Source of the DNA: Smithellaceae bacterium
GTDB taxonomy: Bacteria; Desulfobacterota; Syntrophia; Syntrophales; Smithellaceae
Length of the DNA stretch: 49,422 bases
Direction: 5' to 3'
NCBI GenBank assembly: GCA_050008655.1
Contig: JBEKMF010000003.1
Coordinates: forward strand, 1 to 49,422
A program made the position numbers and the translations under genes. The notes beneath the pieces were generated by a model. It was not told the origin of the DNA, searched no databases, and was given only the letters and a program-made list of their open reading frames with translations. Positions 1-49,422 of the stretch are shown here, piece after piece. How positions within the stretch are numbered: the first letter of the stretch is position 1; the number at the start of each line of letters is the position of its first letter.

Positions 1-959
1 TGCGGGAACTGCTGGAAACCATCCTTCCCCAAAAGGCAACCTTTGATAACTATGAGGTGGAGCACGATTTTGCAACCATTGGCCGGCGCATAATGCTTTT
101 GAATGCCCGGCAAATTCAAAGATTGTCGGGCAAAGAGCGGGTAATCCTTCTGGCCATCGAGGACATCACCGAGCGCAGGGAGATAGAAAACGGTCTGGAA
201 AAAGCCCATGAAGAGTTAAAGGAGTTGGCCGCCGAGTTAAAACGCACCGCTCAGGTAAAATCTGAATTTTTGGCCAACATGTCACATGAGCTCAGGACCC
301 CGCTTAATTCCATTAACGGTTTCTCTGAGGTATTATACGACGAGACTTTCGGAGTGCTTAATGAGAAGCAGAAGAAATACGTTAATAATGTTTTAACCAG
401 TGGAAAGCATCTGCTCTTACTGATAAATCAGATACTGGATATGGCAAAGGTTGAGGCCGGAAAGATGAAGCTGGAATTATCCAGCTTACCTATGAAAAAC
501 CTGTTAAATGATATTTCAATGCTGGTAGCGGATATGGTCAGCAAAAAGAAAATTGAAATGTTGCTGGAAATAGCCGAGGATCTGCCGAATATTGAGGCCG
601 ATGAGCTCAAGGTAAAAGAGATAATTTACAACCTGCTTTCCAACGCAGTTAAATTTACCCCCGAGGGTGGTAAAATTGGCATGCGGGCCTCTACGAGAAA
701 AGCCGATTCCGGGATAGAAGTAGTGGTGTGGGATACAGGAGTCGGTATCGCATCTGAAAACATGGAGAAAATATTTGAAGGTTTTTTCCGTGTCGATACC
801 CCATATTCTCGTGTAACTGAGGGGACCGGACTAGGTTTACCGCTTTCTAAAAAGCTGGTTGAGCTGCACGGCGGGAATTTTTCCGTAGAGTCGGAAGGAA
901 TAAATAAAGGCACCGAAGTCAGGTTTACTTTACCTATTGTATCTAGGGGGGTGGTGTGA
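1..959 (+). CDS. PAS-domain sensor histidine kinase (5' truncated by window edge)
   Basis: Frame open from position 3; H-box FLANMSHELRTPL, N-box NLLSNAVKFT, DTGVGI and GTGLGL G-boxes; PAS-like end preceding a coiled coil. Confidence 0.95.
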   Translation, partial: RELLETILPQKATFDNYEVEHDFATIGRRIMLLNARQIQRLSGKERVILLAIEDITERREIENGLEKAHEELKELAAELKRTAQVKSEFLANMSHELRTPLNSINGFSEVLYDETFGVLNEKQKKYVNNVLTSGKHLLLLINQILDMAKVEAGKMKLELSSLPMKNLLNDISMLVADMVSKKKIEMLLEIAEDLPNIEADELKVKEIIYNLLSNAVKFTPEGGKIGMRASTRKADSGIEVVVWDTGVGIASENMEKIFEGFFRVDTPYSRVTEGTGLGLPLSKKLVELHGGNFSVESEGINKGTEVRFTLPIVSRGVV

Positions 960-960
960 G

Positions 961-1326
961 GTGAGGAAGAGAGCATTAGTTGTCGATGATAATGGAAACA
1001 ATCTGATGTTGGAAAAAGATCTTTTGGAGGTCGCCGGCTTTGAAGTATTTGTAGCGGAAAATGCTGCTGATGGAATTGCCATTGCCCGGAGAGAAAAACC
1101 GGATATCATACTTATGGATGTGCGGCTTCCAGATATGCGTGGTACCGAAGCTGCCAGGATATTGCGTCAAGACAAAGAGACCAGCGATATCCCCATTGTT
1201 TTTGTGACTGCTTCGGTTATGGCAGAAGGCAGAGAAAAGATAAACAACATAACTAACAGCGGATTTATAGGTAAACCGATAAATACGCGCACCTTTGCGA
1301 AAGAAATTAGTCAATTTATTAAGTGA
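961..1326 (+). CDS. Single-domain response regulator (CheY/DivK-like receiver)
   Basis: LVVDD, DIILMDVRLP, VTAS and KP motifs; GTG start immediately after the kinase stop. Confidence 0.93.
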   Translation: MRKRALVVDDNGNNLMLEKDLLEVAGFEVFVAENAADGIAIARREKPDIILMDVRLPDMRGTEAARILRQDKETSDIPIVFVTASVMAEGREKINNITNSGFIGKPINTRTFAKEISQFIK

Positions 1327-1384
1327 GTTTTCTAACCCCGATAAACGGGATAAGTGCTAACTTACTAATATGTGGAAAAGTCAA

Positions 1385-1426
1385 ATTGAAGCTCTCCGCG
1401 GCAAGTTATGGGGAATGCGCTCGCTA
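1385..1426. repeat. Degenerate REP-like palindromic intergenic element
   Basis: gaagctctccgcggcaagttatggggaatgcgctcgcta is an imperfect hairpin resembling a dispersed repeat I recall from Desulfobacterota genomes; single copy here. Confidence 0.3.
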
Positions 1427-1447
1427 CCGAATTAAAAAAGATAGAAA

Positions 1448-2524
1448 ATGGAAGCCAAACCAGTAATTTTAGTTGTTGATGACCAACCTCAAAACATTGA
1501 ACTTCTCGAAGCACATCTTGTTCCCCAGGGTTATGAAATTGTTACGGCGGTAAACGGTAAAGAAGCGCTGGAAAAACTTTCCGGCAAGCAAATCGATCTG
1601 ATTCTGCTGGATGTAATGATGCCCGGCATGGATGGTTTTGAAGTTACCCGCCGGATCAGGCAAGATAATACACATCGACTGCTTCCGATAATCCTGGTTA
1701 CCGCACTGCGGGAAACGGAAGCCCGGGTAAAGGGAATTGAAGCCGGTTGTGATGATTTTATTTCCAAGCCTGTTGATAAGATGGAGCTTTTAGCCCGGGT
1801 CCGGTCCCTGCTGAAGGTCAAGGCCTACAACGACTTGATGAGTAATTACCAAAAAGAACTGGAGTCCGAGGTAACCAGAAGGACCGAGGAATTAAAGCAG
1901 GCCTTGGAGAAGATAAAGGCAGCTTCGCTGGAAACTATTTACCGGCTGTCCATGGCCGCTGAGTACAAGGACAAGGAAACTGGCGCACATATCAAGCGCA
2001 TGAGCCGTTATGCCGCTGCCGTTACCCGCCGCCTGGGACTTACCGAAAGTACTATTGAAACCATTCTTTATGCAGCGCCCATGCATGATTTGGGTAAGAT
2101 AGGTATACCCGACCTGATACTGATGAAACCAGCCAAGCTGGATCCGGCGGAGTGGGAAATTATGAAGCAGCATACGGTCATCGGTGCCAAAATCCTCAAG
2201 GGCTCGGACGCTGAATTCATCAGGCTAGGAGAAACTATCGCTCAGCACCATCACGAGAAGTGGGATGGAAGTGGCTACCCAAATAGTCTAAAGGGTATAG
2301 AGATACCAATCGCCGGCCGCATCACGGCAATCGCAGATGTATTCGATGCCCTGACCTCCAAACGACCCTATAAGGAACGATTCTCTGTGGAGAAATCACT
2401 GGCCATTATTAAGGAAGGGAGGGGAAGCCACTTTGATCCGGATGTGGTGGATGCTTTCTTTGCCATCCAGGACGAGATACTTACTATCAAGAAGCAATAT
2501 GGCGACGATAATCAACAGGCCTAG
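1448..2524 (+). CDS. Response regulator with HD-GYP c-di-GMP phosphodiesterase domain (RpfG-like)
   Basis: N-terminal receiver (VVDD, LLDVMMP, SKP); HDLGKIG, HHEKWDGSGYP and DVFDALTSKRPYK motifs. Confidence 0.95.
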   Translation: MEAKPVILVVDDQPQNIELLEAHLVPQGYEIVTAVNGKEALEKLSGKQIDLILLDVMMPGMDGFEVTRRIRQDNTHRLLPIILVTALRETEARVKGIEAGCDDFISKPVDKMELLARVRSLLKVKAYNDLMSNYQKELESEVTRRTEELKQALEKIKAASLETIYRLSMAAEYKDKETGAHIKRMSRYAAAVTRRLGLTESTIETILYAAPMHDLGKIGIPDLILMKPAKLDPAEWEIMKQHTVIGAKILKGSDAEFIRLGETIAQHHHEKWDGSGYPNSLKGIEIPIAGRITAIADVFDALTSKRPYKERFSVEKSLAIIKEGRGSHFDPDVVDAFFAIQDEILTIKKQYGDDNQQA

Positions 2525-2564
2525 GATATTCCTGAACTGAAAACTCTGCTGCGGCAATACAGCC

Positions 2565-2807
2565 GTGAAGAATTGTATAAAAAGCCAAAAGTATCAAATG
2601 ATGATTTCATCCCCACAAATTTCATCAGCTGTAAGAACATTGGAAGATATAGAGCGGAACCAAATTCTTAAAATCCTTTCTGAAACCTGCTGGCGCATCG
2701 AGGGAAAGGACAATGCCACAGCGATCCTGGGCCTCCACCCTAGCACCTTAAGAGCGAGAATGAATAAGCTCGGGATAGTCCGGCCGCAGACAAAAGAACC
2801 GGATTAG
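2565..2807 (+). pseudogene. Orphan C-terminal Fis-type HTH of a sigma-54 enhancer-binding protein (FhlA/NtrC-like), AAA+ domain missing
   Basis: TLEDIERNQILKILSETCWRIEG...AILGLHPSTLRARMNKLGI is the typical bEBP C-terminus; no GAFTGA domain upstream. Confidence 0.75.
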
Positions 2808-2832
2808 CTGTCCAGTTCCCGTTCAAAGTATC

Positions 2833-2866
2833 CCTCAATATACTGAGGTTCCACCAAATATTGAGG
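2833..2866. promoter_or_regulatory. Tandem palindromic upstream activator sites (putative bEBP enhancer)
   Basis: CCTCAATATACTGAGG followed by CACCAAATATTGAGG, about 100-130 bp upstream of a sigma-54 promoter. Confidence 0.6.
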
Positions 2867-2964
2867 CCAAACGAATTATTTCATACGCCTCTACCATTCT
2901 CTCCTCTTAAGCTAACCGGCTGTTATTAAAAATGAATCCAAACTTATGATTTTCCGTCAGCTAT

Positions 2965-2980
2965 TGGCAGGCCATTTGCT
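2965..2980 (+). promoter_or_regulatory. Sigma-54 (-24/-12) promoter
   Basis: TGGCAG-GCCAT-TTGCT with GG at 2966-67 and GC at 2978-79, canonical spacing. Confidence 0.8.
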
Positions 2981-2992
2981 ATTACTATTTTT

Positions 2993-3313
2993 ATGATCCT
3001 GGTTATCACACGAATGAATGTCCTTTCTGAGAAGCGTATGGAGTTGTCACAGACGATTACTTCACTGTCCGTTCTAACAAGGATGGAGAAGGGGTGTCGG
3101 AGCTACGACTTCTGCCAGAGTATCGATGATGAAAATCAACTCTTTCTTCTTGAAGAATGGGATACCCAGGAGAGCTTTATGACCCACCGGAAGTCGGAGT
3201 ATTTCAGGGTGATCCGGGGGGCGATGAACCTTCTTCAAGAGTCCCGTGAAAGTATATTCCACACCGGTTCCCACCCGGCCGGGATGGCGGAGATGCAATC
3301 GAAGAACGGATGA
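2993..3313 (+). CDS. Antibiotic biosynthesis monooxygenase (ABM/YgiN-like) family protein
   Basis: TRMEKGCRSY, LLEEWDTQESFMTHRKSEYF pattern; 106 aa. Confidence 0.85.
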   Translation: MILVITRMNVLSEKRMELSQTITSLSVLTRMEKGCRSYDFCQSIDDENQLFLLEEWDTQESFMTHRKSEYFRVIRGAMNLLQESRESIFHTGSHPAGMAEMQSKNG

Positions 3314-3318
3314 AAGAG

Positions 3319-3496
3319 TGATGACGTTTCCATCACTGCTAGGCCGGTGCCCTGAATACCAAGGTCGAGACAAAGCGCGGTGTGGTCACATTGTACGGTA
3401 AAGCCGGCAATACAGCCGAAAAGGACCTGGCCACCAAATTCGCCTAACGACGTAAATGGCGTGAAGAGTGTAAAAAACCGGACGACCATCGAGTAG
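3319..3496 (+). pseudogene. Degenerate remnant of the last BON domain of an OsmY-like gene
   Basis: Close DNA similarity to about 6105-6311 with indels and a frameshift (ttcgcctaacgac vs ctcgccaacgac). Confidence 0.8.
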
Positions 3497-3521
3497 ACCG
3501 AACTAAAGAAGAAAAGGAGAA

Positions 3522-4379
3522 ATGTTTATGAAGAGATTTAAGGCTCAACAAACTTATTATTTGTTTATCTTAATCCTGGGTATTTTTTTAATTACGGGAT
3601 GCGGTACTGGCGGTAGTGATGGTGATCATGCCGGAGGAGGCTCGGGCCATCTCGCCATAGACCTTGGAAGTGCCGCTACTTTCGGAATTGCCTCGCAAGC
3701 CGGAATGACCTCAAGCGGTGTTACCGTGGTTGATGGGGATGTAGCGTTGTATCCCAATGCTGCATGTACTGATTCCACCGGTGGCTCCGGTGGTTCTAGC
3801 GCGGACTGCACAGGTTTTAAGACCTGGGCTCATCCCACGGGAATGACCGTGACTGGGTCAATATACTATGCCGGCGGTCCCGACGACGCTTTCGCGCAGC
3901 AGGTCACGAACGATTTGCATACCGCGTGGATCGAGGGCAAAGCCAAAATAGATACTTTTGCTACAAGTCACCTCAGCGGTCAACTAGCCGGGCAAATCCT
4001 CACACCTGGCGTCTATCATGAGACTGTCCTTAATCTAGCGGCAGGCGGGACTTGCCAGCTCGATGCCGAGGGGCATGCGAACGCTATTTTCATCATTAAG
4101 GTAGATTCCGATTTTACTGACTCGGGCATTCGTACAAATCCGAGCCAGATTGAACTGATCAACAAGGCCAAGGCCAGAAACGTCTGGTTTATTATCGGTG
4201 GTGCCGCAACCATCGGAACGGGAACAACCTGGAATGGAAACATACTGGCCGGTGGGACTCTCTCGATCTCAGGCGGCTCAACGGTGTTGGGCAGATTATT
4301 AGCGGGTGCGGCCGGGGCCGGCGCGTTTTCAATGACCACCACCCCTCCCGAGACCTCTATCACCGTTACCGTACCTTAG
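3522..4379 (+). CDS. DUF3494 (ice-binding-like) beta-solenoid lipoprotein 1
   Basis: Lipobox LITGC; DLGSAATFGI, LTPGVY, ARNVWF, TWNGNIL, GRLLA motifs. Confidence 0.85.
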   Translation: MFMKRFKAQQTYYLFILILGIFLITGCGTGGSDGDHAGGGSGHLAIDLGSAATFGIASQAGMTSSGVTVVDGDVALYPNAACTDSTGGSGGSSADCTGFKTWAHPTGMTVTGSIYYAGGPDDAFAQQVTNDLHTAWIEGKAKIDTFATSHLSGQLAGQILTPGVYHETVLNLAAGGTCQLDAEGHANAIFIIKVDSDFTDSGIRTNPSQIELINKAKARNVWFIIGGAATIGTGTTWNGNILAGGTLSISGGSTVLGRLLAGAAGAGAFSMTTTPPETSITVTVP

Positions 4380-4527
4380 TAAGGCAGGAGGTAGTGTGAA
4401 AAAAAGATACGATAAGGGAACAGGTTGCTTTTCAAAATTCAGACTGTTCCCATTTTTTCCTGGTTATTACAATTGCTCGTCGGTTGCGAGCAAGAAGAAT
4501 GCTCATAATTAAAGAAGAAAAGGAGGA

Positions 4528-5409
4528 GTGTTTATGAAAAGATTTAAGGCTCAACAAAATTTTTATTTGTTTATCTTAATCCTGAGCGGTTTTTTAATTA
4601 CCGGATGCAGTAGTGGCGGTAGTGATGGTGATCATATTACTAGAGGTCCGATCTTGGGGGCAGTCTGCTCGGGAGCGGACTGCGTAGATCTTGGAAAAGC
4701 CGGCAGTTTTGTTATCCTGGCAGAAGCAGCAATCACGGACACCGGAAGCCATAGTTCGGTTATTACCGGAAATATTGGATTGAGTCCAACTACCGGTGCA
4801 GCTATTGGTGTACGGTGCCCGGAAATGACGGGGAGAATCTACACGGTTGATGCGCTAGCTGCATACGCAGGCGGTCCGGGCGGTAGTGCTGATAATAGTT
4901 GTGTTCAGCCTGGTCCCGGAGCTAACAAGACCACCGTGGACAACGCGGTAGGCGACATGGGAACCGCGTACACCGATGCAACTGGAAGGCCACACGGAAC
5001 TGGTGCTTCCAATCTTAACGTGGGCGGTGGAACTCTCAACGGGCAGAACTTTGTCCCTGGCACCTACACTTGGGATACCCCTGGCGATGTTGATATAACA
5101 GGGGATATCACCATTACGGGTTCAGCAACGGATGTTTGGATTTTCCAGATGTCGGGAAATCTCAATATCGCCTCCGGTGGCAGCGTCCCCGCTGGTATTA
5201 AGGTTTTACTTGCTGGTGGCGCACAGCCCCAGAACATCTTCTGGCAGGTCGGTGGTGGTATCGGGGCAACTCTCGGAACCTATTCTACGTTCAATGGAAT
5301 TATATTGAGCGCCAAGCAGGTTATCATGCAAACAGGCGCAGTATTTAACGGCAGAGCGTTTGCGCAGACTGAGGTTACCTTAGACGCCAATCCCGTTACT
5401 GCTCCATAA
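4528..5409 (+). CDS. DUF3494 (ice-binding-like) lipoprotein 2
   Basis: Lipobox LITGC; VDLGKAGSFVILA, PGTYTW, VWIFQ, NIFWQV, FNGIILS, GRAFAQTEVTLDAN. Confidence 0.92.
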   Translation: MFMKRFKAQQNFYLFILILSGFLITGCSSGGSDGDHITRGPILGAVCSGADCVDLGKAGSFVILAEAAITDTGSHSSVITGNIGLSPTTGAAIGVRCPEMTGRIYTVDALAAYAGGPGGSADNSCVQPGPGANKTTVDNAVGDMGTAYTDATGRPHGTGASNLNVGGGTLNGQNFVPGTYTWDTPGDVDITGDITITGSATDVWIFQMSGNLNIASGGSVPAGIKVLLAGGAQPQNIFWQVGGGIGATLGTYSTFNGIILSAKQVIMQTGAVFNGRAFAQTEVTLDANPVTAP

Positions 5410-5555
5410 GGCAGAAGGTAGTATAAAAGCGAGATAGAATTAGGATGGGGAAACAGGCTGCCATTCAAAATTCAGCCTGTTTCCCATTTCCCCCCTGGTT
5501 ATTACAATTGCCTGCCAGGACCTGCGTGGTCCTGTACGGGAAAGGAGAACGTACC

Positions 5556-6311
5556 ATGAAAGCAAGGTATTCTATATCTCTAATGGTGGCAGCAGTAGCA
5601 CTGCTTATGCTCAGCATGCCTGTGCACGCGTCCCAGATGGATTACCGCATCGAATCAACTGCCCGGAATTCGTATGTGTTCAAGACCTACCTTCAGAATG
5701 ATGATATCAAAGTCGAGTCCAGGAACGGCGCCGTAACCTTGACAGGGATCGTCGCCGACAACTTCAATAAATCATTGGCCGAGGAGACCGTAGCAGGAAT
5801 CCCGGGTGTGAAGAGTGTGGACAACAGGCTGGAAGTCCAAGGTGCACCCCCCACCGCAAACTCGGATGCGTGGATCCGGGATAAAGTGAAAGACACGCTC
5901 TTGTTTCATCGGAGCGTGAGCGCCGGCACAACCGCGGTTGACGTCAAAGACGGTGTCGTGACCCTGCGAGGCGATGCCGCCAGTGAAGCACAAAAGGAAT
6001 TGACGACTGAATACGCCAAGGATGTCGAAGGGGTTAAAGGCGTAAATAATGAAATGACCGTGACAGCGACTTCGAAAAAAACACGAACGGTGGGCGAAAC
6101 GATTGATGACGCTTCCATCATCGCTCAGGTCAAGATGACGTTGTTATCTCACCGCTCGACCAGCGCCATTAACACCAAGGTCGAGTCGAAGCGTGGCGTG
6201 GTCACATTGTACGGCAAGGCGAGCAACACAGCCGAAAAGAACCTGGCCACCAAACTCGCCAACGACATAAACGGTGTGAAGAGTGTAAAGAACCGGATGA
6301 CCATCGAATAG
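5556..6311 (+). CDS. Periplasmic triple-BON domain protein (OsmY-like)
   Basis: RBS aaggag before ATG 5556; signal peptide; three GxVTLxG...GVKxVxN repeats. Confidence 0.92.
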   Translation: MKARYSISLMVAAVALLMLSMPVHASQMDYRIESTARNSYVFKTYLQNDDIKVESRNGAVTLTGIVADNFNKSLAEETVAGIPGVKSVDNRLEVQGAPPTANSDAWIRDKVKDTLLFHRSVSAGTTAVDVKDGVVTLRGDAASEAQKELTTEYAKDVEGVKGVNNEMTVTATSKKTRTVGETIDDASIIAQVKMTLLSHRSTSAINTKVESKRGVVTLYGKASNTAEKNLATKLANDINGVKSVKNRMTIE

Positions 6312-6408
6312 TCCGAGTCGAAGGCCAAAGAAACTGCATAATCACTGCCGGCTGATATGATGATGCAATAGCCGGCAGTGATTATGCACAATCAAAAAGG
6401 AGGATTAA

Positions 6409-6558
6409 ATGTTGTGGACGGTTGTTGTGGTACTGGTAATATTGTGGCTGTTGGGGTTGATCTCTGGCTATACGATGGGTGGGGTTATTCACGTCCTACT
6501 GGTCATTGCTATCATCGTGTTAGTGGTCCGACTTATTCAGGGGAAAAAAATATTATAG
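6409..6558 (+). CDS. lmo0937-family small membrane protein (49 aa, not in ORF track)
   Basis: RBS aaggagg; MLWTVVVVLVILWLLGLISGYTMGGVIHVLLVIAII. Confidence 0.88.
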   Translation: MLWTVVVVLVILWLLGLISGYTMGGVIHVLLVIAIIVLVVRLIQGKKIL

Positions 6559-6605
6559 CGATTTGAGCCCTTACGCAATCAAATTTACAGGGAGAAGTTA
6601 CCGCT

Positions 6606-6929
6606 GTGAAAAAGAGAAATATCATTATGCACTTTTTACGCTTTTTAATTCTTCTTTTGCTGATCGCTACCTTTGCCGCCTGTGCATCGACACGCACACA
6701 TGAAAGTACAGGTGAATACGTTGACGATTCGGTCATCACGACCAAAGTAAAATCTCTGCTGGCAGCGGATGATTTTTTAAAGTCATTCCAGATCAGTGTT
6801 GAAACTTACCAGGGCACTGTTCAACTGAGCGGCTTCGTTAATTCTCAAAAGGCCGTCGATAAAGCGAATGAAATCGTAAGGAGAGTCCAGGGGGTCAAAT
6901 CCGTAAAGAATGATCTGATCGTGAAATAG
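6606..6929 (+). CDS. Single-BON domain lipoprotein
   Basis: Lipobox FAAC; STGEYVDDSVITTKVK, GTVQLSGFV, GVKSVKNDL. Confidence 0.92.
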   Translation: MKKRNIIMHFLRFLILLLLIATFAACASTRTHESTGEYVDDSVITTKVKSLLAADDFLKSFQISVETYQGTVQLSGFVNSQKAVDKANEIVRRVQGVKSVKNDLIVK

Positions 6930-6945
6930 ACGAAGGAGGAATACC

Positions 6946-7125
6946 ATGAAATCCAGCACGCAGGACGAGGCAGAAGGCAAGTTTCACAAAGTAAAGGGTA
7001 AGCTCAAGGAGATTGCCGGGAAACTAAACGACGATCCCGAGTTGGAAGCTGAAGGTACCGGGGAAAAGATAGCCGGCAAAGTTCAGGAAAAGATCGGTCA
7101 GGTCAAGAAGGTTTTGGGGAAGTAG
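6946..7125 (+). CDS. csbD: CsbD-family general stress protein (59 aa, not in ORF track)
   Basis: RBS aaggagg; MKSSTQDEAEGKFHKVKGKLKEIAGKLNDDPELEAEGTGEKIAGKVQEKIGQVKKVLGK. Confidence 0.88.
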   Translation: MKSSTQDEAEGKFHKVKGKLKEIAGKLNDDPELEAEGTGEKIAGKVQEKIGQVKKVLGK

Positions 7126-7260
7126 TGAGAGAGCGGCGTATCATGTACCAGCGTGTCCTTGGATACCTGACCGAGGTTGTATTGGGCATCGATACCATAA
7201 CTCAGTGAAACATAAATCACGACCATCACGGAAACCAAGCAATTTAAGGAGGCGTTCAAG

Positions 7261-7380
7261 ATGGCAAAGAAAAGCAGAGGCGGCAGAATGACAGCAGCTA
7301 AACGGCGTGCGGCGAAGAGGCCTGGTGGAAAAGGTATGGTAAAGAATCGCCCAGCAGGTAAACACATTATGAAGACGTAA
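7261..7380 (+). CDS. Small, very basic hypothetical peptide (39 aa)
   Basis: Strong RBS aaggagg; MAKKSRGGRMTAAKRRAAKRPGGKGMVKNRPAGKHIMKT. Confidence 0.55.
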   Translation: MAKKSRGGRMTAAKRRAAKRPGGKGMVKNRPAGKHIMKT

Positions 7381-7532
7381 GAAACATCCGTATGACAGTG
7401 CATGGGCGCTGGGTCTGCGTGGTTGCCTGAGTATAGCGATGCCATGATAACCACTGTCCCATAAACTATGAGGTCTCCGGAGTAAAGGAGTTCAAAAAAC
7501 AACAGTAACAACAACAAAAGGAGAACGTACAA

Positions 7533-8288
7533 ATGAAAACAATTTATAGATTGGTAGTAATGATGGTGGCGGTTGTAGTTCTGCTGGCTCTCAGCGCGAC
7601 TGTGTATGCGTCGAAAATGGACAGCCGCATCGAATCATCGGCCAAGCAGTCGTATGTGTTCAAGACCTACCTTCAGAATGATGACATTAATATTCAGTCT
7701 AAGGATGGCGCCGTCACCTTGACGGGAACCGTTTCCGAAGAATCCCACAAGTCATTGGCCCAGGAAACCGTAGCAGGCCTCCCCGGTGTCAAGAGTGTGG
7801 ACAACAAGCTGGAAATCAAAGGTACACCGCCCCCTAAGAACTCGGATGCGTGGATCACAACGAAAGTGAAAACCATGCTCCTGTTTCATCAGAACGTGAG
7901 CTCCATGACGGAGGTTAACACCACAAACGGAATCGTCACCCTGCAAGGCAAAGCGAACAGTATGGCACAAAAGGATCTGACGACCGAATACGCTAAGGAT
8001 GTCGAAGGGGTTAAAGGCGTAAAAAATGAGATGACCATAGGAAAGACAGCGAAAAAGAAGCAAACGATGGGCTCAAAGATTGATGACGCTTCCATCACCG
8101 CCCTGGTGAAGATGACGTTGCTCTATCACCGCTCGACCAGTGCCCTCAACACCTCTGTCGCTACGAAGAGGGGTGTGGTTACGTTGACAGGCAAGGCGAA
8201 AAATGCAGCCGAAAAAGACCTGGCCGCCAAATTCGCTAAGGACGTAAAAGGTGTGAAGGGTGTAAATAACCAGATGACCATCGGGTAG
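7533..8288 (+). CDS. Periplasmic triple-BON domain protein, paralog of 5556-6311
   Basis: Collinear high similarity to 5556-6311; three BON repeats. Confidence 0.92.
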   Translation: MKTIYRLVVMMVAVVVLLALSATVYASKMDSRIESSAKQSYVFKTYLQNDDINIQSKDGAVTLTGTVSEESHKSLAQETVAGLPGVKSVDNKLEIKGTPPPKNSDAWITTKVKTMLLFHQNVSSMTEVNTTNGIVTLQGKANSMAQKDLTTEYAKDVEGVKGVKNEMTIGKTAKKKQTMGSKIDDASITALVKMTLLYHRSTSALNTSVATKRGVVTLTGKAKNAAEKDLAAKFAKDVKGVKGVNNQMTIG

Positions 8289-8391
8289 TCCGAGTCCAAG
8301 ACCAAAGAGACTGAGACTGTATGTTCACTGCCGGCTGGTATGGTGATGCAAGAGCCGGCAGTGGGAATAAACAATCAGAAAGGAGAATCAT

Positions 8392-8535
8392 ATGTTGTGG
8401 ACAATTGCTGTAATACTGATCGTTCTGTGGTTGCTGGGGTTCATAACCAGTTACACGATGGGAGGGTTTATTCACATTCTGCTGGTCATTGCCATCATTG
8501 TCCTGATAGTCGGATTCATTCAGCGACGAGGGTAG
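8392..8535 (+). CDS. lmo0937-family small membrane protein, second copy (47 aa)
   Basis: RBS aaggag; MLWTIAVILIVLWLLGFITSYTMGGFIHILLVIAII. Confidence 0.88.
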   Translation: MLWTIAVILIVLWLLGFITSYTMGGFIHILLVIAIIVLIVGFIQRRG

Positions 8536-8584
8536 CAAAGCAAGTCCTTATTGTCCCATTAAAGCCAAGGAAAAGGGAGGTTCT

Positions 8585-8806
8585 ATGAGACCAAAGAATA
8601 TAATTGCGATCATACTGATCGTTCTGGGAATTGCGGCGTTCGTTTACCAGGGCATCACCTACACGACCAGAGAAAAGGTTGTCGATGTTGGCCCCATCCA
8701 GATGACGACGGAGAAGACTAAAACGATTCCATTGTCGCCTATTTTTGGGGGGATTGCGCTCGTGGGCGGCATCGTGCTGCTGGTTGTGGGAGGTAAGAAA
8801 GGCTGA
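8585..8806 (+). CDS. Small two-TM membrane protein (DUF3185-like)
   Basis: Two hydrophobic helices flanking YTTREKVVDVGPIQMT. Confidence 0.7.
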   Translation: MRPKNIIAIILIVLGIAAFVYQGITYTTREKVVDVGPIQMTTEKTKTIPLSPIFGGIALVGGIVLLVVGGKKG

Positions 8807-8844
8807 TGAGAGGCAAAACACTGATATGTATAGGAGAGAACAGA

Positions 8845-9612
8845 ATGAAAAAGTTATTTTTGGGAACATTGCTTTTGGCATTGGTAATTGTACTTCCTAT
8901 TCCAATGATGGCAAGGGCAGATGTAAACGTTAGTATTGGTCTGCCGCCGCCCATCGTATTTGCCGCACCACCGGAGGTGGTAGTACTGCCGGAGACGTAT
9001 GTCTACGTTGTCCCTGACGTAAACGAGGACATCTTCTTCTATGGAGGCTGGTGGTGGCGTCCTTGGGAAGGACGCTGGTATCGCTCGCGTTACTACGACT
9101 CAGGTTGGGGCTATTATCGAAGCGTTCCAAGTTTTTACTTTGATGTAGATCCAGGTTGGAGAGGGTACTACAGAGACAGTAATTGGTACGGGCATCGATG
9201 GGAACATGAACGGATTCCCCACCAACAACTTCAACGGAACTGGAAGGGCTGGCAAAATGATCGACATTGGGAAAAGCATGGAACCTGGGGTGTTCAGAAC
9301 TATCAACCTCGACCACAACAACAGAGACAGAAATTAAGACAACAAAGGCAACAGCAATATCAACAGAGGCCCGAGGTTCAGAAACATCAAGGTCAACAAC
9401 AAAGACAACCTCAGGTTCAGCAACAAAAACAAAAACCTCAGCAGAAAGTGCAGCAGCCGCAAAGAAAAGAGCAAAAAACTCAGATTCAGCAACCAAAACA
9501 GAAACCTCAGCAGAAAGTGCAGCGGCCGCAAAAACCGCAACCACAACATCAGAAGGGACAACCTCAGCAATCGCAGCAGCAACAAGGAAGCCATGAAAAG
9601 GAGGGGAAGTAG
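8845..9612 (+). CDS. Exported protein with Trp/Tyr-rich domain and Gln-rich low-complexity tail
   Basis: RBS aggag; signal peptide; PPPIVFAAPP; WWWRPWEGRWYRS; Q/K/P-rich C-terminus. Confidence 0.8.
   Translation: MKKLFLGTLLLALVIVLPIPMMARADVNVSIGLPPPIVFAAPPEVVVLPETYVYVVPDVNEDIFFYGGWWWRPWEGRWYRSRYYDSGWGYYRSVPSFYFDVDPGWRGYYRDSNWYGHRWEHERIPHQQLQRNWKGWQNDRHWEKHGTWGVQNYQPRPQQQRQKLRQQRQQQYQQRPEVQKHQGQQQRQPQVQQQKQKPQQKVQQPQRKEQKTQIQQPKQKPQQKVQRPQKPQPQHQKGQPQQSQQQQGSHEKEGK
9415..9540 (+). repeat. Intragenic tandem duplication (69-bp period) in the Gln-rich tail
   Basis: cagcaac(a/c)aaaaca(a/g)aaacctcagcagaaagtgcagc(a/g)gccgcaaa at 9418 and 9487. Confidence 0.8.
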
Positions 9613-9775
9613 AAAAGCAGGACAGAAAGCAGGATGATAAAAGCTTCATCCGACTGACTATAAAAAAGGCTCATATATATCAAAGGGGCTCGCATTGCCC
9701 TCTCGAGCACCAGACGTAATATAATGTGAAGAGTGTAAAGAACCGGATGACTACCGGGTAGTCGAAGACCAAAAG
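9590..9775 (+). repeat. Direct repeat, second copy at about 12021-12210
   Basis: ggggaagtagaaaagcag...cgactgactataaaaaaggctcatata...gtaaagaaccggat...gggtagtc near-identical in both places. Confidence 0.9.
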
Positions 9776-9899
9776 AAAGCAAGGCCTTGTCAAAAAAAGG
9801 AGAGCAAACATGAAGGAGGTGAGAATGAGAAAAGATTTTTTTTGGTATGGCCAAAAATACGAAAACAACAAAATTTGTGAAGGAAAAGGAGGAGGGGTT

Positions 9900-10706
9900 A
9901 TGAAAAGATTTAAGGCGCAGCAAGTTTATCTTGCATTTATTATGTTAATCCTGAGTATTTTTTTAATTACAGGATGCGGAGGACATGGAGGTGAAACCGA
10001 TAAGTGGTTAGGCGGTGAAGGCACCGGCGGCACCGGCGGCCTCGGACCCGCAAGCTGTGATGGACCCGGACCCGTGGACATGGGAGCGGCAGCTAACTTT
10101 GGCGTGTTGGCTGGCCCACCGCTTACAGGTGCGCTCACCTGTACACTACCTTTCACGGTCAACGGTGATGTCGCCGCATCAACGCAAAGTTGCACCCTTA
10201 CCCAGGGCGCCGGTTTCCACAATTACACCGGTACCGATCCGGAGTATGTGGCCGCATCGGCCGATATGCTAACGGCCATTGCCTGTGCCCAAGCCCGTCC
10301 ATGTAGTGCAGGTCCAGATTTCAACTTCACTTCTGCGCACAATTTTGGCGGAGCCACGCTGCAACCAGGCGTATATTGTGTCGATGGGGCGATGTCTGTC
10401 GACTCAAACCTTACCTTCACTAATCCCGGTGTATACATCTTCCTCTCCTCCGGTGCTTTGACCACATCATCCACTGTCACGGTGGCCTTTGGTGGCAGCG
10501 CGAACGCTACCAATACCAGTGTGTTCTGGGTGCCAGGTGGTGCAGCTCATATCCTTGGTACTAACGTATTCCTGGGTACCATCATGCCGGGTAATGATGC
10601 CGCGATCACCCTGGACGCCAACACAACATTGATACCTGGCCGTGTGCTCTCGAATAGCGCTGTGACACTGGGCGGCGGCGGCCTCAGCGAGATCACCATC
10701 CCGTAA
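9900..10706 (+). CDS. DUF3494 (ice-binding-like) lipoprotein 3
   Basis: RBS aggagg; lipobox LITGC; VDMGAAANFGVLAG, LQPGVYC, VYIF, VFWV, FLGTI, GRVLS. Confidence 0.85.
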   Translation: MKRFKAQQVYLAFIMLILSIFLITGCGGHGGETDKWLGGEGTGGTGGLGPASCDGPGPVDMGAAANFGVLAGPPLTGALTCTLPFTVNGDVAASTQSCTLTQGAGFHNYTGTDPEYVAASADMLTAIACAQARPCSAGPDFNFTSAHNFGGATLQPGVYCVDGAMSVDSNLTFTNPGVYIFLSSGALTTSSTVTVAFGGSANATNTSVFWVPGGAAHILGTNVFLGTIMPGNDAAITLDANTTLIPGRVLSNSAVTLGGGGLSEITIP

Positions 10707-10890
10707 GGCAGAAGGTATTCGGGGTGAAAGCAGGCAAAAAGGGAAAGACAGGCTATTTTTCATAATTCAGCCTTCTCCTTTTGGCCTCTCGACAACACCT
10801 CGTTCTTTGGGCACAGAGATATCCCCTACGGCTTTTTTCTAAGAGCCGGAGGGCAACAGCAAAATGAAAAAATATAAAGGAGGATGTACA

Positions 10891-11889
10891 ATGAAATCAA
10901 TTTATCGCGCAGCGCTGATGGCAGCTGCCTTTCTTTTTCTCCTGCCCTGGTCTGCTCGCTCCGAGATAAGGGGAGGAACCGTTGAAGTGGAGCCGTTCGT
11001 AGGTTACAATTTTTTCGAAAGCAGTCAGAATCTGAAAAACAACTTCATGTTTGGCGGACGGGTTGGCTACAATTTCACGAGATATTTTGGTATTGAAGTC
11101 GCCGGGGAATTTATCCATACTCGCGTTGATAACGACACAAAAGTTGATGCCACGGAAGGACAGTTCAATGGCAGCGCGGATAAAGTGGACGCTACTTTTT
11201 ATCATGTTGATGCCGTCTATCATATTATACCCACTGGTAGATTCAACCCCTTTATCGTTGCCGGTATCGGAGGAGCCCACTATAGCCCATTAATATCGCA
11301 TGGGGACATGCCTCTTTTTAATGTTGGTATAGGAGCGAAATACTGGTTTACGGACAATATTGCCCTCAGATTCGATGTCCAGGATAATATAGTTACCGAG
11401 ATTTTCCAAGAAACCTACAGTAATCTTGGAGTTACTCTCGGAATAGTTTTTGCGTTCGGCGGGTCCAAACCTGCCCCTGCGCCCGTGGCTAAGGAAGAGG
11501 TTGTGGCCGCCGCGGCTGAGCCGAAGATCATTGTTCTTACTTTTGAGGATATACATTTTGATTTCGACAAGTCGACCCTGAAACCGGAAGCGCAGGCGAT
11601 CCTGAAAAGAGACGTCCAAAAGCTGAAAGATAACCCTAATGCTAAAATCCGTGTTGCCGGGTATACCTCTGCTTCCGGCACTGAAGCCTACAACCAGAAG
11701 TTGAGTGAAAGAAGAGCGAATGCCGTCAGAGATTATCTCATTAACGAAGGCCTCGTTACACCGGACAGGCTTACCATAATCGGTTATGGCGAGAAACACC
11801 CGGCAGAGTATGAAACGGCGCCTAAAGAGCTTTACTCCAAAGCAGCAAAGGCCAACATGAGGGTTCTTTTTGAAATAATCGTGCAATAG
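10891..11889 (+). CDS. OmpA-family protein: N-terminal beta-barrel plus C-terminal peptidoglycan-binding domain
   Basis: GGRVGYNF, FNPFIVAGIG, GIGAKYWF barrel strands; IHFDFDKSTL, YNQKLSERRANAV. Confidence 0.92.
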   Translation: MKSIYRAALMAAAFLFLLPWSARSEIRGGTVEVEPFVGYNFFESSQNLKNNFMFGGRVGYNFTRYFGIEVAGEFIHTRVDNDTKVDATEGQFNGSADKVDATFYHVDAVYHIIPTGRFNPFIVAGIGGAHYSPLISHGDMPLFNVGIGAKYWFTDNIALRFDVQDNIVTEIFQETYSNLGVTLGIVFAFGGSKPAPAPVAKEEVVAAAAEPKIIVLTFEDIHFDFDKSTLKPEAQAILKRDVQKLKDNPNAKIRVAGYTSASGTEAYNQKLSERRANAVRDYLINEGLVTPDRLTIIGYGEKHPAEYETAPKELYSKAAKANMRVLFEIIVQ

Positions 11890-12028
11890 GAGCATCAGGA
11901 TAAGGGTCCGGAAAGGTGTTCTGCCTTGATCCGGACCCTTGCTTTTGAAACAAAATAGTCCTGTAAAGACTACTGTATATCAAAACCGGTCGATAGCAAT
12001 ATAGCACAGGCAGAAGGCAGGCATGAAA
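11544..12028 (+). repeat. About 480-bp direct repeat (OmpA C-domain plus downstream region), second copy at about 13070-13550
   Basis: Near-identical coding and non-coding sequence through gcaggcatgaa. Confidence 0.92.
11902..11946 (+). terminator. Putative intrinsic terminator (duplicated at about 13425-13469)
   Basis: aagggtccgga...tccggaccctt stem followed by gctttt. Confidence 0.55.
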
Positions 12029-12282
12029 GAGAGGGGAAGTAGAAAAGCAGAACAGAAAGCAGGATGATAAAAGCTTCACCCGACTGACTATAAAAAAGGC
12101 TCATATAGCAAAGGGGCTCGCGTTGCCCCATCGAGAACCAGGCGTAATATGATGCGAAGAGCGTAAAGAACCGGATAACCATCGGGTAGTCCGAGTCCAA
12201 GACCAAAGAAACTGTAGGACCACTGCCGGCTGGCAGTGATAAATGAACCTTAACGACTAAGAAATGTAAAGGGGATCTTATT

Positions 12283-13413
12283 ATGAGAAAAATCGGTTAT
12301 GGATTAATTTTTTTGTTGATGTTTTTTGTACTATTTACCGGTTGCGCGACATTTAAACCGGTTGATCTTAATCCGCAGATTAGATCAGGGCAATTGGTTC
12401 AGAAAACAAACAATTTCATCGTCCTTTTTGACAAATCTGCTTCCATGGGTGATTTGCATGTTAAGCGTCAGTTTGTGGACAATCCAACTCGCCTGACGTA
12501 TGGGAAAGATACTACAAAAAACATGATTGCGACAATTCCGGAAATCAGGCTGAACGCAGGGCTCAGGACCTTCTGGGCCGATAAAACTGTTCTTATTTAT
12601 GGAATGAAGTCACTGGTCAAAGAAGATTATACGAAGGCAATAAACTCTATCGAATTTGTCACCGGTGACACTCCTCTGGAAATAGCTATTAAAGCAGCAG
12701 GCAATGATCTCAAAGGGATGGATGGTCATTCGGCCCTTATTATTGTCAGTGATTTCGATATGAGTCCGATTGAGGGTGACATTAAAAACAAAGCTGACAT
12801 TAGTAACCGAGCTGTCATAGACGCCATCTCCAGAGTTAACTCAGACTACGGCGACAAGCTCTGCGTTTATGCCATTCAGTTAGGATATACTCTCGCTGGG
12901 AAAGACCTTTCAGAACGGATTGTGCAGAACGTTAAAGGCGGATATAACGTAAATGCTGATAAACTGGCAACTCCGACGGCCATGGCCGCTTTTGTGGAAA
13001 AAGTAATCTCCGGAAATTGCTTTCGTTATAAAGAGGTCGTAAAGGAGAAGGTCACCATCGTTGCGCTCGAGGACTTACATTTTGATTTCGATAAATCGAC
13101 CCTTACACCGGAAGCGCAGACGATACTGAAAAGAAACATCCAGATGCTGAAAGATAACCCTAAGGCTAAAGTTCGCATTGCAGGGTATACCTCTGCTGCC
13201 GGCACTGAAGCGTACAACCAGAAGCTGAGTGAAAGAAGAGCGAAAGCTGTCCAGGAATATCTCATTAACGAAGGTATCATTGCACCGGACAGGCTTTCCA
13301 CAATCGGCTATGGCGAGACAGACCCGGCAATGTACGAAGCAGCGCCTAAAAAGCTTTACTCCAAAGCAGCAAAGGCAAACATGAGGGTTCTTTTTGAAAT
13401 CGTCGTTCAATAA
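12283..13413 (+). CDS. Lipoprotein with vWA-like domain and OmpA C-terminal domain
   Basis: Lipobox LFTGC; MIDAS-like VLFDKSASM, TPL, IIVSD; LHFDFDKSTL...LSERRAKAV. Confidence 0.88.
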   Translation: MRKIGYGLIFLLMFFVLFTGCATFKPVDLNPQIRSGQLVQKTNNFIVLFDKSASMGDLHVKRQFVDNPTRLTYGKDTTKNMIATIPEIRLNAGLRTFWADKTVLIYGMKSLVKEDYTKAINSIEFVTGDTPLEIAIKAAGNDLKGMDGHSALIIVSDFDMSPIEGDIKNKADISNRAVIDAISRVNSDYGDKLCVYAIQLGYTLAGKDLSERIVQNVKGGYNVNADKLATPTAMAAFVEKVISGNCFRYKEVVKEKVTIVALEDLHFDFDKSTLTPEAQTILKRNIQMLKDNPKAKVRIAGYTSAAGTEAYNQKLSERRAKAVQEYLINEGIIAPDRLSTIGYGETDPAMYEAAPKKLYSKAAKANMRVLFEIVVQ

Positions 13414-13625
13414 GAGTGTTGGTTAAGGGTCCGGAAAGGTGTTCTGCCTTGATCCGGACCCTTGCTTTTGAAACAAAATAGTCCGGCAAAGACTACTGTA
13501 TATCAAAACCGGTCGATAGCAATATAGCACAGGCAGAATGCAGGCATGAAGAACGACCGGGTGCGGAAGGAATGAGATCACCCCATTACTTTACAAGCCT
13601 TTTTAAACAGTAAGGAGATCCCATT

Positions 13626-14030
13626 ATGTTGACGAATATTAAAAAAAGATGGCAAGCATTTTGCGATCAATTGCGGATATACAGCCTCAATATTACAATC
13701 ATGGCAGCCGTGCTCTTAATCTTTGTCTTTCTCGGTGCAACGTCTTATCTCTATATGCAATCACCATCGACAATTTCTCACCGACAGGAATTGGAAGAAT
13801 ATTTCAGGCAAGAGAATGCCAAACGGGAATGGAAACAATTGCATAAATATCACGGGTATCCGGCAGTGGTTATTTACGAAGAAGGGAAGACGCCTTATTT
13901 TTACGATAAACAAGGCAGCAAATGTGCATTTATTTATCCGTCAAATAGAGCCGGACTAGTTATTCATCAGGCGGAAGATAGCGAGTATTACGCGGCATTG
14001 ACGTTGAACAAAGAATCAATGATAAAATGA
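13626..14030 (+). CDS. Hypothetical single-TM membrane protein
   Basis: RBS aaggag; one hydrophobic segment. Confidence 0.6.
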   Translation: MLTNIKKRWQAFCDQLRIYSLNITIMAAVLLIFVFLGATSYLYMQSPSTISHRQELEEYFRQENAKREWKQLHKYHGYPAVVIYEEGKTPYFYDKQGSKCAFIYPSNRAGLVIHQAEDSEYYAALTLNKESMIK

Positions 14031-14282
14031 TAAGATATTGTTTTTTCCTGATTAAACTATAGGAGTATCGATATTGTAGGTTCAGAGGATTTTGACCCCA
14101 AAATATAGGATGCGTTGCCGATCATTGTGCGAATAATGTATCGAGTCAACTGTCCTTTTTGATAAATCGGTTCACCATTTGGTCTATTTATCTGCCCCAA
14201 AGGTATTTTATTCAGACAGACTTCATCCAATCATATTCCTTTTCCGGTCATTATCTTTCTGGATGAAAAGAAAGGAAAAACC

Positions 14283-16034
14283 ATGAAACATGCAAGAAAA
14301 AAAATCAGGACGATTCTTACGGTGCTCCTTGTGGGTGTAGTATTTTCTGTTACCAGCTGGGCCTTTGCCCAAGGAGGCCGCATCGCTGGTTCCGTAAAGG
14401 ATATCTTTTACAACCAGGGTATTCAAGGAGTTATCCTCACGGTAAAAGATATAAGTACCAGTGCTTTGGCCGGAACAGCGACTACTGATGCGTTGGGTAA
14501 CTATTCAGTGAGTATTCCAGCCGTGGGGAATTACACACTCGTGGCCTCAAAACCTGGATATAATAATATGTCAGCACCGGATGTGGTTGAGCTTTCCGAT
14601 ATGGCCTCGAACCGGACCATAAATATCTTGATGAGCGAGGAAGCGCAGTTGAAGGAAAAACTCGGAGAGACGTCACCTGACCTGTTTTGGGAGAAGGGTA
14701 AAGGCAAGTGCTACCTCATCCCAGCCCTGGAAATCCCGGCCTTCCTCATTCTCCTCAACGTGTACGACCGGCTTGCTTACCCCAACTCTGTAGAGCCGTC
14801 AGGGGAAAAAACCTATAACTCGAATCTGTCCACTTTCTGGGATCACCTCGTCCACGAGCCCTGGGGGATTGACCAGGACTCCTTCGCCATGAACCAGTTC
14901 GGACATCCGTATCAGGGATCCATGTACCAGGGATTCGCGCGATCAGCGGGCCTTAACTACTGGGAATCGCTCCTTTACACCAACGTGGGCAGCTTTCTCT
15001 GGGAAATGGGCGGGGAGACCACGAATCCATCCGTCAATGACCAAATCGCCAGCGGTATTGGCGGGAGTTTCTTCGGGGAGGCGCTCTTCCGAATGGCCAG
15101 CCTGGTGCTCGAGGGCGATGGGGACAAACCCGGGCTCTGGCGCGAGTTGGGTGCAACGATACTCTCACCACCCACAGGGATCAACCGTTTTGCCTTTGGA
15201 GACCGGTTCAAGCCCGTATTTCCCAGCCATGATCCGGCCACTTTCTGGCGCCTGCGGCTCGGCGTAAGTCAGAATACGGACATGAGCGACCAGGGCGGTT
15301 CGGAAACTATCAAACAAAACGAGGCGAGCGCGGACTTTTCCATGGCCTACGGGCTCCCCGGGAAGCCCGGCTATAGCTATACGCGTCCTTTCGACTATTT
15401 CCATTTTGAATTCACCAGCGTCAGTACCTCAGATAACCCTTTCACTGACATCATGATCCGTGGCCTCCTCCTCGGAGATAAATACGAGGCAGGCAATTCC
15501 TATCGCGGGATATGGGGTCTCTATGGCGGCTATGACTACATATCGCCGCATATCTTCCGCGTCTCTAGCACGTCCGTCTCTCTCGGCACTACCTTTCAAT
15601 GGTGGCTCTCGCGGGCGGTAGCGCTTCAGGGCTCGGTCCTCGGCGGCATCGGCTATGCCGCGGCCGGTAATGTCACCCAAGTGGGTGACCGCGACTACCA
15701 CTATGGCGTCGCCCCGCAGGGGCTCCTCGCGCTCCGCCTCATCCTGGGAGATCGGGCCATGTTCGACTTAACAGGACGCGCGTATTATTTGTCTGGCGTC
15801 GGCGGCGATGACCCGGGGGGAACGGAGAACATTGACCGCCTGAACATGGGATTTACCGTTCGCGTTTACGGTCGTCATGGCCTCGGGATCCAATATATTG
15901 CATCGATCCGGGATGCGCACTATCCGGACCGGGCCGATAGTCGCCAGACGACGGGAACCTTCAGCCTCGTTTACACTTTACTTGGCGGCGACGGGTTCGG
16001 CGCTGTCGAGTGGCGCGGCGCGGACAACCATTGA
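14283..16034 (+). CDS. Exported protein: carboxypeptidase-regulatory-like Ig domain plus DUF3943-like outer-membrane domain
   Basis: Signal peptide; IAGSVKD...TTDALGNYS...GNYTLVASKPGY; DQDSFAMNQFGHPYQGSMY, SFLWE, PSVNDQI. Confidence 0.8.
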   Translation: MKHARKKIRTILTVLLVGVVFSVTSWAFAQGGRIAGSVKDIFYNQGIQGVILTVKDISTSALAGTATTDALGNYSVSIPAVGNYTLVASKPGYNNMSAPDVVELSDMASNRTINILMSEEAQLKEKLGETSPDLFWEKGKGKCYLIPALEIPAFLILLNVYDRLAYPNSVEPSGEKTYNSNLSTFWDHLVHEPWGIDQDSFAMNQFGHPYQGSMYQGFARSAGLNYWESLLYTNVGSFLWEMGGETTNPSVNDQIASGIGGSFFGEALFRMASLVLEGDGDKPGLWRELGATILSPPTGINRFAFGDRFKPVFPSHDPATFWRLRLGVSQNTDMSDQGGSETIKQNEASADFSMAYGLPGKPGYSYTRPFDYFHFEFTSVSTSDNPFTDIMIRGLLLGDKYEAGNSYRGIWGLYGGYDYISPHIFRVSSTSVSLGTTFQWWLSRAVALQGSVLGGIGYAAAGNVTQVGDRDYHYGVAPQGLLALRLILGDRAMFDLTGRAYYLSGVGGDDPGGTENIDRLNMGFTVRVYGRHGLGIQYIASIRDAHYPDRADSRQTTGTFSLVYTLLGGDGFGAVEWRGADNH

Positions 16035-16217
16035 GCAGGAAAAAAATTCCAAGTATTAAACGAACGATCAGAAATGAGGATTACTATTTGAAAGGTGTAA
16101 CGTGCAGATAAGTGACGGATGAAAGTTGTCCGCTGCATTTATTTGTTGGACTAAAAAACGAATTGAAGATGTTCGTAGATGTTGAAAAAATTGACCAAGC
16201 GCGTATGTTATTGAATT

Positions 16218-16263
16218 TGGTGGGCCGTGCGGGGATTGAACCCGCGGCCAACGGATTAAAAGT
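16218..16263 (-). tRNA. 3' half of tRNA-Lys(UUU); att-site remnant, not a complete tRNA
   Basis: Reverse complement ACTTTTAA-TCCGT-TGGCC-GCGGG-TTCAATC-CCCGC-ACGGCCC-A-CCA; sequence ends just 5' of the anticodon loop, no D-arm or 5' acceptor strand. Confidence 0.88.
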
Positions 16264-16307
16264 AGTTTTTGCCGTGTAATTATTTCAACCTCTTACCTTT
16301 CTGCTGC

Positions 16308-16323
16308 GTGCAAATTGCTCGCA
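16308..16323 (+). repeat. 16-bp direct repeat (15/16 identical), partner at 18808-18823
   Basis: GTGCAAATTGCTCGCA vs GTGCAATTTGCTCGCA. Confidence 0.75.
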
Positions 16324-16327
16324 ACAT

Positions 16328-16915
16328 TTAATGTCCTAAAGGAGTTTTAAGCACAAGTAATTGTATTAAAGCAATTGTAAGATATACAAACAAGGCGAAT
16401 CCTGCCAGAACCAAGACAATGGCTATTCTTCTTTGCCAATTCTTGATCACGGGTTGAGGAAACATAGCGATTGTTTGGGCAACACATTGATCACATCTAA
16501 CTAAAAGCAAACTCGGCAAATCAATATTGACTGCTAACAATTCGCAACCCAAGTTTTCATCGGGTGCCAGACTATCAAAACGCATAGTATAGCGACCATC
16601 CGTTTCTGTCTGTTCACTATAATGCCGTGGTGGCCAGACATTTATGAATTGAGGCTTCCAATTGAACAATAGATCGATGTTAGTGGCTGTTTCTTTGCCA
16701 GCGTTTTTAATCATATACGAAGTCGTGTGGACAGTCTGCGTTGTAGAGATCTGGTTACCTTGCGCATCTACTCTAGGTTCCGGAACTAGAAATCTGAATG
16801 CATGTGGGCTCGACCAAAGCAACTTAGCTTTAGTTTTGAAAAAATTATTTAATGCATAAGTTATGAGTGGAATAAGAAGCGCGACTATTTCCTTGCCGTA
16901 AGTCTCTAGGAAGTT
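16328..16915 (-). CDS. Hypothetical membrane protein with N- and C-terminal TM helices
   Basis: Open frame in AT-rich DNA; likely ATG start at MNFLETY; two hydrophobic termini. Confidence 0.7.
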   Translation of the reverse strand, partial: NFLETYGKEIVALLIPLITYALNNFFKTKAKLLWSSPHAFRFLVPEPRVDAQGNQISTTQTVHTTSYMIKNAGKETATNIDLLFNWKPQFINVWPPRHYSEQTETDGRYTMRFDSLAPDENLGCELLAVNIDLPSLLLVRCDQCVAQTIAMFPQPVIKNWQRRIAIVLVLAGFALFVYLTIALIQLLVLKTPLGH

Positions 16916-17033
16916 CATTTTGCTTTTCCTCAACGATTATATGGCCTAAAACTCATTCAAATATGTTTTCATATTTTTTTATCACTATTCGCATTTAAAG
17001 TCTATCTCTAATATATAATAAAATATTATTTAC

Positions 17034-17061
17034 TTGACAAAAAAATATAAGATTATATAAT
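17034..17061 (+). promoter_or_regulatory. Sigma-70 promoter of the ImmA/PIN operon
   Basis: TTGACA-16 nt-TATAAT, both hexamers perfect. Confidence 0.75.
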
Positions 17062-17091
17062 GCTGCTATGCATAAAGAAAGGAGGTGCTCT

Positions 17092-18219
17092 ATGCCAGAC
17101 AAAGAGCTCGCTTCCCGTCTTAAAGCTGCCCGTCAATCTGTAGGACTTTCATTAACTGAAGCAGCAAAACGTCTTGGTTTTAAACAATATCAAATTTTAA
17201 GCAATATTGAAAATGCGGATCGAGCGGTTAAAGTTTCTGAGTTGGCAAAATTTGCTCAGATTTATTTCCGAAATATCAGTGAATTCCTAGATGAAATTAA
17301 TAAAGACCGTGCGTATTCTTTTTTATGGCGCAATGGACCCAAGGCGGATGAAAAAAAAGAAATTGAAGGTAAGATCTTTCAAAAATGCGAACAATATCAT
17401 CTCTTAGAGAAATTGCTAAATATTTGCGTTGATAGAAGCTTTCTAGACGTAGCGCCAGAGCATATAAGAAATTATTATTACATTAGCGATCTTGCAGAAC
17501 AGACAAGGTTATTGTTGAAATTGGGAAGCAGACCGGCTTTCGCTCTTTTGAAAGTATTGGAGCAAGATTATGGTGTAAAAATTCTTTTTCTCCCTCTCGG
17601 TGAGAGATCTGCCGCTTCTTTGGTACACACACAATGCGGGAAATTAATTATAATTAATTCAACTGAAGTGCCATGGCGCCGAAATTATGATCTCGCTCAC
17701 GAGCTATTTCACCTAATTCTGTGGAAGATATATCCCCCGGAAACACTGCAAGATAAAGAACCTTTTGATGATATGGAAAGGAAAGCGAATTTTTTTGCTT
17801 CAGCGCTTCTTCTGCCAGAAGATGAATTCAAGAATGTAATGGTAAAAATATTGGAATCTCAAAAAAATATAACCTATTCCGATTTAGTTGATATGGCCAT
17901 GGATTTCGGTGTTTCAACGCAGGCAGTCGTATATCGATGTGCTTTTCTAAAATATATTAAATGGGATGATGCTAAGAAGATTGCGCTGGATGTGCAGCTT
18001 GCGGAAAATAATAGGGAAAAAAGATTTGTTGAACAAGAGCCAGTTGCCATGTCTGACCGATTTGCAACTCTAGCTGTTAAATGCTTGCGCAAAGGTCTTA
18101 TATCGCGAGGCAAATTTGCTGATATTGTTGAAATTGATAGGAGTGATATAGACAATTTCATCGAAAATAAAGGCATAATGGAAAAAGAAGGTAAACAAAT
18201 TGAAATTATGGCTTCTTGA
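17092..18219 (+). CDS. XRE HTH fused to ImmA/IrrE (COG2856) zinc metallopeptidase
   Basis: RBS aggaggtg; RLKAARQSVGLSLTEAA HTH; RRNYDLAHELFH (HEXXH); ERKANFFASALLLP. Confidence 0.92.
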   Translation: MPDKELASRLKAARQSVGLSLTEAAKRLGFKQYQILSNIENADRAVKVSELAKFAQIYFRNISEFLDEINKDRAYSFLWRNGPKADEKKEIEGKIFQKCEQYHLLEKLLNICVDRSFLDVAPEHIRNYYYISDLAEQTRLLLKLGSRPAFALLKVLEQDYGVKILFLPLGERSAASLVHTQCGKLIIINSTEVPWRRNYDLAHELFHLILWKIYPPETLQDKEPFDDMERKANFFASALLLPEDEFKNVMVKILESQKNITYSDLVDMAMDFGVSTQAVVYRCAFLKYIKWDDAKKIALDVQLAENNREKRFVEQEPVAMSDRFATLAVKCLRKGLISRGKFADIVEIDRSDIDNFIENKGIMEKEGKQIEIMAS

Positions 18220-18715
18220 TGCTGACATAGTAATAGATTTTCTGGCATTGGACATTTTTGACAAGCTCGTCGAGAAGCACAAAATATATTTAGCTTCAAC
18301 CGTTATTAATGAAATTAAATATTATATCCGGGCAAAGAAAAAAATTGAAATAAATTTTAGAGAAAAATATGTAGACAGTGGATTGGTAGCTGAAGCTAGT
18401 GCTACTACAGAAGAAGTAAGAGAAACTTACACTTTAATACCAAAAGAATACCATCAAACAATACATGCAGGAGAAGTAGAATCAATAACTATTCTTGTGA
18501 AAAAAGAAGATCTATTATTTTGCGGCTGCGATGCCGCATCAATTAGAATCCTTCCCTTTGTAGATTTATCCGACAGAGCTTTATCAGCTGAAAAACTTCT
18601 TGAAAGATGTGGCCTAAGCAATCCTAATAAATTACTTGAAAGACATACCGAAAAATATTTCGAAGACAATCTATCAATAGGCAAACAAAATAAAATTTAT
18701 CATTTCCAATCATAA
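18200..18715 (+). CDS. PIN-domain protein, putative RNase toxin
   Basis: LLDADIVID, TVINEI, IHAGEVESI, CDAA acidic PIN motifs; overlaps upstream gene. Confidence 0.75.
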   Translation: MKLWLLDADIVIDFLALDIFDKLVEKHKIYLASTVINEIKYYIRAKKKIEINFREKYVDSGLVAEASATTEEVRETYTLIPKEYHQTIHAGEVESITILVKKEDLLFCGCDAASIRILPFVDLSDRALSAEKLLERCGLSNPNKLLERHTEKYFEDNLSIGKQNKIYHFQS

Positions 18716-19105
18716 ATGATGCTTTTGCCGGAAGATATGGGAAATCAACGTTTCAGGAAGTATGATTTACAGTCTGCCAGAAGGATATCGATGCTTGAAA
18801 AAAATGGGTGCAATTTGCTCGCATAATCCGCTTAATTTGGCGAGGTTTGGCGAGAAATGAAAAACCGCCTTTTTTGATGTAAGGGGGGATGTATTCGGAG
18901 ACTAAGGCTGGTGGCTGATACCTATGGACTTTTACTGGCTCTATAGTGGGCGTATACTGGACTTTTTACTAATTACTATAAAGACTTAAAAAAATTGGCC
19001 GAAAAATTTTACCGCGTTTTTTTACCCCACCGGCGAAACCGTGTCTCCAAATACGTTTTTAAAAAACCTCCAAACAGCGCAACACAAACGGTGACAAAAT
19101 ATACC

Positions 19106-19459
19106 TTATTTTTCCTGGATTCTTTTCAATCCAAACTCTCCTATTACCCACCCGATATCTTTGCCGTCCCTGGTCTTTAACCTGAATGCCTGCAGGTTGG
19201 GATTGGGGAAAAAGGACTCGACTTTATATACAATTAATTCGGTGAAGTTTTGGAAAGCATATCTATTTTTTATTAGATCGTTTTGATAGTTTGTGGCCGA
19301 TTCCTGGTCGGCTTCAAGCATCTGGACAAATTTTATTACATGGATCTGGTTTAAAAAAATTACGTTATATTTTTCAAGGGTGTAATATTGAGTGGAATAG
19401 GAAGTCGTCGAAATCATCAGAAAGGAAAATATAACAGCAAGGCAAAACAAATTTTTCAT
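19106..19459 (-). CDS. Exported hypothetical protein co-oriented with the repressor (possible lysogen-expressed accessory gene)
   Basis: Signal peptide MKNLFCLAVIFSFLMISTTSYS; RBS aagggg; AT-rich. Confidence 0.65.
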   Translation of the reverse strand: MKNLFCLAVIFSFLMISTTSYSTQYYTLEKYNVIFLNQIHVIKFVQMLEADQESATNYQNDLIKNRYAFQNFTELIVYKVESFFPNPNLQAFRLKTRDGKDIGWVIGEFGLKRIQEK

Positions 19460-19481
19460 AAAACCCCTTATTCTAAATAGA

Positions 19482-20048
19482 TCACATTGCCTCTTTGTCC
19501 GAACCAGCGTCGGGCTCTACGGCAGAAGAAGGGTTTGGGGAAAGACGCTTCACCCATCCTTTAAGCTCGGCCACTTGTGCCTTCAGCTCTTCTATTTCGG
19601 CCCGGCAAGCCAGGTCTGCGGCGATTTGCTGGATATTTAAATAAAGGACGGCGGCCGCGGGTGTGCCAGAGGAGAGAATCTTATAAGCCTTTCCTACAGC
19701 CTCTTCAATGTTGATTTTCTGCTCTGTTATGAGAGCGCCATAAGGCGGCGATGGCTCATGCACCGCCGGCGCGGATCCCGCTGGGCCACAAATTTCAGGA
19801 TGGTCTTTAAAGGCTCCGGGGAAAGGCTCACCCACACCCGAAAGAAACCATGCTTCATTAAATCCAAACTGTTTACAAAACGCCTCCATGAATTCAGCAC
19901 TGGGGCGTATTTTTTTAGAGCGATACTGGCTGATGTTGCTGGTATTCATCTTTAGAAGATCGGCCAAAGTTTTATTGGTTAAATTATCCCTTCGGCAGAC
20001 GTAATTAACAGCCCATCGAGTTCTTGTTTTTAATTCTTCACCAGCCAT
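19482..20048 (-). CDS. Prophage repressor (XRE/Cro-C1 HTH)
   Basis: LTNKTLADLLKMNTSNISQYRS HTH, FNEAWFLSGVGEP; divergent from ner; coiled-coil C-terminus. Confidence 0.85.
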   Translation of the reverse strand: MAGEELKTRTRWAVNYVCRRDNLTNKTLADLLKMNTSNISQYRSKKIRPSAEFMEAFCKQFGFNEAWFLSGVGEPFPGAFKDHPEICGPAGSAPAVHEPSPPYGALITEQKINIEEAVGKAYKILSSGTPAAAVLYLNIQQIAADLACRAEIEELKAQVAELKGWVKRLSPNPSSAVEPDAGSDKEAM

Positions 20049-20066
20049 AATTACCCTTTTCCCTCG

Positions 20067-20189
20067 TTCGCAGTTCCCCGCCTAACTGCGAAATGAACTG
20101 CGAAATACTCCGAAATCATCATTTTTATTTATAATATCAATTACTTACCATTAATAAAAGCCAAAAATAACGAAATTTAACTGCGAAAT
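20067..20189. promoter_or_regulatory. Repeated operator-like motif AACTGCGAAAT
   Basis: Copies at 20084-94, 20096-106 and 20179-89, inverted TTCGCAGTT at 20067-75, partial CGAAAT at 20111 and 20171. Confidence 0.7.
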
Positions 20190-20200
20190 GCAGATTTTAC

Positions 20201-20229
20201 TTGACACGCTTAAATTTTCGGTTTATAAG
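20201..20229 (+). promoter_or_regulatory. Early (Pe-like) sigma-70 promoter
   Basis: TTGACA-17 nt-TATAAG upstream of the ner-like gene. Confidence 0.75.
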
Positions 20230-20275
20230 ACAATTCAAATAGTAAATAATCCTTTTAAAAAAAAGGAGCCTTTTA

Positions 20276-20569
20276 ATGCCCAACAACCCGAAGGTCGCAC
20301 AACGACCGCAAAACATGACACCCAAACAGATCCGGCAATTGCTTTTTGACGCCGAGGTTACGCAGGCAGAGATTGCCCGCGACTGCGATAAAAAGCCGAC
20401 ACTTGTTTACCATGTGATCGAAGGCAATACGGTTTCTGATGTTATCCGGAAGTATATCGCCAAAAAAGTGGGTGTCGATATCAAACGCATCTGGCCGGAC
20501 CCGTATCTCATTTACGGTGGTCCGCGCAAACCGGGAAGGCCGATTGGCGGCGAACGGCGGGCGGCTTAA
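20276..20569 (+). CDS. ner: Ner/Nlp-like DNA-binding protein
   Basis: MTPKQIR...IAKKVGVDIKRIWPD; first early gene divergent from the repressor. Confidence 0.75.
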   Translation: MPNNPKVAQRPQNMTPKQIRQLLFDAEVTQAEIARDCDKKPTLVYHVIEGNTVSDVIRKYIAKKVGVDIKRIWPDPYLIYGGPRKPGRPIGGERRAA

Positions 20570-20633
20570 CCTGCCGGGATTTAGGAGTCGGCTTTTCATG
20601 GCTACTTTATAACTTATTTAAAAAGGGTTTTCA

Positions 20634-21101
20634 ATGGCTAAGTTAAAACCAAGAATAGACAGCAAACAGACCTCCCTTTTCGATATTCTGAAGGCCTACC
20701 AGGAAGAAAATCAGTCCCCGCACCCCGCGGGGAGCTTCGACATCGACAGTCAGTTCCGGGCGGCTATCAGCGAAGCGCTGAAACACTGCCCATTATCGCG
20801 CTGGCAGGTGGCAGGGCGAATGTCGGAATTGACCGGATGTGAAATCACAAAGGCCATGCTCGATAGCTGGACAGCGGAATCCAAAGAGGGTCACCGTTTT
20901 CCGGCTATTTTTTTGCCCGCTTTTTGCGAGGCGGCCGGTTGCAGTGAACCCATGAAGATGATGGGACGGCTGGTCGGCGTATTTATTCTACCGGGGCCGG
21001 AAGCACTCCGGGCGGAAATTCAACGAATCAGCGAAGAGATTAATCGCAAGCAGGCAGAGAAGCGAAAGCGGGAGATATTCTTAAAGGAGATGGAGAAATG
21101 A
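20634..21101 (+). CDS. Conserved Mu-like early regulatory HTH protein
   Basis: SRWQVAGRMSELTG..ITKAMLDSWTAESK..HRFPA..LPAFC pattern; located between ner and the transposase. Confidence 0.7.
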   Translation: MAKLKPRIDSKQTSLFDILKAYQEENQSPHPAGSFDIDSQFRAAISEALKHCPLSRWQVAGRMSELTGCEITKAMLDSWTAESKEGHRFPAIFLPAFCEAAGCSEPMKMMGRLVGVFILPGPEALRAEIQRISEEINRKQAEKRKREIFLKEMEK

Positions 21102-21292
21102 AAAAAATACTCAACGACAGATATGGCGGACTCGCCAATCATCTTAACCGCCGTGATGCCTGGGCCGAGGGAATTATCGACGGCTTTGAGGCTTTTTTTA
21201 AAAGCGCAGGGTTGAAGAAAGTAACCTGGTTCATCATCGGCTTCGCTGTTTGTTTTTTTGGACGGGTCATTTTTATCATTATTAACAGGTGA
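21098..21292 (+). CDS. Small hypothetical membrane protein
   Basis: ATGA overlap with the previous gene, RBS ggag, C-terminal hydrophobic segment. Confidence 0.55.
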   Translation: MKKILNDRYGGLANHLNRRDAWAEGIIDGFEAFFKSAGLKKVTWFIIGFAVCFFGRVIFIIINR

Positions 21293-21302
21293 GGTGCAAT
21301 CA

Positions 21303-23549
21303 ATGGACAGGACATTTACGGCAAATAAAATCGCAACACTCATGGGCAAATCGACGCGCCACATTGAATTGAGAGCCAAAAAGGAAGCCTGGACCTATAT
21401 AGAAGAGAATGGTAACGGCCGCAACGGCAAAACAAAGAAGTATGCCCTTTCCGTTCTGCCGGGGGACATCCAGGAGGCATATATATATAAGGAAGGCGTA
21501 AAACCGGAGATTCTGCCGGTACTCAAACCATCCGCTGCCGCCATGATGATGGAAAAACACACCGGCTTCGATGAGGTGATCAAACCCCTTGCCCAGGTTG
21601 CCTTCGCATCCCCCCAGACAAAAGATAAAAATGGTTACGACGTGGAGACCTGCATCAGTGATCAGGATCTGCAAAACCCGCGCATCAAGGCGCTTCTGGC
21701 CATCCTCCGGGAGGCCGAAGCTGTACCGACCGACTGGGCAAAAGGCAAACGCAAATGGCTTGAGCTTGTCGCCAAGAAAAACAACGTCCGGTGGCAATCT
21801 ATATATAGATGGATAAAAAAATATGAAGCAAAGGGCATCGCGGGCCTGCGGCATACCAAATCCACAAACGGGCAGGCCCTGGCCTGGACGCCGGAGGCGG
21901 TTGATTTCTGGGTAAGCCTTTGCGGCAAGCGTGAGCATCGCGGGGCTAACCGCAGAGACCTCTATGAAATATTGGCCATCGAAGCGCAGCGGCGCGACTG
22001 GAAAATCGGCGGTTACGAATCCGCCAACTGGTGGTTTAAGAAAAAGTGGAATCCACTGCTCGACGCCATGCAGCGCGGCGGCATGCGCGCCCTGGATAAT
22101 CTTCTCCCGCCGGTTCTACGCGACTATTCGGATCTCGCGCCCTTCCAAATCCTGGTCGGCGATCAGCACCGTTTCGATCGCTGGGTAGTGGATGAAGAAA
22201 CCGGCGAGATCTTCCGCCCGGAAGGCTATCTCTGGCAGGACCTGCGCACCCGGGTAATTTACGGCGCCGCGGTGGATAAAAAATATGATGCCTGGCTGAT
22301 CGGCCTGGCACTGCGCATCGGCGTCTCCTGTTACGGCGCTTTCGGCAGCATCTATACGGATAACGGCAAACCGGAAATATCCAAATTTCTGACCTCGGTT
22401 CTCGCCAACATGCATTCCCTGGGAATGGACTGGCAGAAAACCGAAGAGATCATCCTCGATGTTCTGGATGTCGAAGCGGAAAACATCACACCCTGCTGTG
22501 TTCTGCCGGGTACGCACCGCAAAGCCATCGTCAAAAATGCCAAAGCCAAGATGATTGAAGGCACATTTTACCGCCTCGAGCAAATCATGGGATCCGTAAT
22601 GATGCTCCCGGGGCAGACGAAGAAACTCTCCGATGACATTCACTGGCAGGATATCGACCATGAAGAAGCGATGAGCCTGGTTAAAAAAGGGAAACTTCTC
22701 ACCAGCCGGGAATTTGCACTGGCGATGTATCTGGCCTGCGATCATTACAACAGTAAGAAAACGCACCGCGGCGTGCTCGCCGAGTGGGCGTGGAAGCCGA
22801 AGCCGAAGGAAGTCACACCCTGGGATTGCCTGAAAGCCTGCTATGGCGCGGGCTGGCGGCCGAAGATGGTTTCCAATAACGCGGCCGATCTTATTTTCCT
22901 CGCGCGGGCTTCGCGCATGGTTAATCGCGGCCGTATCAGCCTGGAAAACGAACAATACGAAAGCGACGCGCTCCTGGAATTGCACGGCGAGCGCGTGGAT
23001 ATCCGTTATAACCCGATGACGCTCGCGGAGCTGCATATTTTCCGCGGCGGCAAGTATTTATGCACGGCTGCGCCGGTAGAATATTCATCCATGATCGATG
23101 CGGATCTCGCCTCAAGGAAAATTGCCGAGAAACGCGAACGACGTTTAAAATTCGCCGCAGAATTCCAGAAGATTTCCGCCATTGCCCCCGATTTCCGGCA
23201 GTATTCAAAGGTTCCGGAAGCCGAGCGCGTAGCCGCACTCATCGGCACGGATCGGAAACGCCGCGCCATCGAAAATAAGCAGTTCACCAAACCCGTCTCC
23301 CAGCAAGAAATCGAACAGCACATCGAAAAGATGGAAGCGGGGATCGTGCTCCCAAAAAAGGCCGCAAAGCCGCTCCCGGAGCGGCCGCAATACTTCCTGG
23401 ATGATCTGACCCGGATGGAATGGATCGCCAAACATCTCCGCGCCGGCGGCGCTTTGAATGAAGATGATGAAATATTCCGCGAGCAATATCTGGCGGCACA
23501 ATCCGAAAGCCAACGGGAATTCTGGCAGTATCAAATGGGGCAAAGTTAG
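21303..23549 (+). CDS. MuA-like DDE transposase
   Basis: N-terminal Mu DNA-binding domain (RAKKEAW..GNGRNG..YALSVLP); D-D-E in VGDQHRFD, YTDNGK, KMIEGTF; Mu C-terminal domain (VDIRYNP). Confidence 0.92.
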   Translation: MDRTFTANKIATLMGKSTRHIELRAKKEAWTYIEENGNGRNGKTKKYALSVLPGDIQEAYIYKEGVKPEILPVLKPSAAAMMMEKHTGFDEVIKPLAQVAFASPQTKDKNGYDVETCISDQDLQNPRIKALLAILREAEAVPTDWAKGKRKWLELVAKKNNVRWQSIYRWIKKYEAKGIAGLRHTKSTNGQALAWTPEAVDFWVSLCGKREHRGANRRDLYEILAIEAQRRDWKIGGYESANWWFKKKWNPLLDAMQRGGMRALDNLLPPVLRDYSDLAPFQILVGDQHRFDRWVVDEETGEIFRPEGYLWQDLRTRVIYGAAVDKKYDAWLIGLALRIGVSCYGAFGSIYTDNGKPEISKFLTSVLANMHSLGMDWQKTEEIILDVLDVEAENITPCCVLPGTHRKAIVKNAKAKMIEGTFYRLEQIMGSVMMLPGQTKKLSDDIHWQDIDHEEAMSLVKKGKLLTSREFALAMYLACDHYNSKKTHRGVLAEWAWKPKPKEVTPWDCLKACYGAGWRPKMVSNNAADLIFLARASRMVNRGRISLENEQYESDALLELHGERVDIRYNPMTLAELHIFRGGKYLCTAAPVEYSSMIDADLASRKIAEKRERRLKFAAEFQKISAIAPDFRQYSKVPEAERVAALIGTDRKRRAIENKQFTKPVSQQEIEQHIEKMEAGIVLPKKAAKPLPERPQYFLDDLTRMEWIAKHLRAGGALNEDDEIFREQYLAAQSESQREFWQYQMGQS

Positions 23550-23561
23550 GAGATTTGGATA

Positions 23562-23861
23562 ATGAATTTTAGCAATTTAGGAAAAACTTTTTTAGGGTTA
23601 CTCACTGCAGCTAGTTTCAGGAATCCAAGTGCGAAAGTGAAGAGAGGATCGTCATTAAAGAGACGGTCACCCTTTGCAGACCTCGACGCTTTATTCACCC
23701 CGCGTCTCATGGGCGATAATTATCCGGCGCCAAGTCGAGGGGGCAATTTCAAAGCTAACCAACAAAAAGAACGGAAAGCGGCGGCGAAAAAGAGAACCAT
23801 TGCCGCGCATAGGAAAGCCAAAAAACGTGACGCTCAACGCAAGAGAAGAGCGAGGAGATAG
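23562..23861 (+). CDS. Lys/Arg-rich hypothetical protein between MuA and MuB
   Basis: RBS aggag; 99 aa with a very basic C-terminus. Confidence 0.55.
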   Translation: MNFSNLGKTFLGLLTAASFRNPSAKVKRGSSLKRRSPFADLDALFTPRLMGDNYPAPSRGGNFKANQQKERKAAAKKRTIAAHRKAKKRDAQRKRRARR

Positions 23862-23900
23862 TAGTTAGAAATTTTAATATTTTTACGGAGGACTGCCCAA

Positions 23901-24596
23901 ATGATTAAGAATGAATTTATCGAGACAATCAACATCAACAAGTTTCAGAAGATTTGCGAGGAATTGGAGAATCCCGATGCGCTTATCGGGCCGTCGCTGG
24001 CGATGGTCACGGGGCCCGCGGGACGCGGAAAAACGGAAGCCGCGAAGCATTACGTCATCCACGAAAGCGCCATCTATATCCCGCCGATGAACATCTGCTC
24101 GGCGCCGATGCTGCTGAGGGAAATCGCCTTTGAACTCGGCAAGGTTCGTCCCCGGACATCGGAGGCCTGCCTCGAAATCATCGGCAAGGAAATAGCCAAA
24201 GAACGCCGCCTGATCATTATCGACGAAGCGGATCTGAAGCCGATGGCCATCCTGGAGATGCTCCGCAATATTAATGAACGATACGGCTGCCCGATCGTGC
24301 TCATCGGCGAGGACCGGCTGAAGGGCAAGATCGAATCACAAAGAAGGCTGGCCAGCCGCGTCCGGAGGCGCATGGAATTCGCGCCCATTTCCCAGCAGGA
24401 TATCGCTTACTTTTTCAAAAAGTGCATGGCGCTGAAACCTTCCGCCGACGTAGTTGCGGCGATCCTGAAACATTGCCGCGGCGACTGGCGGCCGGTACTC
24501 ACCTGCGCGATCGGCATCGAGCGGGCAATGAAAGCATCGAACCTTAAAGAAGCCACGGTGGAGATGATAACTGATGTCATTAACGACGGCCGTTAA
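23901..24596 (+). CDS. MuB-like AAA+ ATPase
   Basis: Walker A GPAGRGKT, Walker B IIIDEAD, VLIGE, LASRV arginine finger. Confidence 0.9.
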   Translation: MIKNEFIETININKFQKICEELENPDALIGPSLAMVTGPAGRGKTEAAKHYVIHESAIYIPPMNICSAPMLLREIAFELGKVRPRTSEACLEIIGKEIAKERRLIIIDEADLKPMAILEMLRNINERYGCPIVLIGEDRLKGKIESQRRLASRVRRRMEFAPISQQDIAYFFKKCMALKPSADVVAAILKHCRGDWRPVLTCAIGIERAMKASNLKEATVEMITDVINDGR

Positions 24597-25089
24597 GAAA
24601 ACAAATCTGGCCAAACGCATGCGGGCCTGGATGCGCTCTCGCACCGGCTCTGTCGGTGAACGCCGATTTTTCTCACGGGAATTATACGTCGCTCTGGGTA
24701 TTCCGGAAGGTTATGAGCGGCAAAAAGTACGCAACGCGCTGACGGATTTTCTCCTGCGCGGTGAGGTCACATTCCGGTTTAACCGCAAACGAAAACGGCG
24801 ACATTATTTATATAACCAGACCTGGCGCCGGGCACTTAAAGGCCGGATAAACCGCAAAATATTCAAGGCCATGTATGTTTCTTCGAGTTTTGCCGTGACG
24901 GATATCGTGCGCCTGGTGGGAATCAAAAAACAGAAGGATCGAAACTGGGCCGACAAGATCGTGCGGCGGATGGTCAAAGAAGGATATTTGCAGCAGGTCG
25001 CACGTAGGTTGTGCGCTCACGGATCCGGCGCGGAGAAGGTTTACCGCGTCGTCGATCGGGACAGGTTTAATTTGGAGTTAATGAAATGA
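24574..25089 (+). CDS. Basic hypothetical protein, possibly tandem winged helix
   Basis: Overlaps MuB end; Arg/Lys-rich. Confidence 0.6.
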   Translation: MSLTTAVKKTNLAKRMRAWMRSRTGSVGERRFFSRELYVALGIPEGYERQKVRNALTDFLLRGEVTFRFNRKRKRRHYLYNQTWRRALKGRINRKIFKAMYVSSSFAVTDIVRLVGIKKQKDRNWADKIVRRMVKEGYLQQVARRLCAHGSGAEKVYRVVDRDRFNLELMK

Positions 25090-25487
25090 CGAGAAAACAA
25101 TATTGGCTTACTCCTGCCGACACATATGCAGCACTAGACGCCGAATTCAAATTTGATTTTGATCCATGTCCTTATCCGCGGCCGCAGGATTTTAACGGGA
25201 TAGAGGTTCCGTGGGGTAAAGTAAATTATGTCAATCCGCCGTTTCGACGATCTGACGGGGCTTTCGGCGCGGGGCCAACTGCATTTGTCCGCAAAGCCAT
25301 CGCGGAACAACAATCCGGCAATTCATCAGTAAGCGTATTGCCCACGATGTCTTTTATCAACCTACTTTTAAATGCAGGTGCGGAATTAAGACCAATGGGA
25401 CGCATTCCCTGGATTGAGACAACATCAAGAAAGCAGTGCAAAAATTCATCGAATGTAACGGCATTTATTTTGAGAGGTAAAAAATGA
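25086..25487 (+). CDS. Short phage DNA N6-adenine methyltransferase (Dam-like)
   Basis: WLTP, FDFDPCP, PWGKVNYVNPPF (motif IV). Confidence 0.8.
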   Translation: MTRKQYWLTPADTYAALDAEFKFDFDPCPYPRPQDFNGIEVPWGKVNYVNPPFRRSDGAFGAGPTAFVRKAIAEQQSGNSSVSVLPTMSFINLLLNAGAELRPMGRIPWIETTSRKQCKNSSNVTAFILRGKK

Positions 25488-25984
25488 ACTCACCAATTTT
25501 AATCCCCGGCACAGATTTTCCTTTTACCGTTATCGCCCGCAAAGGTCCGCCGCCGCTCAGAAACGCGGCGGAAGTGAAACAGCGCAACGGCCTTCTGGCA
25601 AAGATTCACATCGCTAAAAAGCAGATGGGCCTGAACTCCGGTGAATACGAGATGATCCTGCGCGGTTTCCATGTTGCTTCCGCCGGAGATATGACGATCG
25701 AACAATTGGAAAACTGCGTGAAACTGATGAAACGTTATGGCTGGAAGGAGTTATCACTACGCAAAGCTGAGGTCAATCCTGAGCAGATAATAGCGCTCAG
25801 ACAGCGCTGTATGGACCTTGCCCGCGAAATTCCCAACGGCGAGAAGCGCCTGGCGGGATTGGCCAGTAAAATCTGCGGAACTTCGCAGGTGATCTGGTGT
25901 CAAGACGTGAAGAAAATAGAACGGCTTTTGGCCGTTCTGAGGAAGGTAGTTGATGATGAAGAAAAGAAAGTCACTACAGGATAA
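25484..25984 (+). CDS. gemA: GemA / Mu gp16 (DUF1018) family protein
   Basis: LAKIHIAKKQMGL...YEMIL...SAGDMTIEQLE...GW. Confidence 0.85.
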   Translation: MNSPILIPGTDFPFTVIARKGPPPLRNAAEVKQRNGLLAKIHIAKKQMGLNSGEYEMILRGFHVASAGDMTIEQLENCVKLMKRYGWKELSLRKAEVNPEQIIALRQRCMDLAREIPNGEKRLAGLASKICGTSQVIWCQDVKKIERLLAVLRKVVDDEEKKVTTG

Positions 25985-26393
25985 TAACCTCGAATACGAT
26001 GCCGATGTTTACCGGAATAAACTTCTGGCGGAGCTCGCCATGCGGATCTGTAAAGTTAATGCCATATCGATGACGGAACTTTTTGAGGTTGTCTATGAAC
26101 GTCCCTGGCATGATCGGGTCAACGATACACGCGATATTCGCAGACTCACTGCAAAAATGCGCAAAGAGGGCATACCGATTTGTTCGACTTCCACGCGCAA
26201 CGGCGGCGGCTATTATCTCGCGGCAGCCGGTTCGGAATTGGCCGATTTTCTGAAAAAAAGAAAACTCAAGGCGCTTTCGATGCTCCAGGATAATGCCAAA
26301 ATCATGAAGATAAGCCTGCCGAATTATATGGGGCAGATCAAACTGGAAATGGAGGGGACATACAATGAACCAGGCCAAAAAGAACTTTTCTGA
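25950..26393 (+). CDS. Phage HTH-like protein
   Basis: RDIRRL..KMRKEGIPICS....GGYYLA; start position uncertain. Confidence 0.65.
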   Translation: MMMKKRKSLQDNNLEYDADVYRNKLLAELAMRICKVNAISMTELFEVVYERPWHDRVNDTRDIRRLTAKMRKEGIPICSTSTRNGGGYYLAAAGSELADFLKKRKLKALSMLQDNAKIMKISLPNYMGQIKLEMEGTYNEPGQKELF

Positions 26394-26850
26394 TTCTCCG
26401 GCCCATCAGGCCGACACACTGCTTGATTGCATCCGGAGACAGAAGACTAAAGTGGCGAAAGTAGAGACACGTTTTTATAAAGAACAGGAAGCTTTGGATA
26501 AAAAATATGCGTCTCTGTTCTACGATAGCCATGAAGCACTTTCTATTGCCGAACAGTCACTCATTGCCCTCATGAAAAAAGAGCGGGCTTATCTCTTTGC
26601 CGGTACCGATATTTTGAAACTCGGCAACGGCAGCCTTATCCACAATACCGCAGACAAAGTGAGCATCCCGAAGGATGCCGTGGAGCGGTTGAAAGAGCAG
26701 AAATTCTTCGAGGCCATCAGGACTGTGGAGCACGCGGATCGCGACATCATCGAAAAGTGGCCGGATGCGAAACTGCTCCTCATCGGCGCCTCGAGGAAAA
26801 CGAAAGAAGAGTTTGGGTACGAGTTGAAGCATCCCGTTTCAGCCCGATAG
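26365..26850 (+). CDS. gam: Gam-like host-nuclease inhibitor
   Basis: Helical N-terminus, LKLGNGSL, IRTVEHADRD, IGA...KEEFGYE; position in the Mu early operon. Confidence 0.75.
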   Translation: MNQAKKNFSDSPAHQADTLLDCIRRQKTKVAKVETRFYKEQEALDKKYASLFYDSHEALSIAEQSLIALMKKERAYLFAGTDILKLGNGSLIHNTADKVSIPKDAVERLKEQKFFEAIRTVEHADRDIIEKWPDAKLLLIGASRKTKEEFGYELKHPVSAR

Positions 26851-26852
26851 AA

Positions 26853-26916
26853 CCGGAGGACGCGGGTTCGAATCCCGCACAGGAGAAATCTTGTAGGCGC
26901 AGCGGTCGCGCACCGG
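26853..26916 (+). ncRNA. Circularly permuted tRNA-like element (T-arm, GAAA-capped acceptor, D-arm), YrlA-like architecture
   Basis: ccgg-aggac-GCGGG TTCGAAT CCCGC-ACAGGA GAAA TCTTGT-ag-GCGC AGCGGTC GCGC-a-ccgg. Confidence 0.7.
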
Positions 26917-26919
26917 AAC

Positions 26920-26947
26920 CGGAGAGAGGGACTAAGTCCCTCCTCCG
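26920..26947. other. Strong GC-rich hairpin following the tRNA-like element
   Basis: cggag-a-gagggac taa gtccctc-ctccg; no U-tract. Confidence 0.6.
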
Positions 26948-26978
26948 TCTAAAAAGGAAAGTAAGGAAGGCCGAAATC

Positions 26979-27197
26979 ATGTCAGAAAAAATAAATTTTT
27001 GCACACTTGACGGTCAATGCGGCGCTCAAAACCTCGATGATCAAAGGGCATGTGCCTTCTATGCGGAGGCACAGACATTATATCCAGGTAATTGTGTGAC
27101 GCTCATTCACTCTAATTGTGTGCACCCAGAGGCGCTGACAGCTAAATTAAAGGAACTGAGAAATGAAAAAGAGCCAAAGCCAGATGAGAAAACATAG
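26979..27197 (+). CDS. Small Cys-rich hypothetical protein (72 aa)
   Basis: RBS aaggaagg before ATG 26979; five Cys; the longer ORF-track start runs through the ncRNA-like element. Confidence 0.6.
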   Translation: MSEKINFCTLDGQCGAQNLDDQRACAFYAEAQTLYPGNCVTLIHSNCVHPEALTAKLKELRNEKEPKPDEKT

Positions 27198-27486
27198 AGA
27201 GAAAAGGCAGGAGAGGCGAACCGTTTTGGAGCACGGGTCTTGTCTCACTATTACTATTCCTGACGTCCCGGTACCGGCAGGGCCGATATTGGAAAAAGAA
27301 GTGAAAGAAACCCGGCAGACAATGACCTTGAAAATGGGGGCTTGCCCCGTTAGAAATTGGATTTCTAACGGGGTGAATTGGCTCAGGGAATACAGCCTGG
27401 AATTGGCGATTGCAGTTGTAATTTTGTCACTGTTTGTATTAATCGGTAGCATCAATTATTTATATCTAACTGAAAGGACATTCTGA
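27163..27486 (+). CDS. Hypothetical protein with C-terminal TM, contains an in-frame palindrome
   Basis: Operonic overlap; LAIAVVILSLFVLIG. Confidence 0.55.
   Translation: MKKSQSQMRKHREKRQERRTVLEHGSCLTITIPDVPVPAGPILEKEVKETRQTMTLKMGACPVRNWISNGVNWLREYSLELAIAVVILSLFVLIGSINYLYLTERTF
27345..27373. repeat. REP-like palindrome copy 1 (CCCCGTTAGA family)
   Basis: CCCCGTTAGAAAT-TGG-ATTTCTAACGGGG, flanked by CTTG and TGAA. Confidence 0.85.
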
Positions 27487-27923
27487 TGAAAATATGCGAA
27501 CAAATCATGGTTATTGTTCTGGCCGTCATCCTTATTTTAGGTGGCATCTATTTCATTCCCAAATGGCTGACGCCGCAGGCCTCGCACGTATTTTACTGGT
27601 GCCAGGAGAGAAAAGAATTTACAAAAGAAGGGAAATTTAAAGGCAGCAACAATAAACTTGCCTATCCCCGGACCGCCCGCATTTATCCCGCGATCAAAGA
27701 CATGTCTTATATTAAGTATGTCGAATATGACCTTGAACAAAATACCGGATGTTCAATAGCATCTATTCAGAGTTGGCAGAATGTTGATTGCAGAGATTGT
27801 GGAAAAGAGGTCGAAATAAAAAAACTGGAAAATGAGTTAGATAAATCCCAAAAGGAAATCCAGCGGCTTGCCCCGTTAGAGGCGAAGACCTCTAAAGCGG
27901 GATTGGGGAGAGGTGGAAAATAA
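27486..27923 (+). CDS. Hypothetical N-terminally anchored protein
   Basis: TGATG overlap; N-terminal TM; CxxC and coiled coil. Confidence 0.6.
   Translation: MKICEQIMVIVLAVILILGGIYFIPKWLTPQASHVFYWCQERKEFTKEGKFKGSNNKLAYPRTARIYPAIKDMSYIKYVEYDLEQNTGCSIASIQSWQNVDCRDCGKEVEIKKLENELDKSQKEIQRLAPLEAKTSKAGLGRGGK
27871..27901. repeat. REP-like palindrome copy 2 (imperfect)
   Basis: CTTG-CCCCGTTAGAGG-CGAAGA-CCTCTAAAGCGGG. Confidence 0.7.
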
Positions 27924-28009
27924 TGCCGCAGATCGACCAACAAACTCTCAATATCATTTTGGTCGCGCTGTTTTTAATTGCTTTATATTTTTGGTGGAAA
28001 AATGAGTGA
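27923..28009 (+). CDS. Tiny single-TM peptide (28 aa)
   Basis: TAATG overlap, RBS gaggtgg; MPQIDQQTLNIILVALFLIALYFWWKNE. Confidence 0.5.
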   Translation: MPQIDQQTLNIILVALFLIALYFWWKNE

Positions 28010-28010
28010 T

Positions 28011-28090
28011 CCCCGTTAGAAATTTCCGGAGAATCGACGGGGGAGATAAGCACTAGAGGGGGGAATGATTTACGATGATTTCTAACGGGG
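28011..28090. repeat. REP-like inverted repeat copy 3 with long spacer
   Basis: CCCCGTTAGAAAT ... ATTTCTAACGGGG-TGAA. Confidence 0.85.
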
Positions 28091-28872
28091 TGAATGAAAA
28101 ACGAAAAACAGGAACACGTGAATGGGCAGAAGTCAGCAAAAACCTCTTCGTCGGTTGTAAACATGATTGCCGGTATTGCTATGCCCGCGAGCACGCCCTG
28201 CGCGTGGGCTTAATCAAATCAGCCGAGGAATGGGTGGTGATGAAGAGAAATAAATCTTTGATCATCGCCGCGCCAAAATACCTCTCCGGCCGGATCATGT
28301 TTCCGACCACGCACGATATTTTTCCGGAGCACATTGATACTACTATTGCCGCACTTCATCAATGGCTTATAGCCGGCAATAATGTCCTGATTGTCACGAA
28401 GCCGCATCTGGATGTGATTCGGGAACTTTGCGCTTCATTATCAGATTTCAAAGAGCAGATCGTTTTCCGCTTCACCATTGGGTCCGCGGAAAATCAAAGT
28501 CTTGCCTTTTGGGAGCCGGGAGCACCGACCTTTGAAGAACGCCATGCGGCATTGGCTTTTGCCTTCCATACAGGCTTTCAGACATCGGTTTCCTGCGAGC
28601 CATATCTCGATCATACCATCGAAGATCTCGTCAGTTGCCTTTCCCCGCTGGTCACCGATACGATTTGGATCGGTATAATGAATGACATCGTGAAAAGAGT
28701 TGATAGCGCACGGCTTACAGGGGGTGGCATAGATTTTCTCAACAATGTTTTATGTTTTTCATCGTGGCACCATGTCGAGTACCTTTATAATAGATTGAAA
28801 AAAAATCCCAAAATCCGTTGGAAAGACAGCATCAAAAAGATTCTGGGGTTACCGGAGGAAGAAGTCGGATGA
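28075..28872 (+). CDS. Radical SAM protein (SPL-like / phage Gp37-Gp68-like)
   Basis: GCKHDCRYCYA CxxxCxxC motif; IVTKP, WEPGAP, VSCEP. Confidence 0.85.
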   Translation: MISNGVNEKRKTGTREWAEVSKNLFVGCKHDCRYCYAREHALRVGLIKSAEEWVVMKRNKSLIIAAPKYLSGRIMFPTTHDIFPEHIDTTIAALHQWLIAGNNVLIVTKPHLDVIRELCASLSDFKEQIVFRFTIGSAENQSLAFWEPGAPTFEERHAALAFAFHTGFQTSVSCEPYLDHTIEDLVSCLSPLVTDTIWIGIMNDIVKRVDSARLTGGGIDFLNNVLCFSSWHHVEYLYNRLKKNPKIRWKDSIKKILGLPEEEVG

Positions 28873-29384
28873 CCTTCAACTGTCCCTACTGTAAAAAGGA
28901 GTTGGATTTTATGGAAATGCACTTTGAAGCGGATCTGCAGGCGATCATTGATATGCTGCCGGCATTCGGGACTCGATATTCGCAGTACGTCATGGGCTAC
29001 TGTTATCTTTTCGGCGTGACACCCTTCCGTCTGAAAGCTAAAAAAATGCGGTTGTTATTGGAAGAATTGAAACGGCTCTTCGATACGCAGTCATTTTCCT
29101 ATCAGAAAAAAACCTATCCGATCAGCCATGCAGGAATTGCCGAGGCGCTCGATATCTGCATCAAAAAAAACTTCGAGACTCCGCTCGAAAATCACAACTA
29201 TCTTAAAAAAATCATGATCGGGATCTCCGAACGCGAGAGCAAAGACAAATCCCGCAGTGATGAAAAGGTGCCGAGGGATAAGGAGCAAAAACTTCAGGAC
29301 GCAGTGCGGCCGTCTCCGGAGAAGGCACAGGAAAATTTGAAAAAGATTCATGACCTGATTGATGGTGTGGGTAAAAAGAAATGA
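28869..29384 (+). CDS. Conserved Mu-like hypothetical protein with N-terminal CxxC
   Basis: ATGA overlap; MTFNCPYC; YLF; PLENHNYLKKI. Confidence 0.7.
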   Translation: MTFNCPYCKKELDFMEMHFEADLQAIIDMLPAFGTRYSQYVMGYCYLFGVTPFRLKAKKMRLLLEELKRLFDTQSFSYQKKTYPISHAGIAEALDICIKKNFETPLENHNYLKKIMIGISERESKDKSRSDEKVPRDKEQKLQDAVRPSPEKAQENLKKIHDLIDGVGKKK

Positions 29385-29578
29385 CAGTGATCCCCTGCCC
29401 TATTTGCGGGAAGCGGTTATTCGATTTTAGCGGGCATTCCTGCGCTCCGGATTTTGAGGTGCGTATAAAATGCCGGAACACTAAATCTTGTGGAGTCGTA
29501 AAAATTAATGCCCAATATATAGGGAAAATATTGGGGAAAGCGTCCCTATCGCCTGGCGGCGATCACCCATGCGGGTGA
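29381..29578 (+). CDS. com: Com-family (possibly Ogr-like) zinc-ribbon regulator
   Basis: IPCPICGKRLFD...VRIKCRNTKSC; last gene of the early/middle operon. Confidence 0.7.
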   Translation: MTVIPCPICGKRLFDFSGHSCAPDFEVRIKCRNTKSCGVVKINAQYIGKILGKASLSPGGDHPCG

Positions 29579-29650
29579 CTAAAAAGAGAGGGATCAATTC
29601 CGCTGGCGCTTCGAGCTTCACCAGGGTTCGCTCTTAGCGAGTGTCATTGA
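29543..29650 (+). ncRNA. Structured repeat motif, copy A
   Basis: TCCCT..AGGGA-TCAAT-TC-cgct..agcg..TC-ATTGA. Confidence 0.65.
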
Positions 29651-29658
29651 AAATACGG

Positions 29659-29687
29659 TTGCAGTCGCAACTGGAAATTGATATAAA
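29659..29687 (+). promoter_or_regulatory. Sigma-70 promoter of a moron-like lipoprotein gene
   Basis: TTGCAG-17 nt-TATAAA with extended -10 TG. Confidence 0.6.
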
Positions 29688-29721
29688 ACAAAGGCTTTTT
29701 TAAGAGAGGTAGGTATTCATT

Positions 29722-30300
29722 ATGAAACAAAAACGCTTTTATTTATCGTGGTTGCTTATTATCACAATGTTATTTTTAATTTCCGCTTGCAGCAAGGGCG
29801 ATCCCACTGATTCCAGCACAACTCCGCCCGTTTTAGGCACTGATGTCAAAGCCTGGACGATCAAGGGTGACATGGCCTGGGAACTTGCCAATCAGTGGGC
29901 CGGTTCGGAAAACGACGGCGTGAAGGGGGCAAAAATAAAGCTCTTCCTGGATAATCCCGATGCCCGGCTGCTGTGGCCGAACAAAGCCGTTTTATTCCTC
30001 GGCGCGAGCGATCTGACGGGCGCCGCGGATCAGGATTTGACCCAGATAATAATCGATTGGGCTACAGTGTTTTGGTCGATCAAAGGCGAGACTTTCGGTG
30101 TCAGCATTCCTTTGAACACCCCGGGCAAAGATCAGGCGAAAATCGCCGAACTCAATGCCGCCATTAAGAGCATCTGCGGGACAGAGCATTATGTGGATAC
30201 CTCGGCAATGACCCTGACCTTTGATGTTGACGGACATCTTGATGCCGCCTCGAATGCACAGATTCAGGCAAAGATATTACTCATGGCCGCGGCGATATAG
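29722..30300 (+). CDS. Lipoprotein with degenerate SGNH/GDSL-like fold (moron)
   Basis: Lipobox LISAC; IKGDM, LFLGASDL, DVDGHL resemble SGNH blocks I, III and V. Confidence 0.65.
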   Translation: MKQKRFYLSWLLIITMLFLISACSKGDPTDSSTTPPVLGTDVKAWTIKGDMAWELANQWAGSENDGVKGAKIKLFLDNPDARLLWPNKAVLFLGASDLTGAADQDLTQIIIDWATVFWSIKGETFGVSIPLNTPGKDQAKIAELNAAIKSICGTEHYVDTSAMTLTFDVDGHLDAASNAQIQAKILLMAAAI

Positions 30301-30381
30301 TCCCTATTGCCTGAAGGCGAAGGGATCAATTCAGCTATCACATTTCAGCGCGATTCACTTCTGAAATGTAAGTTTCATTGA
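30301..30381 (+). ncRNA. Structured repeat motif, copy B
   Basis: TCCCT-attgcc tgaa ggcga-AGGGA-TCAAT-TC-agct..acatttcag/ctgaaatgt..agtt-TC-ATTGA-GG, ATG at 30393. Confidence 0.75.
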
Positions 30382-30392
30382 GGATAAATATT

Positions 30393-30779
30393 ATGAAGAA
30401 AAAAGCAATTAAAAAACTTTCACCTCGAGTAAAGAAATTAAAACCAAGAACGCGGCGGCGGGTATTTTTAGTAGATCGATCGGGCAAAAAAACCCATCAC
30501 GGAACACTCTCGACGGATCCGCCAAATTTATTATCAGAACCATTATCAAAGGAATTGATCGAGAAAATAGGAACAATGCCGCTGCCAGTATCGGAAGGAT
30601 TGAAATATATCCGGGTTGACGAATCTCAGTTCAGTGCCGGCGCGACTAAAAAATATTATTTAGTATTTCAATTTTCCAACTTTGGCTTTGCCCTGAATTT
30701 CAAAAAAGGCGACTCACCGCAGTTGGCAATCAGGAAATTGCAGGAACTGATAGAATATTTTAAAAGTAAGGCAGGATGA
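30393..30779 (+). CDS. Basic hypothetical protein
   Basis: RBS gagg overlaps motif B; Lys/Arg-rich N-terminus. Confidence 0.6.
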   Translation: MKKKAIKKLSPRVKKLKPRTRRRVFLVDRSGKKTHHGTLSTDPPNLLSEPLSKELIEKIGTMPLPVSEGLKYIRVDESQFSAGATKKYYLVFQFSNFGFALNFKKGDSPQLAIRKLQELIEYFKSKAG

Positions 30780-30787
30780 AATAATTC

Positions 30788-30815
30788 TTGCAATTGTAAA
30801 AAATAGAGGTAAAAT
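30788..30815 (+). promoter_or_regulatory. Putative late-operon promoter
   Basis: TTGCAA-16 nt-TAAAAT upstream of a roughly 130-nt leader. Confidence 0.55.
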
Positions 30816-30835
30816 CGCAGTCAATTAAGATTATT

Positions 30836-30851
30836 GAATGCCGAGAGTCCC
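30836..30851 (+). promoter_or_regulatory. Com-target-like sequence in the late leader
   Basis: GAATGCC-GA-GAGTCCC resembles the Mu Com RNA target as I recall it (GAAUGCC-UGC-GAGCAUCCC). Confidence 0.5.
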
Positions 30852-30899
30852 CAGGGAGGGATCAGTCAGTAAATCTGGCCGGCATGTATCAGGCCCAGG

Positions 30900-30940
30900 G
30901 AGGCCATCGATCTTCGGATCGGTGGCCTCTTTTTTATTTT
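30900..30940 (+). terminator. Intrinsic terminator (attenuator) ahead of the lysis/structural operon
   Basis: 13-bp stem GAGGCCATCGATC-TTCG-GATCGGTGGCCTC followed by TTTTTTATTTT; RBS aaggagg directly after. Confidence 0.88.
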
Positions 30941-30954
30941 AAGGAGGTAACATT

Positions 30955-31092
30955 ATGTTCGAAAATTTAGCTTTGGTCGCATTGGGAATTGTACTTTGCA
31001 TCGCGGCACAGTGGGCATGGAAGAAATACGGTATTCAGTTACTCGGGAAATTGTTTCCAAAGAAGGCCGATCCCGCTCAGCCGAAGGTGTAG
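30955..31092 (+). CDS. Small single-TM protein (45 aa), first late gene, not in ORF track
   Basis: RBS aaggaggt; MFENLALVALGIVLCIAAQWAWKKYGIQLLGKLFPKKADPAQPKV. Confidence 0.7.
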   Translation: MFENLALVALGIVLCIAAQWAWKKYGIQLLGKLFPKKADPAQPKV

Positions 31093-31186
31093 CTTCATTG
31101 ATAAATCTCTTCTCCTTCTTTGTGTTGGCTCCGGCCGGAGTGGACGGGCAGCCCCCGGCCGGAGTAAAAAATGAGGTTAGAAAAGA

Positions 31187-31627
31187 ATGCGCAGCAGTTT
31201 CGATAAAGCTTTTGAATTGACCATCGGCTTGGAGGGAAAGCCCTCCAATGATCCCCGGGATCCCGGAGGATTCACGATCTGGGGATTGGCTAAAAAATAT
31301 CATCCGGAAATCAATTTTTATACGTCGATTGAATATGCCAAAGAAGTTTATCTGAATCAATATTGGATTCCTGCCGGATGCGATAATGCTTCCTTCCCGA
31401 TGGATATATGTCTTTTTGATTCGCAAGTAAATCCACAAAACGATCCGAGACTCCCCGGCGGCGGCAATCAGGAAATATTAAATCAGGGCCCGGAAAACTG
31501 GGAAGAATACATGATGTTACGGATGGTCAGGTATATGCACGTTTCCAAACCGGATTATGTCAAAGGTCATATTTTTAGAGTGCTACGCCTCTATGAACAA
31601 ATCAAAAAATTAAAAGGAGCAAACTGA
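31187..31627 (+). CDS. Glycoside hydrolase family 108 endolysin
   Basis: [40 protein letters not shown]. Confidence 0.8.
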
Positions 31628-31629
31628 CG

Positions 31630-31827
31630 ATGAATGGAAAAGTAAAATGGTTCAATGAAAAGAAGGGTTTTGGATTTATCGAAGCCGACGACGGCAAGGA
31701 TGTGTTCGTCCATTACAGTGCGATTCAAAGTTCCGGATTCAAGACACTAACCGAAGGGCAAAGAGTTACATTCGATGTCGAGACCAACAGCAAGGGCCCG
31801 GCTGCAGTGAATGTAAGACCGGAGTGA
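31630..31827 (+). CDS. cspA: Cold-shock domain protein (CspA family)
   Basis: [15 protein letters not shown] (RNP1), DVFVHYSAI (RNP2), KGPAAVNV; RBS aaggag. Confidence 0.96.
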
Positions 31828-31837
31828 AGGAGGAATA

Positions 31838-32197
31838 TTGATAAAAATAATACACATCATGGTTGCATTTAGAGACTTTTGTCTGGCCTATATTAAATGC
31901 ATCTGGCGACTGCACAGGAGCGAAACCATAAAATATTTTATCCGTTTCGGACTTGTGATTATGGTCGTCGTTCCCATCCTCAAATATTTTCGCGGCCCTG
32001 ATTCCATTCCGATCATTTTTTATAAAATTGCCAATGTTTTTATAGGCGTCGCGGTCGCCGAGTTGATCTGGGCGGTATTTTTCAAACCTTATTTCGGCAT
32101 AGCGGAGGCTACATCCGATGATTGGAAGAACAGTTGCATGGTTTTTCGCGGCCTGCTTTACGCTGGCTGCATTATTGGTTTCTGCCTCGGCCTCTAG
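31838..32197 (+). CDS. Putative holin (about 3 TM)
   Basis: RBS aaggagg, TTG start; three hydrophobic segments; directly upstream of a lytic transglycosylase. Confidence 0.6.
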   Translation: MIKIIHIMVAFRDFCLAYIKCIWRLHRSETIKYFIRFGLVIMVVVPILKYFRGPDSIPIIFYKIANVFIGVAVAELIWAVFFKPYFGIAEATSDDWKNSCMVFRGLLYAGCIIGFCLGL

Positions 32198-32783
32198 TGC
32201 ATCAGGCAGCATCAATTACTGCCTGAAGTATTGGCCGACGGTTATCCGCGAAGCTCGTTATCACATCGGGATGGATGCCCCTGCGCATGATTTCATGGGG
32301 CAGATCGAAATCGAAAGCAATTGTAACCCCAAAGCCATAGGCCCTACCGGTGATATTGGGTTGGGACAGTTTAATTGGGATACTGCCTCCTGGCTTCAAA
32401 AAAAAGAAAAAGCACTCCGGGAAATTGCAGTAAAGGCGCGGCCTCTCAATCCGGCATGGTCGATCCGGGCGGTCGTTCTTTTTGACCGCTGGCTCTATGA
32501 AAATGTGGATTGCCGGGATTGGCATTATGCTTTCCGGGCTTATAACGGGGGCCTCACCCTGATGAATAAGGAAATTGCCAGAGCCGGAACCTGTTTCCAT
32601 AAGGCAGTAGAGAAAAAATGCCGCCGGAATATTATCGAGACGGCAAAAGGCAACCTGAATTTGTGTCAGATTAATATCTATTATCCCTACCGTGTGCGTG
32701 CGGCCGGGAAAAAATATCAGGCAATATCAGTACCGGATCCGAGTTATGAAAATATAGAGATCACAAGAAAGAGCAGGTCTTAA
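32118..32783 (+). CDS. Lytic transglycosylase (SLT) endolysin with signal/SAR sequence
   Basis: QIEIESNCNPKA, GLGQF, AYNGG motifs. Confidence 0.88.
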   Translation: MIGRTVAWFFAACFTLAALLVSASASSASGSINYCLKYWPTVIREARYHIGMDAPAHDFMGQIEIESNCNPKAIGPTGDIGLGQFNWDTASWLQKKEKALREIAVKARPLNPAWSIRAVVLFDRWLYENVDCRDWHYAFRAYNGGLTLMNKEIARAGTCFHKAVEKKCRRNIIETAKGNLNLCQINIYYPYRVRAAGKKYQAISVPDPSYENIEITRKSRS

Positions 32784-32932
32784 TGGGTAAGTTAAAAATC
32801 ACGCGAAAGAAAAAAATCATCATAGGAATTGTCGCCATCCTAACAGTAGTCGCCGGCGCCTGGGGTTTATTTAAGATACGTGCGGCGAGAAAAAAACATA
32901 ATAAACTGCCGGGAGATATCCCTGTCAGGTAA
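32783..32932 (+). CDS. Small single-TM basic protein (49 aa), possible spanin remnant or lysis accessory
   Basis: TAATG overlap; MGKLKITRKKKIIIGIVAILTVVAGAWGLFKIRAARKK. Confidence 0.55.
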   Translation: MGKLKITRKKKIIIGIVAILTVVAGAWGLFKIRAARKKHNKLPGDIPVR

Positions 32933-32933
32933 T

Positions 32934-33016
32934 TCCCGTTAGAAATCTCCGGAAACATGAAAAACGGAGCATTTTGGCGGGATAAGCAACACCATACATG
33001 AGGATTTCTAACGGGA
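32934..33016. repeat. REP-like inverted repeat copy 4 with long spacer
   Basis: TCCCGTTAGAAATC ... GATTTCTAACGGGA. Confidence 0.85.
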
Positions 33017-33034
33017 TAAAGAGGAGGGAATAAT

Positions 33035-33583
33035 ATGGACTGGGGGAAAGCATTCGATTTGATTAAAGTAGCCGCGCCTATGGTGGGATCGCTGTTTGGT
33101 CCGGCCGGAACGGCAGTTGGGGCAACCGTCGATGCAGGCATAAACCTTATTTCTTCCGTGCTGGGAGTTGAACCGAGCAAAGAAGCCATTGCCCAGGCGG
33201 TCGTAACCGATCCCAATGCCATTGAAAAAATCAAAGAACTGGAGATCAACGCTAAAGTTGAATTGCAAAAATTGGCAGTGCAGAAATTGGGCATGGAATT
33301 GGCCGATACTCAAAATGCCCGCGACCGGGACGAAAAAATCACCGAGATAACGGGGAAAAGAGACAAGGAAGATAAGGCTTTTGATTGGATCATTATCGTC
33401 GCCTTTTTTCTTTGTTTGATGGGTTTACTTTATTTTAAGCCAGTCGAGAGCACTTACATAGGCATGATGATTGGTGCAATAGTCGCCGCCTTTATGAGTG
33501 TGGTCAATTTCAGAAAAGGAACGACTGCAAGCAGTCAAGCAAAAACGGCAATGCTTTATAATTCGACGCCAATAAAGGAATAA
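33035..33583 (+). CDS. Holin-like membrane protein (GTA 3TM-holin-like)
   Basis: AAPMVGSLFGPAG, ELADTQNARDR, two C-terminal TMs, GTTASSQAK. Confidence 0.65.
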   Translation: MDWGKAFDLIKVAAPMVGSLFGPAGTAVGATVDAGINLISSVLGVEPSKEAIAQAVVTDPNAIEKIKELEINAKVELQKLAVQKLGMELADTQNARDRDEKITEITGKRDKEDKAFDWIIIVAFFLCLMGLLYFKPVESTYIGMMIGAIVAAFMSVVNFRKGTTASSQAKTAMLYNSTPIKE

Positions 33584-33591
33584 TATCTCCG

Positions 33592-33834
33592 GTGGATACA
33601 GCGGATTTTGCGCAAAAAAATAATGAGATTTATCTGGATGCAGCGTTGAAAACGCAGTTGGCGAAGAGACCGGCAGATGTGGAAGCCGGCGAAATAGAGC
33701 CAGGTATCTGCATCGATTGTGAAGGGCTCATATCGCGGGCGCGCATGGCGGCAAATCCACAAGCCGTGAGATGCATCGATTGTCAGACAAAACAAGAACG
33801 GAGAGAAAAAAATGGACACATTCACTCTTCCTAA
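33592..33834 (+). CDS. TraR/DksA C4-type zinc finger protein
   Basis: MDTADFAQ; CIDCEGLISRARMAANPQAVRCIDCQ. Confidence 0.9.
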   Translation: MDTADFAQKNNEIYLDAALKTQLAKRPADVEAGEIEPGICIDCEGLISRARMAANPQAVRCIDCQTKQERREKNGHIHSS

Positions 33835-34162
33835 TATTCTGAAAATACTTGGTGACTTTGGAGCTCTCGGTTTGGTGATCTTTCTCTGGTGGAAGGATAA
33901 CCGGACGATCATGAATATTTTGGAACAATACAAAAAAGACATGACCGAACAGCGCAAAATGTATGAAACCAATGTGTCTCTTTGCAAAGATTTTGCCAGT
34001 ATCGCCAATGATTTAAGGGATATTGTCACTCTGAATATTCAAGCAATGACGGAAGCAAAAGATGCCATCAATCAAAATCAGTTTTGTCCGCTGGTGCGTG
34101 TGGATCAGCAAAAAGTCGTGCGCCTGGCTAAAAGACTGCAGAAGGAGAGGGTCGAGGGATGA
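33812..34162 (+). CDS. Mu gp25-like membrane / coiled-coil protein
   Basis: N-terminal TM plus coiled coil; located before the packaging genes. Confidence 0.55.
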   Translation: MDTFTLPNILKILGDFGALGLVIFLWWKDNRTIMNILEQYKKDMTEQRKMYETNVSLCKDFASIANDLRDIVTLNIQAMTEAKDAINQNQFCPLVRVDQQKVVRLAKRLQKERVEG

Positions 34163-34410
34163 CTGAATATCTGAAATTTTTAGGGCGCAGGCAGGAATTG
34201 AATCTGGAAAAAAGGAAAACGGAAATCCACATCCAGGGTTTGATTAAAAATCTGCGTGACGCCCTTGATCCGCTTATTTCCATAGTGGAATTGAAAACGG
34301 ATGCCATCGCGGAGTGGGCAATCGAACTCACCGTGGCCAGAGACAGATATATGGAAATTCTCGATGGCCTGAAACAGATCGAGGGCATCCTGGGGAAAAA
34401 CTGTGGCTAA
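34159..34410 (+). CDS. Hypothetical phage protein
   Basis: ATGA overlap; operonic. Confidence 0.6.
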   Translation: MTEYLKFLGRRQELNLEKRKTEIHIQGLIKNLRDALDPLISIVELKTDAIAEWAIELTVARDRYMEILDGLKQIEGILGKNCG

Positions 34411-34873
34411 AGAAATCGACTGGGAGATCCGCGAGAGGGCGGAAGAATTATATGTCGTTGACGGACTGACCTTTGAAGAGACAGCGGCCCAGACGAAGGT
34501 TTCCGTAAACCAGCTCAAGAACTGGTCGGCTGCCGAGGGATGGCGAGAAAAAAGGGAGGAATACCGCAAAGCCAAAAAAGATATCCGCTCCACGTTAATG
34601 CTTCTGCGCCAAAAACTCGCTACCGAGGCGGCTAAAGATGCCGATCCGCAGAAAATTTTTGCTTTTATCCGCCTCGAGGCAATCGCGGAGAAAAGAGAAA
34701 GAAGGCCGGAAGGCGCTGCAATGAAGATCGACCGCCCGGCCCTGTTCATGGAAGCAATTGAATTTATAGCGGCTTTTTTAAAAGATAACGACCCGGCGGG
34801 TCTGAAGATATTGGGCAATAATTTTGATAAACTCATCGAAACATTTAAGGCGAAATATGCGCAAACGACCTGA
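34403..34873 (+). CDS. Terminase small subunit (DUF1804 / Mu gp27-like)
   Basis: RERAEELYVVDGLTFEETAAQTKVSVNQLKNW...W HTH directly upstream of the large subunit. Confidence 0.75.
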   Translation: MAKEIDWEIRERAEELYVVDGLTFEETAAQTKVSVNQLKNWSAAEGWREKREEYRKAKKDIRSTLMLLRQKLATEAAKDADPQKIFAFIRLEAIAEKRERRPEGAAMKIDRPALFMEAIEFIAAFLKDNDPAGLKILGNNFDKLIETFKAKYAQTT

Positions 34874-36458
34874 AATATCCGAATTTAGATTCGATCAATG
34901 GGCGGATGATCTTCGCGAGTGGATCCGCAAGAGCGTCTCTCCGTTTGAGGACGATACTCCCGATAAACAAAAAGAGCGCAAAGAGCGCGCCTCCTGGGAT
35001 CGCCTTTATTTTTTTAAAACATATCTGCCGCATTACTTTTTTGTGGAGTTTGAAGATTTTCATGAGGAATGGTCGGAACTCGCCGATCTGAAAAATGAAG
35101 TGGGACTTCTGGCTGCTCCGCGTGAGCATGCGAAATCGACATTCTTTTCCTTAGGATTACCGATTCACGATATTGCTTACGCGCTCAAGCATTTTATTAT
35201 TTTGATTTCTGACACCAATGACCAGGCTAAAGGATTTACTCTGCCGATACGGCTCGAGCTCGAAGAAAATCCTCGGCTCCTGCATGATTTCGGCGAATTC
35301 CAGGGACGGAAGTGGTCGGACAGTGATTTCACCACGGCGAACGGCGTGCGGGTACTGGCGCGCGGGCGCGGGGAAAAAGTGCGCGGCCTGAAAAATATGC
35401 AGTACCGCCCGGACAGGGTTATCGTTGACGATTTTGAAAACGATCAAAACGTCCGCAATCCCAAACTGGTCAAACAGGGAATTGATTGGCTCTTAACCGC
35501 CGTTCTGGGATCCCTGGGTGAAGGCTTCTCTTTTACGATGGTCGGCAATCTGTTTGCCGCCCGGTCGATTCTCTCGCAATTGATGAAAGAGACGGAGGAT
35601 GAAACCGGAAAGCCCCTGTACGTCAGCAAAATTTATGATGCCATCCGGGATGACGGATCTCCCTTGTGGCCTGCTCTTTGGCCTGCGGAAAGAATCGAAA
35701 AACGCCGCCGGCAAATGGGAACCGTCCGCTTCAACAAGGAAATGCGCAACCGTGTGGGCGCGGAAGACAGCCCGATCAAGGAATCCTGGATTCTTTATGT
35801 CCCGGCAACCGAACTCGCGCCGGAGATCTGGCTCAAAAAGAAATTTGTCGTTGCGGCTTTTCTTGACCCCTCGGGGAAAGGCACGGAAACGACCGATTAT
35901 AAAGCTATCTCCGTAGTCGGCAAATGTGTGGAGACCAATATCATCGATGTTCTCCATGCCTGGATCCGGCACGCTTCGGTCAATGAAATGTGGGCGCACG
36001 TCTGGAAAATCGATGAGGAATTTCATTGCGGGATGGGCGTGGAAATCAACATGTTTCAGGATTTCCTGATCGATTCTTATAAAAATTATGCCGAGAAGGC
36101 CGGGCGCTGGGTGAATATGAACGAAGTAACTCATTCCACGGAAAAGATCGCCCGGATCGTCAACCGGATATCGCCGCTGGCGGAATTCGGCCGGCTTCGT
36201 TTCATCAAGGGCAATTCCGATCAGGACCTCCTGGTCGAGCAGGTAATCTATATCATGGACCCGAATGTCAACGATGACGGGCCGGACTCGCTGGAGGGAG
36301 CAATCAGCTCACTGGGTTCGGAAGCGGTGAGTCTGGGAACCGACCCGAAAAAAAGGGAAACAGCATTCGGCAGAAACTACCGGGATCCGGCCCGGCCGGG
36401 TGGATTTTTCGGGAGGTTTGCAAAACATGAAGTGTATCATCCCGATCCCACCGCATAG
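34857..36458 (+). CDS. Terminase large subunit
   Basis: Walker A APREHAKST, Walker B RPDRVIVDD, nuclease FLDPS and NDDGPDSLEG. Confidence 0.93.
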   Translation: MRKRPEISEFRFDQWADDLREWIRKSVSPFEDDTPDKQKERKERASWDRLYFFKTYLPHYFFVEFEDFHEEWSELADLKNEVGLLAAPREHAKSTFFSLGLPIHDIAYALKHFIILISDTNDQAKGFTLPIRLELEENPRLLHDFGEFQGRKWSDSDFTTANGVRVLARGRGEKVRGLKNMQYRPDRVIVDDFENDQNVRNPKLVKQGIDWLLTAVLGSLGEGFSFTMVGNLFAARSILSQLMKETEDETGKPLYVSKIYDAIRDDGSPLWPALWPAERIEKRRRQMGTVRFNKEMRNRVGAEDSPIKESWILYVPATELAPEIWLKKKFVVAAFLDPSGKGTETTDYKAISVVGKCVETNIIDVLHAWIRHASVNEMWAHVWKIDEEFHCGMGVEINMFQDFLIDSYKNYAEKAGRWVNMNEVTHSTEKIARIVNRISPLAEFGRLRFIKGNSDQDLLVEQVIYIMDPNVNDDGPDSLEGAISSLGSEAVSLGTDPKKRETAFGRNYRDPARPGGFFGRFAKHEVYHPDPTA

Positions 36459-36529
36459 CGGTTAGGGACGGGATCAATTCGACCTGCGAATTTCAGTGCA
36501 TTTTATTTCTGAAATTCGGGTCTCATTGA
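36440..36529 (+). ncRNA. Structured repeat motif, copy C (terminase-portal junction)
   Basis: TCCCG..CGGGA-TCAAT-TC-gacc..cgaatttcag/ctgaaattcg-ggtc-TC-ATTGA-GAGG, ATG at 36539. Confidence 0.75.
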
Positions 36530-36538
36530 GAGGCTGAA

Positions 36539-38080
36539 ATGAGCATTTTAGAAAGCATCGTGAAAAAAATAGTGCCGGGATTGAAGAATGAGACGGAAAT
36601 AAAAACTCTCGTCGCCGAGGAAATCAAACGCGTGCGCATGGCGCTGCCGATCACCTCCAATTATGATCTCACGGGCGACGGTTACCGCCGGTATTCCGAC
36701 AGCATAATCAACCGCAATCTCATGCCGGTGCAGCAATACCGCATGTATGAAATCGCCTATTTCATGTGGGATTCCTCCGCAATGTTTCGCCGCCTCGCGG
36801 TACTCGACCGCGGATTTCTCTTCTCGGACAGGATCGATATCACCTCGGAGGACGATGATGTCAAGGCTTTGATTGATAAATTCTGGAACGATGAAGAAAA
36901 CAAAATGGACATCCGCTACCCGGATAAAGCCATGTGGCTTTCCATCCTGGGAGACCAGTTGTGGCCGGTGGAAGTGAATCCGCAAACCGGATTTGTACGG
37001 CTCAAATACATCGACCCGTCGCTGATCAAGGAGGTCTGGGTGAATCCGGACAACACCGAACAGGTGCTGCAGGTGGAAACGATGCAATTTTCCGGGAGGC
37101 CCTCCAGAAAATATAATACCATCCGGCGCGATACGAACATTTATTCCAAAAGCTTTGAGAGGCTGATGGGCGATTGCCTATATTTGTCCGTCAATCACCC
37201 GCCCAGTGCTCAACGCGGACGTTCCGACTTCATCACGCTTTTTGATTGGATCGATGCCCTGGAACGCTACGGCTATAACTATCTGGAACGGGCGGAACTG
37301 CTTCTGAATTTTGTCTGGGATATTGAACTCAAAGGCGCGGATGAAACAGCGATTCGCAAATGGCTGCAGGAGAACCCGCCGCCTCAGCCGGGAAGCCAGC
37401 GGGCACATAATGAAAATGTGACCTGGCAGGCGGTGGCGCCGGACCTCAAATCGCACGATATGACGGAAGGTTTCGACATGGGCAAGGCTTTCATCATGGG
37501 TGCGGCAGGCAGGCCGGATTCCTGGTTCGGTAAAGGCGGCAAAGTTTATCAGACCGAAGCGGAACAGATGCAGCAGGTGCCCATTGCCGATCTCGAACAG
37601 CGGCAGGAATTCCATCAATACAACATTGAAACTTTAATCCAATTCGTCATCGATCAGGCGGTAATTCATGGAATGCTCTCCGCCGAAAAAGCCGCCGCCG
37701 GATTTACGGTGACCATGCCGACGATATCGAAAAAAGATATGAACAAAATAATTGCCGGTATTCCGCAATTAACGGCGGCGCTGGTTGTGGCGGAAAATCA
37801 GAGTTGGATACGCAAGGATACGGCAACGAGGATGTTTGCCTTCGCGGCGGATAACCTGGGTTATGAAATAAGTGCCGATGATGAAATCGAAGCGGCGGGA
37901 AAGACATTGCCGCCTGAACAGACCGACTATGCGGCACTGTTAAAGAAGACACCGAAGGATGAGACGATAAATAATAAAGCATCACTACTAGATCAGGCGA
38001 CCATCGATAAGATGACAGATGCAATCAAAGATTTTAATTCACGGCAGAAGAAAAAGGGGTCTCATGTCTCTACAAACTGA
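36539..38080 (+). CDS. Portal protein
   Basis: 513 aa between the terminase and the minor head gene; RGRSD motif. Confidence 0.8.
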   Translation: MSILESIVKKIVPGLKNETEIKTLVAEEIKRVRMALPITSNYDLTGDGYRRYSDSIINRNLMPVQQYRMYEIAYFMWDSSAMFRRLAVLDRGFLFSDRIDITSEDDDVKALIDKFWNDEENKMDIRYPDKAMWLSILGDQLWPVEVNPQTGFVRLKYIDPSLIKEVWVNPDNTEQVLQVETMQFSGRPSRKYNTIRRDTNIYSKSFERLMGDCLYLSVNHPPSAQRGRSDFITLFDWIDALERYGYNYLERAELLLNFVWDIELKGADETAIRKWLQENPPPQPGSQRAHNENVTWQAVAPDLKSHDMTEGFDMGKAFIMGAAGRPDSWFGKGGKVYQTEAEQMQQVPIADLEQRQEFHQYNIETLIQFVIDQAVIHGMLSAEKAAAGFTVTMPTISKKDMNKIIAGIPQLTAALVVAENQSWIRKDTATRMFAFAADNLGYEISADDEIEAAGKTLPPEQTDYAALLKKTPKDETINNKASLLDQATIDKMTDAIKDFNSRQKKKGSHVSTN

Positions 38081-38888
38081 ATTTGATAATAAGATAGCTG
38101 AATTGATCCGGCAGGCCGAACAGATGACGGATGACCAGGTGGCGAAAGCCATCCAGATTCTGGAGCGGGCGCGCCGGGAAGTGCTTTCGACCGTCGGCAC
38201 AACGGACTGGCAGATTTATCATCTGCCGCAGTTGAAAACGGCAATCGAACGGGCGATGCAGGAGTTTGCTTCGCGCTACGGCGTGGAATTGAACCGTGAC
38301 GAATCGCAATTCTGGAATTTCGGGCAGCAGATGGTGGATGACCCGCTGCGCACGATCGGCATAATTGCCGCCATACCGGCGATCGATACCACTATTTTCG
38401 GCGCCTTGCAGAATTATTCCAAGCATCTGATCGACAGCCTGGGCGCCGACGCCACGGCCAAAATATATAACGAATTCGCAATGGGATTAATCGGGAAGAA
38501 ATCGCCCTTCGAGGTGATGCAGGCGGTGGGCGCCAATCTGAATGAACCGTCGATTTTTAATTCGATTGCCTCCCGTGCGGAAACGATCACGCGGCAGGAA
38601 TGCGGCCGGATCCTGGAGGAAGCCACGCAGGCGCGCATGGAGCGCGCGGCGGAGGTGGTGCCGGGACTGAAAAAACAGTGGAAGCACGGCACGTCAAGAG
38701 TGCCGCGATTGACGCATCTCGCGGCTGTGGATCAGGTCCGTGCTGTTAATGAACCGTTCCTGGTCGGCGGCGAACAATTGATGTACCCGCGCGACATGAA
38801 CGGATCGCCGAGGAATACGATCAATTGCAGTTGCTACACCGTACCCTATTCTGCGGATTGGAGTGAGGCGCTGGATAAAGCGGCTTGA
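38064..38888 (+). CDS. Minor head / head morphogenesis protein (Mu gpF / SPP1 gp7-like)
   Basis: RAETITRQE, KKQW, RLTH, LMYPRD, INCSC. Confidence 0.85.
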   Translation: MSLQTEFDNKIAELIRQAEQMTDDQVAKAIQILERARREVLSTVGTTDWQIYHLPQLKTAIERAMQEFASRYGVELNRDESQFWNFGQQMVDDPLRTIGIIAAIPAIDTTIFGALQNYSKHLIDSLGADATAKIYNEFAMGLIGKKSPFEVMQAVGANLNEPSIFNSIASRAETITRQECGRILEEATQARMERAAEVVPGLKKQWKHGTSRVPRLTHLAAVDQVRAVNEPFLVGGEQLMYPRDMNGSPRNTINCSCYTVPYSADWSEALDKAA

Positions 38889-38924
38889 AATATAAATAAT
38901 TTTTAATATGGAGGTAAAAAAATC

Positions 38925-39371
38925 ATGGACAAGAAAGCAATCGACAAATTAATCGCGGATGCATTGAAGGCTTACGGCATCGATAAGAAATTCGTTGCCA
39001 GCAGCAACTTCGATGACAAGACCGAAGAGGCGGTTATCGTCACCGCGGCGGGTAAAGAAGTGCGCTTCAAGGCAGGAGCAGAAGTCACACCTCTGGCTGA
39101 AGTCGACATCATCAAACCTAAGTCCGGCAAAAATGCAACCGGTGACAAATTAATCGCCGAAGCCCTGGACGCTTTCGGCATCGGTGAAAAATATGTGGCG
39201 GGAAGCCGCATCGATGATGTTACCGGCGAGGCGGTCATTACGACTGTCGGCGGAACAAAGGTGCGTTATTCATCGGGCGCTAAGGTCGATCCGCTCCCGG
39301 AGATTGCCATCACCGGCATTAATCGGGCGCCCAAGAGAAAACCGATCACCGGCGGCAAAGATAAAAAATAA
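38925..39371 (+). CDS. Hypothetical protein made of two tandem ~65-aa domains
   Basis: DKLIADALKAYGI...EAVIVT vs DKLIAEALDAFGI...EAVITT. Confidence 0.75.
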   Translation: MDKKAIDKLIADALKAYGIDKKFVASSNFDDKTEEAVIVTAAGKEVRFKAGAEVTPLAEVDIIKPKSGKNATGDKLIAEALDAFGIGEKYVAGSRIDDVTGEAVITTVGGTKVRYSSGAKVDPLPEIAITGINRAPKRKPITGGKDKK

Positions 39372-39418
39372 CGAGTCCCGGCGATAATTAGACTCGGGGG
39401 TAAGGAGAATAGACAGAT

Positions 39419-42085
39419 ATGGCGAAAAAAACTCAAAAAGAAGGCGGTGTTGATTATCCGGCAACGGCGTACTTATATGTGCCTGATCCGAAAAGCCCCA
39501 GCACCTGGAAACTGCGCTATAAAAATTACATTGACGGCAAGTTGCAGCTCGATCCGGCGCAATTGGGAAAAGCCGTAGCCGCATTTTCTCCGGGCGGATT
39601 CCGGGGCCAGAAGGTGGAAATGCCGGAAGCCGATAAAAAGAAAGTCATGGCGAAGATTCGCAGCATTTATACCAAAACGCTGAAGACCAAAGAAGCGGAT
39701 CTGCCGGAAACACTGCGCTCGGTACAGGATATGAGTTTCAGCGATATCCGGAGTGCCCTGTGGGATGCCCTGCAGGCCCTGGCTCCCAATGATCCGATCT
39801 GCATCGAGGAAGTTTATCCGGATTATGTGATTTATGGGCAGGGAGATACTTTTTTCAAACGATCTTACTCCGTCCTCGATGATGCCGTTACGCTGGGCGA
39901 AAACCCGGTGGAAGTCGAGGAGACCTGGATCGAAACGCAATCCGCTCAGGCCGAAACGGATGAAGGCATGGAAGTCATCATGCAACTTGCCGCCAAAGAC
40001 GTGGAAGGCAAGGCCTTCGATGTAACGATCTGCGAGCCGGGCTTTACCAAAAACGGCTGGTTTATTCCCGAAGACATACTGCCGGCAGCGGCGGCATTGT
40101 TCGAGAACGTGGATGTTAATATTTTCGAGTTGCCGGAGGGGAAAGGCGCGACACATCTGCCGGATGAATTGTTCGACCTGAAATCGCTCCTGGTGAAAAA
40201 CAAGGTCGCCTTTATTGACAGTGTGAAGGCTGTTGCCGGCAAAGGGCTGATGGGCGTGCTGCACTTCCTGGATTCCGCTCAATGGCTCGGGAAAAATATA
40301 CTCAAAGCACTGAATGATAAAAAATTCGTTTACGGGCTTTCCTATGATGCCCGGGTGCGCGCAGCGAAAGACGAAATCGACGGCAAGAAAGTTTTTAAAA
40401 TTCTAAAGTTTATTGCCGCCGATTCCGTGGACATAGTAACGAGGCCCGCCGCGGGCGGGAAATTTAACCGGGCAGTGGCATCCATGCCGGCCCAAAACAA
40501 GGAGGATCTCATGAAACAAAAGATTTGGGATTTGATCAAAGCGAAAAGGCCGGATCTCCTGAAAGATAAAGAGTTCGACAAGGTATCCGACGACGAAATG
40601 GAGACACTGGCCAGGATGGCAATGGAGCCGCCTCCGGACGGAGACGGGAAGGACAAGGACAACCTGGTAACGAAGGAAATGTTTGCGGCCCTGCGTTGCG
40701 AGATGGCGCTCAAAGACACACTGGCAGCGAGTGATCTGCCGGAAGTGGCCAAAGACCGCATTCGCATTACCTTCAAGGACAAGGTTTTCAAAGATGACGA
40801 GTTGACTCGCGCCATCGCGGCGGAAAAGGAGTATCTGGCCAAAGTCAATCCGCAGCCGGGCGACGGTACCGTCATCCCCGGAAGTTCGGTCACCGGCGGA
40901 TTAGGATCGTTTTTACGCGCCTGCATGGCCGTGGATAAGTTATTCGGGCTGGATAAAGCAACTATCGAGAAGATGGCGAAAGTGGAACGCCTGGATCATC
41001 GTCCTTTCTTCGAGGACATGCGTTCCACCCAGGATTACGCCGATTTCGAGAAGGTTCCGGCTTTCCACTCTCTGCGCGAGATGTACACCTTTTTCACGGG
41101 CGATCCGGAAGTAACCGGAAGGTTCAACCGCAAAGCCCTGGCTCCGGAGTTGCGCTCTTCGATGGACATCAACTCCGCCACTTTCACCTATGTGCTGGGT
41201 AATACTTTAGGCCGTAGGCTCGTGGCGCTTTACCGCGAGATGAAATACCAGGAAGAGTTGCTTATCTCGATAAAGAAACCGGTCAAAGATTTCCGTCAGC
41301 AGGAAGCGGTGCTGGTCGGTGGATTCCCGGATCTGTCCACTGTGGATCCGGAAGTGAATGATTATCAGGAAATCGCCGGCGTGACCGATGAAGAGTCCAC
41401 CTACTCCATCGGGCAAAAGGGCAACCTGCTCTCCATCAGCCGGAAGACCATCATCAACGACGATATCAGCATCATCATGAGATTGATTGCGGGCCTTTCC
41501 CGTGCCGCACGCAGAACTCATGCGAAGTACGTGTGGAATTTCGCCATCAACAACTCGAATTGTACCGATGCCACAGCCTGGTTCACCGGCGCGGGCGCCC
41601 ACCTCAACCTGGGCACCTCGGCTCTGACCTATGCCACCGCGCTCATCGCCTATAAGGCGCTGGCCGAGATGACGGAGAAGGATTCCGGCGAAAGATTGGG
41701 GCTTCTGGATGATCCGAGCGTAAAACCGAATCTCATCGGCCCCATCGACATTATGGAAACAATCAACAAGATCGCCACGGAACAGTTCTATTATTCCGCG
41801 AACGATCTGACGACAAAATTGCCCAACCCGCTCGCCGGGAAAATCAATGCGGTGGTGCTTTCACTTTTGACCGATGCAAACGACTGGTATCTGATTCTGC
41901 CGCCGAATGTTTGCGACATTATCGAGATGGGTTATCTAAACGGGCGCGAGGATCCGGAATTGTTCGTGGCCGATATGCCGCAGTCCGAGCAGGTTTTTGT
42001 GGCCGACAAAATCCGCCACAAGATCCGCCATGAATATGCGGGCGCAGTGATCGATTACCGCAGCGGCTACAAAGCGAGTGTATAG
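39419..42085 (+). CDS. Fused prohead protease - scaffold - major capsid protein (Mu gpI/gpT-like)
   Basis: GLSYDA and SVDIVTRPAAGG protease motifs; helical scaffold; gpT-like C-terminus DWYL..YLNGREDP..KIRHEYAG..DYR. Confidence 0.85.
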   Translation: MAKKTQKEGGVDYPATAYLYVPDPKSPSTWKLRYKNYIDGKLQLDPAQLGKAVAAFSPGGFRGQKVEMPEADKKKVMAKIRSIYTKTLKTKEADLPETLRSVQDMSFSDIRSALWDALQALAPNDPICIEEVYPDYVIYGQGDTFFKRSYSVLDDAVTLGENPVEVEETWIETQSAQAETDEGMEVIMQLAAKDVEGKAFDVTICEPGFTKNGWFIPEDILPAAAALFENVDVNIFELPEGKGATHLPDELFDLKSLLVKNKVAFIDSVKAVAGKGLMGVLHFLDSAQWLGKNILKALNDKKFVYGLSYDARVRAAKDEIDGKKVFKILKFIAADSVDIVTRPAAGGKFNRAVASMPAQNKEDLMKQKIWDLIKAKRPDLLKDKEFDKVSDDEMETLARMAMEPPPDGDGKDKDNLVTKEMFAALRCEMALKDTLAASDLPEVAKDRIRITFKDKVFKDDELTRAIAAEKEYLAKVNPQPGDGTVIPGSSVTGGLGSFLRACMAVDKLFGLDKATIEKMAKVERLDHRPFFEDMRSTQDYADFEKVPAFHSLREMYTFFTGDPEVTGRFNRKALAPELRSSMDINSATFTYVLGNTLGRRLVALYREMKYQEELLISIKKPVKDFRQQEAVLVGGFPDLSTVDPEVNDYQEIAGVTDEESTYSIGQKGNLLSISRKTIINDDISIIMRLIAGLSRAARRTHAKYVWNFAINNSNCTDATAWFTGAGAHLNLGTSALTYATALIAYKALAEMTEKDSGERLGLLDDPSVKPNLIGPIDIMETINKIATEQFYYSANDLTTKLPNPLAGKINAVVLSLLTDANDWYLILPPNVCDIIEMGYLNGREDPELFVADMPQSEQVFVADKIRHKIRHEYAGAVIDYRSGYKASV
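40511..42085 (+). CDS. Nested in-frame product (scaffold plus capsid, 524 aa) from an internal start
   Basis: AAGGAGG at 40499-40505, 5-nt spacer, in-frame ATG immediately after the protease domain. Confidence 0.7.
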   Translation: MKQKIWDLIKAKRPDLLKDKEFDKVSDDEMETLARMAMEPPPDGDGKDKDNLVTKEMFAALRCEMALKDTLAASDLPEVAKDRIRITFKDKVFKDDELTRAIAAEKEYLAKVNPQPGDGTVIPGSSVTGGLGSFLRACMAVDKLFGLDKATIEKMAKVERLDHRPFFEDMRSTQDYADFEKVPAFHSLREMYTFFTGDPEVTGRFNRKALAPELRSSMDINSATFTYVLGNTLGRRLVALYREMKYQEELLISIKKPVKDFRQQEAVLVGGFPDLSTVDPEVNDYQEIAGVTDEESTYSIGQKGNLLSISRKTIINDDISIIMRLIAGLSRAARRTHAKYVWNFAINNSNCTDATAWFTGAGAHLNLGTSALTYATALIAYKALAEMTEKDSGERLGLLDDPSVKPNLIGPIDIMETINKIATEQFYYSANDLTTKLPNPLAGKINAVVLSLLTDANDWYLILPPNVCDIIEMGYLNGREDPELFVADMPQSEQVFVADKIRHKIRHEYAGAVIDYRSGYKASV

Positions 42086-42129
42086 CAGCAAGTCGTGAAG
42101 AAGGAAGTGTTCGGCAAAAGTTAATTATC

Positions 42130-42172
42130 AGGCCGGAAGGCTGAACCATTGAAAACTTCAGCCTTCCGCCTT
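42130..42172 (+). terminator. Strong hairpin after the capsid gene (terminator or mRNA stabiliser)
   Basis: aggccggaaggctgaa...ttcagccttccgcct; weak U-tract. Confidence 0.5.
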
Positions 42173-42193
42173 AATCCTGAAAGTGAGGCTAAT

Positions 42194-43123
42194 ATGAAAA
42201 AACTGCGATTAAATATTTTTGCCGTGTTCATGGCCTTGATTTTTGCAGCGGTAATGGCCATGCCGGCACAGGCTGCATTGCGTTGGACAAATAAGTTCGT
42301 TCGTTTTACCGCGGTCGCCGGGGAAACACTGGCCACCGGCAATGTAGTTACCATCAAAAACTCCGACGGCCTGGTTTATAAAGCCAACGCCGCTTCCGGG
42401 ACTCTCCGGCCAGCGGTAGGCGTTATCGACAAGGGCGGAGCGGCCGGCGCCAGCGTCGAAATCGTTGGTTATGGCATTTTGGAAGGCAATTCCTCGCTGA
42501 CTATAAGCGGCGCAGGTTATCTTTCCGGAACGACAGCCGGCGCGATCACACAGTCGTCACCGGCGTATAGCCAGCAAATAGGTTATGCCATCAGCACTAC
42601 GGCTTACCTGATCAATTGCCGCAACTATCTGGACACTACGGCATTGACAACGCTGGGAACACTGACCGGGGCGACGCCGCTGGTGTTTGATGGAGCGACG
42701 GTAGATTCCTATACGACAACCCTGAATATAGTTGATCCGACGTCACCCAGCAAGAATGTTTATCTGCCAAATAAGACCGGTTACCTGCGGGTGGCCACAC
42801 AACCAACCACGGCGGCAACGGTATTGACGCCGGGTGCGGCAGTTGCATTGAATGTCGCGACCTCGACCCTCTTCTCCCTGACTCCTAACGATGGAGAGGC
42901 TGAAGAAATCACATTTTCAGGGGCAGGAGCAGTCGGCGATGAAGTAACTATCATTCTTGTTAGTTCCACATCATCGACTGAGGCTATTACTTTCAATGCG
43001 ACCCTGGTTTCATCCACCGGCGCATTGACTGTCAGTGCCACGGCGGCGAGATATTATGTCATCAAATTCATTTCCAATGGGACGCATTGGTTTGAGTTGA
43101 CGAGGACAGCGGTCCAGACATAA
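42194..43123 (+). CDS. DUF2190/capsid-cement-like protein with signal-peptide-like N-terminus and C-terminal extension
   Basis: AGETLATGNVV..YKA..AVGV..YLS..AGAIT...QQIGYA; AQA cleavage-like site. Confidence 0.6.
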   Translation: MKKLRLNIFAVFMALIFAAVMAMPAQAALRWTNKFVRFTAVAGETLATGNVVTIKNSDGLVYKANAASGTLRPAVGVIDKGGAAGASVEIVGYGILEGNSSLTISGAGYLSGTTAGAITQSSPAYSQQIGYAISTTAYLINCRNYLDTTALTTLGTLTGATPLVFDGATVDSYTTTLNIVDPTSPSKNVYLPNKTGYLRVATQPTTAATVLTPGAAVALNVATSTLFSLTPNDGEAEEITFSGAGAVGDEVTIILVSSTSSTEAITFNATLVSSTGALTVSATAARYYVIKFISNGTHWFELTRTAVQT

Positions 43124-43131
43124 ATATTCAA

Positions 43132-43200
43132 TCCTGATCGCCTAAAGGCGACAGGATCAATTCGCTTTGGGATCCTATTCGGGATCCAGAGGCTCATTGA
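43132..43200 (+). ncRNA. Structured repeat motif, copy D
   Basis: TCCTG-a-tcgcc taaa ggcga-CAGGA-TCAAT-TC-gcttt..ggatcc/ggatcc..aggc-TC-ATTGA-GGAGG, ATG at 43212. Confidence 0.75.
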
Positions 43201-43211
43201 GGAGGATGCCA

Positions 43212-43691
43212 ATGAAACAAAAAAGATTTGGGTTTATTGCCGAGCTCGCCGCGATACTGGTGGTTTTATTCATCGCCACAGTCTATGCGGGAAGTTTCTG
43301 GCAAACAAAAAATATCCGCATTTCCGGGACAGCCGGAGAGACACTGGCCACCGGTGATGCAGTTTGCATTAAGGCGGCGGATAGTAAAATCTGGAAGGCC
43401 GATGCCGATGATTCCAGTTTACGGCCGGCAATAGGCGTTATCGGAAAAGGTGGGGCTGCCGGAGCGACCGTCGAAATCGTGATGGACGGGATACTCACCG
43501 GACAGACGAGTGCCAGCCCCGGTGCCAGAGTATATCTGTCGGCAACGACCGCAGGAGCACTGACGACAACTGTAGGAACAAATGCTCAACCGATGGGGTT
43601 TGTAATGCCCCAGACAGTCGGTACCAGCGGCGCATCGACGATATATTATGTGCGGCCGGTAATAGTCGGTACCGGCGGAGCTGGATACTAA
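43212..43691 (+). CDS. DUF2190/cement-like paralog of the preceding gene's N-domain
   Basis: AGETLATGDAV..WKA..LRPAIGVIGKGGAAGATVEIV..YLSATTAGALT; VYA cleavage-like site. Confidence 0.65.
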   Translation: MKQKRFGFIAELAAILVVLFIATVYAGSFWQTKNIRISGTAGETLATGDAVCIKAADSKIWKADADDSSLRPAIGVIGKGGAAGATVEIVMDGILTGQTSASPGARVYLSATTAGALTTTVGTNAQPMGFVMPQTVGTSGASTIYYVRPVIVGTGGAGY

Positions 43692-43708
43692 TTTGAAATA
43701 TCAATCAT

Positions 43709-43828
43709 CCGGAGGGAGACTTGCCCCGTTAGAAGTTATCGCTTCTAACGGGGGGACCTCCTCCGGTTTCCAGAAGCCGGAATCAATCCCATTAGAGGCG
43801 TCGCCTCTAACGGGACAAGCAGATTCCC
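43709..43828. repeat. Compound REP-like element (copies 5 and 6 nested in outer stems)
   Basis: CTTG-CCCCGTTAGAAG..CTTCTAACGGGG at 43724-53 and TCCCATTAGAGGCG-T-CGCCTCTAACGGGA-CAAG at 43787-815. Confidence 0.8.
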
Positions 43829-43870
43829 GCCTGTGGAAACCGAATTTCGGGCTGAAGGAGGGCAAAAAAG

Positions 43871-49422: not shown

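Follow-up and report, generated by a model that had tools for sequence, protein, structure and literature searches.

Several ways of timing late gene expression in phages have been described. Late promoters are activated by the Mor/C proteins, which bind DNA through a helix-turn-helix, and by small Ogr/Delta-type zinc fingers of phages; the lambda Q protein modifies RNA polymerase after loading at a DNA site within the promoter. Outside the phage systems, the ANTAR (AmiR/NasR/EutV) and BglG/SacY antiterminators act on two small hairpins (hexaloops in the case of ANTAR), the 3' one of which overlaps the 5' arm of a terminator, and binding favors the anti-terminator. For decades, the only known role of the Com zinc ribbon has been translational activation of mom or of methyltransferase genes. 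Passages of PMC6483171 describe the Com target as a short hairpin in which a stem of 3-4 bp, closed by a C-G pair, carries a loop of six residues, and its motif as CC(N)2-3GAG, in which GA is protected on binding, with a flanking GAG(N)2CC; this target adjoins or overlaps an inhibitory hairpin that is thought to be disrupted by binding, and the documented activity is translational activation by RNA remodeling. The same passages place the Com motif in the hexaloop of HIV TAR as well, again with a C-G closing pair, and the relevant part of PMC3299994 has the known Com homologs controlling the translation of mom or methyltransferase genes. No description of late-gene antitermination by a Com-type ribbon was found in the literature searched.

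The window analyzed here, a 49,422-nt stretch of one contig from a Smithellaceae bacterium, holds a Mu-like prophage without the usual late-gene activator, whose late (lysis and structural) operon is probably gated by a strong intrinsic terminator inside a conserved leader (Table 1). The initial annotation had recognized no Mor/C activator from the sequence, and the family searches agree: none of the 33 phage ORFs matched the Pfam Mor family, a six-frame search of the whole genome with PF08765 gave a best score of 11.6 bits on another contig (cut-off 24.9), and a profile of the Mor-like proteins of sister phages reached a best E of 0.86 against 1145 six-frame segments of the window. The Q families fared similarly in the six-frame genome, which is 82% complete but in which the phage region relevant to this search is contiguous in the window, with a best score of 13.3 bits on another contig (cut-off 26) for PF06530 and no match for PF03589, so that neither a Mor/C nor a Q-like gene was found among the ORFs or in the genome by family models. 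The absence of a mom gene, also claimed at the outset, holds for the window and is uninformative for the phage, as the contig stops within tail genes and the right end of the phage therefore lies outside it.

Table 1. Coordinates of the features discussed, as positions in the window
Feature	Position	Strand	Remarks
ZnA, 65-aa four-cysteine zinc ribbon	29381-29578	+	Com-related; proposed trans-acting antiterminator
Lipoprotein-like cargo gene	29722-30300	+	Signal/lipobox-like N-terminus; between ZnA and leader
128-aa orphan gene	30393-30779	+	Directly 5' of promoter-like site; outside conserved module
Promoter-like site	30788-30815	+	TTGCAA-16-TAAAAT; putative late promoter (inferred)
Leader 5' domain	30838-30885	+	P1 (30838-30843/30880-30885) encloses hairpin 1 and HPx (30865-30879); MFE fold
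Hairpin 1	30847-30862	+	5-bp stem, closing C-G, hexaloop CAGGGA at 30852-30857; Com-target type
Hairpin 2, proposed anti-terminator	30892-30905	+	GGCC-CAGGGA-GGCC
Intrinsic terminator	30897-30940	+	16-bp stem 30897-30912/30917-30932, UUCG loop, U-tract
First late gene, 45-aa membrane protein (possible holin)	ATG 30955, to 31092	+	RBS GGAGG at 30943-30947
GH108 endolysin	31187-31627		Late region
SLT	32118-32783		Late region
DksA/TraR zinc finger	33592-33834
Large terminase	34824-36458		Late region
Portal	36539-38080		Late region

The leader holds two small hairpins with the published features of a Com target (as given in the passages of PMC6483171), CC(N)3GAG fitting the window loops only when GAG is extended into the 3' stem. 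These are the only two Com-type hairpins in the whole window, where 0.64 are expected. Their sequences account for the CCCAGGGAGG direct repeat at 30850 and 30894 (+ strand) that had been pointed out before; a third copy lies at 47764 (- strand), with 0.04 expected, and three copies were reached in 0 of 100 shuffles. The pattern GAATGCCGAGAGTCCC has its sole match in the window at 30836-30851 (expected 0.08; at least one match in 8 of 100 shuffles). The heptamer GAATGCC, by contrast with its earlier reading as an element of the Com target, is the 5' strand of P1 in the window and was rejected as a conserved part of the target, relatives showing ACACC, GCGTC and others at that place; the fact that it matches bases 1-7 of the 19-mer target of Mu looks coincidental. 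The parts of the leader that are conserved are CGAGAG, the two hexaloop hairpins and the terminator. Rfam returned 0 matches at gathering score in the whole window and 0 at E <= 10 in 30700-31000.

The terminator stands just before the first late RBS, where a 13-bp UUCG terminator had been annotated, but its stem comprises 16 pairs when G-U and A-U pairs are counted (8 are G-C), the 13 being the core. It has a tail of TTTTTTATTTT and a predicted stability of -27.4 kcal/mol. None of the other terminator-like sites in 19-38 kb (34 in all) is as long, none in the phage region is stronger, and 22 nt separate the end of its stem from the first late ATG. Its 5' arm contains five of the six loop bases of hairpin 2 (30897-30901) and the entire 3' arm of that hairpin; because these bases are common to both structures, hairpin 2 and the terminator are mutually exclusive. 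Hairpin 2 (-7.1 kcal/mol) is predicted to be the first of them to form on the nascent RNA.

This architecture recurs in 25 distinct leaders (23 close and 2 divergent) from related uncultured Mu-like phages, all of which have P1, two small C-Y-G-R-G-A hexaloop hairpins and the terminator, with hairpin 2 overlapping the 5' arm. The loop consensus was taken from 23 leaders, in which many loops read CUGGGA, and the hairpin-1 loop of one leader (L158) is identical to CUGCGA, the native target loop of Mu. In the alignment of the 23 close leaders, which was fitted to the structural model and on which the main covariation count rests, pairing holds in 99.1% of 679 cells, and compensatory changes occur in 25 of the 30 pairs: 3 of 5 in P1, 5 of 5 in HPx, 4 of 4 modeled in hairpin 1 and 13 of 16 in the terminator. 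The covariation score was 0.649 vs. 0.218 in shuffles (none of 500 reaching 0.649), and slid partners gave 0.06-0.14. An independent MAFFT alignment left P1 and hairpin 2 100% paired. Support for hairpin 2 itself is modest, consisting of 4 bp with one covarying position; all 23 leaders keep the hairpin paired, one position being G-C in 14 and C-G in 9 and another U-G in 8. This covariation may represent a single event, since the nine C-G sequences have a GCCC/GCUC-GGGC stem and a similar leader type.

The site reported as a sigma-70-like promoter upstream of the leader lies 1.2 kb downstream of ZnA, but taken alone it is no better than chance, with 22 such sites in 19-38 kb vs. 23.0 +/- 4.5 in shuffles. 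A TTGACA or TTGCAA with a -10-like hexamer at a consistent distance occurs in 13 of 23 leaders and in weaker form in the other 10; this conservation could come from coding alone, because the -35 of the relatives sits inside the conserved ZnA coding sequence. Downstream of the terminator, the first late ORF begins ~10-30 nt after the T-run in 10 of 11 leaders and ~85 nt after it in L013 (measured by eye), so soon that no space is left for a promoter 3' of the terminator. The idea of the terminator as a mere end of the early operon, followed by a late promoter, was therefore rejected for want of room before the RBS.

The protein proposed to act on this leader, ZnA, is encoded by a gene whose start ATG overlaps the stop codon of the gene upstream. 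C6, C9, C31 and C37 are invariant in 28 relatives; the first knuckle is CPxC, and the second is C-x5-C in the window and C-x3-C or C-x2-C in relatives. ZnA has no match to Pfam Com even at E <= 10, and its relatives score at most 16.9 bits with PF10122 (Zn_ribbon_Com), below the curated cut-off of 22.9; the best six-frame score genome-wide was 12.9 bits, on another contig. Intermediates between ZnA and Com score 24.4 (P0038) and 20.9 bits (P0031). Aligned by hhalign, the profile of 28 ZnA sequences and that of 12 Com-type ribbons from sister phages matched over 48 columns with a probability of 96.1% and E 3.3e-9; the latter profile includes three of the four ZnC-subtype loci (L027, L028, L031, L035) that lie above the Pfam Com cut-off, and against the 1145 window segments its sole match was the ZnA ORF (E 1.3e-4). 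By profile comparison and through the intermediates, ZnA is a sister family of Pfam Com. The description of the early operon as ending in a Com-type zinc ribbon is thus right as to the presence of the ribbon and its profile homology to Com-type proteins, but ZnA falls outside Pfam Com and two genes intervene before the leader. A profile search of the PDB gave a weak partial match to 8yoz_A (E 0.0033) over the C-terminal knuckle and helix. ZnA was found in none of 60 related genomes, and viral contigs scanned with the single ZnA sequence gave no match. Cysteine patterns common to ZnA and the Com-type ribbons may inflate profile scores between them.

Compared with Mu Com-mom, the locus has a small four-cysteine zinc ribbon profile-homologous to Com-type ribbons, a C-G-closed six-nt loop ending in GA with a GAG(N)2CC flank, and an adjoining or overlapping inhibitory hairpin (the Mu target being that of the cited passages). 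It differs in that the inhibitory hairpin is a transcription terminator and not a translation-inhibition structure, that the cargo is a whole lysis and structural operon and not mom or a methyltransferase gene, that the place of ZnA, at the early region's end, is taken by a Mor-like gene in sister phages, and that ZnA scores below the Pfam Com threshold and has the C-x5-C second knuckle.

The leader is conserved in structure and position and is paired exclusively with ZnA. When 187 loci and the window were scanned on both strands with the leader signature, 29 loci and the window were positive, once each and on the sense strand, and every positive locus was a ZnA locus. From the opposite direction, 26 metagenome loci were picked by protein alone; three had less than 60 nt of downstream sequence, and the element was present in 20 of the 23 others and absent from three (L174, L177, L183), with only the 5' half in L184. 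Among the 119 listed matches to a loose RNA pattern, the 10 passing a stem-plus-terminator filter were exactly the 10 with a ZnA ORF; the remaining 109 failed the filter and are presumed to be chance matches. The initial annotation had proposed that com, site and terminator be checked for co-occurrence in Mor-less Mu-like phages, and by this comparison the leader occurs only at ZnA loci. A second leader class with the same logic (class B) was found in sister phages whose Com ribbons reach the Pfam level: a strict pattern detected it in 13 of the 18 Com-type loci, and 4 more were recognized by eye. It was found in none of the six Mor-like loci, none of the six ZnA loci and none of the six loci without either regulator. 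The Mor-like sister phages have neither leader class, and a Mor-like gene and a ribbon were never seen in one locus among the loci compared. Neither ZnA nor a Com-type ribbon nor the class-B leader has a match among the 50,697 records of GenBank phages. The DksA/TraR zinc finger (33592-33834) was considered as a type-specific factor and rejected, being common to Mor-, ZnA- and Com-type loci.

Combined, these comparisons make it rather likely that ZnA binds the nascent hairpins, blocks formation of the terminator and switches on late transcription; the late transcript start, the binding of ZnA and the read-through are what we infer here from sequence. Expression of the early operon would supply ZnA, which would bind the Com-type hairpins on the nascent leader RNA. 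With hairpin 2 held by ZnA, the terminator would be reduced to a 7-bp stem detached from its U-tract, and because of that detachment RNA polymerase is proposed to read into the late genes. In a lysogen, or wherever else ZnA is lacking, the terminator would stop transcripts begun at the promoter-like site as well as any read-through arriving from upstream. The earlier suggestion that Com is repurposed here as a late-gene switch by RNA-mediated antitermination is in line with every in-silico test, all of them comparative.

An unlikely alternative is processive antitermination of the N or Tat type, with the hairpins serving as a nut- or TAR-type loading site from which ZnA, perhaps with host Nus factors, modifies RNA polymerase to make it ignore terminators, with no competition against the folding of the terminator. 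Two hairpins of a protein-binding type lie upstream of the terminator, and hairpin 1 is the better-conserved site even though it lies outside the terminator. The frequent CUGGGA loop also recalls Tat-TAR, where a small cysteine-rich protein binds a hairpin on nascent RNA and releases transcription, and the Com motif in the TAR hexaloop is noted by the authors of PMC6483171 in the passages cited; the likeness goes only as far as analogy, the two systems being unrelated in their proteins, their polymerase and their mechanism (recruitment of an elongation complex). A pure loading site would need no overlap between hairpin 2 and the 5' arm of the terminator, yet this overlap is conserved in both leader classes despite their differing sequences. 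Further strong terminators on the + strand, which would call for processivity, were not seen in the late region, and a 65-aa ribbon leaves little space for a polymerase-binding module.

It is quite improbable that the leader works independently of ZnA, through a host factor, a metabolite, temperature or simply as a leaky terminator insulating the late genes from early transcription, with ZnA merely linked to it and engaged in another job, for instance the control of some other gene's translation in the style of Com. Linkage alone would predict co-occurrence, and it does account for part of the association, because gene and leader adjoin in most class-A loci (gap of less than 100 nt). Com homologs act on mom or methyltransferase translation (PMC3299994, in its relevant part), and the right end of this phage lies beyond the window. 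Against such independence, the regulator types are interspersed on the tree of the neighboring gene, 13 changes being needed, and the match of ribbon to leader survives at least 3 of these changes in class A and at least 8 in class B; gene and leader also stay matched where other genes separate them by 0.3-4.8 kb. The only Com-type hairpins of the window are in the leader, and the searches for Mor, Q and Ogr families revealed no other activator or antiterminator.

ZnA could also be a translational activator of the first late gene in the manner of Com, remodeling the leader so that ribosomes gain better access, with read-through of the terminator achieved by other means. This is Com's documented activity (in the passages of PMC6483171), and the first late RBS follows the hairpins at a distance of 40-100 nt. 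We regard it as very improbable: the RBS and ATG lie downstream of the U-tract and outside every predicted helix, so that they are unsequestered in the predicted folds, and in 23 of 23 close leaders the competitor of the Com-type hairpin is a terminator of canonical form, U-tract included. Least probable of all is an Ogr/Delta-like role in which ZnA activates transcription by binding the CCC-N-G-R-GAGG repeats in their double-stranded DNA form. Small zinc fingers of that kind do activate late promoters, and the sites are direct repeats with dyad symmetry. Against this role, Ogr_Delta had no match at cut-off in the genome and reached only E 0.055-0.24 with relatives of ZnA, and the sites lie in the transcribed leader downstream of the promoter-like site. 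Almost all departures from perfect symmetry are G-U-compatible on the sense strand, where every wobble pair is compatible with RNA, a pattern that points to selection on RNA and not on a DNA palindrome.

The antitermination switch proposed here can be set beside the other described systems. As in lambda Q and PR'-tR', a promoter-proximal terminator stands upstream of the late operon, where a short transcript would be made until a phage factor acts, and the layout of promoter-like site, terminator and late ATG recurs in relatives; unlike lambda, no Q-family protein is found, and conservation and covariation fall on RNA hairpins in competition with the terminator. Two small hairpins with the 3' one overlapping the terminator are also family features of the ANTAR and BglG types, but ZnA is a ~65-aa zinc ribbon with no match to an ANTAR or CAT/PRD domain, the loop is C-Y-G-R-G-A, and the element is phage-encoded and would serve a developmental switch and not a catabolic operon. 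ZnA shares its genomic position, and presumably its role, with the Mor-like gene of sister phages that have the same backbone; the window differs from the Mor/C arrangement in encoding no such protein and in its spacing, for in L006, L008 and L009, the Mor-type loci with a terminator detected behind the Mor-like gene, the first late gene begins only ~160-240 nt downstream of that terminator.

It is about an even call whether Com-type ribbons are, in general, modular RNA-binding antiterminators of phages, with at least two specificity classes each having a cognate two-hairpin leader in which hairpin 2 competes with the terminator of the late operon, serving as the master late switch in Mor-less Mu-like phages and with com-mom of Mu as a specialized offshoot. 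If the proposal is true, it would give the Com family a new role and transposable phages a new kind of late switch, a third solution to late timing in addition to activators of promoters (Mor/C, Ogr) and antiterminators that modify polymerase (N, Q), and it would offer a possible explanation of lysis timing in the Mor-less Mu-like prophages of uncultured anaerobe-associated viromes. The module is tiny (a ~65-aa protein and a ~110-nt RNA), and with at least two orthogonal classes and clear covariation its recognition rules should be readable, making it attractive as a compact orthogonal transcription switch. Annotation gains one protein family and one RNA motif, both unnamed in the Pfam, PHROGs and Rfam libraries tried.

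Two genes lie between ZnA and the leader. The position of the 128-aa orphan had suggested a Q-like antiterminator, which was rejected because the gene is absent from every other locus with the same leader; a search of 5.8 billion clusters returned only the protein itself, no relative was present in any fetched locus, no Pfam or PHROG family matched, and the ESM Atlas gave no usable lead. The lipoprotein-like gene has its sole relative among the loci in L007 (5297-5911) and is bracketed in the window by direct repeats at 29533-29604 and 30291-30336.

ZnA and the 128-aa orphan are nearly without close relatives (a single protein, 74% identical, for ZnA and none for the orphan); the conserved neighboring phrog_2161 gene was therefore used as bait, yielding 36 IMG/VR loci that were sorted into four groups by the genes 3' of it. 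The ZnA group, which is the type of the window, comprises six of these related loci (L013, L015, L017, L018, L024, L034). Eighteen carry a Com-type ribbon, with L027, L028, L031 and L035 above the Pfam Zn_ribbon_Com cut-off, L004 and L014 just under it, and the others linked by phmmer. A Mor-like gene defines six more (L019 matches Pfam Mor at 2.8e-16 and the others link to L019), and six have none of these genes (L011, L026, L029, L032, L033, L037). No locus among the 36 combined a ribbon with a Mor-like gene.

In every ZnA locus, the sequence 3' of the gene is homologous to 30786-30957 of the window and keeps one order (class A): a -35-like TTGACA or TTGCAA, a stem P1 enclosing a hexaloop hairpin (hairpin 1) and the variable HPx, a linker, a second hexaloop hairpin (hairpin 2) and a long terminator, after which a lysis gene begins with its RBS and start codon. 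The hexaloops read C-Y-G-R-G-A, and hairpin 2 overlaps the 5' arm of the terminator by five of the six loop bases and by the entire 3' arm. The module directly follows the ZnA stop codon in relatives; two extra genes intervene in the window.

A loose RNA pattern run over IMG/VR matched at least 119 loci; among those listed, the 10 that pass a stem-plus-terminator filter are exactly the 10 with a ZnA ORF. When nine ZnA sequences served as a protein-only query, 26 metagenome and four genome loci were retrieved; three of the metagenome loci have <60 nt of downstream sequence, and the element was present in 20 of the 23 with enough, being absent from L174, L177 and L183, which encode the most distant proteins. 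In L184 (6174-6245; labelled as a Syntrophaceae MAG), only the 5' half, P1 and hairpin 1, follows the ZnA gene and hairpin 2 and the terminator are missing, possibly reflecting a decayed prophage. A blind scan of both strands of 187 loci and the window sought hairpins with a hexaloop that overlap the 5' arm of a terminator of at least 9 bp. It matched the window and 29 loci, with a single sense-strand hit in every case, and each matched locus is of the ZnA type. Additionally, a covariance model trained on nine clean sequences matched 23 distinct ZnA loci in full, once each (47.9-142.8 bits), and gave a single match in the window (55.7 bits, E 3e-13), with weaker matches in L013, L034 and some class-B leaders of the sister phages (described below); Rfam contained nothing similar. 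The leaders of L013 (7792-7912) and L034 (8272-8392) are divergent class-A forms with three or four CUGAG-type loops and a terminator apical loop of CUGAGA, and their ZnA partners are the most divergent (26% identity).

The model-fitted alignment of 23 leaders contained standard pairs in 99.1% of 679 cells, with 25 of 30 pairs changing on both sides and a covariation score of 0.649, compared with 0.218 for shuffles (0 of 500 reaching the observed value) and 0.06-0.14 for slid partners. As such an alignment leans to the structure fitted, P1 and hairpin 2 were recounted on a plain MAFFT alignment, where both were 100% paired and P1 showed three covarying pairs. Hairpin 2 had G-C in 14 and C-G in nine leaders at one position and U-G in eight at another; its support is real but thin, coming from a 4-bp helix with a single covarying position and perhaps one event. 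The scarcity of non-standard pairs and the frequent sense-strand G-U pairs argue for selection on RNA, not on a DNA palindrome.

The Com-type sister phages have a second leader class (class B) of the same build: hairpin 1 is GGCGG-N5-CCGC, hairpin 2 is GGCU-N5-AGCC, both loops read C-N-N-G-A, and the 3' arm of hairpin 2 opens the terminator AAGCCCGG...CCGGGCUUUUUU (also given as GAAGCCCGG...CCGGGCUUUUUU), with the late RBS directly next. It was found in 13 of the 18 Com-type loci by a strict pattern and in four more by eye (L003, L004, L007, L012, L014, L016, L020-L023, L025, L027, L028, L030, L031, L035 and L038 in all), and in none of the six Mor-like, six ZnA or six remaining loci. In L003, L016 and L030, an early-operon terminator is followed by TTGACA-17-TATTAT and then the leader; therefore, those phages have a separate late promoter. 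The initial annotation had suggested co-occurrence of com, site and terminator in Mor-less Mu-like phages as a check; among the loci scanned, the class-A and class-B leaders were found only in loci with ribbon genes. On the neighbor-gene tree, the regulator types are interspersed, with 13 changes needed and well-supported branches forcing at least three for ZnA, at least eight for Com-type and at least three for Mor-like; therefore, backbones that are nearly identical have a Mor-like gene in some phages and a ribbon plus its own leader in others. Linkage accounts for part of the ribbon-leader match where gene and leader adjoin; the types still match across 1.25 kb in the window and 0.3-4.8 kb in most class-B loci, with other genes between. 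Neither ribbon type nor the class-B leader had a relative among GenBank phages, which fits a system known so far from uncultured phages only.

At normal thresholds ZnA itself fits no family in Pfam or PHROG, and even at E <= 10 it gave no Com match. Its alignment with the sister-phage Com-type ribbons (hhalign 96.1%, E 3.3e-9) spans 48 columns, among them the two knuckles plus the contexts K-R-L and E-[IL]-K-C, and a profile of those ribbons run on the window matched ZnA alone. The initial reading of a Com-type ribbon holds as a profile relationship to Com-type ribbons but not by the Pfam Com threshold, which ZnA does not reach. An exhaustive search of 1.84 billion representatives with the ZnA profile revealed a small family (95 matches at E <= 1e-3, 31 at <= 1e-10), mostly of 59-90 aa; the best ~30 fall in no Pfam family. 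P0038 is over the Com cut-off (24.4 bits), and P0031 nearly reaches it (20.9). ZnA is accordingly treated here as a putative unannotated sister family of Com, a placement in which cysteine patterns may inflate the profile scores.

The leader also resembles the target of Mu Com. According to PMC6483171, the target is a small hairpin, its 3-4 bp stem capped by a C-G pair and a six-residue loop; Com selects the SELEX motif NGAGNNCC(N)2-3GAGNNCCNN and protects the GA of the target, the native sequence in Mu reads GAAUGCCUGCGAGCAUCCC, and Com bound beside a translation-inhibition structure is proposed to melt it. This native target forms a 4-bp stem closed by the loop CUGCGA, exactly the hairpin 1 loop of the ZnA locus L158, and the class-A core CGAGAGCCCCUGAGAGGGCC agrees with these hairpin rules and with the opening half of the SELEX motif. 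The only Com-target-type hairpins on either strand of the window are the two of the leader (shuffle mean 0.64). Known com homologs precede mom or DNA methyltransferase genes (PMC3299994). Com-type RNA recognition and anti-terminator/terminator competition are both known; what appears new is the predicted output, transcription read-through, and the putative role as a late-gene switch. The literature searched, which included few subscription journals, held no account of Com with antitermination or with terminators in Mu-like phages, and an older description is possible.

Hairpin 2 alone was computed at -7.1 and the terminator at -27.4 kcal/mol, and in nascent-RNA prefixes hairpin 2 was present to 30920 and displaced from 30926 onward; with the stronger terminator fold displacing it, the default state of the leader is termination in these folding models. 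When hairpin 2 was enforced with its loop unpaired, a 7-bp stem (-7.0 kcal/mol) remained, six bases from the U-tract, so a factor clamping hairpin 2 would abolish the terminator. The exclusive pairing of the class-A element with ZnA in the loci scanned, the sister-phage parallel, the swapping on the tree and the Com-target match all point to ZnA as that factor. With moderate confidence, ZnA would bind the nascent hexaloop hairpins in a Com-like way, such that the late-operon terminator could not fold, and this is the likeliest mechanism; the comparative evidence supports the antitermination initially suggested. Of the two main rivals, an N- or Tat-like processive mode is unlikely beside a hairpin 2 that shares its sequence with the terminator arm. 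A leader working without ZnA is also unlikely, as ribbon and leader types stay matched through the changes on the tree and across intervening genes.

From ~19.1 kb to the contig end, the window is taken up by a transposable, Mu-like prophage that is read from the + strand (Table). All features listed initially were recovered at the positions given. The direct repeat CCCAGGGAGG (0.04 expected) has a third exact copy in the tail region, with no Com-type hairpin by the hairpin criteria used. The terminator has 16 pairs, a UUCG loop and a T-run, and is the longest of 34 terminator-like sites in 19-38 kb; the RBS lies 11 nt and the ATG 23 nt past its stem. The reported lack of a Mor/C activator was borne out by Pfam (no Mor among 33 ORFs) and a six-frame search of the genome, a profile of the sister-phage Mor-like proteins reached at best E 0.86 over 1145 six-frame window segments, and no Q or Ogr family member was found at cut-off. 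As the contig, which the window covers in full, ends within the tail region, the phage right end, where Mu keeps com-mom, lies outside the window.

Table. Features of the prophage and its late leader in the window
Feature	Position	Strand	Remarks
HTH repressor	19482-20048	-	
Ner-like regulator			after HTH repressor, before MuA
MuA transposase	21258-23549	+	
MuB	23901-24596	+	
Dam-like methyltransferase fragment	25086-25487		133 aa; early region; just under Pfam cut-off
GemA, Gam			between MuB and radical-SAM-like gene
Radical-SAM-like protein	28075-28872		early region; Pfam E 1e-3, phrog_13321
phrog_2161 protein	28818-29384	+	neighbor of ZnA
ZnA	29381-29578	+	65-aa zinc ribbon
Direct repeats	29533-29604, 30291-30336		either side of lipoprotein gene
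Lipoprotein gene			between ZnA and orphan
Orphan	30393-30779		128 aa; before promoter-like site
Promoter-like site	30788-30815		TTGCAA-16-TAAAAT
Covariance-model match	30830-30940		
GAATGCCGAGAGTCCC	30836-30851		
Hairpin 1	30847-30862		
CCCAGGGAGG	30850, 30894		
Hairpin 2	30892-30905		proposed anti-terminator
Terminator	30897-30932		
Lysis genes			in order: 45-aa membrane protein, GH108 endolysin, cold-shock-domain protein, SLT
Cold-shock-domain protein	31630-31827		CSD, E 1.7e-30; 3' of terminator
Later genes			in order: DksA/TraR zinc finger, large terminase, portal, head genes, tail genes
888-aa ORF	39419-42085		matches head-maturation-protease and major-head PHROG families
CCCAGGGAGG, third copy	47764-47773	-	tail region

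The promoter-like site is by itself not above chance. In 13 of 23 leaders, a -10-like hexamer accompanies TTGACA (in the window, TTGCAA) 17-28 nt 5' of the CGAGA anchor, and in the other 10 the equivalent site is weaker. In relatives the -35 lies within conserved C-terminal codons of ZnA, a coding role that could account for its conservation there; in the window it is non-coding. Whether starting at ~30822 or running on from the early operon, the late transcript must cross the terminator.

The repeats flanking the lipoprotein gene comprise 30 nt at 77% identity and 16 nt (AGGGATCAATTC-N-GCT) at 94%, the first copy overlying the divergent 3' end of the ZnA gene, and may be scars of an insertion that parted ZnA from its leader. 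The orphan has a basic N-terminus, with no relative in 5.8 billion clusters or in any related locus. The 888-aa ORF looks like a fused protease/scaffold/capsid gene. In E. coli, proteins with a cold-shock domain act as RNA chaperones and have antitermination activity, and the one in the lysis cassette might, once expressed, strengthen read-through. Distant Com-like ribbons (C-P-x-C-G-K-R-L-F-D ... K-C-x-x-C; 39-44% identity) were observed in the other three genome loci retrieved with the ZnA query, L185 (5809-6153), L186 (2639-2812) and L187 (5956-6156), from records labelled Clostridiales, Proteobacteria and Eubacteriales, respectively. Each is followed by a different terminator, with an RBS directly next in L186 and L187, and the ribbon-plus-terminator logic may thus reach well beyond this phage group.
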